From IMG/VR virus record IMGVR_UViG_2791355164_000001, positions 1 through 64,000 of that record: DNA of 64,000 nt; one strand, given 5' to 3'. Source of the stretch: a virus (taxonomy: Duplodnaviria > Caudoviricetes). Positions 1-64,000 of this stretch are shown one piece after another (positions within the stretch are counted from its first letter, which is position 1; every line of letters starts with the position of its first letter). Below the pieces are notes generated by a model, which ran no database searches, had not been told where the DNA came from, and saw only the letters and a list, made by a program, of their open reading frames with translations. Made by a program: the position numbers and the translations under genes.

Positions 1-862
1 TGTTTTCCGGCTCGCTGGCTTTTGCCTGCTGCAGCGCGGCCAGCTGCCCGGTAAGGTCGGCATTCAGCTGTTTCTGGCTGGCGAGTTTGCCGCGCAGCGT
101 CTGCTCATTGCCCTGCATCTGCTGCGCGCGTGCGGTCTGAGTGTCCACCTGCTCCAGCAGCGCTGACTGCTGCTCTGCCAGCTGATCGGTCTCAGCCTGC
201 GTGGTTTCCACTTCCGCGCGCAGCTTCGCCTGTGCGTCCTTCTGCTTCGTAAATTTGCCGCTGTTCTTCTCGATCAGGTTGGAAAGCGCCTGCGTCACCT
301 GCTGCAGCGACACGTCACGCCCGCCAATCGGCGCAACGATGTGCGTCACGTCGCGCTTGTTGGTCAGGAACTGGAAGGCTACCAGCGTGTCCTGGTTACG
401 GATCTTGCCGTTGTCCGCGGTCGGTGAGTGGAACACCAGCGACACGGTTTGCCCGTCGGATAACGGGATAAGCGCGCTCAGAACCGGAATGCTGGCCACG
501 CGGCGCACTTTGCCGATCACCGCGCCGCCCACGGTTTTCTGCCCGGTCGTGTCTGCGCCGGCGTCGTCGGTCCCGGCGGTAATGTCGGTGCCGTTCAGGC
601 CACGGTTCAGCGCCTTCACAAATGCGCGCATGGTCTGCGCCAGGCGCATACGCTCCGTGCTGATCGCCTCAAACATCGCGCCCGGTAACACGCTTTGTTC
701 ACCCAGGTAGGCGTGATCGATATCGTCGATAGTGGCGCTTTCCAGCATCATATCCGCGCTGCTGCCGGTCATCAGGCCGTCATACACCGCCTGCGCCAGC
801 TCTGCGCCCTGCGTGCGGCGCTGGAAGTCCAGCACCATACGGTTTTTAAGGATCTCACTCAT
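1..862 (-). CDS. darA: Defence-against-restriction protein DarA, 5' part (runs off the window)
   Basis: ATG at 862 overlaps the hdf stop (TAATG). Translation MSEILKNR...IPLSDGQTVSLVFHSPTA...DTLVAFQFL...VAPIGGRDV resembles P1 DarA. Synteny lydA-lydB-hdf-darA. Confidence 0.85.
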   Translation of the reverse strand, partial: MSEILKNRMVLDFQRRTQGAELAQAVYDGLMTGSSADMMLESATIDDIDHAYLGEQSVLPGAMFEAISTERMRLAQTMRAFVKALNRGLNGTDITAGTDDAGADTTGQKTVGGAVIGKVRRVASIPVLSALIPLSDGQTVSLVFHSPTADNGKIRNQDTLVAFQFLTNKRDVTHIVAPIGGRDVSLQQVTQALSNLIEKNSGKFTKQKDAQAKLRAEVETTQAETDQLAEQQSALLEQVDTQTARAQQMQGNEQTLRGKLASQKQLNADLTGQLAALQQAKASEPEN

Positions 863-1479
863 TACGCTGCCTCCTCCAGTTGGGCGATCTGCTCTTTAAG
901 CTGCCGCGTCAGTGCCTGCTCCTGATTTAGCTCAGTCTGCAGGCTGTCCGCACTTTTCTGCGCGTCGTCCGCGCTGCGCGTCAGCTGCTCCACCTTTGCT
1001 TTGGTTTCCGCTATGCCTGACTTATAGGCGTCACGCTGCTGGCGCACTTCGGCCAGCAGCTGCACCGAGGATTTCACGCCGCGTTTGGGCTGCGCCGTGT
1101 CATCGCTGGTGGCAGCAGCGCGCGCCATCCTGCGCGCCAGGGCTTTCTGAAAAGCCGTTGAGCCTTTGCTGAATAGCGTGGCCAGCTGGCGCCCGAGCTC
1201 AGGGATCGTGGTGACGTGGGTAAACGGCACGTTTTTCCCGTTCAGCTTCAGGCCGGAAATGTCGCCGCTGTCGTTGACCTGCACGGTCATAACCTGCTCG
1301 TCCATGCCAGTGAGGCTGAAAGTTTTGGTCGGTACGCCGTCTTTCCTGCGTGCGGTGCCGGCGGCGGTGACTTTGGCAATCTCATAGCCGCCGGTGGCGA
1401 TCGCCTTCTTCAGCTTCGCCAGGCCCTTATCGTTGAGTTCGTCAAAATTCAGCAGCACGTAACCTTTAGGATTCGACAC
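862..1479 (-). CDS. hdf: Hdf, DarA-related antirestriction/head protein
   Basis: 205 aa with C-terminal coiled coil; sits between lydB and darA as in P1. Confidence 0.75.
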   Translation of the reverse strand: MSNPKGYVLLNFDELNDKGLAKLKKAIATGGYEIAKVTAAGTARRKDGVPTKTFSLTGMDEQVMTVQVNDSGDISGLKLNGKNVPFTHVTTIPELGRQLATLFSKGSTAFQKALARRMARAAATSDDTAQPKRGVKSSVQLLAEVRQQRDAYKSGIAETKAKVEQLTRSADDAQKSADSLQTELNQEQALTRQLKEQIAQLEEAA

Positions 1480-1921
1480 TGAATACCCCCTGCTCTGACT
1501 TGCTCAGCTGGTACTTTCTGGAAATGGTGTCCTGCAGCGGGAAGATCCGGTAAAGCGGATTCAGGCGGCTGTTGCCGTGCGTCACGCGCACGGTAAGCAG
1601 CCATTCACCCGGTTCAAGGTAACGCGTGTCGATCAGCAGAAACTCCTCGCTCACGCCTTTGGGCGAGAGGTCGAGCGTGCGCTGCTTGCCGGAAATAACC
1701 ACCGTCGGATCGTTGCTGTCGCGCAGCCAGTACTCAATTTTTGCGCCCGCCAGCTTGCCGGCGCAGGCAATGTTAAGCCGGACCGGAAACGCCAGCGCGT
1801 TATCACGCGCAACGGCGGTACCGCACCCCAGCAACTCCACCTTTTTACGGGCAAATACGCAGCGATCCGTCACCATTGCTGCAGCCATCGCAGCAATAAA
1901 CAGGTTCTGATAATCAATCAT
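1466..1921 (-). CDS. lydB: LydB-like antiholin
   Basis: 151 aa overlapping the holin end; P1 synteny. Confidence 0.65.
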   Translation of the reverse strand: MIDYQNLFIAAMAAAMVTDRCVFARKKVELLGCGTAVARDNALAFPVRLNIACAGKLAGAKIEYWLRDSNDPTVVISGKQRTLDLSPKGVSEEFLLIDTRYLEPGEWLLTVRVTHGNSRLNPLYRIFPLQDTISRKYQLSKSEQGVFSVES

Positions 1922-2235
1922 TGGCCGGAGCCTCCTTTTGACCCAAGCACGCCGTTTATTGCCGCAATGAGTCGTTCTTTGAATACAGTTGAAAGTTCAC
2001 GCCAGTTGTTGCTCGCCACTAATACGGCGAGATAAATCACGATTTCATCCAGTCCCTGCTGCCGCGCAAAAAAGTAGGCCGTGAGGCCGGTAATTAGCGC
2101 CAGCACCAGCTCAGTGACAAAGTTGAATACGTTCGGTTTGATCCGGTATTCGCGCACTCCCAGCAGGAAAACGCCTGTGCCACTCAGCAGGGACAGGAGA
2201 AGCGAAACCGCGAGCATTTTTTCTACATCGGTCAC
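1918..2235 (-). CDS. lydA: LydA-like holin
   Basis: 105 aa with about 3 hydrophobic segments; first gene after a late-promoter motif. Confidence 0.75.
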   Translation of the reverse strand: MTDVEKMLAVSLLLSLLSGTGVFLLGVREYRIKPNVFNFVTELVLALITGLTAYFFARQQGLDEIVIYLAVLVASNNWRELSTVFKERLIAAINGVLGSKGGSGQ

Positions 2236-2271
2236 ATACCCCCCTTTGGTACCTGGTTATCAGGTGGCGAG

Positions 2272-2292
2272 AGGGTAAGCAGTCTGTAATTT
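2272..2292 (-). promoter_or_regulatory. Late promoter motif (lysis/dar operon)
   Basis: Minus strand AAATTACAGACTGCTTACCCT; one of six copies, each ahead of a late operon. Confidence 0.7.
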
Positions 2293-2304
2293 AGAGAGGT
2301 AAAG

Positions 2305-2332
2305 AAAAACAGCGCCCGGAGGCGCTGTTTTT
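2305..2332. terminator. Bidirectional intrinsic terminator after the tail fibre operon
   Basis: AAAAACAGCGCC-CGGA-GGCGCTGTTTTT. Confidence 0.8.
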
Positions 2333-2355
2333 AGGTGTGACGTGTAATTCGGCTA

Positions 2356-2952
2356 TCAAACTGAGGGCTTGTCCGGCCAGGCTACGGCAGCTCCGGCTGA
2401 TATGTCGATATTCTGCAGCAGTTCGGCGTAGGCCATCCACTCAATCAATTTCGCTTTGCTTGCGTCGCTGATCATGTTCAGCAGTAGCTGCGTCTGCCAT
2501 AACTGCGTCGCGCTGTGTACCTCTGCCAGCTTATCAGCACGCAGCTTTTCAGCCGCCTCGCGTGCTGCAGATTCTGCCGCAACGCTGTCAGTTACCCAGG
2601 CGCTGCCAGACCATACATCGTGCTCTGTCGCCGGTGCCTCAAGCGTCATGGAATCATCAAGCGGGCCGACTTCGGTAACTTCCAGGACATAACGGGTACT
2701 CTTCTGATAAGCCTTCAGGCCACGAAAATCGTCAATGATTTCCCAGCCATCGCCGCTGAAGCGGGCGATCTTCAGCTCGTCCGGAAGGATGGCTGGCGGA
2801 GCCTGAATAGTGCAGAAGGCGGGCAGGCCAACGCCTTTTGTTACCTTCTCTGTTGTCGAGCCCGCAAACAGCCCGGTAGACGGGTGCGCATTATAGGCAG
2901 TCACCACGCCATCCGCTGTGGCGAGCCCGTTTTTAAACGTAACCTTCTTCAT
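2356..2952 (-). CDS. Tail fibre assembly chaperone (Tfa/gpU)
   Basis: Tfa-like GVGLPA...W...DDFRG motif and C-terminal WPDKP; directly follows the fibre gene. Confidence 0.85.
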   Translation of the reverse strand: MKKVTFKNGLATADGVVTAYNAHPSTGLFAGSTTEKVTKGVGLPAFCTIQAPPAILPDELKIARFSGDGWEIIDDFRGLKAYQKSTRYVLEVTEVGPLDDSMTLEAPATEHDVWSGSAWVTDSVAAESAAREAAEKLRADKLAEVHSATQLWQTQLLLNMISDASKAKLIEWMAYAELLQNIDISAGAAVAWPDKPSV

Positions 2953-5900
2953 TAAGCAGCTCTCACAATGTAGTTAAATGCTATGTTTCGCGGCCTCACC
3001 CTGAAGCCCGTACCCGCACCCAGTCCTGTAGGCGTAAGCGTGATTCCTGGATAATGCGCAGACGTTGAGGCCATCGATTCTCTGGCGTCATAGTCCTGTG
3101 TGTAGTAGTTGGAATAACCTGTATTCTGGACTGTTGATTCTGGACGCGTGACAAGGGTGTAGTTACCATCGGTTCGCTTTGCCAGTCCCCAGTTTTCAAC
3201 AAGTGTTGCGGCCTGCCAGCTCATAACCTGACGTCCGTTGTCCACGCCACGCCCGTTATCCGCACCACGGATAAATTCGCCGCGCAAATCAGGTAGTGTC
3301 AGGTTCGGGTAGGCTCTTGCCAGTTCTGGATAATCTGACGCACTGAATTTTGCGCCATTGCAGAGTAGCCAGCCGTAGGGGATTTCATCAGATGGCCACG
3401 GGAAAGGTATGCCAGCAGGAAGGTTCAGCGCTTCTAACGTGGGTTTATATCCTTCGTGATAAACGCGCTGATTGTCATACTGCAAAGAACCATCGTTTAC
3501 TAACCGGAGAAACTTTTTGGTAGTCGCATTCCCCATATAAACATCATTCGCTGCACACCCGAAATTGAGCAATGACGTTATTCCTGGCGCTTTGACTGTT
3601 AGCTCACTGCTGAACTGAACCGGCCCTGTAAAAAGTGCGCTGCTGCGTACCACAAGACCGATATCGCTATCCGGAAGGCTGGTGTCTGTGCTGCCGATGA
3701 TTGTCTGGCCACGCAAATAGTTTGGCGCGGTTCCCTGCAGGTACAGGTTCCATCGGTTCACGCCGGGGCGCGCATTCAGACGCCCGTCAAAAGCGGCAGC
3801 TGACAGAATGTTCTCGCTAGTTTTATCGTAGGCGCGGAACGAGGAAAAATTGCTGATCTTCGTGGTGCTGTTGACGGTGCCGGAGTTCGCCCAAAACTCC
3901 ACCGCGTCATTCAAAGTATGCGCTGTTTTCCCATCGCCAAACGTTAACTCAGCGCCAAAGCCCAGCGCGCGCTCTGTCGCGTCTGCGCCAATATTCGCAT
4001 ACGCCATAGCCACCAGCTGCGTCGTGCCAGTCAGGTTGCCATTGCCGGCGAGACCGTTACCCAGCGTCAGCAGCCGGGAAGCGGACGCGCCAGCCCCCAG
4101 GCCGACAGAAAGCTGGCCTCTGGAACCAAAAGCAGCACAATACTTACTCCACGTTTTCCCGTTATCCCGGTTATCTGCTTCCAGCAGCAGGTTAGTGCCG
4201 TAGGTTCGCCAGCGATATGACGGGTTATTTGTAGTGCGATCAATGAGCGCCAGCGCAGGCGAAAAGCTGTTAACGGTGATGCCTTGGCTGCCGTCACCAT
4301 TACTGCCGTTCACCACCATCGCCGCACCGGTAAGATCGCCAATGGCAGTTGAGCCTTTCGCCAGGACGGTCACCGGCCCGGTAAAGTCAGCGCCGGCCGC
4401 AACAGTCAGGCTACCGGCGACTGAAGCTCCGCCGCGAAACTTCATTGTCGAGACGTTGATATCGCCCGTGCCGTCGGCAGAGAGGCTGATCCATGTATTG
4501 GGTATCGAATTGCCCCAGGTCACGGTATCGGTGTTATCGACTGACTGGCCTAAATACCAGTGCAGCGTGTCGTCTGACTTCCGTCCGCGAAGATAATAGG
4601 CTTTATCTTTGGTTGAGGGCTTCAGCTGCAGCGCAACCTGATCAGCTGAAAAGAGGCCTGCCCCATCAGAACGCAGACCGCCGCCGCCGACTAATGAAAG
4701 TCCGCCGGACCCCTGCAGCGTGGCGGTACCGTCGCCACTGTTGAGGGCAAAGCGCGCTGTGGTCGCGCCAGAGCGCGCGCGCGCATCGAGCGCAAGCTGC
4801 CCGCCGCCGTGTGTCATGTTCGTGATAGTAATACTGCCGAGCACTCTGCCGCCCCAGGTATCGGTCGTCGTGGACGCCAGCCGCCCGAAGATGTTCATCA
4901 CGTCGGTGTCATACGCCGTCGGCGTATCTTCCGGCTGATCGGTGCGCACAAACGTCATGACAGGCGTTGACGGCTCAGAGCGGATCACGCCAATACGGAA
5001 CCCGGCCTGAATCTGTGAATTAACCTCCAGATTCTTTGCGAATTTCACTTTCGGTGTATTGATATCGGTCAGGCTGTTCAGGCTGGTAATGTCGTTGTTC
5101 CAGCCCGCTCTCGCAGCGCCCAGGTTCAGCAGATCGGTCAGCGTCATACTGGCCGTGTCCATCTGTTTACGCCAGCCGTTTGCATCAGCGCCACTGCTCA
5201 GGCCATGCCATGCCCAGGAGCCATTACCACCGCCCGCGGTGCGGATATACACCGTGCCGTTTTGCGCGACCAGCAGCTGCACCAGCGACGCGCCGGCATC
5301 ATACAAACGGCGAACGTTGATTAGCTGGCCGCTCAGTGCCAGTGGCGCTTTACCAAGCTCAACCGGACCGTCTGTAAAGCTGCCGCTCAGCGTCCAGAAG
5401 GCGTTCTTTCCGGTTACAGTCACGTCAGCCAGCGACGTAATTTTGCTGTTTAATACAGCAGACGTTCCGCCCAGGCCAAACGCCCCTACGGCCATCAGAG
5501 CGCCGGCCGTCATATCAATCGAGGTTTCCTGGACGTTCGCCAGCGCGGCGGTACCGAGCCCAAGATGCTTGCGGGCTTCCGGAACGTTTGGCAGATCTCC
5601 CAGGTTTTCAGAGGCCTTCAGCTGCTTGTCATTGGTTACCTGGTCGAGCTCAATGTTCTGACGAAAGAGCGCCTTATCCTCGATGTCTGAACCATTGTTA
5701 GCGATGACCATGTTATTATCGATCATGCCCTTCAGGATTTTCAGCCCCTTCAGGTTAGCTGCAATCAGTTCATCATCGCTGGTGAGTATGGAGTCCAGCG
5801 TAATACCTACCTGCCGGTTGATGCGGTAGTTCGTGACGATCATCGCCTGCGTCACCTGCGTGGTGCCGGTTGGCACAAGCACGCGGCAAAGCTCCAGCTG

Positions 5901-6332
5901 GTTCGGTGCCAGCGCAACCGACAGATCCTGCGCAAAGACGCGCGCGGCCTTAACGGCGGAATCGCGGTTAACCTGCTCTGTCACCACGCCAACTTTGTAG
6001 TTCGCCTCCAGCACAATGCGCGTGGTCTTGCCCGCCACTACCGGCAGCGACAGATCGGCCAGGTGCTGCACCGTTACCTGGTGAGCGTTAACGTCAATAG
6101 AAGCCGAACCCTGCCCGCCGTCAGCGCCCTTTGAAGTGACAACGACGCTTAGCCCGGTACCGGCTACCGGGGAAAAACCCAGGTAGAAGCCGGGACGCAC
6201 GATCCCTTTTAATTTCCGGTTAAGCGCGGAACTGGTGTAGGTCTCCAGATACTGCATATCAGCTGACAGCGGCGCGGTACCATACGGAATGCCGGACATA
6301 ACGCCTACGTCGGTAATTTCGTTATCAGTCAT
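2952..6332 (-). CDS. Tail fibre protein (P1 gpS-like)
   Basis: 1126 aa; P1 S-like N-terminus (ADMQYLETYTSSALNRK); C-terminal collar domain (GWLLCNG...LPDLRGEFIRG...RPRNIAFNYIVRAA). Confidence 0.9.
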   Translation of the reverse strand: MTDNEITDVGVMSGIPYGTAPLSADMQYLETYTSSALNRKLKGIVRPGFYLGFSPVAGTGLSVVVTSKGADGGQGSASIDVNAHQVTVQHLADLSLPVVAGKTTRIVLEANYKVGVVTEQVNRDSAVKAARVFAQDLSVALAPNQLELCRVLVPTGTTQVTQAMIVTNYRINRQVGITLDSILTSDDELIAANLKGLKILKGMIDNNMVIANNGSDIEDKALFRQNIELDQVTNDKQLKASENLGDLPNVPEARKHLGLGTAALANVQETSIDMTAGALMAVGAFGLGGTSAVLNSKITSLADVTVTGKNAFWTLSGSFTDGPVELGKAPLALSGQLINVRRLYDAGASLVQLLVAQNGTVYIRTAGGGNGSWAWHGLSSGADANGWRKQMDTASMTLTDLLNLGAARAGWNNDITSLNSLTDINTPKVKFAKNLEVNSQIQAGFRIGVIRSEPSTPVMTFVRTDQPEDTPTAYDTDVMNIFGRLASTTTDTWGGRVLGSITITNMTHGGGQLALDARARSGATTARFALNSGDGTATLQGSGGLSLVGGGGLRSDGAGLFSADQVALQLKPSTKDKAYYLRGRKSDDTLHWYLGQSVDNTDTVTWGNSIPNTWISLSADGTGDINVSTMKFRGGASVAGSLTVAAGADFTGPVTVLAKGSTAIGDLTGAAMVVNGSNGDGSQGITVNSFSPALALIDRTTNNPSYRWRTYGTNLLLEADNRDNGKTWSKYCAAFGSRGQLSVGLGAGASASRLLTLGNGLAGNGNLTGTTQLVAMAYANIGADATERALGFGAELTFGDGKTAHTLNDAVEFWANSGTVNSTTKISNFSSFRAYDKTSENILSAAAFDGRLNARPGVNRWNLYLQGTAPNYLRGQTIIGSTDTSLPDSDIGLVVRSSALFTGPVQFSSELTVKAPGITSLLNFGCAANDVYMGNATTKKFLRLVNDGSLQYDNQRVYHEGYKPTLEALNLPAGIPFPWPSDEIPYGWLLCNGAKFSASDYPELARAYPNLTLPDLRGEFIRGADNGRGVDNGRQVMSWQAATLVENWGLAKRTDGNYTLVTRPESTVQNTGYSNYYTQDYDARESMASTSAHYPGITLTPTGLGAGTGFRVRPRNIAFNYIVRAA

Positions 6333-6337
6333 GTGCG

Positions 6338-6781
6338 TTACGCCGTTTTCTGTTCAATGGTAACCAGCAGGTTATAGGCCTTGCCGCGAAATACCGTGTC
6401 CTGCTGCAGACAGAGCACGGCAAAGGCGTTGCCGTCTCCATCCACCAGCGTCAGCGTATTAAGGTCATAGGCTTTATCAGCGGCCAGCGCTGACTCGTTA
6501 AGCTGAATAGAGACAGAGATTTCCGCGCCGGAGCTGGTGAGGATCAGCGGCGTCTCAGTAAACTTGCCGGACAGGTTGGCATTGCTGAAGGTGGAGGGAA
6601 TATCTGCAATGTTCCAGCCGCCGGCAGCATTACTGGTGACCAGCGCAGACTTGCCCCAGTAGGCTTTCGCCATTTGGAAGCGGTTTCCCTTGCCGATGGA
6701 TGATTCAGCGCGACGGATGTAGTAGTAGTCCAGCAGCTTCGCCTTAAACAGCTTGCTGCTGACGGAGATGGTATCAGCCAT
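6338..6781 (-). CDS. Tail fibre/baseplate protein gpR-like
   Basis: 147 aa directly upstream of S; P1 synteny. Confidence 0.7.
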   Translation of the reverse strand: MADTISVSSKLFKAKLLDYYYIRRAESSIGKGNRFQMAKAYWGKSALVTSNAAGGWNIADIPSTFSNANLSGKFTETPLILTSSGAEISVSIQLNESALAADKAYDLNTLTLVDGDGNAFAVLCLQQDTVFRGKAYNLLVTIEQKTA

Positions 6782-6810
6782 AAAAAAGCCTCTCAGAGTT
6801 AAGAGGCCAG

Positions 6811-6831
6811 AGGGTAAGGAGTTTGTAAAAT
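6811..6831 (-). promoter_or_regulatory. Late promoter motif (R-S-U operon)
   Basis: Minus strand ATTTTACAAACTCCTTACCCT. Confidence 0.65.
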
Positions 6832-6842
6832 CCGCAGGTCAA

Positions 6843-7934
6843 CTATGAGACAAATTGCTCGTAAAAAAGCATTGTAACCGTGCTGGTGCCGCTGCCGTCC
6901 GTGGGTAGCGCCAGAGTAAACTCCGGCGTCCCATCGAAGGGAAACGCCATTGTTTTACTGCTGCCGTCGTCACGCGTGACCGTAATGCCCTGATAGTCAC
7001 CCTTCAGGATAGCGATGTACTCCACGCCTTCCTCCGTAAATAACCGGGCGCGGCTGTCATCGCCGGCGCTGGCAATAACAACCGGCGCCGGAGCGGCGTC
7101 CGGTTTGTTCTGGTAGTCGTTCCACCAGGCATCAGCAGGTAGCGCGTCATAGCGCTTAACGTAGCGCGCTTCTCTGACGGGCTCAGGAGACATGACATGC
7201 AGCTGCTGTGACGTCATGTGCAGCGTCTTTATTTCCGATTGTAGATCGGCGTAGGACATTTTGGCCCGGTAGTCGATACCGGCACTAATCAGCCGCACGC
7301 GCTCTGAATCAGCGGTAAGCTCAAACGAGATAAACAGTGCCACGCCGTCAAACACAATATGCAGCGGCAGCAGCGGCTCAATGATCTGGTCAAACTGGCT
7401 CAGCAGTTTGTTAACCGCCTCCGTCTGTTCCACGTAGCCATAGCGCTCGTACAATTCGTTAAGCGCCACCGAAATTTGGGCGCGAGACGTCAGAAAGAAC
7501 TCGCCATATTGCTCCTGCGCGACCTCCACGCCCTCTTTTGTGGTGAAGAATGAGCCGTAAGGTGCTTTCTCCTGATCCACCGGCGCATAGAGCGGTTGCC
7601 AGGTCACGGGCAGGTTATCGAACTCGCGCCAGAACGTTGACGTGATCGGCTTATCGGTCCCCTTAAAATGCACTTCATCCAGGCGCTGCGCCAGCAGTAC
7701 CGGCCTGCTGGTGTCCGTGGTTTCCGCCACGACAAAAAAGCGGCCATACTCGCTCATGCGCAGCGTCAGATCGTCTTTGTTCATCGTGAAATAGCTTTTG
7801 CGATTGGTGATGCGCTCAAGCGTCGGTTCTACCGCCTGCTCAAATACTGACTGCAGGATATTTGCGAAGCCCGACCACAGCTCTGACGTGCTTTTCTCTT
7901 TTGTGAGCCGGTCTTTTACCCAGTTTCTGATCAT
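6843..7934 (-). CDS. Baseplate/tail protein gp16-like
   Basis: 363 aa between bplA and R, as in P1. Confidence 0.7.
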   Translation of the reverse strand: MIRNWVKDRLTKEKSTSELWSGFANILQSVFEQAVEPTLERITNRKSYFTMNKDDLTLRMSEYGRFFVVAETTDTSRPVLLAQRLDEVHFKGTDKPITSTFWREFDNLPVTWQPLYAPVDQEKAPYGSFFTTKEGVEVAQEQYGEFFLTSRAQISVALNELYERYGYVEQTEAVNKLLSQFDQIIEPLLPLHIVFDGVALFISFELTADSERVRLISAGIDYRAKMSYADLQSEIKTLHMTSQQLHVMSPEPVREARYVKRYDALPADAWWNDYQNKPDAAPAPVVIASAGDDSRARLFTEEGVEYIAILKGDYQGITVTRDDGSSKTMAFPFDGTPEFTLALPTDGSGTSTVTMLFYEQFVS

Positions 7935-7943
7935 GGCTTGGCC

Positions 7944-9377
7944 TCAGAGATAATTGATGTCAAAGGTGGAATTAGCAACGTCGAGATAGATAAAGTCATT
8001 CAGCTGGACGGCGGTTTTCAGATCGTGCGTCTGCACGTCGTAGGAGATAAACAGATCAAGCTCCTCAATGACGCGCCACAGGTCTTTTACCTGCACCTGC
8101 GCAAATTGTTTGCCGGCGGCAACGTCACTCTGATAGCTGTCGCCAAAGGTAGTCGCATCGCGCCCGAATTGTGCCTCCAGCAGTTTCTGCACCTCGTCTT
8201 TCGCATCGGAGATAATGACGTTCTTCTTCGCCACGGCGCTGACGCTTACCGTAAACGGCTCCTCCTGCGTGCGCACGTAGCGGAAGGTTTTATTTAGCTC
8301 ATTGGGTACAGACAGAACGGCGGTCATAAGCAGTTCTTCGAGCTCTGCCTGCGTATACCCCGGCTTGTGGCCGCAAAAGAAAATTGTGTTGATGTTGGAG
8401 AGTGATTTAACGCCGGTTGACTGCTCCTGCTCCTTTTCGCCCCAGGCGCTGATCCACGACATACCCGGCACTTTGCGATTCAGGAAGTATTTGTAATCGC
8501 CGCCCCACACAACCTGTTCATCATAGGCAACGTAGTACTGCGCCCGGTTGCGGGTCTCCTCGGTTGATTCAAAACCGCTGCCACCGGTGATCGGCGTCAT
8601 AGTCACTACTTCGATTTTGCTGCTCATATCGGCAATGTTGCCCGCCGGCGTCAGCTTCTGGCCCTGCGTCAGCGTGGTGTCACCCCGGCTGCACCACACG
8701 TCCAGATCGACCTTGCTGCCCGTTTCCGGCATTTTACCAATTGCGCCATCGCCAAAGCGCACGCCCAGCTGCTCCGAAGGCTTATAGACCATCACGTAAT
8801 GCTTACTGGTGCCGCGCGACAGGCGAAACAGCGGGTTATTTTCCCACAGGGTTTTGTTCTCGTTTTCCGTTACAAAAACGTCGAGTGAAACGGCCTCCTC
8901 GGTAATGTCGCGCGGCAGCATAACCGTATAAAACGCCGACTCAGCCTCAATTGTGGTGGACACGTTGACGTACTCCATCTGGCGTACGTCATTCACAGTC
9001 ACGCTTTTACCTGCGGGGATATAAATCACGTCGGTTGTGACGTAGGGCAGCTGCGCCAGCGACAGAAACTCTGCGTAAATCGGTAGCTGAATGTCCTGAT
9101 CCGTTTTATTGGTGATCTTCACGCTGCCCCAGGACGGCGTGATTAAGTGGCCAATGTAGTTACGATCTTCGGCTGCGGCCAGAATGCTCGATCGCTTCGT
9201 TGCAGTAGAGATAAAACCCTCAGTCAGCCCGCGTTCGGCGGTGCTCTGCGCGGCATAAATGATCTGCGCGCCAAACACGGCCATCATCTGAATGAACTGG
9301 CTGTTAGTAAACTTTCTCCACCAGCTGTTGCTCTGCAGCAGCCCGTTAAATTTGTCCTGTAATGCCTGAATGTTCAC
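7944..9377 (-). CDS. bplA: Baseplate wedge protein BplA
   Basis: 477 aa; FGDGAIG and GGSGFESTEE motifs typical of baseplate J/gp6-like wedge proteins. Confidence 0.8.
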   Translation of the reverse strand: MNIQALQDKFNGLLQSNSWWRKFTNSQFIQMMAVFGAQIIYAAQSTAERGLTEGFISTATKRSSILAAAEDRNYIGHLITPSWGSVKITNKTDQDIQLPIYAEFLSLAQLPYVTTDVIYIPAGKSVTVNDVRQMEYVNVSTTIEAESAFYTVMLPRDITEEAVSLDVFVTENENKTLWENNPLFRLSRGTSKHYVMVYKPSEQLGVRFGDGAIGKMPETGSKVDLDVWCSRGDTTLTQGQKLTPAGNIADMSSKIEVVTMTPITGGSGFESTEETRNRAQYYVAYDEQVVWGGDYKYFLNRKVPGMSWISAWGEKEQEQSTGVKSLSNINTIFFCGHKPGYTQAELEELLMTAVLSVPNELNKTFRYVRTQEEPFTVSVSAVAKKNVIISDAKDEVQKLLEAQFGRDATTFGDSYQSDVAAGKQFAQVQVKDLWRVIEELDLFISYDVQTHDLKTAVQLNDFIYLDVANSTFDINYL

Positions 9378-9389
9378 AATATTCCCCGG

Positions 9390-9749
9390 TTAACTTTTAT
9401 TCATGGACACGGCCAGCGCGCCGTTTGATGTGACGAATGTGATTTGCCAGGTATCAACGTTCTCCGGGGCGCAGCGGATAGCGCGCAACCCCAGCGCCGG
9501 CAGATCAATACGCAGCTTGCGCAGCAGCGCCGCTTCTATGGCGACTTCGGTTAAATGGCCGGTCTCAGATCCGACAGGCTCATGTTTGTAGTCCTGCATG
9601 GTGTTACCCCAGCCAGGCAGGCCATAGACGCTGCCCTGCGGGGTTCTCAGCCACTCCTCAAGGCGGGCAAGCCACGCCTGAGAATCACCCTCTTTCAGCA
9701 CGACGCCGCCCTGATCCACGCGCATCAGGCAGTCAATTTCGTTTTGCAT
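9390..9749 (-). CDS. pmgA: PmgA, gp25-like baseplate wedge subunit
   Basis: 119 aa with LRTPQGS..GLPGWG; between sit and bplA. Confidence 0.7.
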   Translation of the reverse strand: MQNEIDCLMRVDQGGVVLKEGDSQAWLARLEEWLRTPQGSVYGLPGWGNTMQDYKHEPVGSETGHLTEVAIEAALLRKLRIDLPALGLRAIRCAPENVDTWQITFVTSNGALAVSMNKS

Positions 9750-9752
9750 GCG

Positions 9753-12700
9753 TTAGTCCCTCAGTAATTCGTTGAGCGCCGGATCGCTGATGCTCAGCGA
9801 CGACGACTGGCGCGGCGCCGGCTGCGCGGTATTCACCACTTTGTCCGGTGCTTCTTCGCCTTTTTTCTTGGTGACGCCCAGCAGCGCCTCCAGCTGCGTG
9901 CGCATGGCTTTCAGCTCTTTGAGCATGTCCGAATCCTGACCGGCGCTGTCGCCCTTCATCATCGGACGCATCCCGCTGGCGCCTAAATCAGTGACGTTCG
10001 GGATTTGTGCCGGGTGACTCAGCAGCGGCTGCTGCGGTGCGGAACGTGCCAGGGATGCGCTGCCGCCTGCAAAAAATGACTGGCCGGCGCTGGCCAGCGA
10101 CTCTATGCCGCTGTCCAGAAAACCGCCCGCTTTGCTGGTGAGCGGTGACACGGCCCTGAAAATCCCCGGATCGGATATGCCCGCCTGACCCAGCACGCCG
10201 CTTATCATGTCGTTACCGCTGAAGCCCCCCAGCGTCTGGCTGAAAGTGTCGCCCAGGGCAGGCATGACGGCAGAGCCAACGGCTTTCACGCCGTCCATCG
10301 CACCACCCATCATGCGATCAAAAAATCCGGCTTCTGCTGCAGACTGCGCTGGCGCGCTATCAGCCTCCATAGCCCTGTTGATGACCTGCTCTTTCGCCGC
10401 ATTAACAACACTGCCAGACGTGGCAGAGTTCGGACGGACGCGGGCGCGGCCAAACGATGCGCCTGACGTAGCGACAGGACGTGAGCGGGTAGCAATCTGG
10501 CCCGGTGAAAGCGCCGCCATCTGCAAGCCAGCCGGGAGCGAATCGCCGGCAGGCAGCGAAAGCCCGCTGGTTGGACGGTTACGGGACAGCCCTTCCACGC
10601 CCAGTGATTCTGCTGCGCCCTGTAACTTGCCGTCAGCCCATTGGTTGAGGCCTTTCACGCCGCCCCAGGCGGACGACGCACCCTGTTTGATTTTGTCGGT
10701 TAAGCCCGTGGCAGGTTTGTCTTTGTCAGATTTCGCGGTGGCTGCTGCAACCTGTGAGCCGGTTGGTGCAGCAGGCGCATTTACTACGACGGCAGGTGCC
10801 GCCTGGACCGGTGCGGCAGCGGGTGCCACTGCACCAGGCGTTACTTTTACCTTGTCGCCGGCCGAATAAAGCGAATCGGCGGCAACGGGTGCCAGCCCCT
10901 GCTTTCTCCGCGCTTCGTTTACCGACTTCAGGGATTCATCACTGAATTTGCCCCCTACCCACTTGCCGTTTTCGTTGTGGCCAATGGCATTCATCATGAA
11001 GTCATTCGTCACCTGCGGGTTGCCGCCCTCTATGGTGGCGATACCGCGCATCATCTGCGTCATGACTTTGGGATCTTTGAGGTCAAGCTGCTGATTGCTT
11101 TTCACGCCCAGCTTTTTAGAGAGTGAATCGACGTAGTTCGACGTGTCATTTTCACTCTGCGGGGCATACAGCTTGATAATGTCCTCAACGGTATTGAGCT
11201 TCTTATAACCGGCAGCTTTAGAGGTACCTTCGGAATAGCTGGTGAGCTGGTTGGCCAGCGCCCTGAAACCTTCCTCCGGCGTGTTGAATTTCGCAAAGCG
11301 CGCCTCGCCTTTGGCGTTCTTCGCCTCCAGACTTGCGCCCTCCTGCCCGACAAAATTCAGGTTGCCAAAATTGTTATTGCGGAAAGATCGGGTTTTCGCG
11401 TTTGCGCCACCAATATTGAGATCCGCGCCGATGCTGTTTTTCGCCACGTCGGCATAGTCAGCCGTGCTTTTACCCTGCGCACCTACGCCATCCTCACCCC
11501 ATGTTCCACCCTGCAGCTGTGAGCCCAGCCGGTTGATCGCCGTAACGGTTTTTTCGGTTCCGTCCGTGATCGCTTTCGTCTGCTCAGCGCTGGTGCCGGT
11601 GAGCTTGTCATAAGCGCTGACGGCGCTGGTGGAAAAAGAGGTGAACACGTCACCTACCTTGCTCAGCCCTGAGTCCAGTCCTTTAGCGATATCCCCGGTG
11701 TCAAACGTCAGCGCCTTAGCCGCGCCATCCATACCCAGCGCACTCGCGCCTTTCGCCAGCAACCCGGCGCCGCCTGACAGCAGCCCGCCCATGTTCAGCA
11801 CGTTGGCAGCGGTGTATTCGCCTTTCTGTCTGCCACTGACAGCCTGATTCTCTTTCAGGCCAAACGCCTTTTTCTGGCCGTCGGTATCATGAAAGCCTTC
11901 GTAGGCGTCCATTCCCGCACCTATTGCGGTACCCACCAGCGGGATCGCTTTCAGCGCGGTTTCTCCGGCGACCTTCCCGGCCACTTTGAGGCCACCTTTC
12001 TCAGCGGTTTGCTCAGCGGCGGCGGCAGCGGCTTTCTCAGATACGGCAATGCCCTCTTTGGCCACAACCTTCCCGGCAGTGTCTGTCGCGGCTTTAGTCC
12101 CTTCCTTTGCGGCGGTCTCTCCTGCTGCTTTCGTACTGGCGAGCACTGTTGCGCCGGTGGCCGCTGTTGCTGCTGCAGCGCCAGCGCCGGCAACGGTTGC
12201 TGCTTTTTTGCCGCCTTTCAGGGCTTCCATTGCCTTTGTCAGCAGGCTTTTCTTTTTCGGCTCAGGCCGGGGTTTTTCCCCATGAGGTTTTTTCTTGCCA
12301 TCCGGCAGCAGATCGCCTGCGGTATCAAGCGCCCCTGCAGCGGCAGTAAGCGCACCGCGCTTTCGCCCGCGGGAGCGTCGTTTACGCCTGCCGGGTATGA
12401 GCGAGTCCAGCAGCCCGCCATCTTTGCCGTCCGACGCATGCGCGAGCTTTTTAATTTCGTCGCGCACGTCGTCCAGCCCGCTGATGATACGATCGTCATT
12501 GGCGGCGAGTATTTTGGTCTGCTCCTGCGTGACCTGTACGGCCTTTGCCTGCTGCGCGCTCTTATAGCCATCAGCTGATTTTGGCTTGCCGACGGCCGGC
12601 GGCTGCTTCGCTGCTGCAGTAACTGGCGGGTGCGTCACCGGCGGTTCTATTTTCAGCGCGGCGTTGCCTTCGGTTTTTCCCTGCATGAAGTTTTTTAGCG

Positions 12701-13358
12701 AGACGACGTTTTTACCGACTTCGGCGGAAATGTCGTACATGCCTTTACCCATCATCCAGAGCGGCCCCCCTGCGGCGGTACCGGCAATGTCTGTCCCTGA
12801 TGACATGGCATCGCTGTTTGCTTCAGTAGCAGATTTCATCATGCTGGTAAGCGATCGATAGAAGCCCTGCTGCTGCTGCTGTTCGGCGCGACGGGCATTT
12901 TTTTCCTGCTGCGCAGCCGATGCATCGCCTGATTCAGTACGCGATTTGAAGCGCCCGCTTGCGTCCCTACGCGGGTTTTCTGTTGTGATGCTTTCCTGCT
13001 TTAGTTGTGACTTATTTTGATTTCCTGAGTGCTTTTTTTGAGGTTCTTGTGTGCTTTTTTTTGCCTCTTCTGTGACTTTTACTTGTTCTTTTTTCGATTG
13101 TGTCTTTTTATCGCTTTTACTGTGCTCTTTTTTAATCACATTAGTGCTTTTTTCAGAGCGCTTATCCGCATCTTCTGAAGCGCGAGTGCGTCCGGTAACA
13201 GAGCGTCTGACTGTGAGGCCTGAACCATTGCTGTTGCTGGCTTTATCAGGTTTTGAATCTCCAGTAAGCGCTTTGCGGATAAGTGTCAGTTGCTTTAATT
13301 CAGCTTCGCTGGCGTCCTGAATGGCGTCTATTATCCGAGCCTGACTTTGAAGATTCAT
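9753..13358 (-). CDS. sit: Tape measure / injection protein Sit-like
   Basis: 1201 aa, Ala/Gly/Lys-rich, with an embedded RNNNFGN...YAP..ENDT..Y lysozyme-like domain; P1 synteny. Confidence 0.8.
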   Translation of the reverse strand: MNLQSQARIIDAIQDASEAELKQLTLIRKALTGDSKPDKASNSNGSGLTVRRSVTGRTRASEDADKRSEKSTNVIKKEHSKSDKKTQSKKEQVKVTEEAKKSTQEPQKKHSGNQNKSQLKQESITTENPRRDASGRFKSRTESGDASAAQQEKNARRAEQQQQQGFYRSLTSMMKSATEANSDAMSSGTDIAGTAAGGPLWMMGKGMYDISAEVGKNVVSLKNFMQGKTEGNAALKIEPPVTHPPVTAAAKQPPAVGKPKSADGYKSAQQAKAVQVTQEQTKILAANDDRIISGLDDVRDEIKKLAHASDGKDGGLLDSLIPGRRKRRSRGRKRGALTAAAGALDTAGDLLPDGKKKPHGEKPRPEPKKKSLLTKAMEALKGGKKAATVAGAGAAAATAATGATVLASTKAAGETAAKEGTKAATDTAGKVVAKEGIAVSEKAAAAAAEQTAEKGGLKVAGKVAGETALKAIPLVGTAIGAGMDAYEGFHDTDGQKKAFGLKENQAVSGRQKGEYTAANVLNMGGLLSGGAGLLAKGASALGMDGAAKALTFDTGDIAKGLDSGLSKVGDVFTSFSTSAVSAYDKLTGTSAEQTKAITDGTEKTVTAINRLGSQLQGGTWGEDGVGAQGKSTADYADVAKNSIGADLNIGGANAKTRSFRNNNFGNLNFVGQEGASLEAKNAKGEARFAKFNTPEEGFRALANQLTSYSEGTSKAAGYKKLNTVEDIIKLYAPQSENDTSNYVDSLSKKLGVKSNQQLDLKDPKVMTQMMRGIATIEGGNPQVTNDFMMNAIGHNENGKWVGGKFSDESLKSVNEARRKQGLAPVAADSLYSAGDKVKVTPGAVAPAAAPVQAAPAVVVNAPAAPTGSQVAAATAKSDKDKPATGLTDKIKQGASSAWGGVKGLNQWADGKLQGAAESLGVEGLSRNRPTSGLSLPAGDSLPAGLQMAALSPGQIATRSRPVATSGASFGRARVRPNSATSGSVVNAAKEQVINRAMEADSAPAQSAAEAGFFDRMMGGAMDGVKAVGSAVMPALGDTFSQTLGGFSGNDMISGVLGQAGISDPGIFRAVSPLTSKAGGFLDSGIESLASAGQSFFAGGSASLARSAPQQPLLSHPAQIPNVTDLGASGMRPMMKGDSAGQDSDMLKELKAMRTQLEALLGVTKKKGEEAPDKVVNTAQPAPRQSSSLSISDPALNELLRD

Positions 13359-13544
13359 AGTTCAGCCCTGTATTGTGTTCTTTTAAGTTGCTCAATAAGC
13401 GTGTTGTTCATCTGGATAGCTCGCCACAATGGTAAATTGTCCACATCTCCGACAGGCTGGCGCGCGACCAGCGTCAGGTTGTCAATGATGGTTAGCCATC
13501 CACTGAGTTGAAAATTTCGGAATAAATAATCCAGAGCGAAAGGG
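13355..13544 (-). CDS. Probable frameshift extension of PmgB (+1 frame, no start codon near its 5' end)
   Basis: Open +1 frame ...WLTIIDNLTLVARQPVGDVDNLPLWRAIQMNNTLIEQLKRTQYRAEL*. Its TGA overlaps the sit ATG. Candidate shift site CCC TTT C at 13544-13538. Confidence 0.55.
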
Positions 13545-14300
13545 AATAAACAGTTGAGTGGTATTCATCTGCATGTCCTCCTTTTCACATGGTGTTGGCG
13601 GAAGCAGCAGGCGTACCTGACCCTGTGTAATTTGCATGCGTAGCCCGTGACGCAGGTTTCTCTGCATCAGCTGGATATGCGCCACCAGCGGCGCAAACTC
13701 CAGATCAGGAACCATGTTTTCCATAATGTCGAATCGACGGTTTGCGGCAGCTTCAAAATCTTCCGGATCGTCATCCAGTGCGGTACAGAGTGCGAACTCA
13801 GCAATGCGCATGCGCACCAGCGCCGCCTCATATTCCGGCGTGTCGGCATCCGGCAGGCTCACGCGCATGCGCTCCAGCATCTCCTGGCCGCGCCCGGTAA
13901 GCGGCTTTAACGTCCAGTTGGTTGCCACGCCGTTGACCGGCACGCTCACGCGCTCAAATGGCTCAATGGTCAGCAGCTCGACGGTTTCCGCCAGGTCTGA
14001 CAGGTCAAAGTCGTAGGTATGCACTTCTTTGCAGTGTTCGCAGGTGTAGTGAAACGCCTCAAGGTTATCTGCGCGGCTGTTAATCATGATCCACCAGAGC
14101 GCGGTGCGCCGTTCCTGCGCAGTCCAGTCGCGGCTGTCGTTTAGCGGTCCTTCCTGCAGGTGGTTGAGGTATTCAGTGACGCGGCGTTCGTCACCGATTT
14201 CATCCGGCGTGCTGTATTTGAGCGCGTCTTTCATGACCGGCTGGCGAAACTGAATTTCGGTACCGGGACGCGAGGCCAGGGGAAGCGGGGGAATATTCAC
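13482..14300 (-). CDS. pmgB: PmgB tail/baseplate assembly chaperone
   Basis: 272 aa with CEHC zinc motif; directly upstream of the tape measure gene. Confidence 0.75.
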   Translation of the reverse strand: MNIPPLPLASRPGTEIQFRQPVMKDALKYSTPDEIGDERRVTEYLNHLQEGPLNDSRDWTAQERRTALWWIMINSRADNLEAFHYTCEHCKEVHTYDFDLSDLAETVELLTIEPFERVSVPVNGVATNWTLKPLTGRGQEMLERMRVSLPDADTPEYEAALVRMRIAEFALCTALDDDPEDFEAAANRRFDIMENMVPDLEFAPLVAHIQLMQRNLRHGLRMQITQGQVRLLLPPTPCEKEDMQMNTTQLFIPFRSGLFIPKFSTQWMANHH

Positions 14301-14311
14301 GGCAGTGTCCT

Positions 14312-15031
14312 TCAGAATTTAATGAGGTTTGATGCGGACGATTGAACCTGGTTTGTAATTCCCCCGGTTAATCCTTTTACCAATCCGTTTAATGCGCCGC
14401 CGGCACTGGTGTACTTCACAAAAGTCACAGGGAAGGTGGCAAACTCGCCCACGGCATCGCGCGCGCGGGAGATCTCGCCAACCGTGGTAATGAAACCCTT
14501 CATTTCCTCTTCCAGTGAGGCCTGACCATCCTGCGTCACCCGGTAAATCCGGGTGTTTAACAGGTAGGCAGGAGGGAGGTTAAAGGTGCCGTCTCCGTTG
14601 GATATGCGCGCCCGCTTCTCCTTGAATTTCTGCAGCAGCTCGCCGCTCTCGTTATCGCGGAGCGTCATGGTGATGGAGCCCGCCGTAACGTGCGTGGGCT
14701 TCACGAACTCCACGCCGCCAATCAGTTTGCTTTCGGTCTCAACGTTGTTGGCGCTGTAGGTGAGATCTTTCACGTACATATCCACGCGCGAGAAGCCGTC
14801 TATTTCAATATTCCACTGCCAGCCCTGCGCGTAGCGAATGCGCATCGCCATTTCCAGAATGGCTTTGGCACTGGAGAGCTCAGGCGGCAGGCCTGCATAA
14901 GACGCGCCGCCGCCGCTCATGTTTGAGGAGGCACGCGCCAGAATGTTGGATATCAGGCTGCTGCCAGCCTGTTTGGCCGTACTGGAGGCCAGGCCTTTAA
15001 TGTTCCCGGCCAGCCCGTCAAAAAAGCTCAT
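14312..15031 (-). CDS. tub: Tub, tube-related protein
   Basis: AQGWQW...KDLTY...RIYR pattern as in P1 Tub. Confidence 0.7.
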   Translation of the reverse strand: MSFFDGLAGNIKGLASSTAKQAGSSLISNILARASSNMSGGGASYAGLPPELSSAKAILEMAMRIRYAQGWQWNIEIDGFSRVDMYVKDLTYSANNVETESKLIGGVEFVKPTHVTAGSITMTLRDNESGELLQKFKEKRARISNGDGTFNLPPAYLLNTRIYRVTQDGQASLEEEMKGFITTVGEISRARDAVGEFATFPVTFVKYTSAGGALNGLVKGLTGGITNQVQSSASNLIKF

Positions 15032-15040
15032 GCTGTCTCC

Positions 15041-15592
15041 TTACCAGGAACTCATAGCGGGGATGATCGCCCGGTTAGCGGAGATCTGCGCTTCCAGGTC
15101 GGCTTTGCGCTGGTGCAGCGTGGCTTCATCCGGCAGAAATGAGGCATCAAACTTTCCGGCGATGTGCAGCCGGCGCAGGCGCTCGACGTTGGGAATGGCG
15201 ATCAGCGCTTCAAGGTAATCTTCAATCAGCCCGGTAATGTCCGGCGGCAGCGTCACCGCGTCATAATCGCAGTCGCGGATATTGCGAAAGTAGAGCAGGG
15301 TGAGCGGCCATTTTTCGCGGCCAGTCAGCTCTAGTTCAATGGTGGATTCCCAGGGATCGGCGTATACCAGCGCGCCATTGAAATCGTTCACGTTTACCAG
15401 CGAGAGGTAATCAGACGGAAACGGGAGGCTTGCGCCCCCCGTTTTTTCAATGCGTGTGCGACCGGTTACGCCGGCCCGATCCTGATAGACGCCCAGTGCC
15501 TGGCGGAGAAGGCTTTGCAGCAGCGGCGCCTCGTCCACCAGCAGCGTCGTGAAGCGCGCTTTTACGGCTTCAAGCAGTTCGGCCGGCGTCAT
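15041..15592 (-). CDS. pmgC: PmgC head-tail adaptor
   Basis: MTPAELLEAVKARF...ALGVYQDRAG resembles P1 PmgC. Confidence 0.7.
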   Translation of the reverse strand: MTPAELLEAVKARFTTLLVDEAPLLQSLLRQALGVYQDRAGVTGRTRIEKTGGASLPFPSDYLSLVNVNDFNGALVYADPWESTIELELTGREKWPLTLLYFRNIRDCDYDAVTLPPDITGLIEDYLEALIAIPNVERLRRLHIAGKFDASFLPDEATLHQRKADLEAQISANRAIIPAMSSW

Positions 15593-15594
15593 GA

Positions 15595-16086
15595 TTATTC
15601 AGCCCAGTTATACACTACGCGCAGCGGCAGCTTGACGGCTGCAGTCGTGTCCTCAGAGCCAAAGTCCACGGCATCTGAGTAGATTTTGCAGTGCAGGTAG
15701 TTGCGCGTCAGGCCAGCGTCAGCGCCGCTGTTTGACTCGGCGGCGGCGGCAAAGGTGAGATCCAGATACTCTTTGTTGAGCACCATCTTGCGGACGGCTG
15801 CAAAGACGTCGCCCTTAATGGTTTCAACGCAGGTCATCTGGAACTCGCCAGAGTTTTTCAGTACGCCGTGCTGGTTAAACTTCATGCCGCCTGGCGCAAC
15901 GTCCTCAACGTCCTCGCGCGCCATTTCAGGCAACTGAGTTGTGCGGATCAGAATAGACAGGTTCGGGTAGCCCTTAACGGTCATCCAGTACTCGGAGCCG
16001 ATAAGTTTTTCACCGGCGGCAAGGTTCTGGTTAAAGCGCTTTTTCAGAAATGCCACGTCGGGTTTTGTGTTGGAAAAGCCGGACAT
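15595..16086 (-). CDS. bplB: BplB tail tube protein
   Basis: PEMAREDVED..KFNQHG...CKIYSDAVDF..YNW resembles P1 BplB. Confidence 0.75.
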   Translation of the reverse strand: MSGFSNTKPDVAFLKKRFNQNLAAGEKLIGSEYWMTVKGYPNLSILIRTTQLPEMAREDVEDVAPGGMKFNQHGVLKNSGEFQMTCVETIKGDVFAAVRKMVLNKEYLDLTFAAAAESNSGADAGLTRNYLHCKIYSDAVDFGSEDTTAAVKLPLRVVYNWAE

Positions 16087-16096
16087 AAATTGTTCC

Positions 16097-16687
16097 TCAG
16101 ATAAACATAAATGGAATATCAGACTGGTTCTGGACGCTCTGGCCGGAGCACTGCAGCGTGACGGTGTTGTGCGTGTAATACCCCTCAGCGGTGCGGGGCG
16201 CGTCCAGCTGGTAGCTGACGCTTTTGATCACAACGTCCATGATCTTCAGGCGGCGCCCGATATCCAGAATGACGGGGAGAGGACGGCGACCGCCGGGGAG
16301 GGCGGCATTCAGTTCAGGCGAAGCCATCTGCTGCAGCGCCATGATTGCGTCCATTACTTCGATCTTCGCGTTCACGGTGGCCATCAGGTCTACCACGATG
16401 CTGAACTCTGGCGGCTGCTGGCCTTCCCAGATAAGCAGGGAGTTAAATTCCGACTTTGAGGTATTCCCGGTTGCCGCCTGCGCGCCGCTCGCCAGCTTGC
16501 CCGCTGCCGTGCTGACCGCGCCGGCCACGCCGCCAAGCGAGTCATTGGCAAAAGGGGATTCCCACATGGATTCGAGACTGGCGCTCGACCCTTCCCCGAT
16601 ATAGCCCACGACCATCGCCGTCTGAGACGTGATGTAGAGCTTCAGGAATGGGCTTACCCCGTCCGGCATGATTGCACCGCAGATCAT
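16097..16687 (-). CDS. pmgG: PmgG tube initiator-like protein
   Basis: DGVSPFLK...WESPF; P1 synteny. Confidence 0.7.
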   Translation of the reverse strand: MICGAIMPDGVSPFLKLYITSQTAMVVGYIGEGSSASLESMWESPFANDSLGGVAGAVSTAAGKLASGAQAATGNTSKSEFNSLLIWEGQQPPEFSIVVDLMATVNAKIEVMDAIMALQQMASPELNAALPGGRRPLPVILDIGRRLKIMDVVIKSVSYQLDAPRTAEGYYTHNTVTLQCSGQSVQNQSDIPFMFI

Positions 16688-16730
16688 CGCACTATCCTCA
16701 TTGCCGCCGGCGTTAACCGGCGGCTATCCC

Positions 16731-17435
16731 TTACAGACCGCGCTTTTTGCGCAGCTTCATCGACTTCTTACGGTGCGCATTCGCCATTGAGCTATGCGCC
16801 TTCATGCGGGCTTTTTTGAGCGCCTGCTTCTGCAGAGACGTCATGCGGCGCTTTTTCGGACGCTTACGGATAAGCGTTACCACGCCATCGCGCACGGCTT
16901 TGAACGTGGCTGACTCAAGCATGGCTTCGCCACCTTTGCCGCCGGCAACGGTGTAGTCAGCAATGGCTTCGTCGTCGTCGCTCAGGCCGGAAAGCGCCTC
17001 GAAAACGCTCTCAGCGGCGCTGTCGTCGTCGTCGTCGATCATGCTGGTGACGTCATCCTGATCCGCACCCAGGGCAACGGCGGCGTTGGCCAGCTGGCCC
17101 AGCGCGTCGTTAAACTGATCCACCTGGTCATCAGTCAGATCGTCGTCCTCTGCAATGCCATCCAGACCGGCCAGCACCAGCGCCAGCGCTTCAAAGCTAT
17201 CAGCGTCGGCTTCACCGTCGGCAATCCAGCCCGCCAGCAGTGACGCGGCAACAGAGCGGGCATCCTCACCGGCGCGGCGCTCCACGGCTTCAAACATCGC
17301 AATGACGCGCGACTCTGCCGCGTTGCCGTCATTGACGCCTTCCGCCATAAAGTCCGGTTTAGCGGGCTCTGCTGCCGGCGCGGCAAACGCCGCGCCCAGG
17401 AGGCCATTAGACTTGTGGTTAAAAATGTTGTTCAT
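16731..17435 (-). CDS. gp21-like morphogenesis protein
   Basis: Acidic body with a very basic C-terminal tail; follows the sheath gene. Confidence 0.65.
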   Translation of the reverse strand: MNNIFNHKSNGLLGAAFAAPAAEPAKPDFMAEGVNDGNAAESRVIAMFEAVERRAGEDARSVAASLLAGWIADGEADADSFEALALVLAGLDGIAEDDDLTDDQVDQFNDALGQLANAAVALGADQDDVTSMIDDDDDSAAESVFEALSGLSDDDEAIADYTVAGGKGGEAMLESATFKAVRDGVVTLIRKRPKKRRMTSLQKQALKKARMKAHSSMANAHRKKSMKLRKKRGL

Positions 17436-17446
17436 AATTTCCTCTG

Positions 17447-19024
17447 TTAGCGGAGCAGGGTTGGCTTACCGACGATGCGGCGTGAAGAACCGGTAGGGCA
17501 GACAGACCAGGTGGCTTCCCACAGGTCGATATCTTTCTGCACAACGGCGATGACAAACGGCTCGGTACCCTGCGTGGCGTCACGCGGCTTAACCAGCGCC
17601 TCCGCGGCAACGAAGCGCTCCAGAACGTCTTTCAGGCCATCAGTGAGGCCTTTGAAGGTGATACCGTCCGGCTCATGCTTAAGCGCTTCCGCCACGTCGT
17701 AAAAACTGCGCGCGATCGCATTCATCAGTGAACTGATGTGCTGCAGGCGCAGGTAGTTGTTTTTAGCGAAGGTGGTCAGGGAATCATCAATGTACATATT
17801 CCCGTTCTTATCCAGGCTGACCGGGTTAATACGCGCATTCACAAAGGCTTCGCGGTCGATTTCATCCAGGCCTGGAATCGGCTTGATGTTCTGGCGTCCG
17901 ATAATGGCGCGTGACACGCCTGCCGGCGCGTAGTGCCAGCCGCCGACGTCAGAGACCAGCGCAACGCCTTTCGCTTTCGCCACAAACGCATCGCAGGAGA
18001 TCCCCCAGCTGACGTTAGTGCCGGTAAATGCATCGCGTGCGGTGTACGGCCAGTAGTAACGCGCCGCCTGATGCGAACCGCCGAAACTATGGCTCTGCGC
18101 TTCGGCAATAGCGGCGGCTGACAGCTGCGCCCCGTGGATGTCGTAAAACATATCGGTACGGGTATCTTCGGCCAGCTTCACCAGCGCGGCGAGGATAGTG
18201 GGGTCATAGCAGCCCAGTGACAGCACTGCGGTCCAGGTAAACATTGATTTGCGCAGCACGGTCAGCGCTTTGGTGTAATCCGCCGTTGCGATAGCAGACA
18301 GATCGCCGTCGGTACCGCCGCTGAACTGCATATCATCGAAGCCTTCGGTGATCTGCAGCATCTGCGTTTCAACGTCGTCAGCCACAACAGCGCGCAGGCG
18401 GGTAGAGCCGTTTTCCAGCGCGGTCGGCAGAAACGCCGGTGATCCCATGTCGCTGGTGGCGTCCGGATTAAAGGAGATCTGGTGTGACTCCAGCTGCGTT
18501 TCACCGCCAGCCGCATCAACCTGCTTCAGCGTCAGGATGTAGAAGCCCGGAGCGGTTTTATCCGCCTCCATGCTTAGCGTGCGGTCTGCAGAGGCGTCGC
18601 CATCCTCGATGTAAATCATGGCCGCAGCGCCAGCCGCCAGAACCGGGTCGGTTCCCGGCGCGAAGTTGGTGGCAACCACGCTCAGCTCCTGCATGGTGGT
18701 ATCAGCAGTCAGGGTCAGAGCAGGGATCTTCATTCCCGGCGCTGGCACGCGTACCACATAACCGTCGCCGCCATTTACCGCCGTTGCAACGTGGCGCAGA
18801 GGTTCAAAGGCCGCGCCACTGCGCGGGTGAATCGCCGCGCCCAGCACCGCCTGAAAATTGTCAGCCGTAACGCGCAGCACGGAGCCGATTTTACCGCGGC
18901 GGGAAATGACCAGGCCTGCAAAGACGGACGCGCCGCCGGATGTAACCGAAGTCGTTGCGTCAGCATTGACTTCGCTTATGCCGACGCCAGCCGCCTGGCC
19001 TACTGCAAAAGGAATCTTATTCAT
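17447..19024 (-). CDS. Tail sheath protein (gp22)
   Basis: 525 aa; FSGGTDG, WHYAPAG..R and ARINPV sheath motifs. Confidence 0.85.
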   Translation of the reverse strand: MNKIPFAVGQAAGVGISEVNADATTSVTSGGASVFAGLVISRRGKIGSVLRVTADNFQAVLGAAIHPRSGAAFEPLRHVATAVNGGDGYVVRVPAPGMKIPALTLTADTTMQELSVVATNFAPGTDPVLAAGAAAMIYIEDGDASADRTLSMEADKTAPGFYILTLKQVDAAGGETQLESHQISFNPDATSDMGSPAFLPTALENGSTRLRAVVADDVETQMLQITEGFDDMQFSGGTDGDLSAIATADYTKALTVLRKSMFTWTAVLSLGCYDPTILAALVKLAEDTRTDMFYDIHGAQLSAAAIAEAQSHSFGGSHQAARYYWPYTARDAFTGTNVSWGISCDAFVAKAKGVALVSDVGGWHYAPAGVSRAIIGRQNIKPIPGLDEIDREAFVNARINPVSLDKNGNMYIDDSLTTFAKNNYLRLQHISSLMNAIARSFYDVAEALKHEPDGITFKGLTDGLKDVLERFVAAEALVKPRDATQGTEPFVIAVVQKDIDLWEATWSVCPTGSSRRIVGKPTLLR

Positions 19025-19070
19025 GTGATATTTCCATGAAATGCCCCCTTAACGGGGGCGTTAAAGGGGA

Positions 19071-20810
19071 TTAGCTGGCAGTACCGGTGGTGGCAGTTTC
19101 AGGTGCGGTTTCACCCTGAATTTTCTTGCCGGTCAGCATGTCGTACGCGCCTTCTTTCGCATTGGTCAGCGTCAGCTTGGCGAAGTAGTTCTCACCATTG
19201 CGCGGGTGCAGCTCGTTGAGGGAAGAACCCCAAAGCGTGGTGCGGTTGACCAGAGACGGGTTGGTTTCATGGACATACGGGATTGCCGGAACGGCGTCAC
19301 CGGCGATCAGGCCAGCATCACCGATGGACTCGCCGCGGCCATAAAACAGAATGTCCTCTTTGCTCAGCGCCACGCCGTTGGCCACGAACTGATCGCAGAT
19401 AGCGGTCGGCACTTCGTAGATCGGGTAGATGCCAAACAGGGTGCCGATGCGCTGAATGTACGGCGACTGGACGAAGTTTGGATCGGCCTGGAACACGTTA
19501 GCCGGAAGGCTTTTCAGGAAGTTTGCCGCCTCGCCACCCGCAAAGCCGCCACGGATGCCCGCCTTACGGGTACGGTTCACCATGTCAGTGCTCAGCTGCG
19601 TAACAGCGTGCTTCAGCAGCGTTACCCATGATTCGTAGGTCTGGCCTTCCGGCAGCGCTACGTCAAACTCACGACCGTAAACGGTGTGGAATGCCATAGT
19701 GCGCAGACGCATCATGTCCTGCTCATGGCTCAGCCAGTTACGCATTGCAGTGAACTGCGTGGACGACAGGCTGATGCCAAATTCACGACTCAGATCGGAC
19801 GCGGCCATCACGGTGTGCTCGGACGCAATAACGAACTGCGACGGCTTAATGGTGAACTCACGCATGGACTGGTTGATAACCGGGATCAGGCCTGGCGCTT
19901 TTTCAACGTTGATCTCGACCTGCGCGGCCAGCTCAGTACCTTTAGCCGGCGCGTCGGTAAAGGTTACAACGATGGTGCCTTTGTCGTAATCGACTTTACA
20001 GGTAGCCTGGAACTGGTTGCCTTTAACGTCTTTGTCGGAGAAAAACAGGTTGCCGTCAGTATCATCGACTTTACTCGGACGACGGTTGATCAGCAGCTTG
20101 GTGCGGCCAGCACGGATCGGCATATCCGCGTTCTCAATCGCCTTAATGCTGAAGGTGAAGGTTTTCTTGGTGCCGTCCGGCTGCGCTGCAGCAGGGAACA
20201 GGTACAGGCGTTTCATCTGCGAGTAAACCGCCGCAGACTGCATATGCATTTCATCGCCCTGCTGGAAGGTGCCAAAGCTGGTACCGGCCACGTTCATCAG
20301 CTCGTAAATCTTCGCTTCGTCGCGCTCGCACGGGACAAAGGTACATGCATCGCTGGTGGCAGCGCCCAGCACCGCAGGCAGGATCAGCGCGGCAAACTGC
20401 GCCTGACGCATTACGCCGTCAGAAGTGCGCATATCAGCAGCCACGGACTCAAACATCGCTTTGCCGTTGCCTTCATGCTTTTCAGCTGCTGATTCAACCA
20501 TCAGGTTTTCAAGCGCGCGGCTGGCGTTCGCCAGCTGATCGGCTGGTGGGTAATGACCGTTACGCTCTTTGTACTCGATCATGCTTGACGCCCACGCGGT
20601 GCCTACCAGACGGCAAAACTTCGGGTCAACGCCTTCAAACATCGGATCACGGCCAGCTGCCACGCCAATACTGACGGACATATCGTGGCGGTCAGAAATC
20701 ATTGAGCCATCTGCGTTGCGCTGAGCGTCAACGGTGAAAGCCATAACGCGCGATGCACGCTGCATAACGTCCTGCTCGCGCAGGCGAGCCGGGGCAATAT
20801 CTTTACTCAC
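19071..20810 (-). CDS. Major capsid protein (gp23)
   Basis: 579 aa; first gene of the largest late operon; P1 synteny 23-22-21. Confidence 0.85.
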   Translation of the reverse strand: MSKDIAPARLREQDVMQRASRVMAFTVDAQRNADGSMISDRHDMSVSIGVAAGRDPMFEGVDPKFCRLVGTAWASSMIEYKERNGHYPPADQLANASRALENLMVESAAEKHEGNGKAMFESVAADMRTSDGVMRQAQFAALILPAVLGAATSDACTFVPCERDEAKIYELMNVAGTSFGTFQQGDEMHMQSAAVYSQMKRLYLFPAAAQPDGTKKTFTFSIKAIENADMPIRAGRTKLLINRRPSKVDDTDGNLFFSDKDVKGNQFQATCKVDYDKGTIVVTFTDAPAKGTELAAQVEINVEKAPGLIPVINQSMREFTIKPSQFVIASEHTVMAASDLSREFGISLSSTQFTAMRNWLSHEQDMMRLRTMAFHTVYGREFDVALPEGQTYESWVTLLKHAVTQLSTDMVNRTRKAGIRGGFAGGEAANFLKSLPANVFQADPNFVQSPYIQRIGTLFGIYPIYEVPTAICDQFVANGVALSKEDILFYGRGESIGDAGLIAGDAVPAIPYVHETNPSLVNRTTLWGSSLNELHPRNGENYFAKLTLTNAKEGAYDMLTGKKIQGETAPETATTGTAS

Positions 20811-20862
20811 AAGTAGACCCTTTTTTCAGGGCGCGGCTGCGAGGGAACTTTTGACGAGGGTG

Positions 20863-20883
20863 AATTTAAGCGGTTTGTAATTT
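20863..20883 (-). promoter_or_regulatory. Late promoter motif (capsid/tail operon)
   Basis: Minus strand AAATTACAAACCGCTTAAATT. Confidence 0.7.
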
Positions 20884-20916
20884 GCGTAGATCGACATGCA
20901 AGAGAATTATTTAAAT

Positions 20917-20934
20917 TCTAAGGAAAATTTTAGA
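20917..20934 (+). promoter_or_regulatory. Putative C1 operator
   Basis: TCTAAGGAAAATTTTAGA; an identical inverted copy lies at 37786-37803. Confidence 0.6.
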
Positions 20935-20980
20935 CGAATGGTGTAGATTGCGCGAATGAATTTGACCACTGGTAAACCTC

Positions 20981-21433
20981 ATGGCTTATAAGCTCTACTT
21001 TCAATACGCAAACGGCTCCAGATCACATACGCTTTCGACCGGCAGCCGGCGCGATGCTCAGCAGCACCTTGATTACCTTCTGAGTGAGACAGAACCCCGC
21101 TCACTGGCTCAGCAAATCATCATCATGTATGGCGCAGAGATCATCATGGAAGTCAGCCCGACATTAGGGGATGACGAGATCCGCGCACTTCCTCGCTGGC
21201 GCAAAGCCGGTAACACGCAGCAGATGCATAACCCGGTTACGGCGTCTATTTACATGCCGAGTGCGGCGCGTGATTTTCTGCTGCTGACGGGTGAGGGCAA
21301 TCTGGCAGCAGGCATGCGTAAAATCATGCTGGAAGTAGGCGGAGCGGAAATAGCGTCAGCGTACATGGTGGACATAGCGGGTAATTCTGAAAACTACAGC
21401 GCAGCCAGTGAATTGAAAGTCTGGATAAAATAA
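20981..21433 (+). CDS. Hypothetical protein, possible C-terminal ribbon-helix-helix
   Basis: 150 aa; VTASIYMP..ARD.L...GEGNLAAGMRK pattern. Confidence 0.55.
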   Translation: MAYKLYFQYANGSRSHTLSTGSRRDAQQHLDYLLSETEPRSLAQQIIIMYGAEIIMEVSPTLGDDEIRALPRWRKAGNTQQMHNPVTASIYMPSAARDFLLLTGEGNLAAGMRKIMLEVGGAEIASAYMVDIAGNSENYSAASELKVWIK

Positions 21434-21485
21434 AATACCCACACACTAATAATATTAAGCCGCTATGTCAGCGGCTTTTATGCTA

Positions 21486-23159
21486 TTAGGATGCAGTATT
21501 AGGGATGACTATATCAAAATCCTCAGGTGAAAAACCAAACACTTGAATAAATGCATTCTTAGCCCAACCCTCTAATTCTTTGCTGCTGTGTTCTTTAGTA
21601 AGCCATCCGAAATTATATTTGAAATCCCCTGCCTCTAAAATCCATTGCTGGCATAGGTTAAAGAGTGCCATATAAATATAAAAATCCCCAGCCGTGTTCG
21701 ATAGGTTTTTTTCATCAATACCGGGCAGCTTACTTGGGCCAATATCCATGTTTACATTTTCTTTGAATAATGCTTGGTGTTTTAAATATAGATGACTGTG
21801 GATTTTCTCCATCCTTCCCCCAGCAACGTAAGCACCAGGCCAGCAGAAAAATTCTGGGTTACTTAATTTATCACCATTAAAGCTAAGAAATCTTGCAAAA
21901 AGCAACCTCACCAGCAAATTACCATTTTCAAAAGAAAATTTTTCATTTTGCTGCATTAATTCAATCAAACCTTCCTCGTTTTCACGCCAAGCCTCTAGCT
22001 CGCAAAGATATGTAATTGGAGCAATAACGCCAATGGCCTTGCATAGCAAAGTGGATATAACAAAATATTTTTTCGGTGCATAATCGTCAATTATATATTT
22101 AAATTCAGGGTATTGGTTTTTCACTACTGCGCAAAGATGAATGAATCTTATCCCCGGATCTGTATGCTCGATAAAATTTTCAAAACGCTCTACAACAAAT
22201 GGAAAGCCCTCAGCTGGGTTTATCGCAACATCAATGAGCAATAAATAAAGTGCAACCAATGGGCTATCAATACTCTTAGGATATTCCTCTTCAACAATCT
22301 TTAAAAAAACATCAAATGCAGAAATGTAAATACCGTGAAGCATTCCCGCTTGTTTAAATTGATACCAATCGAGTTGCTTGTCAGAAGTTATATGTAAATA
22401 AAGCAACTGGTTAAATCTGGCCTGACCTTCATATAAATCGGATAGGCCTACAGGGGGAATGCCTATAGACTCGCCGCGATAAAAACCGCTTACTTTTTTA
22501 TCAGCTAATTCTTTAAATCTTTCTCCCCATTCATCTACGTTTGGAAGGAAGGAAAAATCGTTATCGAACGTCGATGAAAGAACACGGATAGCACAATCAT
22601 AAGCTATACTGTAAGAGTGACCAATTGATTCAAAGTACTTATCATTGCAAACTTCAGATATATAGCTAGGCCTTTTCATTCTTATTTTGTAGTAATTTAT
22701 ATCATGATAATTGTTCATTATCTGATTTATAACCATAGATTCAGGGCTGTTGGAATTACTTTTTCTAAGGTTATTATCACTATAAAAGCTAATTGGCTTC
22801 TTTTTACCAATTAAATTGACGTATTCTTTAAGTAGATTTATGTTGGCTATAGTTTGCGCTGGCGTGCTTAGGCTCATAATTAACCCTGATGTAGAGCCTA
22901 CAAACTGCCACCAATGCAACGTTTCATGAAAAAGTGTAGATAAAGCTTGATGAATTTCACCTGACATCAGATCATCTGTTTTTCCTTCTTCAACCTTATT
23001 GATTATGTCATGAACTTCGGGATGCAATCTTAATACATAAATAATATGGTTATAGAGTCCCTTGACCGTGCTTTCAGATTCTATAGGAGCTTGAGCATCG
23101 TCAAGTTCTGAGTCATTAAGTAATGAAGGGTTAAGTTGCATATGATCATCCTTGTGCAT
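21486..23159 (-). CDS. AT-rich accessory protein with HExxH motif (putative metallopeptidase)
   Basis: 557 aa; HETLH plus a downstream YEGQA; markedly AT-rich relative to flanks. Confidence 0.6.
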   Translation of the reverse strand: MHKDDHMQLNPSLLNDSELDDAQAPIESESTVKGLYNHIIYVLRLHPEVHDIINKVEEGKTDDLMSGEIHQALSTLFHETLHWWQFVGSTSGLIMSLSTPAQTIANINLLKEYVNLIGKKKPISFYSDNNLRKSNSNSPESMVINQIMNNYHDINYYKIRMKRPSYISEVCNDKYFESIGHSYSIAYDCAIRVLSSTFDNDFSFLPNVDEWGERFKELADKKVSGFYRGESIGIPPVGLSDLYEGQARFNQLLYLHITSDKQLDWYQFKQAGMLHGIYISAFDVFLKIVEEEYPKSIDSPLVALYLLLIDVAINPAEGFPFVVERFENFIEHTDPGIRFIHLCAVVKNQYPEFKYIIDDYAPKKYFVISTLLCKAIGVIAPITYLCELEAWRENEEGLIELMQQNEKFSFENGNLLVRLLFARFLSFNGDKLSNPEFFCWPGAYVAGGRMEKIHSHLYLKHQALFKENVNMDIGPSKLPGIDEKNLSNTAGDFYIYMALFNLCQQWILEAGDFKYNFGWLTKEHSSKELEGWAKNAFIQVFGFSPEDFDIVIPNTAS

Positions 23160-23272
23160 AATGAAATTTTTTTCACTTTATCCATAAAAGATGACTAACT
23201 AAAGTGCTAGAAATGTAAAATAACAAAGTCGCTCACAGACCTCACCACTTACAAAGTCCGTAAGCGACTTAA

Positions 23273-23575
23273 TTATAGGTATACGTTATGGTTAGATATT
23301 AGGCCGTTTCGCCGGTTGCATTCATCGACTGAAGCCAGTATTCCTGCCACGTAAGCGGGTAGCATGTCGGTGAATCCGGGAATGTTTTCATCCACCTGGC
23401 ACGGCTGATAGGCCAGCGCCTTTTGAGGCGGCAGCTCCACCAGCTTTGTGACCGTCACGACTTCGGGAATTAACGGCGCGGGCTTTGTCCCGGAGCATGC
23501 GAATAACGCTGGCAGGCAAAGCAGTATGATTAACGCCGGCAAGCAGTATCGCCCGGTTAATTTCATCAATTTCAT
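23273..23575 (-). CDS. o-spanin-like lipoprotein (P1 Mlp)
   Basis: Lipobox LFAC, Pro-rich; overlaps the i-spanin gene in another frame. Exact start uncertain. Confidence 0.7.
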   Translation of the reverse strand: MKLMKLTGRYCLPALIILLCLPALFACSGTKPAPLIPEVVTVTKLVELPPQKALAYQPCQVDENIPGFTDMLPAYVAGILASVDECNRRNGLISNHNVYL

Positions 23576-23912
23576 TCTGACTATCCTCTTTAAGTTTCTG
23601 CAGATCCTGCTCAAGCTGCGCCTGTTTCTGCGCGTAGTCCTGGCGTTCTTTTTCCCGTTTCTCCAGCGCCTGCTGCAGCGTCTGCAGCTGCGCCTGCTGC
23701 TCAGAGAGCGAGGTTTTAAGCGTGCTGTTATTACCGGTCAGCGTTTTGTTGTTCGCAGTAAGCGTGCTGTTTGCCGCCTCCAGCTGCGCAACGTGCGCAA
23801 AGTGATTCGTGACAATCACATATCCCTTATGGCCTGCGGTCAGCAGCACGACGCAGAGCGCCACGGCTACCGCACGCTTGAGCCAGCCGGTCAGGGTGAT
23901 TTGACTGAACAT
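23388..23912 (-). CDS. i-spanin-like protein (P1 PpfA)
   Basis: N-terminal TM segment followed by a long coiled coil. Confidence 0.7.
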   Translation of the reverse strand: MFSQITLTGWLKRAVAVALCVVLLTAGHKGYVIVTNHFAHVAQLEAANSTLTANNKTLTGNNSTLKTSLSEQQAQLQTLQQALEKREKERQDYAQKQAQLEQDLQKLKEDSQNEIDEINRAILLAGVNHTALPASVIRMLRDKARAVNSRSRDGHKAGGAAASKGAGLSAVPGG

Positions 23913-23914
23913 AG

Positions 23915-24682
23915 TTACTCCTCGTTGAGCGCAGCCAGAACGGCCGCGGGCATAATGGCGCTGACGGCCTGACCCATAACCGGATCGCCGCTCAGGCCGG
24001 ACGTAAGCGCGATGGCCACCGCATCCGACATGGCTTTTTTTGCCGTGCTGGTGGACGCGCTGACCTGATCCGCCAGGCGGGAAAGTGCAGACGTACTGGC
24101 GGGAAGGGGCAACAGCAGCACATCGAGCGCGCTGGTAGCCTCGCTCAGCGCGGCTGTTTCCTCTTCGGTAAACGCCAACGCGGTTGCGGCACTTCCCGTT
24201 GCGCCCGGTGCTGCAGCAGCGCCTGCTTTCGCGTTAATTTCCCCCATTGCTCCGGAGAGCGCGGATAGCGATACGGCCTGCAGCAGATCGCCCACTGCGC
24301 CTGTAACGGCTTCATCCACCATTGCGGACACCAGCGCGAACGCCGGGGCTGGAGAGAGGCGATTCCCCTTTACGTGACACTCCCATCCGGTTTTCAGCTG
24401 CAGCAGCTCAGAAGGGCTGCTGAAGGGCTTAACCGCTGCCACGAATCCGGCAGCAGCGCCTGCTGCAGCGTCCAGGCTCGCCGCATAGCCTGACAGCTTC
24501 CCGGTATACCCGGAGACCTCCGCCGGATAGGTGACGTCCGGCAACAGCAGCGCCCTGACGGATGCGGCCAGCTGCTCAGCGCGCGCCTGCGCCCCTTCGC
24601 ACACCACAACCGGCGCTGGCGTAACCATGCCGGAGGCGGAGAGGGCAGCAAACGCGTTGATCTGTTTGTCGTTGTAGAGCAT
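23915..24682 (-). CDS. UpfB-like Ala-rich virion protein
   Basis: 255 aa between the PAAR and spanin genes, as in P1. Confidence 0.6.
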   Translation of the reverse strand: MLYNDKQINAFAALSASGMVTPAPVVVCEGAQARAEQLAASVRALLLPDVTYPAEVSGYTGKLSGYAASLDAAAGAAAGFVAAVKPFSSPSELLQLKTGWECHVKGNRLSPAPAFALVSAMVDEAVTGAVGDLLQAVSLSALSGAMGEINAKAGAAAAPGATGSAATALAFTEEETAALSEATSALDVLLLPLPASTSALSRLADQVSASTSTAKKAMSDAVAIALTSGLSGDPVMGQAVSAIMPAAVLAALNEE

Positions 24683-24966
24683 TACTTAACCTCAAACCCG
24701 GCTTCGCCCGTGGCGACCACTGATCCGCACGAAACCGGATCGTTGACGCACACAATGCCTTTGCCGTTGATGGTGAACCACGGACGACCCGTAACCGCCG
24801 TGCCGTTGTGAGTACTGCTGCCGTCGGTGTGATCCGGAAACAGCTTGCCGTCCACCAGCACGGGCTTGCCGTTGATGGTGAGCCCCGCATCAGCCTCAGC
24901 GGTCTGACGCGAGGGGAAGCCATCGTGTCCGGAACAAACCGAGTCCAGCGTGCCAGCGGCAGGCAT
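24682..24966 (-). CDS. PAAR spike tip protein
   Basis: 94 aa; CSGH, INGKP, H and DPVSCG motifs. Confidence 0.85.
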   Translation of the reverse strand: MPAAGTLDSVCSGHDGFPSRQTAEADAGLTINGKPVLVDGKLFPDHTDGSSTHNGTAVTGRPWFTINGKGIVCVNDPVSCGSVVATGEAGFEVK

Positions 24967-24993
24967 CAGCCCGCCCCGGCGCCGGAGCGCGTT

Positions 24994-25191
24994 TTATTCG
25001 TCATCAGGTATCAGCTCCAGATCCCCGCGGGTGTAGTTAAGCGGGCAGGTATAGTACGGGTGTTTCAGCACGTAGCGCTGCCCGTTCTCCAGCCAGTCCA
25101 CCCGGTCAACTACGCACACTTCACCGTTAAAAAGGTTGCCGCGTATGCGCACGCGGGAGCCTTTGCGGATCGGCTTCTCAGCTACGTCCAT
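24994..25191 (-). CDS. Small SH3/KOW-like hypothetical protein
   Basis: 65 aa with GSRVRIRG.LFNGEVCVV; coupled to the upstream ORF. Confidence 0.5.
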   Translation of the reverse strand: MDVAEKPIRKGSRVRIRGNLFNGEVCVVDRVDWLENGQRYVLKHPYYTCPLNYTRGDLELIPDDE

Positions 25192-25769
25192 CAGGATTCC
25201 AGCAGCTCGTAAAAGTCATCAGGGATATCGCTGAACGACATGAACATACCCAGCCAGACGGCGCGGCTTGCGTCGGTGATATAGCGCGACATTTTGACGG
25301 TAGACAGCACGTTGCTGACCCATTTGGTCTGCGTGCGCTGGTCAAGCGGTGACATTTCATCCCACTTATCCGTTGCCATTTCGCGTGCCAGGTTAAGGGC
25401 GTACATGGTGGCCCACATTACCGGCATCAGCTCGACGGTTTCCGGCTCGTCCGGCAGCTCTGCCTGCGCTTCCAGATAGAACTCATACGCGACCTGGCAG
25501 ACGTAGGTTGGCGTCAGCATGTAGCGCGATTCCGGGCGCATGGCCATCAGGCGCACGCGGGTATCTTCTGCCGTGGCGTTTGCCATGATCTGCTCAATCA
25601 TGATGTTGCGTGTGGCGCGCTGCGACGGGGTAAAGCGCCAGTAAGGCGTTTCCAGCAGCACGCGAGTTTCAGGGGAGTAGTTATATTCGTACTGGAACTG
25701 CGGATCTTCGCGCAGCGCCATGCTCAGGTTGTGGAAAAGCTCAAATGCGGTGGGCTTACGGTTACTCAT
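25191..25769 (-). CDS. Hypothetical late protein
   Basis: 192 aa; first gene after a late-promoter motif. Confidence 0.6.
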   Translation of the reverse strand: MSNRKPTAFELFHNLSMALREDPQFQYEYNYSPETRVLLETPYWRFTPSQRATRNIMIEQIMANATAEDTRVRLMAMRPESRYMLTPTYVCQVAYEFYLEAQAELPDEPETVELMPVMWATMYALNLAREMATDKWDEMSPLDQRTQTKWVSNVLSTVKMSRYITDASRAVWLGMFMSFSDIPDDFYELLES

Positions 25770-25799
25770 AATTCACTCAATGGTGTTAAAGGAAGCGGC

Positions 25800-25820
25800 A
25801 CCTTAACCAGTTTGTAATTT
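25800..25820 (-). promoter_or_regulatory. Late promoter motif (PAAR/spanin operon)
   Basis: Minus strand AAATTACAAACTGGTTAAGGT. Confidence 0.65.
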
Positions 25821-25964
25821 GTTGAGAGCACCCGGCGCTGATACTTTGGGTTACTTAATATCTAAATTTTTATAAAAAAATTATAGAAGTTTTTGACACT
25901 TTTCCCGTATAGTCTGGCCTGCGGGTAGGTAGTGCCTGCGCATAAGAAAAATAAGGATCATCAG

Positions 25965-26348
25965 ATGAAAACCATTTTTGGAAACGTTGTCCCGGCAAAT
26001 GGGTTGCCTATCGACAAAACCGTGCTGGCGTCGTCCGGCAAATCCGGCGTGCAGCTGCTGGACTGCGGCGAAGAGTTTCAGGGGCGTTATGAGGTAGTTT
26101 CTAAGGGCGTGCTGGTGGCCTGCACCGACAATTACGCGAAAGCGAGTGATTATTACTTTAAAGAGAGCGCACGCATCAGCGCTGAAAGCCAGGCCAGCTA
26201 TAACGCTAAAGTCAGAGAGGCAGAGTCAGCAGGGCTGAGCGGGTATCGCGTGCAGGACTATGCCAATGACCGCATAACGCTTGATGACGCACTGGCGCAG
26301 CAAAACACACCGCACGGTATCCCGGTAGAATTGCTGTCAGCCAGTTAA
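25965..26348 (+). CDS. Hypothetical protein
   Basis: SD AAGGA before ATG 25965; 127 aa. Confidence 0.55.
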   Translation: MKTIFGNVVPANGLPIDKTVLASSGKSGVQLLDCGEEFQGRYEVVSKGVLVACTDNYAKASDYYFKESARISAESQASYNAKVREAESAGLSGYRVQDYANDRITLDDALAQQNTPHGIPVELLSAS

Positions 26349-26400
26349 ATAAATCAGAGTAAAAAATTATTAATCAAGAAGATGAATTGAATATTTATTT

Positions 26401-26703
26401 TTAGAAATTAGTAATGCGAGCCATTAAACAGTCTCTATTTTGTATGGCGAATAAGACAGGAACTGCAATGATTGCGGCAGCAGTTATCGCTATACCAATT
26501 GTAAAAGCTGCAGCCGTAATTGTAGTTCCTGCAACAATTGCATCTAGTGCTATCAATCCCCACGTCGCTGTAACACCAATTCCTATATGAGAATAAGCAT
26601 CGTATGGCACTTCAACACTGCAAGCAAATGCATGTTTTTGATAGCTTACTAACAATGCCATCGACATAGCTGATAAAACAAAGGTTCTTCTGGATAAGTC
26701 CAT
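26401..26703 (-). CDS. Twin-arginine-signal hydrophobic small protein
   Basis: SRRTFV, h-region, AFA cleavage site; two Cys in the predicted mature part. Confidence 0.6.
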   Translation of the reverse strand: MDLSRRTFVLSAMSMALLVSYQKHAFACSVEVPYDAYSHIGIGVTATWGLIALDAIVAGTTITAAAFTIGIAITAAAIIAVPVLFAIQNRDCLMARITNF

Positions 26704-26712
26704 ATGAGCACC

Positions 26713-27249
26713 TTACTTAATCTGAGTAAGCACTGGGGTTGCAGAGACGTTATAGAAATTTTTTAATGCAATGGATGTAACAATGCCTGAAAGCGCAGCT
26801 TTCTCAGGGGAGTAACCAGAATAAGCCTGCTGTAGCGGCACAGATGACAGATATTTATCAATAACCTTATGTATACCATCCATGCTAAGTCCGTTCTTAT
26901 CATAAAATTCTTTAAATATTTGGGCTACCAAAACCATTCGATATTCTGCCTTTAGCTTAAATATCCTTGTCCATACATTAAGGTCAGGGTCGTGCCTCAG
27001 CATGTTAGCTAGCAATATTGATTCGCCACTTTTTATTCTGGGAACTATTTCTTCAATGAACTGGTTGGCTGAATCACCACATGAAGTACTGAAAATGAAA
27101 ATTTTGCTGTTGTTAGATATTTTTCCGATTGGGAATGAACTCATAAGCTGAGTCTCAGCCCCCCCAAAAACATGATTTTTGGCTGGCTCAATGGATTGGA
27201 TTTTAACGTCGCTGATCTTGAGAAGTTTGGGTCGGGCTGACAGGTCCAT
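26713..27249 (-). CDS. Putative thioredoxin-fold (DsbA/DsbG-like) protein with CxxS
   Basis: FIFSTSCGDS near the N-terminus and NVSATP cis-Pro-like loop at the C-terminus. Confidence 0.5.
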   Translation of the reverse strand: MDLSARPKLLKISDVKIQSIEPAKNHVFGGAETQLMSSFPIGKISNNSKIFIFSTSCGDSANQFIEEIVPRIKSGESILLANMLRHDPDLNVWTRIFKLKAEYRMVLVAQIFKEFYDKNGLSMDGIHKVIDKYLSSVPLQQAYSGYSPEKAALSGIVTSIALKNFYNVSATPVLTQIK

Positions 27250-27374
27250 TTATAGTTACTCACAGTTAGTAACATAAATTCAATGTAGCGTAGATGGATG
27301 GAGGAATGCCACTTTTTTTTTGTGGGTATCATCCCAAAGTTTGAATGCCCCGCATAAGGCGGGGTCTTTTCGTT

Positions 27375-29777
27375 TCAGAGCACGGCAATTATGTCGTCTG
27401 CCGTTTTGCGCGTATCGCCCTTACAGGACACGGATCGGCGTGCGGCCAGCGGCATGATCCTGAAGCCGTTACGCGTGTACAAATCTACGACTGACGGCGC
27501 GCTGCTGTTGGTAATGACTACCTTAGCGCCGCGCTTGCGCGCTGCCACCAGGCCCTCCACCAGCCGCGTCTGATGCTCAAACGTAAAGGCGTTGCCGCTG
27601 TATGCGGTAAAGCCGCTTTCGTCCGGCATCGGCTCATAAGGCGGATCGCAGAAAACCACATCACCTTCGCCCGCCTGGCCGATCACATCCTCAAACCCGG
27701 CGCAGACAAAAGTCATTTCTTTCTGCAGGCCAGCGAAGTGCTGCAGTTCATCCAGCGGAAAGTAGTTTGTCCCTGCCTTTTTGTTCCAGCCCACGTTAAA
27801 CAGGCCTTTCAGGTTATACCGGCACAGCCCGTTAAAGCAGGTGCGCATCAGCGCCAGGAACAGCGCCGCATGCCGCACCGCGTGCGCCTGGCGTCCGTTA
27901 AATTCATCGCGTATGGCCACATAGGCTTCGTTAGTGAGACAGCCCTTTTCCAGCTGGTGAGCCGTATTAATCACGGCGTCCGGGTTGCCCTGCAGTTGAT
28001 TGAAAAGGTTAATCAGATCCGGGTTGATATCCCCCAGCAGGTTGCGCTTAAAGCCTGCGTTGATGAATACGGTACCGCTGCCAACAAATGGCTCAATCAG
28101 GCGCTTCCCGGCTGGCATTACCGCCAGTATTTCATCAAGCACGGAGTGTTTGCCGCCCGCCCATTTCAGGAACGAACGCGGGTATTTATCCTCTGCAACC
28201 TTTCGCGCCGGCGCGCGTTTTTTCTTTGCTGCCGGCAGAGCGGGGAGGTCCACAGGCCGGGTCTCTGCTACGCTGGCCACCAGCATGATCTGATTAGCAA
28301 TGCGATCGCCAATCCAGCGCATGACCGGTACCGCCATAGAGTTACCAATCGCTTTATAACGCGGACCATCAGCCGCCAGGCGGTGCGCTTCTTCTTCCGG
28401 CATGTCAGGGTGCGTCAGGCGCAGGTAAGCCAGTTCATCAGCAGCAAGCGCGTTGCGCTTCTTTTCCGGTATCAGTGTCCAGCCATCCGGGAAGCCCTGC
28501 AGGCGTTCACATTCTTTGGGCGTCAGGCGCCGGACTTCGCAGCGGGTGACAATAGAGGGATAGCCCTGTCCGGGCTTTCCGCCGCCGGCCGACAGTGCGC
28601 CCGTTATCTGTCCGTCGCCGTTGACCAGGCGGACTTCACCACGGGTGTTTTCAGGAAATGCTGCGTGCTCCCCACAGCGGGCAATACATGGTGCTGCATC
28701 ACCTTTGCCCGTTTCGCCAGATTCAGCGTTAAGCGTGTGGCACAGTTCGCCCGTAGCGCTCTGTACTGCGAACGTCTCAACGTCAAAGTCATTACGCTGC
28801 CCTTTAGCCGTCAGGCATGCTGCCACATCCAGCGCACCAGAACAGTTGCCGCCGCCAAACGCAACAGGTTCAGCAACGAGCCCGGCGCCACGTTGGCTGA
28901 AAACTTCCTGATTGCTGGTGCCTATTCCGCCTGTATTAAATGACTGGTACAGGGTTGGGTGAGGGTTGCCCGCGTCGTCCCAATGGCTACTGACTTTAAC
29001 GCCAGCTGCAAAAGTGTCGGGAGCTGCCTTCCCCGGTTTTCTGCACGGCGGAGAATCCCGGCGCAGGCCGTCGAACTCAAGAAGTATTTCTGCGGGATCA
29101 ACATCGTTTCGAGCACTTGCGACAACGAAGATACGACGGCGGCGTTGGGCCACTCCGAAGAATTGGGCATCAAGGAGCCGCCAGGCAAGCTGCCGCTGCG
29201 GTCCGTAAATACAACCAGACTTCGGCCATTTCGCCAAATGCTCACCGGCGCTGCTTCCTTTTTCGGGGTCTTTCTTCCATCGCCAGAACTCGTTACTTTT
29301 GCCGCGCTCAGGTCTTGGGCCTGGTTCAAATGCTTCATTTTCGCCAGCTATTCCGGCAAGGAAGAATCCAAAGGCGTTGTCAGGTGTGCTGAGACTTCCT
29401 GGCACGTTTTCCCACAGGTGGACGGCAGGCTGCTCGCCGTTTTCAATTCGTTTTTCATCAATGGCGTTCGCTAAATCTACATAAGAAAGGGAGAGCTGAC
29501 CGCGCGGGTCGTCAAGGCTTTTACGGAGCCCGGCGATAGAAAACGCCTGGCAGGGGGTACCGCCAACCATGACGGCCGGCGCCGGAATAGAACCGGCGCG
29601 AACGCCGGCCGCAATCTTTGTCATGTCGCCCAGGTTCGGCACGTCCGGGTAACGGTGAGCCAGCACGGCTGCAGGAAACTTTTCTATCTCAGCAAACCAT
29701 GCGGCTGTCCATCCCAGCCCGTCCCAGGCCACGCTGGCCGCTTCAATGCCGGAACAGATAGAGCCGTAAGTGATCAT
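27375..29777 (-). CDS. dmt: Dmt, fused C5-cytosine and Dam adenine methyltransferase
   Basis: GGTPCQ, WENVPG, QRRRR and GNS motifs (C5 MTase), then KWAGGK, EPFVGSG and DPPY (Dam). Confidence 0.9.
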   Translation of the reverse strand: MITYGSICSGIEAASVAWDGLGWTAAWFAEIEKFPAAVLAHRYPDVPNLGDMTKIAAGVRAGSIPAPAVMVGGTPCQAFSIAGLRKSLDDPRGQLSLSYVDLANAIDEKRIENGEQPAVHLWENVPGSLSTPDNAFGFFLAGIAGENEAFEPGPRPERGKSNEFWRWKKDPEKGSSAGEHLAKWPKSGCIYGPQRQLAWRLLDAQFFGVAQRRRRIFVVASARNDVDPAEILLEFDGLRRDSPPCRKPGKAAPDTFAAGVKVSSHWDDAGNPHPTLYQSFNTGGIGTSNQEVFSQRGAGLVAEPVAFGGGNCSGALDVAACLTAKGQRNDFDVETFAVQSATGELCHTLNAESGETGKGDAAPCIARCGEHAAFPENTRGEVRLVNGDGQITGALSAGGGKPGQGYPSIVTRCEVRRLTPKECERLQGFPDGWTLIPEKKRNALAADELAYLRLTHPDMPEEEAHRLAADGPRYKAIGNSMAVPVMRWIGDRIANQIMLVASVAETRPVDLPALPAAKKKRAPARKVAEDKYPRSFLKWAGGKHSVLDEILAVMPAGKRLIEPFVGSGTVFINAGFKRNLLGDINPDLINLFNQLQGNPDAVINTAHQLEKGCLTNEAYVAIRDEFNGRQAHAVRHAALFLALMRTCFNGLCRYNLKGLFNVGWNKKAGTNYFPLDELQHFAGLQKEMTFVCAGFEDVIGQAGEGDVVFCDPPYEPMPDESGFTAYSGNAFTFEHQTRLVEGLVAARKRGAKVVITNSSAPSVVDLYTRNGFRIMPLAARRSVSCKGDTRKTADDIIAVL

Positions 29778-30697
29778 CGTTTTGCCTCACCGCCCAGTGC
29801 ATCCACCAGCCCGGAGAAGAAAGCAGAAAACTCGGACGTGAACAGCATAAAATCAGCCAGCATGCGTGCGCGCTGATCCTCACGGTCAATATCATCGTTC
29901 TGCTCAGTGAGCATGTCGGCATACTTAATGCCCTTAATGCTCAAATCGTCCGCCACACGGCAGAAAATGCGATTCTGCCAGTCAAGGCTCAGGTGCGTGA
30001 CTACTTTCCCTGCCTCAATATGCGCGCGCACTTCATCGCTGATTAGATCCTGCTTCTTACAGCGGATTTTGCCGCCTTCTTCCAGAATCGCCGCGAGCTC
30101 GGCCTCGTCGCCCAGCAAAAAGCCCGCCGGCAGGTCGCCGGAGCGCAGCCATTCAGTCAGCGTGAGCTCGACAGGCTCCTCAGCCATCAGCGGCACAACC
30201 GGCAGCGAGCCGATAGTTTTGCGCAGCATGGCGAGCATATCCTCTGCCGCTTTAGCGCTGGCTGCGTCAACGTAGATGCGGCTGTTCACGCTGTCGATCC
30301 AGATATAAGCCTGCGTGCGGCGGGTAAAGGCGCGCGGCAGCAGCGTGTAAAGGGCTTCATCCTTCAGGGAAACGCGTTCACTGCGACGCACCTTGCGCGC
30401 CTCTTCCTGCTCAATTTTCGCCACGCGGTCAGCCACAAACTCGTTAAGCGTGGCGGCGGGCATGATTTTGCTTTCGGTCTGACAGCACAGGAGGTACTGA
30501 CCGTTTTCAGCCAGCAGCAATTCCTCTGAGGTAACGCTGATCCAGCCTGATTTCGCCATGTCCTGCGCGGCACAGGGAGTAAACGCCATCGCCTGCAGCT
30601 GCTGCGCCAGTTCTTCCGCGTCCAACGGAATTTCCCGGTTCAGGCCGTAGACCATGACGTTTTTGAAGAAGGGAGATTTCATGCAGAAAAGCCTCAA
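29774..30697 (-). CDS. rdgC: Recombination-associated protein RdgC
   Basis: FTPC..QDMAKSGW, LLPRAF, GSLPVVP motifs. Confidence 0.9.
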   Translation of the reverse strand: MRLFCMKSPFFKNVMVYGLNREIPLDAEELAQQLQAMAFTPCAAQDMAKSGWISVTSEELLLAENGQYLLCCQTESKIMPAATLNEFVADRVAKIEQEEARKVRRSERVSLKDEALYTLLPRAFTRRTQAYIWIDSVNSRIYVDAASAKAAEDMLAMLRKTIGSLPVVPLMAEEPVELTLTEWLRSGDLPAGFLLGDEAELAAILEEGGKIRCKKQDLISDEVRAHIEAGKVVTHLSLDWQNRIFCRVADDLSIKGIKYADMLTEQNDDIDREDQRARMLADFMLFTSEFSAFFSGLVDALGGEAKR

Positions 30698-30715
30698 TGC
30701 GGATATTAATCACAT

Positions 30716-30733
30716 TCTAAGGATTTTCTTAGA
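30716..30733. promoter_or_regulatory. Putative C1 operator upstream of rdgC-dmt
   Basis: TCTAAGGATTTTCTTAGA. Confidence 0.6.
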
Positions 30734-30746
30734 TTACGCATAATAA

Positions 30747-31355
30747 TTACTGACTGAACTCAAACTGAGGCGCTGTAGCGCTGAAAGTATCGCCTGAATC
30801 AAACACGGTTTTCCCGCCTGCTTTGACCTTCACATTGCCGCCCACGTCGATAACCAGATCACCCGGCCCCAGAATATAAATCTGCCCGCTTTCGTTCATG
30901 CCTATGCGTGAACTGCTGGCCGTGTTGGTAATTTCATACCCGCCACCAGCGGACCGGATTTCCAGCAGATTATTGCGGTGGGAGACAAAATCATCCGTTG
31001 CGCTCAGGGCAGGGCGCGCCGGTGCGCCGTCAACGGCTGGTGGCTCGTAGGCGCTGCCCTGTCCGGAGGCTTCAGGTGCCACGCTTGGCACGCCACCTGG
31101 CGCTGATTGTGCCGCACCGGTGATAAGCGGCCGGCGCGTGTCCGGGCGCCCGCGCGCGTCGGTATACGGGAACTCTACCCACACTTCATCCCCCGTTTTG
31201 CAGGGAACAAACGCGTTGCCTATCGGCAGCTGGTATTCAGCCCAGGGCAGTGTTTCTGCTTCGACGTCCGCCCACTGCGGCGTCAGGCGGATCTGCGCGC
31301 GCATGTGTCCTGCCGGGTCTTTGGTGGCCGTGATTACGGCGCGTTGCTTACTCAC
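30747..31355 (-). CDS. Baseplate spike gp5/gpV-like
   Basis: LPWA...GDEVWVEF OB-fold pattern with a beta-rich C-terminus. Confidence 0.8.
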   Translation of the reverse strand: MSKQRAVITATKDPAGHMRAQIRLTPQWADVEAETLPWAEYQLPIGNAFVPCKTGDEVWVEFPYTDARGRPDTRRPLITGAAQSAPGGVPSVAPEASGQGSAYEPPAVDGAPARPALSATDDFVSHRNNLLEIRSAGGGYEITNTASSSRIGMNESGQIYILGPGDLVIDVGGNVKVKAGGKTVFDSGDTFSATAPQFEFSQ

Positions 31356-32344
31356 TGGTTGGGTACTCCTAAAATCATGCGCGTGGTGTAGCCAATGCGA
31401 TCCTCATGGTGAATGGCCGCTGCAACGATAAAGTTTTTCGGCAGCGTTTCGTCCGTCTGGTTTTCCGGGTCATAGCGGTGGATCTGTACGCCTATCACCA
31501 TGCCAGCGGTAATGTCCGCGTTGCCGCTGACCTCGATATCCAGCTTTGGAATAAGCACGCGCCCCATGTTGGTGAGCGTGGCCACGTCGGCATCAGAGAT
31601 ATATTTAACCGGCTTGGATTTATCGCCCACGGCAATGTAGCCGTCAGTCATGGAGTAACCCACAAACTGATAATCAGCGCTGCTTGTGGCGGCGGCGTCC
31701 TGGTTGATATGGCTCAGTTTGCTTATCGTGTATTCCGCTTTCGGGTTATTGGCTTCATAGACAACCGCCGGTTTCGTGCCAATGAGTTTGCCTATCTCCT
31801 TCATGCAGAACATGCCGCGGGCGCACCACACCAGCGCGCCATGATCTTCTGCCATCTGGCGCAGAACGCCGGACGGCTTCTCGCTCATATTCAGGTGATA
31901 GGTCATCGCTTTTTTGAATGCGTCAGCCTCGATCGTCAGTGTGCCGGCAAACTCTTTCATGACGTCGCCAGGCTGACGATCGGCGTACAGGCGCACGCGG
32001 GCTGAGGGCGTTTTCAGTCGCTTCAGGTCGGCTGACACGGCGATAATGCGCACCACGTCGCCGCTGGCCGGCGCGGACGTAACGAAAAACGTCTCACGGT
32101 ACGCGCCGCGCTTCCCGGTCGGGTCGCCCAGCTCCGCCACCAGCGTTGCGCCGTAGCGGGCGCCCATTTCGTCCATCAGTTTGCCTTCCGGATCGTGCGC
32201 CTCCAGCACCAGCAGCGGGGCAGTGAGGGCGGTTTTCTCAATGTAGAGCGCCGACGTTATCCAGCTGCGCGGCAGTTCTTTGTCATTGATGATCACCGAC
32301 TGCAGGAAGTACTGCATGGGCTTGTTCTTCTGCTCTGCTGCCAT
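31352..32344 (-). CDS. gp6-like baseplate hub protein
   Basis: 330 aa; P1 synteny 26-25-7-24-6-5. Confidence 0.65.
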   Translation of the reverse strand: MAAEQKNKPMQYFLQSVIINDKELPRSWITSALYIEKTALTAPLLVLEAHDPEGKLMDEMGARYGATLVAELGDPTGKRGAYRETFFVTSAPASGDVVRIIAVSADLKRLKTPSARVRLYADRQPGDVMKEFAGTLTIEADAFKKAMTYHLNMSEKPSGVLRQMAEDHGALVWCARGMFCMKEIGKLIGTKPAVVYEANNPKAEYTISKLSHINQDAAATSSADYQFVGYSMTDGYIAVGDKSKPVKYISDADVATLTNMGRVLIPKLDIEVSGNADITAGMVIGVQIHRYDPENQTDETLPKNFIVAAAIHHEDRIGYTTRMILGVPNQ

Positions 32345-32347
32345 CCG

Positions 32348-33121
32348 TTATGCCCCCGCCGGCGCAAGCTGCGTGTCGTGGCGCACGCTGCGCGCGGTGA
32401 CTTCGTATGCGGTCAGCACGTCCACCATGACGATCATCGACGTCTGGCAGGCGTAAATGCGCTCCTGCGAGAACGGCGGCGACATATCGCTGAACATGAT
32501 CGATTTGGCGTCCTGAATGCTGCAGTTGAGCTCAACAGGCCAGCCAGCCAGCTTGTCATGCGCCATAAAGCGGGTGGAAAGGCGGGAGCGGAAGTTAGCG
32601 GCCAGCGTATTGCACATCAGCGACAGCGTATCTTTGTCGCTGGCAATCAGCGTGATGGTGTAGTTCAGCGAGGCCTGCGCGGCTTCGATCTCCGCCAGCG
32701 GCTCATCATCCTGCGCAGACGCGATCACATCGGCGTAGTTGCGGCGGTCAATCTCATGATCGTTGTTGTCGTAGGTGATATCGAACCCGCGGGAGAGGTT
32801 GATAACCGGCAGCGCGTCGCGGTTGAGGTTCGGCATATCTTCCTGCTTTACGCTGTGGCGTCCGGCGCCCGCCTGGCGGACGGCGCGCAGGAACTCCAGC
32901 ACATCATCAAACTTGCCGACGAATACCCGATCCTCCGGTTTGCGTGCCAGGAAGGCGGCGTAGCGCGCTTCATGCGGGCGCGGTGCGACAATGACAGCGC
33001 CGCGGAACACATCATTCAGCGCCTTTGCAATGGCGGCATCAGCAGCGGTAAAGCCCGTACTCTGCATCTGGCCGGTGCGCGTGGTTTCCCATTCACGGGT
33101 GCGGGCGAGTAATTGTTTCAT
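32348..33121 (-). CDS. gp24-like tail terminator/stability protein
   Basis: 257 aa; synteny. Confidence 0.6.
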   Translation of the reverse strand: MKQLLARTREWETTRTGQMQSTGFTAADAAIAKALNDVFRGAVIVAPRPHEARYAAFLARKPEDRVFVGKFDDVLEFLRAVRQAGAGRHSVKQEDMPNLNRDALPVINLSRGFDITYDNNDHEIDRRNYADVIASAQDDEPLAEIEAAQASLNYTITLIASDKDTLSLMCNTLAANFRSRLSTRFMAHDKLAGWPVELNCSIQDAKSIMFSDMSPPFSQERIYACQTSMIVMVDVLTAYEVTARSVRHDTQLAPAGA

Positions 33122-33903
33122 TCGATACGTCCGTTGCTGGTGGTGTCAAAGTTGCGGGCGGGAATGCAGTAGTAGAGCGATCCGACGTTCTGCGTGCCGA
33201 AGCCGTAAATGCGGTGGACGTACCACCAGCGGCGCGCCAGGGTGCCGCTGGCCATCTCTTCGTTCCACTCAAGAATTGAGCCAACCGGCACGCCTTCTGC
33301 AGCAATGCGCAGGATCAGCACGTCATCGGTTAAACCGTCCTGCTCGTCGCCGGCATCGAGCACCTGAAAGCTCTCGCGCTCGTCCGGGCAGTCCAGCACC
33401 GTGACAATGGCCGGATCGGCATCCTGATAGCTCAGCGTGCGCTGGTTGTTGTTCAGTTCGGTAAACACGGGTTGTTCAAAGCCGGTTTCGTCGTCCACCT
33501 CGCCCACGTCGCGCATATCCGGCAGGTACAGCAGCGCCTGAAACGCGCTGTAGTCGCTCTCAATTGCCTTAACCCAGTCGCGGCGGACCATGTTGTTAAA
33601 GGGGGCGTGACCTTTAAAGCGGGGCTTAATCGCCGTGCTCTGCTCGCGTGCGGCCAAAGAGTCCGGCAGCGGGGCGCTCAGCGGGTCATAATTTTCACTG
33701 CTGCTGCCGTCAGGGTCATCAGCACCGCCAGTGGCAACGCCATCGGGTGAGGCGGCGGCGGATTCGCCAGACGCTTCCAGATCGGTTGCAGCGCTGCTGC
33801 TGTCCGGCACATCTTCTGCAGGCGCGGGCTGCTCTGTTTCACTGCGGGTTTCCTCGCTGGTGGAAGGGGGCGTGTCATTAAGAAATTCGTCGTAGCGTCC
33901 CAT
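33118..33903 (-). CDS. gp7-like head-tail protein
   Basis: 261 aa with an acidic disordered N-terminus; synteny. Confidence 0.6.
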   Translation of the reverse strand: MGRYDEFLNDTPPSTSEETRSETEQPAPAEDVPDSSSAATDLEASGESAAASPDGVATGGADDPDGSSSENYDPLSAPLPDSLAAREQSTAIKPRFKGHAPFNNMVRRDWVKAIESDYSAFQALLYLPDMRDVGEVDDETGFEQPVFTELNNNQRTLSYQDADPAIVTVLDCPDERESFQVLDAGDEQDGLTDDVLILRIAAEGVPVGSILEWNEEMASGTLARRWWYVHRIYGFGTQNVGSLYYCIPARNFDTTSNGRIE

Positions 33904-35117
33904 TACTGATTACCTGCTTTTGTCTGGTTCTTTGCGTAGTCGATAAACATTTTTTCCGCCTGCGCGCGCGGCGTGCCGCTCAGCACCAGGGCATCAATGA
34001 ACGTCTGGCGCTGGATCTTCGCCTGGTCGGCCAGCTGCTGACGCAGCAGCGCGTTTTTCGCCTTTTCGTCCGCCAGCTGCGCCTGCTTTTTCGCCGCGCG
34101 GGCGCGCTCCGTGGCAGTAACCTTTTTGGCGCGGGTCAGCTGGCCGCGCAGCTTATCGATCCGGCCATCGTCGTTGTTCAGCCGCTTCGCCAGCGCGCCC
34201 ATGCGCTTCTGGTATTTCTCATGCTCGCGCTTTACGGCGGCGGCGTTGGTCTGCGAGTTACGGTTGCGGTTGAACTTCGCCTTATCGGCGTCGGTGAAGT
34301 GCTCAGTGGTTTTACGCGGATCATCGCCGTAAGCGTTGTTGCCGGCGCTTTTGAGCATCGCCTGGCCGATCCGCACCTGCCATGAGGCGGACTGCAGGCG
34401 TGTGAAGGCGTGAATGACGTGCTTACAGGCCACGCCTTTCAGGTTCGGGTTTTTCTCTTTTGGGTAGGCGTACTCTTTTGGCGGGGCAAGGGCGAAGTTG
34501 CCCGCTGTGGCAATGTAGCGGTACCAGTACTGGTGACGGCCACAATCGCAATCAAAAGAGACGCGGCCAGCGCAGAGTCGCTTAGCAATTTTGGCGCTGT
34601 CTTTGCCATCCGTGACCTCCTCGATCAGCTGATCCCACTCCTCAAAGCGGAACTTCACGCGGTGATGTTTATCAACCGATACGGCGGACGCCTCCACGCT
34701 TACCGTGAGCACGTTGTGTTTGAGCGTGGTGGGCGTGGCGCGCTTAATACCGGAACCGTCGTCCACGCGGTTATTGGCGCGCTTAATGTCGATCTGCTGA
34801 CTGCCTGCCACCAGCTGCGCATACGTGATCCCCGCAACAGCCGCATTAAACTGCTGGCGTGCGCCGGCGCGGTTTTTCTCAAACCCTTTAAGATCCTCTC
34901 TGGTGTAGAAGGTGCCGGACTTCTTTTTGCCCAGGGCAATAATGTCGTCGAGCGCCTTGTTCTTCAGGGTGAGAGGGCTAAGCGTGCGGTGCGCAATGCG
35001 GCGCGAACGCCGGCGGTCTTTGTCTATCTGGTCGAACACGCGGGAGAACTCTTTCGAGGAGAGCCCGGCGGTGTCATAGCGCCCGGATTCGGTGCGGGCA
35101 AACGGAGTATCAGCCAC
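33903..35117 (-). CDS. gp25-like tail stability protein (SWIM-like Zn motif)
   Basis: 404 aa; CDCG...CKH. Confidence 0.65.
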   Translation of the reverse strand: MADTPFARTESGRYDTAGLSSKEFSRVFDQIDKDRRRSRRIAHRTLSPLTLKNKALDDIIALGKKKSGTFYTREDLKGFEKNRAGARQQFNAAVAGITYAQLVAGSQQIDIKRANNRVDDGSGIKRATPTTLKHNVLTVSVEASAVSVDKHHRVKFRFEEWDQLIEEVTDGKDSAKIAKRLCAGRVSFDCDCGRHQYWYRYIATAGNFALAPPKEYAYPKEKNPNLKGVACKHVIHAFTRLQSASWQVRIGQAMLKSAGNNAYGDDPRKTTEHFTDADKAKFNRNRNSQTNAAAVKREHEKYQKRMGALAKRLNNDDGRIDKLRGQLTRAKKVTATERARAAKKQAQLADEKAKNALLRQQLADQAKIQRQTFIDALVLSGTPRAQAEKMFIDYAKNQTKAGNQ

Positions 35118-35442
35118 TGATTAACTCCGGCTTGCCGCCCGCGTATTCGCGCATGCGGTTACGCAGCCATGCCATATCCGGCAGGGAAAGCGTCTGGCCG
35201 GCGGGCAGCGGCTCCATCTCTGACTCAATCCCGCACAGCAGCCGGAAGATCCAGCGCAAATCCGCGTTGCCCTCATAGGCGCGGTATGCCGCCAGGTCAG
35301 CGCGGAATATCTCGTCGAGACGGATGGTGTAGTCCTGATTCTCTTCGTGAAAAGAGGCGGAACGCTTTATAACTTCCTGGTGAAAGAGGCTGCGCAGCAC
35401 CACATCCTCAATAGAGCGATCGTCGAGGCGGTTATAACTCAC
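35110..35442 (-). CDS. gp26-like baseplate protein (LysM/tail X-like)
   Basis: 110 aa; RADLAAYRAY...LRW. Confidence 0.6.
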   Translation of the reverse strand: MSYNRLDDRSIEDVVLRSLFHQEVIKRSASFHEENQDYTIRLDEIFRADLAAYRAYEGNADLRWIFRLLCGIESEMEPLPAGQTLSLPDMAWLRNRMREYAGGKPELISG

Positions 35443-36092
35443 AGAATCCGCTCCTCGTCGCTGATGCGCATCCCGGCCAGCGTCTCCGGCACAGCCTCAG
35501 CGGCTTTGATTTTCTCGTAGCCGATAAGGCGCTTAAACGCGTCCATGACGGACGGCTTTTCATCTGCTGCAGCGGCGCTCATGGCGTTAACGTAGTCCGC
35601 TGACGCCACGTTGTTGTAGCCCACGGCAAAGCAGCACAGGATGGTGAGCACATGCTCCGGGCGTATATCACGCCAGTTGATGCGGTACACCTCCTCGCCG
35701 CTGGCGTTGTACTCCACCTCCACGATGGAATCGGGGATCTCGAAAGCACCTTTGTTTTCTTTTGGCAGCGCGAGATTTTCCTGCAGCATGAGCTCGTTGT
35801 AACGCTCAATACCGATCAGCACCGCCGCGCGGCCATCGCTGCCTTTTGCTTTGAGAGAAACATGATTGCCGCCCACGACGCCGGCCACTTTGCCCGTGGC
35901 TTCATCCACCAGCACCTTAAAGCCCTGCGCGCGCAGCGTTTCAATGTAGGGCGTGAGTTTGGCTACCTGCGCCCGCATGCCCTTTGGCAGCGGCTGCGGC
36001 TTTGACATGACCAGCGTATGATCTTCGTAAATGGCGGTGATCGCCATTGGCTGACTGGTTGAGAGACTGATTACTGCGATTTTCTGTTTCAC
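35439..36092 (-). CDS. Conserved P1-like phage protein of unknown function
   Basis: 217 aa, GTG start; first gene of a late operon. Confidence 0.6.
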   Translation of the reverse strand: MKQKIAVISLSTSQPMAITAIYEDHTLVMSKPQPLPKGMRAQVAKLTPYIETLRAQGFKVLVDEATGKVAGVVGGNHVSLKAKGSDGRAAVLIGIERYNELMLQENLALPKENKGAFEIPDSIVEVEYNASGEEVYRINWRDIRPEHVLTILCCFAVGYNNVASADYVNAMSAAAADEKPSVMDAFKRLIGYEKIKAAEAVPETLAGMRISDEERIL

Positions 36093-36221
36093 GTCTGTAC
36101 CCCTGAAAAGGCGAAAGGCCGCATATAGCGGCCTCTCTGGCTTTTAACGTTCCCAACCGCGCGTTGCAGATTAGGTAAGTTGTCAAAAATTCCATCAGGG
36201 AACCGCTAACAGCTTGGGGCG

Positions 36222-36242
36222 ACTTTAAGCGGTTTGTAATTT
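36222..36242 (-). promoter_or_regulatory. Late promoter motif (baseplate operon)
   Basis: Minus strand AAATTACAAACCGCTTAAAGT. Confidence 0.7.
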
Positions 36243-36268
36243 GTGATGTTAGGTGTCAAACATTTTTT

Positions 36269-37057
36269 TTAAACATTTTGCTTAGTTAGCACACTTTCGA
36301 TGTAACCATTTGTAAATGAAACATACATCCCTATGTTGTCAATGGCTACATTCATTATATGAGGTGTTATTTCATTATCCTCGCCATTAATTTTTTTCCC
36401 ATTTCGGTGCGCAATATCATGCCTTAATCTCATAAAACGATGAACATCTTGCTTTAAACTGCCCGGCATCTCTGGAAATTTTTCACCTAAAATAATTGAG
36501 TAAATTAAATTAACTTTAGGCAAGTTGTGGTAAAGGATTTTTGATAAAAAATCTAAAATTGCAGCATCAATAATAGCTAAAGGGTCGCGATCAAATAAAT
36601 CGTTAACTTTTATTTTAAGGTCTTTCAATTCATCAATGGACTCCATCGCGTTTCTTTTAAAAACATCGTTAGACAATGTAACCGACTTCAACATTTCGCT
36701 TAAACACGATTCCATTAGAGTAACAGCATACGAGAATCTCATTTTATGATAAAGTATTTCATCTTCAACGTTATGCCTCAGATCGGTAAGTTTAAGCATT
36801 TGCACTCTAAACTGCTCATAAGCTTCAGTATGTGGATGACGCCTAGACCATGTAACTTCACTTTGAAGTTTATCCCAAATAAATTCATCAACCAGCTGAT
36901 CAAACAGAACACCTCTGTCTTTCATGTCGAAAATAGTTTTATCATATTCTTCAGCAAGTAAATTCCATTCAGGTGAGTCTTTTCGGATACCCTTACCGGA
37001 TTTAGTCTCTATCCAAATTTTTTTAACTTCATCTAGAAATTCAGCTTTAGCATCCAT
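36269..37057 (-). CDS. HEPN-domain protein
   Basis: AT-rich, 262 aa; VTLMES..SE helix and RHDIAH (Rx4H) motif. Confidence 0.7.
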   Translation of the reverse strand: MDAKAEFLDEVKKIWIETKSGKGIRKDSPEWNLLAEEYDKTIFDMKDRGVLFDQLVDEFIWDKLQSEVTWSRRHPHTEAYEQFRVQMLKLTDLRHNVEDEILYHKMRFSYAVTLMESCLSEMLKSVTLSNDVFKRNAMESIDELKDLKIKVNDLFDRDPLAIIDAAILDFLSKILYHNLPKVNLIYSIILGEKFPEMPGSLKQDVHRFMRLRHDIAHRNGKKINGEDNEITPHIMNVAIDNIGMYVSFTNGYIESVLTKQNV

Positions 37058-37117
37058 ACTCTACCAACCTCATAATTTTATAATCAATATTGCAATCTTA
37101 TTTGAATCTAAAAAATT

Positions 37118-37774
37118 TTATAGCGGCATAAGATGAAAAATGTCAGCTATTTTATATGCTTTTTCCATGAGTTGTCTTTCACTTCCATTCAAACCAACGA
37201 AATTTGTTTTACCGCCTGTTTTCCCATCCGCGTGTACCGGCACCAGCCAGGGGAACTCTGCGCGAATGTGTGCCGGCGCGGCAAGCTGGTGATGATAGTC
37301 GCAAAGGGGGATCTGCAGCAGGTGTGCGCCAGGTTTGGTGCGACCGTCAATGTGATGCAGGCTGATTAGCGGTGATTCCTTTCCGTGCTGAAGGCAGGCA
37401 ATGCAGGGCAGTTTGCCTAACGCATCCATAACCACGCGCTCTGCTGCCGTGGGCGTGCGCCCTTTAAGTCCTTTTCCTGACGCGCCGGCGCGCGTTTGCC
37501 GCTTTGCTGCTATCCGTGCAGGCTTTTTCTCTTTCATGCGCTCAAAGGCGCTTACAGTGCGTTTTGCTGCTTTGGCTTTTTGCTCTGCTTTCCACTCCGG
37601 CGAATTCCGGCGCTCTATCTGCTTGGCGAGCATCCTGTTGGCGCTGGCCTGCTGTTTATCATACTGCTGCTGGCGGTACTCCGGATCGGCCTGCTTGGCT
37701 GCTTGTTTTTCGCGCTGGCGCTGCAACATTCTGGCCTGTTTTTCCCGTGCTGCCTGATACTGTGACGCTTCCAT
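37118..37774 (-). CDS. ref: Ref, RecA-dependent HNH nuclease
   Basis: Charged N-terminus; LPCIAC...LHHIDGRT...LPLC..HH...VPVH. Confidence 0.85.
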   Translation of the reverse strand: MEASQYQAAREKQARMLQRQREKQAAKQADPEYRQQQYDKQQASANRMLAKQIERRNSPEWKAEQKAKAAKRTVSAFERMKEKKPARIAAKRQTRAGASGKGLKGRTPTAAERVVMDALGKLPCIACLQHGKESPLISLHHIDGRTKPGAHLLQIPLCDYHHQLAAPAHIRAEFPWLVPVHADGKTGGKTNFVGLNGSERQLMEKAYKIADIFHLMPL

Positions 37775-37785
37775 GTGTGACCTAA

Positions 37786-37803
37786 TCTAAAATTTTCCTT
37801 AGA
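37786..37803 (-). promoter_or_regulatory. Putative C1 operator upstream of ref
   Basis: Reverse complement is TCTAAGGAAAATTTTAGA. Confidence 0.6.
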
Positions 37804-38030
37804 TTTTTGATCACTTAAATGATGTTGTAAAGCGTTATGGAATTATCCAGTGGGAGATTTAAGATTTCTGCGGGCAGGCTACCAGAGTGCTTGTACGTCG
37901 CTTACAGCTGCGATCTGCGGTTCATGTGTTCCACGGGGAATATGGTAAAGAAAACGCTGCAGAACATCGCTGAGGCGGTGATACACGCGATTGGTAGTGA
38001 GATGTGAGAGCGGCATAGGGTGCTGGAGTG

Positions 38031-38275
38031 TGGATAACTGTTTAGCCTCATGAGTTATCCACTTATCCACTGAATAGATCCTAAAAATAGATCATTAGTA
38101 GATCAAAGATAGATCAAAGAAGATCACCGCCGTTATAAGGCAATGATTTTAAATATAAAAACAGCTTTTTGCGTTAGTCTATTCATGGTAAATGTTAGTC
38201 TATTCATGGTAAACGTTAGTCTATTCATGGCAAATGTTAGTCTATTCATGGTAGGTTGTTAGTCTATTCATGGTA
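38031..38275 (+). other. Plasmid origin (oriR-like): DnaA boxes, GATC cluster and five iterons
   Basis: TGGATAA and two TTATCCAC boxes; about five AGATC repeats at 38076-38125; five YGTTAGTCTATTCATGGYA iterons at 21-22 bp spacing (38172-38275). Confidence 0.9.
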
Positions 38276-38317
38276 GCGAACCATATTACTCACATTTCAC
38301 AGTGGCAGAATGATATC

Positions 38318-39199
38318 ATGCAAAAAGATAATGAAATCATAACTATATCTGATGCTCTATGTGTTGAAGGTGGCGATAATGGGGAAAGTTATACTCTTAC
38401 GCCAACGGATAACAAAACAGTTCAGCCTATTGCTCTCATGCGCTTAGGGATTTTCGTTCCTGGTTCCAAAAGGTTGCCTTCGCGTGGGTATGTGTCTGTC
38501 GATGCTACTCAAGAATTGGGCACTTTAGAGCTTGCCAAATCAGAGGGTTATACGGATATTTCTATCCGTGGAAGCCGTCTCGATATGAGCACGGATTTTA
38601 AAACATGGATCGGCGTTATTCGTGCGTTCTCAAAGCATGGCAAAAGTAGCAACCGAATTACCCTGCCTTTCACCGAATTTGCCAAGTTAACCGGCATAGC
38701 TGTTGACGATATAAATCAGCGTTCGAGAGACAGATTCTTTGATTCTCTGGTGCGCCTGTCCTCTTTAGTGGTTTCTTTCAAAAATAAAGACGGAAGTAAG
38801 GTTACGATCACACACCTGCTTCAATACGCTACCTATGACATAAAGAGTGACACCATTAGTTTGGAAGGTGACTCGCGCCTATGGGAGCTTTATAGCTATG
38901 ATCACAAGGTTTTGTTGCAGCTTAAAGCTATTCAGGCATTACCTCGAAAAGAGTCAGCACAAGCGTTATATGTCTACATCGAAAGCATGCCAAACAGTGC
39001 ATTACAGCTGTCGTTACCGAGGCTACGTGAACGTCTCAATCTAAGATCCAGCCTTAGTGCGCAGAACCTTGCAGTACGAAATGCTATGAAAGAGCTGGAG
39101 AAGATTGGGTATTTGACATACAGCGAAGTGAAAAAAAACGGGACGGTATTTTTCCTGATTCACTCACGCAAACCAGGCTTAAGACCTCAATTGAATTGA
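38318..39199 (+). CDS. repA: Replication initiator RepA (P1/RepFIB family)
   Basis: TVQPIALMRLGIFVP, RLDMSTDFKTWIG, LPRKESAQALY motifs; flanked by iterons. Confidence 0.92.
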   Translation: MQKDNEIITISDALCVEGGDNGESYTLTPTDNKTVQPIALMRLGIFVPGSKRLPSRGYVSVDATQELGTLELAKSEGYTDISIRGSRLDMSTDFKTWIGVIRAFSKHGKSSNRITLPFTEFAKLTGIAVDDINQRSRDRFFDSLVRLSSLVVSFKNKDGSKVTITHLLQYATYDIKSDTISLEGDSRLWELYSYDHKVLLQLKAIQALPRKESAQALYVYIESMPNSALQLSLPRLRERLNLRSSLSAQNLAVRNAMKELEKIGYLTYSEVKKNGTVFFLIHSRKPGLRPQLN

Positions 39200-39200
39200 G

Positions 39201-40106
39201 TGTTAGTCTGTTCATGGCAACTGCGGTGTAGCTCACTGCAACGTTAGTCTATTCATGGTAATGAGTGTTATTTACTCACAATGTATAAACAACCGGCGGT
39301 TTAGACTAACGCCACCATGAATAGACTAATAGCTGGTTCAAAAATAGCCGCTTTACCATGCACAGACTAACAAATTTACCACTTCTAAGCCCTGAGCCTT
39401 CCAGTGGTACCGGTAGTAATCACGAAAACATTAGTCTATTCATGGTAAAAGCTGGCTAACACATACATATCGTTAGTCTATTCATGGAGAAATCGGCACT
39501 AATTCCTGAAATTGAGTGCTTTGTATACTGATTGTCATGGTTTGCCATGAACAGACTAACAGTTGCCATGAACAGACTAACGCTGCCATGAATAGACTAA
39601 CGATGTTTGCAAGCATGGTAGCCACCAGCTATCTGACGGAAAATGTATATAAACATGCCGAGCGTGTTTGCAAACATGATGGACGCTGATCATGCACGGT
39701 ACATCGCCCCGGTGTAGGTCGGCTTTCACTCACGCCAGCATGTTTATAAACACTTTTCAGCCTGGCACTCGATCCCATCATGTTTATAAACACTGTTAGT
39801 CTATTCATGGCAACGGCTGACGCCTGCCATGAAACCAGCAACACGGCAGCGATTGGCCGTTTAGGTGTGAGGGCAATTTCTACACTTCCCACAATCGGCC
39901 CTGCCGCTGGTGGCTGTCATGTTTGCAAACATCGTTAGTCTATTCATGGTGAAGGTTGCTGGTTTCGTGGTAGAGGGGCGCGCAGCCACCAAATATGTTC
40001 GCAATATGTACAGGTTGAGCCTGTTTACCATGAATAGACGAACATTTGCCTGCTAACTGAGTGGGCTACCATGAATAGACTAACGTTTGCCATGAAACCA
40101 GCAACA
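39201..40106. repeat. Downstream incA-like iteron field (about 13 copies, both orientations)
   Basis: GTTAGTCT(A/G)TTCATGG and its reverse complement, irregularly spaced. Confidence 0.9.
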
Positions 40107-40196
40107 TGAGGGCAAATCTTACATTGCTGGCAAAAATGGCATCCCACCAGCGCACATAAGCCACAAACAAAAAAGCCGCCCGAAGGCGGCTTACTA

Positions 40197-40319
40197 TCAC
40201 TTACTGTGGATCACTGTCACCGGAGCATTGATGGTGGTATTGATGCTCATACCCTCACCGCCGCTATAGGTGTTCAGTAATGCCATCAGCAGTGACACAA
40301 CAAGTGCGTTGCGTCCCAT
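40197..40319 (-). CDS. Putative 40-aa peptide
   Basis: MGRNALVVSLLMALL...; SD TAAGG; triple stop TGA TAG TAA followed by a terminator. Confidence 0.45.
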   Translation of the reverse strand: MGRNALVVSLLMALLNTYSGGEGMSINTTINAPVTVIHSK

Positions 40320-41134
40320 GCTTGTAGCCTTACGATTCGACCAGTGGCTTTCGGCTCGCCGCGCAAGAGAATTGAATGCTTCTGCTTGTGCTTGGTCTGG
40401 TTGATAGGACAGCATGATGCCGAAAAGTCTGAGTAACTATCCTGCTGTTTATGTTGGTGTTGATATTGCCACACAACGGGGCCAATAGATTGCCTTTTAC
40501 GAATGCCAGCTAATTTTTTTAAAAAAATCTGATTTTCAAAAAACAGCAAAACTCCAAAAGTCACTTTTTCGCAAAAGTGCGCGAAAAATTTTCAGCGTTT
40601 ACACGTTGCAACCATAATACTAAACCGTATACTGGCCATGAATGCTTCTGCTTGTGTTTGCTGTTTCAAGCAAATCTGCAGTGGTGAAAATCGCCTGAGA
40701 ACGGTTTTCGCCTTTCTGGAAAAATGCCTGAGAACAGTTTTCTGGATTCATCAAAACCGCCTACGGGCGGTTTTTTTGTGGCTATTTATAAGCAAGACGT
40801 CACCAGCGAGATAAGCATTACACATACTAAGTATCAAATGAAAGATCTTGCGCGTCTTATTCGTTTACGCTTTAGCATACTATATTTTTTTATGTATATT
40901 AATCATTAACTTAAGTTGCTTTCTTGTAAGTCTTAATTTTGCAACATTATCCATAGGGCTTGTCTTTGTTCTGGTTCCGTTCCTACTCTTTCCATAACTC
41001 CTGTCTATCCCGATGCTCCAGCCCTTAATGCTCACAAGGATACTGAGTATTGCTACACCTTTCATACACTCATTCAGCGCTGCCAGGTTATGCCACCAAT
41101 AAAAAAGCCGCTATGTGCGGCTTTTTGTATGGGT

Positions 41135-41356
41135 TCAGGAAATTGTTTTCAGAAGAGGGTAAAGCATTTCGTTAGATTTTAGTTTGTTCCCTCTGTCGTC
41201 ATATGACACCCACTGCTTTTTCTCAAATGCGATGTGATAATCACCGCGATCTATGCGTAATGGCTGCTCTTTCACGCGTGAATCCCGGAATCCTTTTGCT
41301 CTCCAGTACCCGCGCCATTTATCCAGTTCAATCTTCTTTAAACCCAAATTAATCAT
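41135..41356 (-). CDS. Hypothetical 73-aa protein divergent from umuD
   Basis: ORF followed by a terminator at about 41101-41126. Confidence 0.45.
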   Translation of the reverse strand: MINLGLKKIELDKWRGYWRAKGFRDSRVKEQPLRIDRGDYHIAFEKKQWVSYDDRGNKLKSNEMLYPLLKTIS

Positions 41357-41437
41357 AAGGTAATTCTTAATTTTTTAGACTTTGTTTAATTCTACCTGAA
41401 ATCGCCCACTGGTCAATTCCGTGTGCGTAATCTTATA

Positions 41438-41453
41438 CTGTATTTTTATACAG
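41438..41453. promoter_or_regulatory. LexA (SOS) box
   Basis: CTGTATTTTTATACAG directly upstream of umuD. Confidence 0.9.
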
Positions 41454-41469
41454 GCAAAAGGAGGTGGAT

Positions 41470-41913
41470 ATGATGCGATTAGAACTGATAGCCAAACCGG
41501 CACACACCGCGCCACGACAGGCGTATTTACAGTTTCTGGAGAAGGTGGCAGCAGGTTTTCCGTCGCCGGCAATAGGCTACGAAGATACGCCGCTAGATCT
41601 GAATGAGTACTGCGTGCGGGCTAAAACGGCGACCTATTTTGTCCGCTGCCAGGGTGAGTCGATGATTGATGCCGGTATTTTTGACGGCGATCTGCTGGTG
41701 GTGGACAAGTCGCGCACGGCAGCAGACGGACAGATTGTGATTGCCTCAGTGGACGGAGAATTTACGGTAAAAAAGCTGCAGCTGAAGCCGGAGCCGATGC
41801 TGCTGGCGATGAACCCGCGCTATAAGCCGATCCCGGTTGAGCCGGAGTCACTGGAAATATGGGGCGTGGTCACTTACGTGATCCACAGTACTGACAATGT
41901 TTCTTCACAGTGA
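41470..41913 (+). CDS. umuD: UmuD-like S24 peptidase
   Basis: AAGFPSPA, GESM and FTVKKL motifs. Confidence 0.93.
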   Translation: MMRLELIAKPAHTAPRQAYLQFLEKVAAGFPSPAIGYEDTPLDLNEYCVRAKTATYFVRCQGESMIDAGIFDGDLLVVDKSRTAADGQIVIASVDGEFTVKKLQLKPEPMLLAMNPRYKPIPVEPESLEIWGVVTYVIHSTDNVSSQ

Positions 41914-43162
41914 CGTTAACGCGTTCTACGTGTCCGCCGAGCTGGCATTCAGACCGGACCTGTACGGGCGCCCGGTGGTTGTGGCGACGAACAATGACGG
42001 GTGCATAGCCGCGCTGAACAAAGAGGCAAAAAACGCCGGACTGAAGCGGGGTGATCCGCTGTTTAAAATCCGCGACACAATCCGGCGCTATGGCGTGGTG
42101 GTATTCAGTAGCAACTACACGCTGTACGACGCATTCAGTAAGCGCTTCCATTCCATTGTGGGTGAGCATGTTCCTAACCTGGAAGCATACTCAATCGACG
42201 AGGTATTTGGCTCTCTGGATGGCATGTCAAAGCTGGTGGACTATCAGGCGTTTGGAGAGGAGATCCGCCGGACCGTCACCCAGCACACCACGATGAAGTG
42301 TGGCGTGGGGATAGCGGAAACCAAGACGCTCTGTAAGGTTGCCACGCACGCAGCAAAGACCTGGCCGAAAACAGGCGGCGTGGTAGTGCTGACCGACCCG
42401 GCGCGGCGTGACAAGCTGCTGTCGCTGCTGGACGTGTCCGAAACGTGGGGAGTAGGGAGCCGGATAGCCGCCAGGCTGCGCATGATGAACATCAAGACGA
42501 TGCTCGACCTTGCCCGCGCTGACACAACCACGATCCGCAAAACGTTTAATGTGATGCTGGAGCGCACGGTAAGAGAGCTGCGCGGCGAACGCTGCTTTGA
42601 GCTCGAGGAGAACCCGCCCACGAAACAGCAAATCGTGGTGAGCCGGTCCTTTGGCAAGCGCCTAACCAGCCTGGACGAAGTGAGCAACGCTGTTTGTTTC
42701 TTTGCCACCAGCGCCGGCGAAAAGCTGCGGCGTGAAAAGCAGTACTGCCGGAATATCACGGTATTCATCCAGACCAGTAAACACGATCCGAACTACCCGT
42801 ATTACTCGCGCGGCGCCAGCCATTCGTTTACCACGGCCACACAGGACACACGCGATCTGATTGATGCCGCCGTTCGCGGCCTGCGGGCTATCTGGCGCGA
42901 TGGCTACCAGTATGCAAAGGCAGGCGTGATGCTGGGAGAGTTCTGCGGCTCTGAGCAGCAGCTTAACCTGTTTGATGAAGCGCCGCCGCGCCCTGGCAGC
43001 GATAAGCTGATGGCTGTTATGGACAAACTGAACAGCTACCAGCGTGGCACGCTTTTTCTGGCAGGTCAGGGCGTGAATCCGGCCTACCAGATGAAGCGGG
43101 AAATGCTCTCACCGCGCTATCTCACGCGATGGGAAGAGTTACCGGTAGTAAAAATAAAATAG
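41897..43162 (+). CDS. umuC: UmuC-like Y-family polymerase
   Basis: DVNAFYVS, SSNY, YSIDE, SRSFG and LSPRY motifs. Confidence 0.95.
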   Translation: MFLHSDVNAFYVSAELAFRPDLYGRPVVVATNNDGCIAALNKEAKNAGLKRGDPLFKIRDTIRRYGVVVFSSNYTLYDAFSKRFHSIVGEHVPNLEAYSIDEVFGSLDGMSKLVDYQAFGEEIRRTVTQHTTMKCGVGIAETKTLCKVATHAAKTWPKTGGVVVLTDPARRDKLLSLLDVSETWGVGSRIAARLRMMNIKTMLDLARADTTTIRKTFNVMLERTVRELRGERCFELEENPPTKQQIVVSRSFGKRLTSLDEVSNAVCFFATSAGEKLRREKQYCRNITVFIQTSKHDPNYPYYSRGASHSFTTATQDTRDLIDAAVRGLRAIWRDGYQYAKAGVMLGEFCGSEQQLNLFDEAPPRPGSDKLMAVMDKLNSYQRGTLFLAGQGVNPAYQMKREMLSPRYLTRWEELPVVKIK

Positions 43163-43349
43163 GGTGATTTAAACCCTGGAATTACAATAATTTAGGTTAA
43201 AAATAATCAGCCACTATGTTACCCCGTATTTATTCATTGCAGCAGCCGATCAAATGTTGATCACCCTTTAGGATGTGCATACAATCAGAAAAAACTGAAA
43301 GTGCATATTTTATTAGCGCACTCAATTAACAACCGGGATTTATAGGGAT

Positions 43350-43487
43350 ATGGCTGATATTTTATACATGGCAATGATGCTTTTCTTCGCTGTTTTTTCG
43401 CTTGTCGGTTTGTTTATTTCGCTCCGTTTGCCTGCAATGTTGCGTGCTTTTGATGCTGAAATGATCAAAAGCAAGCTTTCTCACTGA
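43350..43487 (+). CDS. Unlisted 45-aa single-TM protein
   Basis: MADILYMAMMLFFAVFSLVGLFISLRLP...; SD AGGGA; hairpin downstream. Confidence 0.5.
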   Translation: MADILYMAMMLFFAVFSLVGLFISLRLPAMLRAFDAEMIKSKLSH

Positions 43488-43571
43488 CTCCATCCTGCGA
43501 AACTCACCAGCCAGCCGCCATCATGCGGCGCTGGTGGGACTTGTGCAAAGCACCCCATTGGTTAATGAAAA

Positions 43572-43589
43572 ATTTAAACTTTCCTTAGA
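43572..43589 (-). promoter_or_regulatory. Putative C1 operator
   Basis: Reverse complement is TCTAAGGAAAGTTTAAAT; lies ahead of a cluster of small ORFs. Confidence 0.5.
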
Positions 43590-43633
43590 ATATTATATCA
43601 TTTAGTCCGAAATTAACCATTGGACTAAATGAT

Positions 43634-43819
43634 ATGACCAGTGCCACTAAACCCCCTGTTTTGTCACAGCCGGCGCTTATCGGCGCGATCCTGTCCGAAA
43701 TTGGCAATCAGCAACCGGGTGCCACCATCAGCGCCGCACAGTTCAAAGCGATCGCTAAAGCCGCTAACAAAGTTATTGACGCTTTCAAACCTCAAGTGAA
43801 CGAACAGGCTGATGAATAA
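43634..43819 (+). CDS. Hypothetical protein
   Basis: 61 aa ORF. Confidence 0.5.
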   Translation: MTSATKPPVLSQPALIGAILSEIGNQQPGATISAAQFKAIAKAANKVIDAFKPQVNEQADE

Positions 43820-43865
43820 TGATCATAGCGCTGGTGTCCGATTTAAGCGCATGGAGGGTATGTAG

Positions 43866-44132
43866 ATGCCGGTAAGCAGAGCACAGCTATTTACTCTGCG
43901 CAGAATGCGCAACGGAACCCGCTACATGATGCGGGGCGACAAGGGCTATGGCATTGAAGTTCGCTATGACGTTGCGACCGGGAACCGTGATGATGTTAAT
44001 TGCCGCAGTCTCGCACCGCTGATGCGCAGCGGGCTTATCCGCTTCAAGACCAAACCCACAGACATGACACGCTACTACGAAGTGGAGCTAACTCCACAGG
44101 GTATTACAGCAGCGAAAGGGAATATTCAATGA
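43866..44132 (+). CDS. Hypothetical protein (winged-helix-like)
   Basis: 88 aa, SD GGAGG; ends with ELTPQG. Confidence 0.55.
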   Translation: MPVSRAQLFTLRRMRNGTRYMMRGDKGYGIEVRYDVATGNRDDVNCRSLAPLMRSGLIRFKTKPTDMTRYYEVELTPQGITAAKGNIQ

Positions 44133-44455
44133 GCCAGGGAGTAAAACATTATCCGATGCCGGTTGTGCCGGCTGAGCTGGTGGAGCCGCTGATCCGCTTT
44201 CTGTCCGACCGTGAGGAGCGTATTGAGTTTCCACCTCATATGTTTTCAATGCTTAAAACTCTGGGGGAGGAGATCGCGCTGGCCGCACTGACTGCAAAGC
44301 CACTGGCAGCTACTGAAAAACATGAAATAAGCAACATGCATGCGACAGGGCTTTACCTTAGAGCATGGCCTCTATGCAGACGCCTCAACCAGCAGGAGGG
44401 CTATAACGTAAACCTGTATACCGCTCCACCAGCGCTAGTGAGTAACGGGCAATGA
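44129..44455 (+). CDS. Hypothetical protein
   Basis: ATGA-coupled to the previous ORF. Confidence 0.55.
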   Translation: MSQGVKHYPMPVVPAELVEPLIRFLSDREERIEFPPHMFSMLKTLGEEIALAALTAKPLAATEKHEISNMHATGLYLRAWPLCRRLNQQEGYNVNLYTAPPALVSNGQ

Positions 44456-44550
44456 ACCTGCGTAAATTCTTCCGCCTGAAAGCGCCCTGCGCGAATTGCC
44501 CGTTTTAAAAAGCCGGTGGTATAGAGCTGAATCATGGGCGTAAAATGAAG
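44452..44550 (+). pseudogene. Truncated ORF at the edge of the colicin cassette
   Basis: ATGA-coupled MNLRKFFRLKAPCANCPF*KAGGIEL..., interrupted by a stop and then by AT-rich DNA. Confidence 0.45.
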
Positions 44551-44638
44551 ATGAACCATTTACACGCATGTGCTACATAGTCTGCAGGTGTTTGTTGTAA
44601 ATGGTATTTAATGGAAAAAATAAAGCTGAGAAAAAGGA

Positions 44639-45175
44639 GTGTTGATGGAAAGTTTTAAAGACATGCATTCTTCTAAAGGTGAAGAGAAAAAGATTATCCT
44701 TTCTTTGATTCTGGCACTGATGCCGCTCATGGTTTTTTTACTGTGCCAGCTGCTTAATAATGACTCACTATTATTGCATTTTATCTATGACAAAACAGCA
44801 AACTTACCGGCTGTCATTTCTTCAAAAAGCATCCTGCTAAGTAAGTCGATGGATGTTTATTGTAAAACTGCGCCATTTTTGGCGGTGATTGTATTTGTTT
44901 TATTTTTAAATCCAAGAAGTTTGATTCGCAAGGTAGATCCAAAGCAACTGGTGAAAGGATTTATTTCCTGCTGTATTCTCCTGTCTTGTGCATTTTACTT
45001 TTTTATGTTCTCCAGTTTTGATTTGTATCAGTCAAAAAGGTTTTTAAGGCTTTTTTCTTACAATGATTATTCACTGACCATTTTTTATGTCAGCCTGTAT
45101 GCGATTTTCTATATGTTTACACTGGCTCTTTTGTTCTTTGTAGTAAGGATTGCTGAAATGATAAAGGAGAGGTAA
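44639..45175 (+). CDS. Colicin A-type immunity protein
   Basis: 178 aa with about 4 TM segments, YCKTAP motif; convergent with the pore-forming toxin. Confidence 0.85.
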   Translation: MLMESFKDMHSSKGEEKKIILSLILALMPLMVFLLCQLLNNDSLLLHFIYDKTANLPAVISSKSILLSKSMDVYCKTAPFLAVIVFVLFLNPRSLIRKVDPKQLVKGFISCCILLSCAFYFFMFSSFDLYQSKRFLRLFSYNDYSLTIFYVSLYAIFYMFTLALLFFVVRIAEMIKER

Positions 45176-45190
45176 ATATCACCTCTCCTT
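45162..45190. terminator. Bidirectional terminator between immunity and toxin genes
   Basis: AAAGGAGAGGT...ACCTCTCCTTT. Confidence 0.75.
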
Positions 45191-45200
45191 TTATTTTTAC

Positions 45201-46550
45201 TTATTGCGCCCGAGAGATAAGGTAGCTGTTGAAAGCAGCAGTTGCCTTATCGTCAATAAGTGAACTCAGGTAGGCAATCAGCATTAGACCGGCAACTGTC
45301 AGTACAGTTGCCGTCACAGGAAGAGAAAGGGTAAAAGTGGCAACGATGGCCGAAAATAAACTTAGCGCAACACTGCCAGCTATACCGGCCAGCACCCAGG
45401 ATTCCACTTCAAGCATTAATGGTCCCCAGTTGCCGGTTCGATAACCCTCCATGCTCTTTTCAGCCACTTTCTGCACTTTTTGAGCCAAGTCGCCAACCTT
45501 GAATGCTTTTGCAAGACGACCCATTTTTTTTGCCATATCTGCAGCGTTGACATGCTGCCAAGCATTCGCCAGAACCTGCGTATCTGCTGCATTAAATCGC
45601 ATTGCCGGGTTAGCTCTGAGCTGATTAAGTGCATTCATAGCCTGAGCATATCCGCGTATGTTCTTGCCCTGAAAATTACGCACATTGGAGGCAATGCTAG
45701 CCGCTACCTGTTTGTACTTATCTCCGGCATAACTACTCACCTTTTCACCAACATCAGTGATAAGACCTGCAGCGCTGTTGATCGCTTCAGTGGTTTGTGC
45801 GGCTTTGTTTTGTGTAATTGCTTTATCCAGATCTGCCAAAACCTCACCGCGCACTTTGTTCAGTTTGTACCTGACTGGATTGTTTACCTGTACAGTATGG
45901 CTGTTGCCGTTCCTGCCGCCGCTATCACGAGTCTCTGTAACTTTTTCTGGCTGAACGTTGTATGCAGTCTGCCATGCCTCGGCAATTTGCGTGCGTGCAG
46001 CAGGCTGCTCACTGAAAGCCAAAGCATCAAAAGAGGCACGGAGTTGTTTGTAAGAATTAATTTGAGTTGAGGGGGTAACCTTTTGGTTAGGCATTTCGTA
46101 ATCAGGCACATTTTTGAGAGTGTCTGCAATGGCTGTATTGATCAATGCTTCATCTAATCGGCCTTTACTGGACCAGCTTCCACCTGCCAGATAATTTTCA
46201 ACAACCGTCTGCGCTAATGGTTTACCTCCTGCCGCTTGGTTAGGAGCAGGGGTACGACGGGCAAGTTCATTTAGGACGCGCGTATAATGAAAGCCGTCGC
46301 CTGGAACTTTAACCATTGAAGAGTTTGTTGCGGTCATTCTTATGCCATTCATCATGGCATAACCATCAGTGATAGTGATACGGCCCCACGGGGTCATATA
46401 GGATGTGCCGGCTTTAACTGATGTTATTTTATCTCCAATACTGACACCGCCGTTTACACCGTCACCAGCATTGCTGTGCGTTTCTCCGTGGCCGGGTAAC
46501 GGGCCGCGCTCAGAACTCCATGGTGTACCATCACCGTATTTGTTGCTCAT
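45201..46550 (-). CDS. Pore-forming colicin A-like bacteriocin
   Basis: N-terminal DGTPWSSERG (TolB-box-like) and SYMTPWG...NSSMV...TRVLN; C-terminal channel domain GNWGPLMLEVESWVL plus hydrophobic hairpin. Confidence 0.92.
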   Translation of the reverse strand: MSNKYGDGTPWSSERGPLPGHGETHSNAGDGVNGGVSIGDKITSVKAGTSYMTPWGRITITDGYAMMNGIRMTATNSSMVKVPGDGFHYTRVLNELARRTPAPNQAAGGKPLAQTVVENYLAGGSWSSKGRLDEALINTAIADTLKNVPDYEMPNQKVTPSTQINSYKQLRASFDALAFSEQPAARTQIAEAWQTAYNVQPEKVTETRDSGGRNGNSHTVQVNNPVRYKLNKVRGEVLADLDKAITQNKAAQTTEAINSAAGLITDVGEKVSSYAGDKYKQVAASIASNVRNFQGKNIRGYAQAMNALNQLRANPAMRFNAADTQVLANAWQHVNAADMAKKMGRLAKAFKVGDLAQKVQKVAEKSMEGYRTGNWGPLMLEVESWVLAGIAGSVALSLFSAIVATFTLSLPVTATVLTVAGLMLIAYLSSLIDDKATAAFNSYLISRAQ

Positions 46551-47011
46551 TAAAACCCCTTTCTAAAATAAATTAAAAAATCCTAACGAGTGCAAATTTA
46601 TATTATCACTCCGTTTTAATTAAGTACAAATGGTTAAACGGACTTTTACCACTATTCTTAATAATTCGATGATTTATAAAATTTATCTTCTATACCAGTT
46701 TCCACTGGTTATTAAATTTTATTGGATGCTAATGTTCCTATATGAGCTTTTTTGTATTGTTGGTGTGTTTTTTGGTTGTTATTGGAAATAACGGTTAACT
46801 TATTTTTATATTGCTATATAACCAACGGTTGTGGCTGGTTAGGCAAAGAGTTGCCTGCCTTTGATTTTTAGCTGGCAAAGATCACTACAAGCATTGCTAA
46901 GCAGCGGCTGCTGTCAGGCCAGCCGCACGGGTTTTCATGCGAGCGCGATGTTCAATGGGGGGAAGCCTGTTCTTATTTTTTTAGGGTTGCAATGCTATTT
47001 GGTTCTGATGA

Positions 47012-47563
47012 TCAGGCGCTGCGGCGGCGTTCTATCAGCATATGCGCCATAGATTCCACTTCCTCAAAATCCCTTGAGGCTGCGGTTCTCAGTATCAGAT
47101 TCCATTTGCTGAGTGTGCGCGCATTTTTAGCCAGATCACTTCCTGCTTTCACACGTCCGCTTTCTTCCAGCCAGGCGGCTACTTCTGACCAGTCCCAAAG
47201 GGGAGACTGACCCTTTATGCGCTGGACAGGGCAGGGGAAATTGCCGTTGCCGCGCGTGCCGTCTTTGAGCATGGCGATTGCCTGGCGTGACATTTCGGTG
47301 TTCTCTGCAATGTCGCTCAGTCCCACCAGCGCCGAATCGACAGACGCCACTACAGCGCCGATTCCGGCTGATTCAACGTTTTCAACCGCTGACATAATGG
47401 CTTCATGCAGGGATTCTGCTTCGCGGTCAAACTCCAGATAAACGGCGTGGCCATATGCGCAAATCAGCGCATCATCACAGCCGCTTTCAAACAGCGCATC
47501 TTCCAGTCCTTCGGTCTCATACGTTACGCCTGAGAGTGTCAGAGTGAAGTTATAAAGCGCCAT
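47012..47563 (-). CDS. HicB-like antitoxin with C-terminal HTH
   Basis: LFESGCDDA...FDREA; LVGLSDIAE...SRQAI...FPCP. Confidence 0.65.
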   Translation of the reverse strand: MALYNFTLTLSGVTYETEGLEDALFESGCDDALICAYGHAVYLEFDREAESLHEAIMSAVENVESAGIGAVVASVDSALVGLSDIAENTEMSRQAIAMLKDGTRGNGNFPCPVQRIKGQSPLWDWSEVAAWLEESGRVKAGSDLAKNARTLSKWNLILRTAASRDFEEVESMAHMLIERRRSA

Positions 47564-47633
47564 AGTACCTCTTCTTTTTCGTGGGTGTGTAACTCGGTAA
47601 AGAGCGGCGTTAACCACTCTTTACCGGGCAAAA

Positions 47634-47858
47634 TCATGTGCAGTGATCGACCTTGCGCCTGATTTGCTTCGCGTGGTTCTCCGGGCTTCGCGGAGTAGAC
47701 CACACACTCATTTGATGATCTCGGTGTTCATCTTCTGGATTACCGCAGCGCAGCTTGCAAAAGCAGTGAGCTGAATCGCCCGGTGGAACCCAAACCCAGC
47801 CTTTCGTTAACGCATAATCAATGGCTGCTTGAATATGCTTGTTCGGATGTTTCTTCAT
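47634..47858 (-). CDS. HicA-like toxin
   Basis: 74 aa; GW....G.SAH...SVWSTP. Confidence 0.6.
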   Translation of the reverse strand: MKKHPNKHIQAAIDYALTKGWVWVPPGDSAHCFCKLRCGNPEDEHRDHQMSVWSTPRSPENHAKQIRRKVDHCT

Positions 47859-48098
47859 TCTCCTCCGAATAATAGTATTCTATTCTCCGTGTTGACATCC
47901 GTCAACGGCGGTGACTCTATCCGTTGATGCCCGCACCCCTAATTACCTGGTCACATGCTGCTGACTGCCAGCCCGGACTAACAACAAGATAATCCATTTT
48001 GATTGTATTGACAAGCAAAAGGTTTGTCTGTACATTACACCTCATGGCGCAACGTTGCGTCGTCGCCCTGGCGCACCAGGCATTTAAGGAACTTCTTC

Positions 48099-48779
48099 AT
48101 GACTCACGCACCAATGACTTCTACCGCTGCTATCCAGCATATGTCCCACACTTTGACCGGCGCGATTGCTCAGAGCCACCAGCCTGGCTTTATCGCTGCT
48201 GAAGCGTATACGGATATCAAAACCAACTACGAGCTGGTGGCCTCCAGCTGTACAGACCTGGCAACCGTCGTCTGGCTGCGTAACAACATCTGCTTTGGTT
48301 ACATAGGCGATGACTGCACCTTTGAAGAGGTCAATCTCACATACCGCGATCACTATGACTTCATCCTAAAGTCCGGCTGGCGTCCGGGTACTGCACCTGC
48401 GAATAAGCTGGTACTCAGCAATATGTATGAACTGGACTGGTGGGAGCCACAGGATATCGTGGTAACAGGCCACACTGACACTGAAGTAAGCGGCACTGCC
48501 ACCATGATAGACAGTGAGGGCGAGTATCAATTCGCGTTTGAGTGGACGATGATCATGGGCGAAGAGGCCGAGCAGTACGATATACCGTTTATGGTTAACA
48601 TCACGGCAGCACGCTTTACCCTGCCGTATGAGTTCTCGCTCTACGAGTGCGACGGAACCCCGCTTGATGCACTGACGGCCTTGCAGGAAATGGATTGCGC
48701 CCTGGGATTTTGTGTAGAGTCTTTCCTGGACGTTTACAAACAATACGCTCCGGCTGAAGGAGCCACTGACAGAGGTTAA
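48099..48779 (+). CDS. Hypothetical acidic protein
   Basis: Long ORF with SD AAGGA before ATG 48099. Confidence 0.55.
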   Translation: MTHAPMTSTAAIQHMSHTLTGAIAQSHQPGFIAAEAYTDIKTNYELVASSCTDLATVVWLRNNICFGYIGDDCTFEEVNLTYRDHYDFILKSGWRPGTAPANKLVLSNMYELDWWEPQDIVVTGHTDTEVSGTATMIDSEGEYQFAFEWTMIMGEEAEQYDIPFMVNITAARFTLPYEFSLYECDGTPLDALTALQEMDCALGFCVESFLDVYKQYAPAEGATDRG

Positions 48780-48781
48780 TC

Positions 48782-48991
48782 ATGACCGATAAAGCACGCG
48801 ACCCACGGGCTTTAAACTCAGTTAAGGGAGACGTCCCGGCGACGTCTCAGATTCAGATGCGCGTTACGCCTGACATTAAAGCCCGCTATGTCAATCAGGC
48901 ACGGCAGGAAGGTATGAAGCTGTCAGAGTGGATTCAGCATCATCTTAATGCGGTATGTCAGGCGGCAGACGACGCAAAGCAACAGGATTAG
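48782..48991 (+). CDS. Ribbon-helix-helix protein
   Basis: SQIQMRVTPDIKARYVNQA..EGMKLSEWI. Confidence 0.7.
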   Translation: MTDKARDPRALNSVKGDVPATSQIQMRVTPDIKARYVNQARQEGMKLSEWIQHHLNAVCQAADDAKQQD

Positions 48992-48998
48992 AACATCA

Positions 48999-49307
48999 GT
49001 GATCAAACAGGAAATCAGGGAGCTTTTTCTGGCGCACGGCTTCAAGATGGAGCCGCAACCTGACGGCAGTACCGATTTTGACCCGGCGTATTACAGCGTC
49101 GCTCAGGCGCTCGCAGAGCGTTTTAATGATATTTACGGGCAACCAGTAGGAAACGTGGAGATCGCCGCTGCTGGTGGCGCAGAGGCACGGACAGTGCCGC
49201 TTTTTTACGATAAGGCAGCGAGTATTGAGTTTCCCGTGTATGTCATGCGTGAGCCGTCCCAAAAGCCCGCGCTGGCCACCAGCAACAATCCGGCGTTCGT
49301 GCGCTGA
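48999..49307 (+). CDS. Hypothetical protein
   Basis: IRELFLAHGF..PQPDGS; start uncertain. Confidence 0.5.
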   Translation: MIKQEIRELFLAHGFKMEPQPDGSTDFDPAYYSVAQALAERFNDIYGQPVGNVEIAAAGGAEARTVPLFYDKAASIEFPVYVMREPSQKPALATSNNPAFVR

Positions 49308-49669
49308 TGGACGAACGACTAAGGCAGTACGGCTGGTGCTCGTTTGAGGGCTGGCCGGAAAGTGAAGTGCGCGATTTTCTTATCACCAAATGCCATATAC
49401 TCCACGCCCGCCAGCTACCCGACGGCAGCTGGTGCGGGCTGCTGCAGCTGCTGTACACGCTCAGCGTCTGCATGGGGATCACGCCCACTGACGCTTACGT
49501 GTACCGCTGGTGCTTTGAAGATCCGAAAGAGGCGGCACACTTCTATAAAACCGCCGTGGAGTATGACGAAATCCCGGTGCGCCGGGAGTCGCTGGTGGGG
49601 CATCGGCACACGACAGGCATTCCGCTTTACGTGGAATTTGACCAGCTCGGTCTGCCAAAGTGGCGTTAA
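49307..49669 (+). CDS. Hypothetical protein
   Basis: 120 aa, coupled to the previous ORF. Confidence 0.55.
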   Translation: MDERLRQYGWCSFEGWPESEVRDFLITKCHILHARQLPDGSWCGLLQLLYTLSVCMGITPTDAYVYRWCFEDPKEAAHFYKTAVEYDEIPVRRESLVGHRHTTGIPLYVEFDQLGLPKWR

Positions 49670-49741
49670 CACCTTTTTACTGACCACCAGCTACCCGGTT
49701 GGTGTCAGTGTTTCAATAACAGCAATACAGAATGGTAAAAA

Positions 49742-50173
49742 ATGGAAATCAGGATTAAATGCCCGCACTGCGGATCAGGGAGCGTCAAAAAGAGCAGGGC
49801 GGTTTATGAGCAGGGAACCTCAAAGACGCGCAGCGTGAGCCACACGGGCTGGATCTCAAATCGGGGATCGGGCGGCAGCAGGCGGCAGGGCAAATCAACG
49901 CGCCAGTCAGTAGCCGCATCGCGGAACGCACCAACCGGGGGAGGATTGGAAGGCATGGCTTTTGTCGGTTCATTCTTCCTGTTTACCTGGCTGGCTCTCT
50001 ACATACCGGCAACCACGCTTATGATCTCGTTAATCATGGGCTTTATTCTTTCGTTGTTGTTTACAGCGCTGGTGGCTCACCTGAACCGGCACAACCGGCG
50101 CAGGGCGCGGGAAGATTACGAAAGGCAGTGGTATTGCAGCAAATGCGGCGACACATTTTTACGTGGTAGCTAA
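49742..50173 (+). CDS. Membrane protein with split zinc ribbon
   Basis: CPHC ... two TM helices ... CSKC. Confidence 0.6.
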   Translation: MEIRIKCPHCGSGSVKKSRAVYEQGTSKTRSVSHTGWISNRGSGGSRRQGKSTRQSVAASRNAPTGGGLEGMAFVGSFFLFTWLALYIPATTLMISLIMGFILSLLFTALVAHLNRHNRRRAREDYERQWYCSKCGDTFLRGS

Positions 50174-50319
50174 TCCAGAGCATTAAATTGGCTTTGATAT
50201 AGTTACCCATATCAATTAAATCAGGCGCTTAGTGCGCCTTTTCTATGGTTGCTCTTGGTGTATCGCATCCCTAGAATGCGGCCACCTTTACGTTTATCAG
50301 ACAATCCTCATACGGACTC

Positions 50320-51396
50320 ATGACACAACAGCTCAAATCTATTCAGGCGCTGCGCGGGCTTGCCTGCCTTGCCGTCGTAACTTTTCATTTTCGCTATCAG
50401 ATCAAAACGCAATATCCGGCGTTAACCAAAGTGCTTTCAACCGGCGCTATTGGCGTGGATCTGTTTTTCATCCTCAGTGGCTTTGTTATTACGCTCTCCG
50501 TGTCGCGCATGGGTACAGGGTTCGCGGCAGCGGGTGACTTCCTGAAACGCCGTGCGCTGCGCCTGCTGCCCGCCTATTTCATTCTGCTGCTGATCAACTT
50601 CCTGTTAAGCGGGGCTATGGCGACGTTCCACTATGCGGATAAGACTCAGGCGCTGATTAGTGCGGCAACGCTCTCCGTCTACCTGCCGCAGCACGCGCCG
50701 TTTTACGTGGACGACGGCGGGTTTATGAACGTGCGCTGGACGCTCAACTATGAGTTTCTGTTTTACCTGATGATGGCCGTATGCCTGCTGGTGCGCGCAC
50801 GCTGGGTGGCGCTGGCCGCAATGCTGGGCGCGGCGCTGGTGGCGGCACCAATGGCAGCAGGCCACCAGCCGACGCTGCTGGTGCATGGCTACGATATGGG
50901 TTACGCCTACCTGAACCTGATGACCAATCCGATTATCTGGCAGTTTGCCGCGGGCGTGCTGATTGGCCTGGTTTACCCGTACATGGCGCGCCTGCCGGTG
51001 GCAACCCGTGTGCCGTTCCTGCTGGCAGCGGTTGCCCTGTTTGTGCAGCACATTATCAGCCACCAGCATATCGGGCATGGTCTGATGGCGTCTGGTACCG
51101 TGCTGGCGCTGCTGCTGGCCGCTGTGGCGTTCAATGACAGCTGGTTAGGACGCATCACGCCGCGCTGGCTGGTATTCCTGGGGGATATCTCTTTCTCCGT
51201 ATACCTGATCCATATCGTGACCAAAGATCGGTTATCAAAATCCTTCACGGATCAGGGTATGACGTTCTTCGTGTGCAACGTCCTGCTGGCACTGCTGGTG
51301 GGCTGGCTCAGCTACCGCTACATTGAGCCAATTGGCCAGAAGATAGCGCGCCGGCGCAGAGAGAAAGCGCTCCGTACCGTAAGCGATGCCGCATAA
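50320..51396 (+). CDS. Acyltransferase-3 family (OafA/ExoZ-like) O-acyltransferase
   Basis: IQALRGLA, GVDLFFILSGF, RR..RL.P, WTLNYE and SFSVYLIH motifs. Confidence 0.9.
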   Translation: MTQQLKSIQALRGLACLAVVTFHFRYQIKTQYPALTKVLSTGAIGVDLFFILSGFVITLSVSRMGTGFAAAGDFLKRRALRLLPAYFILLLINFLLSGAMATFHYADKTQALISAATLSVYLPQHAPFYVDDGGFMNVRWTLNYEFLFYLMMAVCLLVRARWVALAAMLGAALVAAPMAAGHQPTLLVHGYDMGYAYLNLMTNPIIWQFAAGVLIGLVYPYMARLPVATRVPFLLAAVALFVQHIISHQHIGHGLMASGTVLALLLAAVAFNDSWLGRITPRWLVFLGDISFSVYLIHIVTKDRLSKSFTDQGMTFFVCNVLLALLVGWLSYRYIEPIGQKIARRRREKALRTVSDAA

Positions 51397-51472
51397 CCCC
51401 GCAACCCTTCTGCCGCAAGGTTTCAGGCCTGTCAGCTATACTTAGTGGACAGGCTCAACAGAGGAGTAAGCG

Positions 51473-51679
51473 ATGAAATGTCCGACATGCGGTGCAGAGG
51501 CTTTTGTTTACGACACGCGCGACGTCCAGCTGAATACGGGCAACCCGGATGACATTGTAGAGGATGTGAAAGGGAGTCATTGCCTGGCCTGCGGAGAGGT
51601 GATCGTGGATATGTCAGAGGCCGATTCTTTCATGCGAAAGATCAGCGCGCTGGAAGCTGCAGCGGCACACAATCATTGA
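51473..51679 (+). CDS. Stand-alone MqsA/YgiT-type zinc-finger domain
   Basis: MKCPTCG...CLACGE...EADSFM; no HTH and no adjacent toxin gene. Confidence 0.75.
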   Translation: MKCPTCGAEAFVYDTRDVQLNTGNPDDIVEDVKGSHCLACGEVIVDMSEADSFMRKISALEAAAAHNH

Positions 51680-52061
51680 CTCAACAGCCCGCATCGAGCG
51701 GGCTTTTTACTTGCGCGCACTGGCCGTCATTCACCAGCTGTCTACAATCGCTCAAAATAATATGCCCGAACAGAGTTAGCCTTTCATCTCAATTAGCGTT
51801 AATGGCGTTCCTGATTGCACGCGCCTGCCTACCCCATTCATCCCGGTCATTCCATGTGCCGGAGCCACAGCCGCCTAATGCCGCTGGTGATGACAACAGA
51901 GGTACACGGGTGCAGTTTATAGTGAATAGTGAATAGTGAAACGGTGGCGTTTGAGGACGATTCTTATGCAGCAGCAACGATGTTTATCGACACTATGACG
52001 CACTGGGATAAAGATACTTATCACTATTATTCAATGATATTAGCTGATCTAGAACAGCCAT

Positions 52062-52691
52062 TTACTGGGGCTGTTTTAGGTCGTTTGTGTTGCCTGTATC
52101 AGTTACACCCGGTATTGGCGATGAAGGAATTAATGAATCTATAGCATTTTTCATCGCATCACGGGCTGTATCGCGAATGCCTGGTTTTGCGATTGAAATA
52201 ATGCCAACCAGAACAATGGTTGTGACCACTGTAGCGAGTAGACCAGAAATACCGCCTCCTATCCAACCTAAGAACCAGTAACCAAGTCGCTTCGCTAAAT
52301 GCGGCTTTGTTAAATGTGCGCTATATGCAGCAGCATTATCGCCCCATTCAACCCATTTTTTTCTTATTTCTGCTTCATGGGACGCTTCCATAGCTGATAT
52401 CCGCTGATCATAAACGTGACCAACGCCCTCACTAACTGTCAAAATCAGTTGGTCTACAGTTCTCCGCGCTTTGCCACGGTAATCATCTAGCTGGCGTTCG
52501 GAATGGGCGATACCATCATGAAAGCTTTCAAGTTCTGTATTAACCTGAGCATCAGTCATTCCACGAGTACGGCATTGGTTAGCGCGATCATCTTTGTCGG
52601 CTTTATACATTGCATAGGCTATCAACTGTAAGGGATCGTTAGAATCTTTAACGAGCTCAGTGAACACCCATTTCTTTGGCTGCGTTGTCAT
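52062..52691 (-). CDS. Hypothetical membrane-anchored helical protein
   Basis: 209 aa; IAYAMYK motif and a C-terminal TM segment. Confidence 0.6.
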   Translation of the reverse strand: MTTQPKKWVFTELVKDSNDPLQLIAYAMYKADKDDRANQCRTRGMTDAQVNTELESFHDGIAHSERQLDDYRGKARRTVDQLILTVSEGVGHVYDQRISAMEASHEAEIRKKWVEWGDNAAAYSAHLTKPHLAKRLGYWFLGWIGGGISGLLATVVTTIVLVGIISIAKPGIRDTARDAMKNAIDSLIPSSPIPGVTDTGNTNDLKQPQ

Positions 52692-52745
52692 TTCTCACCA
52701 CAAAATAAAACGCCCCAACTAAGGGGCGTCCAAAAAATTTTATTT

Positions 52746-53051
52746 TTAGCCTTTGCGGGCTTTGTTAAAGGCTTCTTTGAAGAAGTCCCGCCCTTCTGAC
52801 TGCGATAAGACTGAACCCGCAAGTGCCTTTTGCACTTCGGAAGCGCTTGTGCTTGCCAGCACTTTAGTTGCCAGGTAAATGACCGCTTTGCCGCCTTTAG
52901 CATGGCGGTGCGCGTGTCGTCTCGGCTTATGTGCACCGGATTTTCCTACTTTTGTCGTAGTAATTCTCTGGCGGGCTACATCCGCAACGGCTTTTTCGCC
53001 GATGCTGCGTATCTCTTCAGCTGTAAGCGCAGGCATGCGATATGTGGTCAT
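52746..53051 (-). CDS. Hypothetical basic protein
   Basis: 101 aa, SD GGAGG. Confidence 0.55.
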   Translation of the reverse strand: MTTYRMPALTAEEIRSIGEKAVADVARQRITTTKVGKSGAHKPRRHAHRHAKGGKAVIYLATKVLASTSASEVQKALAGSVLSQSEGRDFFKEAFNKARKG

Positions 53052-53469
53052 AATTTATACCTCCGTATAGACACTGAGTGTATATCGACCCAAAACCATT
53101 TGCATTAAATTAGACAATAGAATTTACAGCTAGCAGCGCATTTCCTACTTGTCGAAGCAGGTACGCGCACCATAATGGCCTGATGATGCTCTCACAGTGG
53201 CTGGTGGACGCAGAGAAAGAGCGTGACACGCTGTGGGCGGAAGATCACCGCCTGCGGTCAGGCGGCAACGTTCACTGTAATCAGTGCATAAGCTGTAGTG
53301 AGTGAGTTAGAGCCAATAAAAAAGCCCCTTAACGGGGCTTTTGAGTAAGAGCTAATGGCAACGGGTAAGAAATTTGCCTTGTAAAATTAGCAAATCCTTA
53401 GAATTTAGAAAGATATTTAAACCCAGCACCGCACCACCTGGCGCATAGCCTGACAGGCGTTACCGGGGC

Positions 53470-54270
53470 TTATTCCGCTGCCGCCGGCGCAGCCTCTGAC
53501 GCTGTGGCCACCAGCTCCGGGTCGGGCTGCAGGGCGTCAGTTTTCGCCTTTCCCTGCGCGATAGTGCGCAGCAGCTGCGCTTTTTCAACCGCTTCCTGCA
53601 CCAGATCCTGATCCATACCCACTACAGCATATTTATCCAAGCCTTCCATGCGGTAACGGTCGAGCTCCGGCACGAACTGCAGCATGTTCTTTTCGTTATC
53701 CGGCGTCAGGTAGACCAGCTGCCCCTGCGCGTCCGCGCCGGCAGGGAACAGCACCCAGGCACGCTGGCCCACACCCAGGACCTGCAGGAACAGCAGGGCA
53801 ACCGCCAGCGGCAGGGACTGCGACGCGCAGCTGACGTGCTGCTGCCTGTTTACCAGCAGGCCGTGGCTCTGCACGTCATACGGGTTAAAGCGGGAAACGG
53901 TCTCCGCGCGCCACTGGCCCGTCAGGGAGCCCGACACAAACGCCTCGCCGGTTACGTTCATTGGCAGCTGGCTCATGAGGTGCTGCGCTAAGCTGTGATC
54001 CATTGACGGCATCAGCAGGCGGGCGCCCGTTTTCTCATTGATGGCTTTCACCGCTGCAGCGCGTTCTTCGTCGTGCGCCGGCAGCGACTGCTCATGCGCC
54101 AGCCAGAACGATTTATCGTCATTTTCATGGCTCCAGACGGTAACGCCTTCAACGTTCTGCGGCGTAAAGCCCATCGTGGCCAGCAGGGCGATTTCCAGAT
54201 CGGCAGGGCTGATCTCGCCTTTCTCGTTAAGCTCAATGGACGTTTTGCTGCTGAGAATATATTTGGTCAT
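53470..54270 (-). CDS. Hypothetical protein
   Basis: 266 aa, in an operon with the dUTPase. Confidence 0.6.
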   Translation of the reverse strand: MTKYILSSKTSIELNEKGEISPADLEIALLATMGFTPQNVEGVTVWSHENDDKSFWLAHEQSLPAHDEERAAAVKAINEKTGARLLMPSMDHSLAQHLMSQLPMNVTGEAFVSGSLTGQWRAETVSRFNPYDVQSHGLLVNRQQHVSCASQSLPLAVALLFLQVLGVGQRAWVLFPAGADAQGQLVYLTPDNEKNMLQFVPELDRYRMEGLDKYAVVGMDQDLVQEAVEKAQLLRTIAQGKAKTDALQPDPELVATASEAAPAAAE

Positions 54271-54279
54271 GGTCTGGCC

Positions 54280-54924
54280 TTACTTGCTGGTGGTTTTCTT
54301 GGTAGTCGTGGTGGTCTTGGTCTCTTCAGCTGGCTCAGCATCCGACGACTCTGCAGGGGCATCCTGCGACGTTACAGGCACGTCGATTGGTGCTGGCTCC
54401 TGCGAAACTGTTGCGGTGCTGTCGTCGGCCGGCGTGCTGTCGGCAGTAGGCGTCGGATCGGTTTCCGCCGGGGTGGTGGAGCCAAAGCCGTTGTCGCCGC
54501 GGTCGGTTTCGGACAGTTCATCAACTTCTGTCCAGGTGACTGGCTCCACCTTCTCAATCACAGCCTGCGCAATGACCATGCCCGCCTTCGGCTCGATGGC
54601 CAGACCGCCTTCGTCGGCAATCATGCGCAGCTTGATCTCGCCGCGGTAGTCGCTGTCGATGATGGCCACGCAGTTGGACGGGCGCAGGAAGTTAGCGGTA
54701 CCCAGCCCTGAACGCGCGTAAATCTTCATGCAGTAGCCCTCGGGGATCTCCACGGCCAGCCCGGTAGTGATCCACCACGCGCGCGGCTGGCGGGCGCCGC
54801 CCTGCGTCTGTACAACGTTTAGTTTTACGTCCAGCGCGGTGATATCCCACGCTGCAGCGCCTTTTGAGCCACGGAAAGGCAGAACGGCATCAGGGGTGAG
54901 GCGTTTAATCTTTACTTCAGGCAT
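54280..54924 (-). CDS. dut: Trimeric dUTPase with C-terminal extension
   Basis: AAWDI, RSG, IDSDYRGE, IAQ and RGDNGFGST motifs. Confidence 0.9.
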   Translation of the reverse strand: MPEVKIKRLTPDAVLPFRGSKGAAAWDITALDVKLNVVQTQGGARQPRAWWITTGLAVEIPEGYCMKIYARSGLGTANFLRPSNCVAIIDSDYRGEIKLRMIADEGGLAIEPKAGMVIAQAVIEKVEPVTWTEVDELSETDRGDNGFGSTTPAETDPTPTADSTPADDSTATVSQEPAPIDVPVTSQDAPAESSDAEPAEETKTTTTTKKTTSK

Positions 54925-54927
54925 GAC

Positions 54928-55401
54928 TTACTCCGGGTTTTTAAAGGTGTAGTGGCGACGGGTGCGGTGCGAGTTTTCCTCAACGGGAACGTCGCGGTAT
55001 TCCACCAGCCCGCGCTCAATGAGTTTTCTGGCTGACTGCAGGAACAGGGGATGACTGACGGCAAATTCTTTGCGCATATCGTTGGCGGTAATGAATTTAC
55101 GATCGTTGAGCAGCATCAGAATGGCATGTTCGATCTTTCCCATTCTCATAGGCGTCAGGCTGACGGCAAAAGAAGGGCGCATGGCCAGCGAGTATTCGCC
55201 GTCAATAGAGCGCTCAGCCAGGCCGACTTTACACAGGTCCAGCAGCGTTCCCCGGATGACGTGCGTTTCGGTGCCGGGAAGGGCGCGCGTAAAGCGCCGG
55301 CGCGTCGCGGTGCGCTCCTCTTTCAGCAGCAGCAGCACAGCCTTTGCCGTCTCCGGATAGCGCGCACGAAAAATTTTAAGTTTCGGTAAAATATGCTTCA
55401 A
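54928..55401 (-). CDS. Tandem winged-helix protein, P1 Mat-like
   Basis: 157 aa with two wHTH-like units; downstream of cre as in P1. Confidence 0.5.
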   Translation of the reverse strand: MKHILPKLKIFRARYPETAKAVLLLLKEERTATRRRFTRALPGTETHVIRGTLLDLCKVGLAERSIDGEYSLAMRPSFAVSLTPMRMGKIEHAILMLLNDRKFITANDMRKEFAVSHPLFLQSARKLIERGLVEYRDVPVEENSHRTRRHYTFKNPE

Positions 55402-55501
55402 AGTTCTGTTATCCTCGCCAGTGGTTTATTTCAGAAGTCCACGTCCAATGGTTATGAGTAAACCAAAGGAATAAGGGAGCCAGCGATGGCTCCCTTTTTC
55501 T

Positions 55502-55960
55502 TTAGTCCTGCGTCCACTTCTCGCCCGTATCAGCACACTCCACGCCATGACACACGCGCCCCTGATCCAGACGGTAGGCCATGCCGCCCAGCTTTATGCG
55601 CTTGCGGCAGTGCTGCGCGCCTGACAGGTAGGCATGCGGAACGGCGGAGTCAATCGCCCCTTCCTCGGTGCATAAGCCGTCCTCAGCGTCGCTGTACCCG
55701 CGGGCAAACTCGCTCAGCACTTCGCGCCGATCCTCAAAACGTATTGTCTCGCCCCGGTCCAGGCAGCGGGTGTACTCAATCGCGCCGTACTTCGCCAGAG
55801 TGGCAATAGTTTTGGGGTGTCTGAATATCTCCTCGCCCCAGTAATGCCCGGTGCAGGAGTCAACGTAGGAGCCGTTGGAATAGGTGCCGATAGGATTAGA
55901 GACGTCGTGTGCGGTCGCCACTGCGACAAAGAAGTTAACGACGTTGCCGGTAACAGACAT
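55502..55960 (-). CDS. Hypothetical protein
   Basis: 152 aa, coupled to the upstream ORF. Confidence 0.55.
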   Translation of the reverse strand: MSVTGNVVNFFVAVATAHDVSNPIGTYSNGSYVDSCTGHYWGEEIFRHPKTIATLAKYGAIEYTRCLDRGETIRFEDRREVLSEFARGYSDAEDGLCTEEGAIDSAVPHAYLSGAQHCRKRIKLGGMAYRLDQGRVCHGVECADTGEKWTQD

Positions 55961-56292
55961 TATTGCCCCGCAAAAAGCCGCTGGCGGCTGCTGAACGTGG
56001 GTTTACCCTGCTGGCTGAATGCGTCGTCCACCAGCCCGACAAACCCGGCAAATTCCTTTCTGTAATACTCCAGTAGTTTATTTGCGGCGCGGTCGGTGAT
56101 GTTGGAAACGTAGAAGCAGGCGCTGTGTCGGTCGCAGTAGGTCTTATCGAGGGTCAGCAGCGGGGCTGCTTCTGACAGGGTGCTTACACCAAACTCCACC
56201 AGCGCAACTCCGCCGCGCATAATGGCGGTAAAGCTCAGCTGGTGGGCGTCTATGTCAAAGGTGCGGTGCAGCAATATCTGTTGTGTGGCCAT
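55960..56292 (-). CDS. Hypothetical protein
   Basis: 110 aa, after an operator-like site. Confidence 0.55.
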   Translation of the reverse strand: MATQQILLHRTFDIDAHQLSFTAIMRGGVALVEFGVSTLSEAAPLLTLDKTYCDRHSACFYVSNITDRAANKLLEYYRKEFAGFVGLVDDAFSQQGKPTFSSRQRLFAGQ

Positions 56293-56384
56293 CGTTATTC
56301 GCAGGTGCGTGACAGCCAGGATTGTGCGACAAAAGCACTATGGTTACAAATTATATTTCTTTAGAATTTAATTAACCTAAAAGA

Positions 56385-57416
56385 TCACTCTCCGTCCAGT
56401 ATTCCCGACATTTTCCCTTTCTGACTTTCAGAGCGACGGAGGTATCGCATGACGGTTTTCGGGTCTTGCCAGGTACCTTCCTGCATGATCTGCGTGATGG
56501 TCGCGTCGCGCTCCGCCATGTCCATCGCCGCGCCCACGCGCGCGCTGTGGCCGGACCATTTTGTGTAGCGCCCTTTATTATCTTTTACCGGCTCTTTCCC
56601 CAGCAGATCCCAGGCGTCTTTGAAAATCTTCTCCGTGGCCGGGGCGCTCATGGGCTTTTCCGACACGCCGGCCGTATTGTTGTGGCGGACGGGGCCGAAT
56701 ATCACGGCATCAGGGCAGTTAATCAGCCCGGACACGTCCAGCCAGCGCAGCAGGTGGCCAGCAGCAGATTTGCTCAGGTGCTTTATCACGCCGGCGGCAG
56801 TCACCATCGTTTTGGTGTGGGTCAGGTTAACAATTACATGCCCACTTACGTCGATATCCAGATCGCGCACCCGGATGCGGCTCAGTTCAGACATACGGCA
56901 CAGGGTGTTATAGGCCAGATACAGGAACGCCAGATTGCGCATATCGGTGAGTTTGTCAGACCGGCTCATGAGGTGCGACAGCAGCTGCAGATCCGAAAGC
57001 CGGAACGGTATGGCCTGCCCGGTGCGCTCGCCGCCCACCACGGCCTCGCGCTTGATGCGCTTCATGGCGCGCTGCACGTCCACATTCAGCAGCAGCTGCG
57101 GCAGGCCGCACTGCTTGCAAAGCATGTTCATCATGGCGTAGTGCTTTTCGATCGTGCTCGATGCAAGCCCGCTTTCCGCCATAGACAGAAAGTAAATGCG
57201 GGCCAGCTCCGGATCGATTGGCAGATATGACAGGCCGCGCGCGTTGCACCACGTCGCCCAGCGGCGGATCACCGAAAGCAGGTCGCGGAATGTATTCTCA
57301 GAATACGCGGCTTTGTCGGCAATAAAGCGGCGCAGGTTATTAGCAACGTCCTGCGGCGTTAATACGGTTAATTCCGCCGGAATAACACTGCTTTTAATTT
57401 CCGCTAAATGTTTCAT
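56385..57416 (-). CDS. cre: Cre/Dre-family tyrosine recombinase
   Basis: 343 aa; CRMSEL, TKT, GHSARVGAA, GTW and VMRY catalytic set. Confidence 0.92.
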   Translation of the reverse strand: MKHLAEIKSSVIPAELTVLTPQDVANNLRRFIADKAAYSENTFRDLLSVIRRWATWCNARGLSYLPIDPELARIYFLSMAESGLASSTIEKHYAMMNMLCKQCGLPQLLLNVDVQRAMKRIKREAVVGGERTGQAIPFRLSDLQLLSHLMSRSDKLTDMRNLAFLYLAYNTLCRMSELSRIRVRDLDIDVSGHVIVNLTHTKTMVTAAGVIKHLSKSAAGHLLRWLDVSGLINCPDAVIFGPVRHNNTAGVSEKPMSAPATEKIFKDAWDLLGKEPVKDNKGRYTKWSGHSARVGAAMDMAERDATITQIMQEGTWQDPKTVMRYLRRSESQKGKMSGILDGE

Positions 57417-57617
57417 CTATATATTTCCCTCAAAAACAGCATGACGTCGCTACGCAAAATCTATCAAAACAGCAGGGGTGGAGTTCGTCAGATTTCACGT
57501 AGCGACGCCAGGCGATTGTTCGTTGCCGCTTCGCTCAGAATCTGTACAAAATGCCACGATTTGCACCAACTGATCATTTGATCATCCAACTACTGATCAA
57601 GCATACATGAAAGGCAC

Positions 57618-57651
57618 CAAACTTTATATAATGTTTATTATTTAAAGTTTC
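57618..57651. other. lox/rox-like recombination site
   Basis: C-AAACTTTATATAAT-GTTT-ATTATTTAAAGTTT-C: 14-bp arms with one mismatch, about 200 bp upstream of the recombinase. Confidence 0.85.
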
Positions 57652-57931
57652 CCATTCCGGCCAAAATCGCGCAATGTCTGGTCTGAGGGTAAACTAAATC
57701 GAAAATTTTTAGAAAAGCATGCGTTTTCTTCGTGATCGGCTGCATGCCTTCATATATGATCATTTGGCATTCAATTTTGATTGCGGCTGGTAACTGTTAT
57801 CATCTGAAACCTTTGGGCGTTACATCGCGGGCGATGTAGCAGTACCGGCACGAAACCCGAGCTTATTAAATGACGTGTACAGCAGATATATCCGACAGTT
57901 AAGGATTACGGACTATTCTTATTATTGCCAT

Positions 57932-57949
57932 TCTAAGGATTTGCAATTT
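57932..57949 (+). promoter_or_regulatory. Putative C1 operator at the c1 promoter
   Basis: TCTAAGGATTTGCAATTT. Confidence 0.55.
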
Positions 57950-58032
57950 TACATGCCTTCCTTTTCTGTCTATATTCGCGCTCATTAAGTCCAGAGAGAC
58001 TGTTGGCTCATTACATTTTTGGAATAACTATT

Positions 58033-59109
58033 ATGCCTAACTTCAGCGACCTAGAATTTGAAAAGCGCTACAAACAATTTCTGCAGGTTCAACATGACTG
58101 GCTGACTCTCATTACGGACAATAAATTCTTTTCTGACACTAACGCGGTGGGTGAAGAGTGCCGTCCGGCTGGCCTTCTTACCGATTCATCACAGTTTCAG
58201 CATGCCCAGCACCTGCTGGCTGAATGGCAGAGTTTTGCCGACCTGGCAGAAGAAAAGCGTAAAGAGCGCAGTATCGCCATTACCACAAACCTTTATCTGC
58301 CTGTTCCAGTACTGCTGATTAATCCTGCATACGTTCAGATTGACCGTTTTCGCGCTACAGCGACCGCTAATCATAAGCGTGAAGATATCCTGATGCGCTA
58401 TGAAAAGCAGATCGGCAAGCTTAAGAAGATTACCCACGCTTTCGGTGCAATCATGACGCTGGAAGATGAACGTAAGTACTTTGAGGCTGCACCGGTTGCT
58501 ACCGTGTTCCGCGCCCGTACCAGCACCTATACCGATATCCAGGTAAGCGTGCGTCATACAGCAGATCAGCAGGAAGTTGATAAGTTCCGCTACGGCGCGC
58601 ACGGTATGCTTATCATCGGTGACGACCTCGCGCTGGGGCGTAATATCAAACTCAACGTGAGCGTATCAAACACCAAAAGCTCACTGTACGACTTCATCCA
58701 GCCTATTCCGTGCTCCGTTCTGCCGTCCGCGCAGGTCTACACCCTTGAGGACGTGGAGCTGGGTAAAAAGATGGTTTCGCAGCGGGCGTCTGTTGCCTAT
58801 GCCGTTAAACAGCGTCGCTATCAGTTTGATAAGCGCGCGAAGGAAAAGATGGCGCGGGCAAAAGGTCCTGAAGAGGCGCGTGCTATCAGCCAGGAAATTG
58901 AAACCGGACGCGAAGTGCTGGAACTTATGGACGCACACGACTTTGAACTGCTCGACCGGAAGCTGGCCGCAGGGGATGAATCGCAGCTTACCATGCTGCA
59001 GATCCGCGAACGCTACGGCAATGAATCCGACCGCACCGGGAAAAATATCCGCAACATGCCGGAATTTCTCGCAAAACTGATTGCTAAAGAAGAGAAGAAG
59101 GGCAATTAA
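58033..59109 (+). CDS. c1: C1-like master repressor
   Basis: KSSLYDFIQPIPC..LPSAQVYTLEDVE resembles the P1 C1 C-terminal block; convergent with pacB as in P1. Confidence 0.75.
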   Translation: MPNFSDLEFEKRYKQFLQVQHDWLTLITDNKFFSDTNAVGEECRPAGLLTDSSQFQHAQHLLAEWQSFADLAEEKRKERSIAITTNLYLPVPVLLINPAYVQIDRFRATATANHKREDILMRYEKQIGKLKKITHAFGAIMTLEDERKYFEAAPVATVFRARTSTYTDIQVSVRHTADQQEVDKFRYGAHGMLIIGDDLALGRNIKLNVSVSNTKSSLYDFIQPIPCSVLPSAQVYTLEDVELGKKMVSQRASVAYAVKQRRYQFDKRAKEKMARAKGPEEARAISQEIETGREVLELMDAHDFELLDRKLAAGDESQLTMLQIRERYGNESDRTGKNIRNMPEFLAKLIAKEEKKGN

Positions 59110-59129
59110 TAAGCGGTAACGGGTAACAG

Positions 59130-59154
59130 AAAGGGCGCACAAGCGCCCTTTTTT
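59130..59154. terminator. Terminator between c1 and pacB
   Basis: AAAGGGCGC-ACAA-GCGCCCTTTTTT. Confidence 0.75.
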
Positions 59155-59170
59155 ATTGCCTGGCTGGTGG

Positions 59171-60682
59171 TCACGCCAGCAGCGCGTCCAGTTCCTCCAG
59201 CTCTTTGAGTTTGCTCTCCGCGAAATCTGCCATGCCTTCGTCAATCTCTGCCTCTGCCGGACGATAACCAATCAGGAAGATAAAGCAGTATGTGTCCCAG
59301 CGGTCAGGCGACTTGATGTTGAGTTTCTGTCGCATCTGAGGCTTCGGCACCATCATGATCCTCCCCATTTCATCCATGTAATACGGTATCTTTGATCCCT
59401 GCTCCGCCGTGTGCTGAGAGGCGTCTATACGCATCCTGCCGGAGCGGACAGCATCAGCGGCCATGATGTTCGCCCAGGCGCGCTGGTTCTTGAAGCGCTC
59501 GCGCACCTTCTTACTGAACGGCGGTTGCCCCCAGCGGATATTGACCGCATTCACGCCCCGGCGCTCCAGCTGCTTCAGCGTGGCAGAGCCCACGCCGTCA
59601 CCATCGACGGCAATCGTGATCCCCGGATAGCGCTCCTGCGTACACTCGTTAGCGACGAAGTCACCGAAAGATATTGGGTCCATCGTGCCAGGCATTTCCA
59701 CCAGCTTAAACGACACCACGCGCCGCGCATCACCATGCCCAGACACCCTGCAGATATTGAGTATCGACTTATCGCGCCCATTACCGACGTCAGCGGTAGC
59801 CACCCAGCCCCAGCCTTTCTCCAGGTATACTTTGCGCCGTGCGGCGCGATCGCACTCGTCACGCCCCAGCAGATAGCCGCTGATGTTGCGCGGGAAGCGC
59901 CCCAGCACCTTCACCATGTACTCCAGAGAGTCACGCCCGCCGTACTCCAGCAGCTTTTCCCTGATGAACTTCAGGGTAACGTGCGGCGCCTCTTCAGAAT
60001 TGAGGACAATGGCATTCCAGATCCCGTCCGGGTTATCGGGGTTACGGGCTAATGAGTGGTGCGAGTCATAGAAATAGCCGCTTGGCCGCGTGGGCTGCGA
60101 CATCATCAGCATGCGGTTATCGGTCTCTGTCAGCGCACCACGCATGATAGCTATCGCTTTATCAGAAATACCTGACGCTTCATCGAGGATCAGCAGGATA
60201 TGCGCGGCGTGCTCGCCGGCCAGCGCTTCTTCGTTACCCAGGCGGAAGCCCTTACAGAGCACTTCCCATATCCCCTTACGCGACTTCTCATAAAACATGG
60301 TGTCCGTCAGGGTGAAGTAGTTCTGCAGCCAGGGGTGACGTTTAGCGGCGTTAGCCCAGTAAGTTTTGACGTATTTGAATACGCCCGTTTTAACCTGCCC
60401 GATTTTGTTGGCCACGATGATTACGCGCGCATCCGGGAACATGATCATGTAAATCAGCAGCATCATAGCCGTCAGGGATGATTTGCCGGTACCGTGGCCG
60501 GACGTTACCGTAGTCTGGCTTCCGGTCTCCTGTACGGAGTTAAGTATCTCTTCCTGCTGCCAGGTGGGGATAAGGCCAAATAGCTCGACTACTGCCGTCG
60601 CCCAGTCATAGCGATAGCGGATCACCATGTCGCGCCAGCGCGGGTCGGTGGTGACGCTCCTGATGCGTTTTTTGCCGCTCAT
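59171..60682 (-). CDS. pacB: Terminase large subunit PacB
   Basis: SGHGTGKS Walker A, LILDEA Walker B, ADVG and SPDRWD nuclease motifs. Confidence 0.93.
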   Translation of the reverse strand: MSGKKRIRSVTTDPRWRDMVIRYRYDWATAVVELFGLIPTWQQEEILNSVQETGSQTTVTSGHGTGKSSLTAMMLLIYMIMFPDARVIIVANKIGQVKTGVFKYVKTYWANAAKRHPWLQNYFTLTDTMFYEKSRKGIWEVLCKGFRLGNEEALAGEHAAHILLILDEASGISDKAIAIMRGALTETDNRMLMMSQPTRPSGYFYDSHHSLARNPDNPDGIWNAIVLNSEEAPHVTLKFIREKLLEYGGRDSLEYMVKVLGRFPRNISGYLLGRDECDRAARRKVYLEKGWGWVATADVGNGRDKSILNICRVSGHGDARRVVSFKLVEMPGTMDPISFGDFVANECTQERYPGITIAVDGDGVGSATLKQLERRGVNAVNIRWGQPPFSKKVRERFKNQRAWANIMAADAVRSGRMRIDASQHTAEQGSKIPYYMDEMGRIMMVPKPQMRQKLNIKSPDRWDTYCFIFLIGYRPAEAEIDEGMADFAESKLKELEELDALLA

Positions 60683-61992
60683 TCTGCGCCATCCTTGTCT
60701 TTCATAACGGATAGCGCATCGGTCATAACGGATTCATCGTCGGACATAACGGATATCTCCGGCGGGATATCGTCGTCGTACAGGTCAGCAGTAGCCGCAT
60801 AGTCAAAATTGCCGCTCAGATTGGCCTCGCCTGCGGTTTCGCCGGCGCGCAGCTCTCCGTCTGCCTGGACGTCACCAAACCCGCCTTTGTCCACCAGCGC
60901 GGCAACTTCAGCGCGACGTGTCTCAACAAAGGCAGCGGACGCGGCCTGCTGCCGGCGATACTCCTGCGCCTCCAGTTCCAGCTCCGCCTCGCTGACCTGG
61001 CCGCTTTCATCTACCGGCGGTTCAGCGTTCTTAAGCTCGTTTTCGAGACGTCTGGACAGAGACTCAGGCAGTTTGATGCCGTGGCGCTCGATGTACTCTG
61101 CCGTCTGCAGCAGATCCCAGTCCTCCGCCTCTCGCAGCTGGTATGCGCGGCTGATAACCTCGCCGGCGTTATGCGTCAGCGCATGCTTCTCATTGTCGCG
61201 CCGGTTCTTATCGGTACTGCCGGCGATTGCCGCTACCCGGGTAGCGTGGTCATTGACCAGATAGCCGACCTCGATCATCAGCTTGGTCATTTTCAGGATA
61301 GGGTGTGGTCCGCCGCCGTCGTCCTCCTCCCCCTTCTTTTTGCCGCTGGCCATGTTGTCGGCCTCAAGCTCAAACAGCTCTACCGCACGCGCCGTGGTGC
61401 GCTTGAGCATGTCCATGTGCGCCAGAGAGTCAAACAGCGCCGTCATGGCGCTGGCTTCCAGCCCCTCGCCCAGCACCTCTAACGCCGCTTCATAATCCTG
61501 TGGCCGCGGGTAGGCACGCCGGTTGGCGACCAGCTTAGTTTCATGGCCTTCCTCAAAGGGTTTACCCTCGCCGCGGGGCTTTGCGGTGTGCTTCGGGCGC
61601 CCGTCACTTTGATCACCGTCATTTATGATCTTTTTGGCATGTGAAGCATTGGGCTTTTTCTTCCCGCCAGGCTGCGGCGCTGCGTCAGCGCGTGGTTCCA
61701 GCACCCCCTCTAAAGCCGCGCTGTGCCTGAGTTTGCGCCCGTTCCGGCGTATGGTGAGGTCGTCTTTTCTGGTGTGATCATTTTGATGATCAGAAGCGTG
61801 ATCACCCGAATGATCATGATTGTGATCACCACTTTGATCACCCATCGCGGCCAGCGCTTTACCGTTCAGCTCCCGACGGGCCGTGTTGAATGGCAGGTCA
61901 TAGTACTCGCAGTACTCTTTGACGGTTATTCCGCTCTCGGCCTTCTGCTCAATGAAAGCCCTTCTGTGTTCATCCCAGTTAACTTTGGACAT
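60679..61992 (-). CDS. pacA: Terminase small subunit PacA
   Basis: N-terminal HTH and DH repeats encoded by pac hexamers; coupled to pacB. Confidence 0.85.
   Translation of the reverse strand: MSKVNWDEHRRAFIEQKAESGITVKEYCEYYDLPFNTARRELNGKALAAMGDQSGDHNHDHSGDHASDHQNDHTRKDDLTIRRNGRKLRHSAALEGVLEPRADAAPQPGGKKKPNASHAKKIINDGDQSDGRPKHTAKPRGEGKPFEEGHETKLVANRRAYPRPQDYEAALEVLGEGLEASAMTALFDSLAHMDMLKRTTARAVELFELEADNMASGKKKGEEDDGGGPHPILKMTKLMIEVGYLVNDHATRVAAIAGSTDKNRRDNEKHALTHNAGEVISRAYQLREAEDWDLLQTAEYIERHGIKLPESLSRRLENELKNAEPPVDESGQVSEAELELEAQEYRRQQAASAAFVETRRAEVAALVDKGGFGDVQADGELRAGETAGEANLSGNFDYAATADLYDDDIPPEISVMSDDESVMTDALSVMKDKDGAE
61775..61840. repeat. pac site: six TGATCA hexamers at 12-bp period
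   Basis: TGATCA at 61775, 61787, 61799, 61811, 61823 and 61835 inside the 5' part of pacA. Confidence 0.8.
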
Positions 61993-62025
61993 GGTTTATC
62001 GTTCAAATGAGGCCAATAAACCAGG

Positions 62026-62046
62026 ATGGTAAGGAGTCTGTAATTT
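62026..62046 (-). promoter_or_regulatory. Late promoter motif (pacAB)
   Basis: Minus strand AAATTACAGACTCCTTACCAT. Confidence 0.7.
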
Positions 62047-62198
62047 GCAGTGATCACAATAATGATCACTTAGTCAGCAAACAGTTTTGGTTGTGCCTTT
62101 TTTCGAGCACAAGCGCGCTTTTTTAAGTGTACAAGTGTGCTCTGTGTGATAAATTCAGTCCCGGACTTTCAATATGAAATTAACCATTGGACAAATAA

Positions 62199-63326
62199 AT
62201 GACTAAGAACAAAGCAGTTTTAGTAGCAGTGGATGCAGGCTCCGGTAACATTGCTCTGTCGTTCCTTGACGAAGCAACCGGCAAGATTAAAACCTCTGTG
62301 ACCCCGGCGCTTGTGCATGAAGGCCACCAGCAGACGCTCGCTACTGAGTCACAATCTTCATGGCATACAACAGATGCGCAGGGTAAAGAGCGCACGTACA
62401 CCGTCATGAATGCAGGCTATGACCTGTATGACACCTGTGACCCTGATTACCAGGTTTCCGCTGCTCACCGCGTTCTGGTTAATGATGCGCTGGTTCGTGC
62501 TGGTCTCGGTGGCCGTGACATTATCCTCGGTGAAACGCTCCCGGTAAGTCAGTTCTACAGCGCTGCAGGCAACATCAATGAAGCGCGCATCAAACAGAAA
62601 GCTGACAGTCTGAAAACGCGTGTTGAGAACATTAATGACAGCATCAAAGCTGCAAACATCATTCACGTAGAAATCTATCCAGAGGCTGTCCCTGCCATTC
62701 TTACCGCGCAGGCTGATCTGCCAGAGCTGGCAGACGCAGAAAAGACGCTGGTAATTGATTTAGGCCGCTTCACCTGTGATATCGCCCTGGTTGACTCTGA
62801 CCTGATGCCGATCCGCAGAAGTGGCTTTGAGCACGGCGTGCAGACGATGATTAAGCGTGTTCACACCCTGCTGATCGAGTTTGAAAAGACGCTGGATAAG
62901 TCGTTTAACGCCTCAGACCTGAGCTTGGACAGCGTTGATGCAATCATCCGTCAGGGCTATATCGGTTCCCGCCTGGAGAGAGCGAAAGATAAGCGCATCA
63001 ATGTTCTGCCTGTTATCGATCAGGCCGCAGCTGAACTCGCTGAAACCATCATGAAAGATGTTCGTGCGCTGCACCGTAATACCCACGACATTGACGTTGT
63101 GCTGGTTGTGGGCGGCGGTGCTAACTATATCGCCGGTAAACTGCCTGGCCTGACAGATCACACCGCTGACTGGCATGATGTGGTGGTTGTGCCAGATAAC
63201 CCAGAAATGGCTATCGTGCGCGGCGTTCATATGGCGCTGACGGCTGCAGAAGAAGAAATCCGCGACGAAATCAGCGAAGCCGCCACCGTGAGTGATATTC
63301 GCAGCAGGACTGGCGATAAGGCGTAA
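62199..63326 (+). CDS. parM: ParM/StbA actin-like partition ATPase
   Basis: VAVDAGSG, TLPVSQF, YPEA, IDLGRFTCD and VGGGA motifs. Confidence 0.88.
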   Translation: MTKNKAVLVAVDAGSGNIALSFLDEATGKIKTSVTPALVHEGHQQTLATESQSSWHTTDAQGKERTYTVMNAGYDLYDTCDPDYQVSAAHRVLVNDALVRAGLGGRDIILGETLPVSQFYSAAGNINEARIKQKADSLKTRVENINDSIKAANIIHVEIYPEAVPAILTAQADLPELADAEKTLVIDLGRFTCDIALVDSDLMPIRRSGFEHGVQTMIKRVHTLLIEFEKTLDKSFNASDLSLDSVDAIIRQGYIGSRLERAKDKRINVLPVIDQAAAELAETIMKDVRALHRNTHDIDVVLVVGGGANYIAGKLPGLTDHTADWHDVVVVPDNPEMAIVRGVHMALTAAEEEIRDEISEAATVSDIRSRTGDKA

Positions 63327-63328
63327 AT

Positions 63329-63874
63329 ATGGGAAAAATACTGCGAATTGCGAGCCTGGAAGAAAGCGGCATTCTTAATAGCCACTTCCAGAAGGAATAT
63401 GACAAGCTGCCGTCAAATGCTACCCGGCGCGCGTGTCTGCATTCGGTTGTGCGTTCAGGTCACGCTGCTGAATTGATGGGGCTTGCACCGATGATCGCCA
63501 TGCTGGAGGCGAACTTAGGCCAGAAGTTCTTAAAAATGTCTAAACAGGAGCGTCTGCAGCGACTGCTGACGTTAATCAGCGCTGTTACGGGTGAAGATGT
63601 TCCTGTTGTGGCCCCTGCGCCAGCGCCTGCAGCAGCAGCAGCTGAACCGGTAACGCCACCAGCTGAACCAGCCCCTGTGACGCGCGTTTCTTCTGTACAG
63701 GAAGTGCCACCAGCGGCTGAACAACCCGCTGAGCCTGTGCCAGAAGCCAGCGAACTCCCTGTTATTACACGGGACGAGGAAACGAACTCAACCGAAAGGC
63801 TGGATAATCCGCCTAAACAGGTTCCGTCATCGTTAACCAAAGCCCGCAGGCTGCACCGCAGCGGTCAGAAGTAA
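63329..63874 (+). CDS. Putative ParR-like adaptor
   Basis: Directly follows parM; helical N-terminus and Pro/Ala-rich disordered C-terminus. Confidence 0.6.
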   Translation: MGKILRIASLEESGILNSHFQKEYDKLPSNATRRACLHSVVRSGHAAELMGLAPMIAMLEANLGQKFLKMSKQERLQRLLTLISAVTGEDVPVVAPAPAPAAAAAEPVTPPAEPAPVTRVSSVQEVPPAAEQPAEPVPEASELPVITRDEETNSTERLDNPPKQVPSSLTKARRLHRSGQK

Positions 63875-63891
63875 GCAAATCAGCACCCCGT

Positions 63892-64000
63892 TCACATGAG
63901 CGGGGTGTTTTCCATCCTTCCCCGCATACATTTGTCCATCAGTTCCCTTGCCATCACGCATACAGAACGCTGCTCAATCTCTTTCGTCTGCCGGCGGTGT
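63892..64000 (-). CDS. 3' end of a gene entering from beyond the window
   Basis: Open frame ...RQTKEIEQRSVCVMARELMDK...PLM*. Confidence 0.3.
   Translation of the reverse strand, partial: HRRQTKEIEQRSVCVMARELMDKCMRGRMENTPLM

Follow-up and report, generated by a model that had tools for sequence, protein, structure and literature searches.

How is a colicin A-like toxin expressed and released when its gene lies on a phage-plasmid without a lysis gene or an SOS box of its own, and what does its unfamiliar central region contribute? We examined this locus in a window of 64,000 nucleotides (positions 1 to 64,000 of the viral record IMGVR_UViG_2791355164_000001). An initial annotation, made from the letters alone, had described a compact toxin-immunity cassette on a P1-like phage-plasmid and had proposed that the phage's own lysis sets the toxin free and that the central region may give a new receptor specificity. 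Our main reading, to which we assign a probability of about 0.6, is that the cassette is a Tol-type pore-forming weapon that is expressed independently of LexA and escapes via phage lysis.

The carrier is a complete P1-like phage-plasmid

The full record comprises 90,241 bp and is circular via a 127-bp terminal repeat. A PHROGs scan of its 118 ORFs matched PmgB/C/G/S, Lpa, a DarB-like protein, Ulx, DdrA, Hdf, Ref, terminase subunits, and an endolysin, together with an integrase, a partition protein, and a replication-initiator-like protein. The traits by which a P1-like phage-plasmid is recognized (morphogenesis genes, Lpa, Dar/Ddr, terminase, replication and partition genes, and lysis genes) are all represented, and no protelomerase is named among the PHROG matches of this circular record. 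At the DNA level, the element is closest to Pantoea plasmids whose annotations include tail and maturation-control genes. The carrier is a complete P1-like phage-plasmid of Pantoea-type Enterobacterales, an identity first proposed from the window and borne out here by the P1 hallmark matches, the LydA/LydB-like proteins, and the circular record. Its lysis genes are the following:

1466..2235, minus strand: phage lysis genes, holin plus LydB-like (PHROGs)
1918-2235, minus strand: LydA-like holin (phrog_1527, E 9.7e-35)
1466-1921, minus strand: LydB-like protein (phrog_1898, E 9.3e-56)
84811-85419 of the full record, outside the window, minus strand: endolysin (phrog_90, E 4.1e-49)

An AT-rich cassette occupies a variable site

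The toxin and immunity genes lie in a foreign-looking segment with the following features:

44452..44531, plus strand: remnant of a phage-plasmid gene homologous to PSNIH1_19250, 27 codons left, stop at codon 19
44532..46919, no strand: AT-rich toxin-immunity cassette, ~2.39 kb, delimited by synteny breaks and GC content
44645..45175, plus strand: Cai-family immunity protein, 176 aa (PF03857, E 1.1e-26)
45163..45191, no strand: terminator-like perfect 11-bp stem with a 7-nt loop, between the convergent genes (inverted repeat I12)
45201..46550, minus strand: colicin A-like pore-forming bacteriocin, 449 aa (Pfam, PDB sequence, and Foldseek matches)
45801..46238, minus strand: central domain of the toxin, aa 105-250 (AlphaFold pLDDT 81.7, pTM 0.75)
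46551..46919, minus strand: toxin upstream region, GC 0.32 (sequence and motif scans)
47012..47858, minus strand: backbone two-gene unit encoding a 74-aa protein and then a 201-aa DNA-binding protein (phrog_5923, phrog_2620)

Synteny with two relatives (L001 and L008) ends at 44531 and picks up again at 46920-47049. The right border of 46860 given by the initial annotation is wrong, as the cassette ends at about 46919-46921; its AT-rich character stands, with a GC content of 0.418 compared to 0.538 across the element and 0.52-0.53 in the flanks. The upstream phage ORF is truncated as claimed: PSNIH1_19250 translates to 118 aa, and the homolog in the window is retained only to codon 27. We found no convincing direct or inverted repeats flanking the cassette as marks of a mobile element. 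A megablast search with 44000-47100 returned no phage record and matched only the flanks, in two plasmids.

The related Pantoea P1-like plasmids pPSP-26e and pPA-MXU-90 lack the cassette, and the pore domain family PF01024 is found in neither of the two related complete plasmids. In pPSP-26e, the position is occupied by VapB-like and PrlF-like antitoxin-type genes, which are orphan antitoxin-like ORFs not shown to form complete toxin-antitoxin modules. An allelic cassette resides at the same site in two metagenomic contigs (L023 and L024), one of which has a P1-like backbone; it corresponds to window positions 44543-46402, rejoins at 46920-46922, and encodes a toxin and an immunity protein that are 86.6% and 81% identical to those of the window. 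Identical cassette junctions also appear in the X2 contigs from an unrelated study. A metagenome scan with the single immunity protein returned nothing, and a profile scan returned eight loci. The shared junctions together with the allelic cassette suggest that the cassette is intact and maintained across samples.

The toxin resembles colicin A at both ends

The 449-aa toxin ORF is intact and begins with a disordered Gly/Ser/Asn-rich N-terminus, followed by a ColA-like β region (aa 50-93), a central region (~111-248), and a pore domain (249-449). Pfam assigns ColA_N (PF22348) to aa 52-81 (E 3.5e-7) and the colicin pore domain (PF01024) to aa 253-424 (E 1.6e-9). In a comparison with PDB sequences, aa 249-446 align with the colicin A pore domain 1col_A (E 1.1e-66), and the colicin A N-terminal fragments 3iax_B and 3qdr_B match aa 5-98 (E 1.2e-14) and aa 46-99 (E 1.4e-7), respectively. 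The AlphaFold model of the whole toxin (pLDDT 72) agrees with these assignments in Foldseek, aligning to 1col_A with a target-normalized TM-score of 0.93 (rmsd 1.7, 54% identity) and to 3qdr_B with one of 0.82. Confidence drops below a pLDDT of 50 at aa 1-6 and 8-43, which fits a translocation arm without fixed structure. The N-terminus includes DGTPWSSERG at aa 7-16, and the TolB-box-like motif carries a Pro where colicin A-like relatives show Gly. Identity to the caa product is 44% over aa 6-132, and a hydropathy scan places a hydrophobic hairpin at aa ~384-434.

The immunity ORF is open from 44639, and its likely true start is the ATG at 44645, which is preceded by AAGGAG. Its product displays four hydrophobic segments in a hydropathy scan, and the gene converges on the toxin gene, with 25 nt between it and the toxin stop codon. 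Six immunity homologs were found, the nearest at 81% identity. The initial annotation had thus correctly read the intact toxin ORF, its ColA-like Tol-type N-terminus, its ColA-type pore domain, and the convergent four-transmembrane immunity gene. By sequence, the pore domain, the hydrophobic hairpin, and the immunity gene place the toxin in the colicin A subfamily of pore-forming bacteriocins, and its N-terminus suggests a Tol-dependent, group A-like pore former. The toxin and immunity genes form an intact bacteriocin unit carried as an accessory by the element.

The central domain is a rare, shuffled module

The central region had been singled out as unrecognizable, and this judgment holds: it belongs to no Pfam family, and Foldseek of its model against the PDB yields nothing at E<=0.001 (best 0.34). 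It also shows no near-identity to a characterized colicin, reaching at most 23-27% identity with colicin Y-type proteins. The model consists of four helices, a β hairpin, and a long helix that continues into the pore domain. A wide VIA-align search gave a best Z of 8.0, to stressosome and globin-like helical bundles, which is in the noise range for helical models, and the ESM Atlas offered no usable feature match, with structure rows at TM<=0.47. Among 1.84 billion proteins, 12 cluster representatives match the domain at E<=1e-3. The N-terminal and central regions have no match in 401 sampled genomes of one order, an empty answer that is uninformative.

The homologs that do exist place the domain in different contexts. 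It is fused to divergent pore domains, ~24% identical to that of the toxin, in two proteins (P0055 and P0100), and to Pyocin_S and a DNase in a third (P0101). In a close toxin allele, the N-terminal module has been swapped with a breakpoint at about aa 109, and the pore domains of the alleles are 99% identical while their N-termini are only 62% identical. As judged from these fusions, the central domain is a shuffled module common to a small bacteriocin family and not unique to this toxin. Its position and its shuffling are what lead us to presume that it serves as an uptake or receptor module.

Toxin expression appears independent of LexA

The missing SOS box of the initial annotation is confirmed over a wider interval: 46500-47060 contains no CTG-N10-CAG, and its closest 20-mer departs from the LexA consensus at 9 positions, compared to 4 for the umuD LexA box at 41436. 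No LexA box was found within about 250 nt of the toxin start codon in L023 and L024 either. Reading by eye, we identified a candidate extended -10 promoter at about 46600-46631 (TTGTAC, 15 nt, TGaTAATAT). The scan tool listed no minus-strand promoter upstream of the toxin. This promoter-like block is the main conserved stretch in the otherwise diverged upstream alignment with L023 and L024.

We also searched for links to the phage program using a late-promoter-like motif of the Lpa type (CAAATTAC-N8-TAnnnT) and a C1-operator-like motif (AAATCCTTAGAAT), both derived de novo from this genome and not validated against the published P1 consensus. The late-promoter-like motif occurs at 2272-2293, near the holin and LydB-like genes. 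Because both motifs are absent upstream on the toxin strand, no recognizable cis element couples toxin expression to the lytic cycle. The backbone unit at 47012..47858 lies upstream of the toxin gene on the same strand and is a possible source of read-through transcription; we found no minus-strand terminator-like site in 44300-47200, and the fold of 46840-47020 contains no hairpin with a U run (z -0.49). The toxin would probably be transcribed from its own σ70 extended -10-type promoter in AT-rich DNA, perhaps with additional read-through from the upstream backbone operon, and its expression would be LexA-independent.

Phage lysis is the probable route of release

The absence of a lysis lipoprotein gene, as initially reported, extends to the whole element: PF02402 has no match in the 90-kb record at E<=10, and inspection by eye of the 33 ORFs of at least 20 aa in 44500-47050 revealed no lipoprotein or lipobox. 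A small hydrophobic ORF at 46630-46791 on the plus strand was considered as a hidden release factor. It has no Pfam match and none in a 5.8-billion-protein index, and we rejected it as having probably arisen by chance in AT-rich DNA.

The initial annotation had contrasted this arrangement with group A colicin operons, which are normally LexA-controlled and carry a lysis gene. That contrast stands for Col plasmids, but elsewhere a missing lysis gene is not unusual. Among eight chromosomal or prophage colicin-like loci in the 401-genome sample, none has a convincing lipoprotein ORF within 1.5 kb, and four lack a LexA-like box within about 100 nt upstream.

The only lysis genes of the element are those for the holin, the LydB-like protein, and the endolysin, which makes holin- and endolysin-driven phage lysis a plausible way out; with no dedicated lysis protein in the element, the toxin probably leaves by carrier lysis. 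A fraction of carriers would lyse via the holin, LydB, and the endolysin, letting toxin and virions out together, and immune lysogens would profit from the co-released toxin. At the target cell, the disordered N-terminal arm would pass through a porin of the outer membrane and contact the Tol system by means of the TolB-box-like motif and the TolA-binding β region. The central domain would bind a receptor on the cell surface, and the colicin A-type C-terminal domain would depolarize the inner membrane. Carriers of the element would be safe through their four-helix Cai-family immunity protein.

Two points weigh against this reading: no cis element ties the toxin gene to the phage program, and toxin accumulation may not coincide with lysis. 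The telocin passages drawn on here give no exit route, so the telocins are no precedent for lysis-dependent release in particular (PMC12042878).

The principal alternative is that toxin made in lysogens exits without phage lysis, by leakage, in outer-membrane vesicles, or through other prophages or host autolysis, in which case the phage-plasmid location would matter only for the spread of the cassette. The missing late-promoter-like and C1-operator-like motifs, the conserved σ70-like promoter, and the common absence of nearby lysis genes at chromosomal colicin-like loci (0/8 convincing) all accord with such an exit. We nonetheless consider it unlikely: the toxin is a 449-aa cytoplasmic protein that lacks a signal peptide, no secretion genes lie nearby, and the element encodes a complete lysis set. 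To our knowledge, no efficient exit except lysis exists for such a cytoplasmic protein. Published precedents fall on both sides, as the passages on TelA report its detection in uninduced phage-carrying cells (PMC12042878), whereas those on colicin Ib of Salmonella, which likewise has no lysis gene of its own, describe release coupled to prophage-mediated lysis (mBio 2020; PMC7374059).

We regard it as improbable that the main role of the cassette is to stabilize the phage-plasmid through population-level addiction, whereby cells that have lost the element are no longer immune and die from toxin that sibling cells release. The cassette does replace the VapB-like and PrlF-like genes of pPSP-26e, and the element has no Phd or Doc/Fic match, but the replaced ORFs are the orphans described above, and stabilization requires released toxin and is compatible with the killing of competitors. 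Less credible still is that the cassette has no present function and is cargo, silent or in decay, that dates from an old recombination event. AT-rich foreign DNA (GC 0.32-0.42) is of a type often silenced, no regulator site was recognized, and none of the 18 sequencing runs listed was an RNA one, but neither ORF is shortened and each has every hallmark of its family. Other samples contain near-identical copies as well as a diverged allele that is intact, and the 99% pore versus 62% N-terminal identity between alleles suggests selection rather than decay.

Significance and comparison with known systems

Taken to its full extent, release by phage lysis would mean that P1-like phage-plasmids in plant-associated Enterobacterales have a colicin-type weapon that is independent of LexA and exits solely through their own LydA/Lyz lysis, that toxin and virions are released together at each spontaneous induction, and that the rare central domain confers a new outer-membrane receptor specificity for cells of the Pantoea/Erwinia type. 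We put this composite forward as a tentative and rather doubtful proposal. Pantoea and Erwinia include plant pathogens as well as biocontrol strains. The central domain is a rare module with a confidently predicted fold, and its receptor would add a new uptake route for colicin-like toxins in these bacteria. A single replicon bearing toxin, immunity, and lysis genes offers a compact test of phage lysis as a bacteriocin release step, and the same system could reveal what such release means for the cost and benefit of spontaneous induction.

The colicin A operon (caa-cai-cal on pColA) shares with the cassette the pore domain, the TolB-box-like and TolA-binding N-terminal regions, and the convergent Cai-family gene. 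It differs in having a cal-type lysis gene and a LexA box, and in residing on a 6.7-kb Col plasmid rather than a 90-kb phage-plasmid. Colicin A-like relatives measure about 592 aa (P0010) compared to 449 aa here, and their long central region is unrelated to the 140-aa domain of the toxin (24% identity). In colicin A, this region is a coiled-coil receptor domain that binds BtuB.

A fainter likeness connects the central domain to colicin Y-type proteins, with which it has the motifs SW.G.GP...L[IV]N.AI, YK.MR.AFD.LP..Q, and AW..A in common, at weak local E-values only (1e-5 to 1e-8 in a 100-sequence set). Colicin Y proteins are about 600-630 aa long and carry the similar region N-terminally, so that their receptor assignment is not transferable to the toxin. 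Colicin U and colicin Y are Tol-dependent pore formers, as proposed for the toxin. Bacteriocin 28b of Serratia marcescens, at about 447 aa, is not known to have a lysis gene of its own, and its release involves phage-like holin/lysozyme genes. A review table gives OmpA as the receptor of colicin U, with OmpF and TolABQR, and lists OmpA/OmpF/LPS for bacteriocin 28b (PMC9558359).

Phages of another type carry related toxins. Three lambdoid prophages (L005, L006, and L007) encode a pore former of 370-373 aa and, convergent with it, an ORF of 182 aa where an immunity gene would lie, alongside an integrase, CII, O/P-like replication genes, and a Q-like antiterminator, with an Rz-like spanin in L006 as well. 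Their pore domains are 50% identical to that of the toxin, and no lysis-lipoprotein ORF was found near their cassettes. In contrast to the window cassette, they retain a LexA box, which lies 67 nt upstream and is perfect in L005 and L009 (the latter being the same place as L007) and has one mismatch in L006; their toxins also have neither the colicin A-like N-terminus nor the central domain, matching the query only from aa 234.

The nearest counterparts on phage-plasmids are the telocins, bacteriocin:immunity cassettes of Klebsiella telomere phage-plasmids (Sci Adv 2025; PMC12042878). According to the passages describing them, TelA and TelE form pores and are paired with a four-helix immunity protein of the inner membrane, TelA is made in phage-plasmid lysogens and kills competitors, and the cassette varies among otherwise similar phages and is absent from some (PMC12042878). 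The window cassette likewise pairs toxin and immunity at a variable phage-plasmid locus, being absent from both relatives and allelic in L023/L024, and the toxin is 34-40% identical to telocin phage products over the pore region in tblastn. The carriers differ, linear and N15-like in Klebsiella for the telocins and circular, P1-like, and myovirus-type in Pantoea-like hosts here; the 48ST307 telomere phage carries a protelomerase. Klebicin E is 97% identical to TelA, and the title of a reference cited for it reports OmpC and the Ton system, unlike the colicin A-like Tol-type N-terminus of our toxin (PMC12042878). As the authors define a telocin by its being encoded on a telomere phage (PMC12042878), the toxin is an analog of the telocins and not a member.

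Predicted group membership and genetic layout both separate the window toxin from colicin Ib. Colicin Ib is LexA/Fur-controlled and Ton-dependent (group B). It is encoded on a plasmid and the lysis genes act in trans from prophages, whereas toxin and lysis genes share one replicon here (PMC7374059). Bacteriocins on phage-plasmids (PMC12042878) and the release of a colicin by prophages (PMC7374059) are already published, so the concept is not new, and the cassette does not overturn current understanding. It would add support to a broader view of temperate phages and phage-plasmids as carriers of interbacterial weapons at variable loci, and the range of bacteriocin cargo would grow beyond N15-like telomere phages to include the P1 family and plant-associated hosts. 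If the full proposal is true, the locus represents a single-replicon version of the colicin Ib-prophage pairing and a P1-family counterpart of the telocins.

The cassette encodes a colicin A-like toxin and an immunity protein

The cassette contains two convergent genes:

45201-46550, minus strand: toxin ORF, uninterrupted, 449 aa
44639-45175, plus strand: immunity ORF, convergent with the toxin ORF; likely start codon ATG at 44645, behind AAGGAG

Pfam places a Colicin-A N-terminal domain at toxin residues 52-81 and a Colicin pore-forming domain at residues 253-424. In a comparison with PDB sequences, the last 200 residues align best with the pore domain of colicin A (E 1.1e-66), followed by colicins S4, N, and B; N-terminal fragments of colicin A are matched by residues 5-98 (3iax_B, E 1.2e-14; 3qdr_B, E 1.4e-7). 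The AlphaFold model (mean pLDDT 72) shows disorder over residues 1-43, a small β-region at residues 50-93, and then a helical central part leading into the pore domain, which superposes on 1col_A with a TM score of 0.93 (by target) at 54% identity. A hydropathy scan locates a hydrophobic hairpin at residues 384-434. The Pfam, PDB sequence, and model matches agree with one another and with the ColA-like N-terminus and ColA-type pore domain proposed in the initial annotation. The convergent four-TM immunity gene described there is likewise borne out: the ORF is assigned to colicin immunity family PF03857 (E 1.1e-26), lies on the strand opposite to the toxin, and encodes four hydrophobic segments by hydropathy scan. 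A perfect 11-bp hairpin separates the two stop codons. By homology, the toxin is a colicin A-like pore-forming bacteriocin paired with an immunity gene, and its mode of action is probably Tol-dependent.

The cassette occupies a variable locus of a P1-like phage-plasmid

The 64-kb window begins at the start of a virus record of 90,241 bp, whose 127-bp terminal repeat indicates a complete circle. We called 118 ORFs with a simple greedy script and scanned them against PHROGs. The matches include PmgB/C/G/S-like head proteins; tail sheath, tube, and baseplate proteins; an Lpa-like late activator; DarB-like, Ulx, DdrA, Hdf, and Ref proteins; terminase subunits; an integrase-family recombinase; a partition protein; a replication-initiator-like protein; and an endolysin. 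At the DNA level, its closest relatives are 87-95-kb Pantoea plasmids such as pPSP-26e, which is ~95% identical across shared parts. This P1-type gene set and the Pantoea plasmid relatives show that the label "P1-like phage-plasmid" is correct. The element also carries an O-antigen acetyltransferase-like gene (50320-51396, plus strand; phrog_3333, E 3.3e-82), possibly a lysogenic-conversion gene altering the host surface.

Synteny with pPSP-26e and a second related plasmid, pPA-MXU-90, ends at 44531 and restarts at 46920-47049; neither of these two complete plasmids encodes a colicin pore domain anywhere. The left break cuts a homolog of a ~118-aa gene, of which 27 codons are left with a stop at codon 19, confirming the truncated upstream phage ORF noted initially. 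The cassette is AT-rich, as had been reported, with a GC content of 0.418, falling to 0.343 in the immunity gene and 0.322 upstream of the toxin, versus 0.538 for the whole element. No flanking repeats were found around it. Contigs from an unrelated study bridge both junctions with 1-3 differences, and an allelic cassette is present in two metagenomic contigs, L023 (17.5 kb) and L024 (3.7 kb). The L023 backbone is P1-like and 89-98% identical to the window element; relative to the window, its toxin is 86.6% identical and its immunity protein 81%. Its right junction is as in the window (46920-46922); its left start corresponds to window 44543 and is flanked by the umuC end, with window 43159-44542 absent. 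With the cassette present, absent, or in another allelic form at one place, the locus is thus a site for variable cargo within this lineage, and comparison of these sequences identifies the cassette as variable cargo of a P1-like phage-plasmid from Pantoea-type hosts.

In both L023 and L024, the cassette directly follows umuC (L023 9866-9945; window 43140-43162 and 44490-44510). The umuC 3′ end of L023, GAGTTGCCCGTTGTAAAAA, resembles window 44492-44510, GAATTGCCCGTTTTAAAAA, and loss of the DNA between these two short, similar stretches could have produced the shorter arrangement. The window also lacks a PAPS-reductase-domain gene (291 aa) that pPSP-26e carries immediately upstream of the cassette position (window 44129-44135 versus 6137-7043 of the plasmid locus), a second indel within the same variable region.

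The toxin gene lacks a lysis gene and an SOS box

Across the whole element, nothing matches the colicin lysis-protein family at E≤10, and none of the 33 small ORFs of the cassette has a lipoprotein-like product, so the claimed lack of a lysis gene holds. The same is true of the SOS box: CTG-N10-CAG is absent from 46500-47060, where even the closest 20-mer departs from the LexA consensus at 9 positions, versus 4 for the umuD box. The latter, a perfect LexA box, CTGTATTTTTATACAG (41436-41455), precedes a umuD/umuC (ImpA/ImpB-like) error-prone polymerase pair at 41464-43162; SOS-controlled cargo adjoins an SOS-independent toxin cassette on the same element. Two over-represented upstream sequences were derived de novo from this genome as candidate regulatory motifs:

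20863-20884, 25800-25821, 36222-36243, and 62026-62047, minus strand: CAAATTAC-N8-TAnnnT
~85356 (minus strand) and 82497 (plus strand) of the full record: the same motif
2272-2293, minus strand: the same motif, one mismatch
30714-30726, 53392-53404, and 57930-57942: AAATCCTTAGAAT, exact
20915 and 43579, and 64337 and 79205 of the full record: AAATCCTTAGAAT variants

The first motif precedes the sheath, baseplate, pac, and lyz operons, all late, as well as the holin (with one mismatch), and is probably the Lpa-dependent late promoter of this phage. The second is intergenic, lies upstream of lpa and of a small-gene operon starting at 43634, among other genes, and could represent this lineage's C1-type repressor operator. 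Neither motif occurs in the toxin's upstream region, on its coding strand, in the window, L023, or L024, and scanning this region with the de novo motifs revealed no cis element coupling expression of the toxin to the lytic cycle. The three upstream regions are largely diverged but share a block (TTGTnn, 15 nt, TGnTAnTAT) ~50 nt before the toxin start codon, a candidate extended -10 promoter read by eye that the promoter scan did not call. No terminator-like site was found between the toxin gene and the co-oriented backbone genes at 47858-47012, making read-through from these genes possible. Many ~110-kb plasmids of Citrobacter, Enterobacter, and Cronobacter carry a counterpart with ~81% DNA identity to this two-gene unit (47012-47858, minus strand; phrog_5923 and phrog_2620, 'excisionase and transcriptional regulator'), which appears to be a module common to different plasmid groups. 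Divergent from the toxin, a 53-aa hydrophobic ORF (46630-46791, plus strand) is followed by a plus-strand terminator-like hairpin (46840-46857); searches gave it neither a homolog nor a family, and we set it aside as a candidate release factor because such an ORF has probably arisen by chance in AT-rich DNA.

The element encodes lysis functions of its own:

1466-2235, minus strand: LydA-like holin and LydB-like protein

We infer that the most economical way out of the cell for the toxin would be lysis by these genes that the element itself carries.

The central domain is rare and shuffled

The central region (aa 110-250) had been described as unrecognised. Residues ~105-250 have no Pfam family, and phmmer, run exhaustively against 1.84 billion cluster representatives, returned just 12 matches at E≤1e-3. 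Modelled alone (pLDDT 81.7, pTM 0.75), the domain is confidently predicted to comprise four helices, a β-hairpin, and a long helix, with no convincing match to solved structures; the ESM Atlas was also uninformative. Its partners among the relatives examined are colicin A-type pore domains; in P0055 and P0100, pore domains only ~24% identical to that of the window toxin; and, in one protein (P0101), a Pyocin_S and DNase killing unit. An S-type pyocin-domain protein on a 9-kb Enterobacter plasmid is 35% identical over aa 126-250. The closest allele, P0001, is 99% identical in the pore domain, 89% in the central domain, and 62% in the N-terminus, and contigs of two runs part from the window exactly at 46216-46223, corresponding to ~aa 109. 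Domain shuffling is the behaviour of colicin uptake modules, and the partner changes and ~aa 109 breakpoint indicate that the central domain is shuffled in the same way. A 1699-aa protein without a Pfam family, P0106, matches the domain in five separate stretches and may be built of central-domain repeats.

The first part of the domain resembles colicin Y-type proteins, with conserved motifs in common and 23-27% identity. A review table lists OmpA as the colicin U receptor, with OmpF and TolABQR (PMC9558359), which offers a lead rather than an assignment. The rare central domain, with its presumed receptor, is the most interesting feature.

Comparison with known bacteriocin cassettes

The initial observation of a toxin-immunity cassette without a lysis gene or SOS box on a P1-like phage-plasmid is real, and its description was good. 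A full-text search of a limited literature collection found no P1-like element with a colicin-type toxin, and one preprint on P1-like elements mentions bacteriocins solely for N15-like phages. Pore-domain matches occur in 19 genomes of a 401-genome sample of one enterobacterial family. A rough script recognised toxin ORFs at 8 of 12 retrieved loci, the other 4 being dropped for want of an ORF fitting the pattern; by this script, the 1.5 kb around each of the eight holds no convincing lysis-lipoprotein ORF, and four have a LexA-like box within ~100 nt. Three lambdoid prophages or proviruses carry a ~370-aa (370-373) pore former, and a convergent ORF of 182 aa occupies the immunity position:

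L005, 7804-9502: cassette between replication genes and a Q-like gene
L006, 9530-11228: cassette between replication genes and a Q-like gene
L007, 7521-9228: cassette between replication genes and a Q-like gene

As in the window cassette, no lysis-lipoprotein ORF lies nearby, but these lambdoid cassettes have a LexA box 67 nt upstream, whereas the window toxin has no SOS box. All four matches of the window toxin in a phage collection are Klebsiella telomere phages (34-40% identity). Telocins are described as bacteriocin:immunity cassettes of Klebsiella telomere (N15-like) phage-plasmids, with TelA made in phage-carrying cells and giving a competitive advantage (PMC12042878), and colicin Ib release is reported to be coupled to temperate-phage lysis (PMC7374059). 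Together with the lambdoid cassettes, these systems lower the novelty of the window cassette: bacteriocin cargo on phage-plasmids and phage-lysis-coupled colicin release are already known from telocins and colicin Ib.
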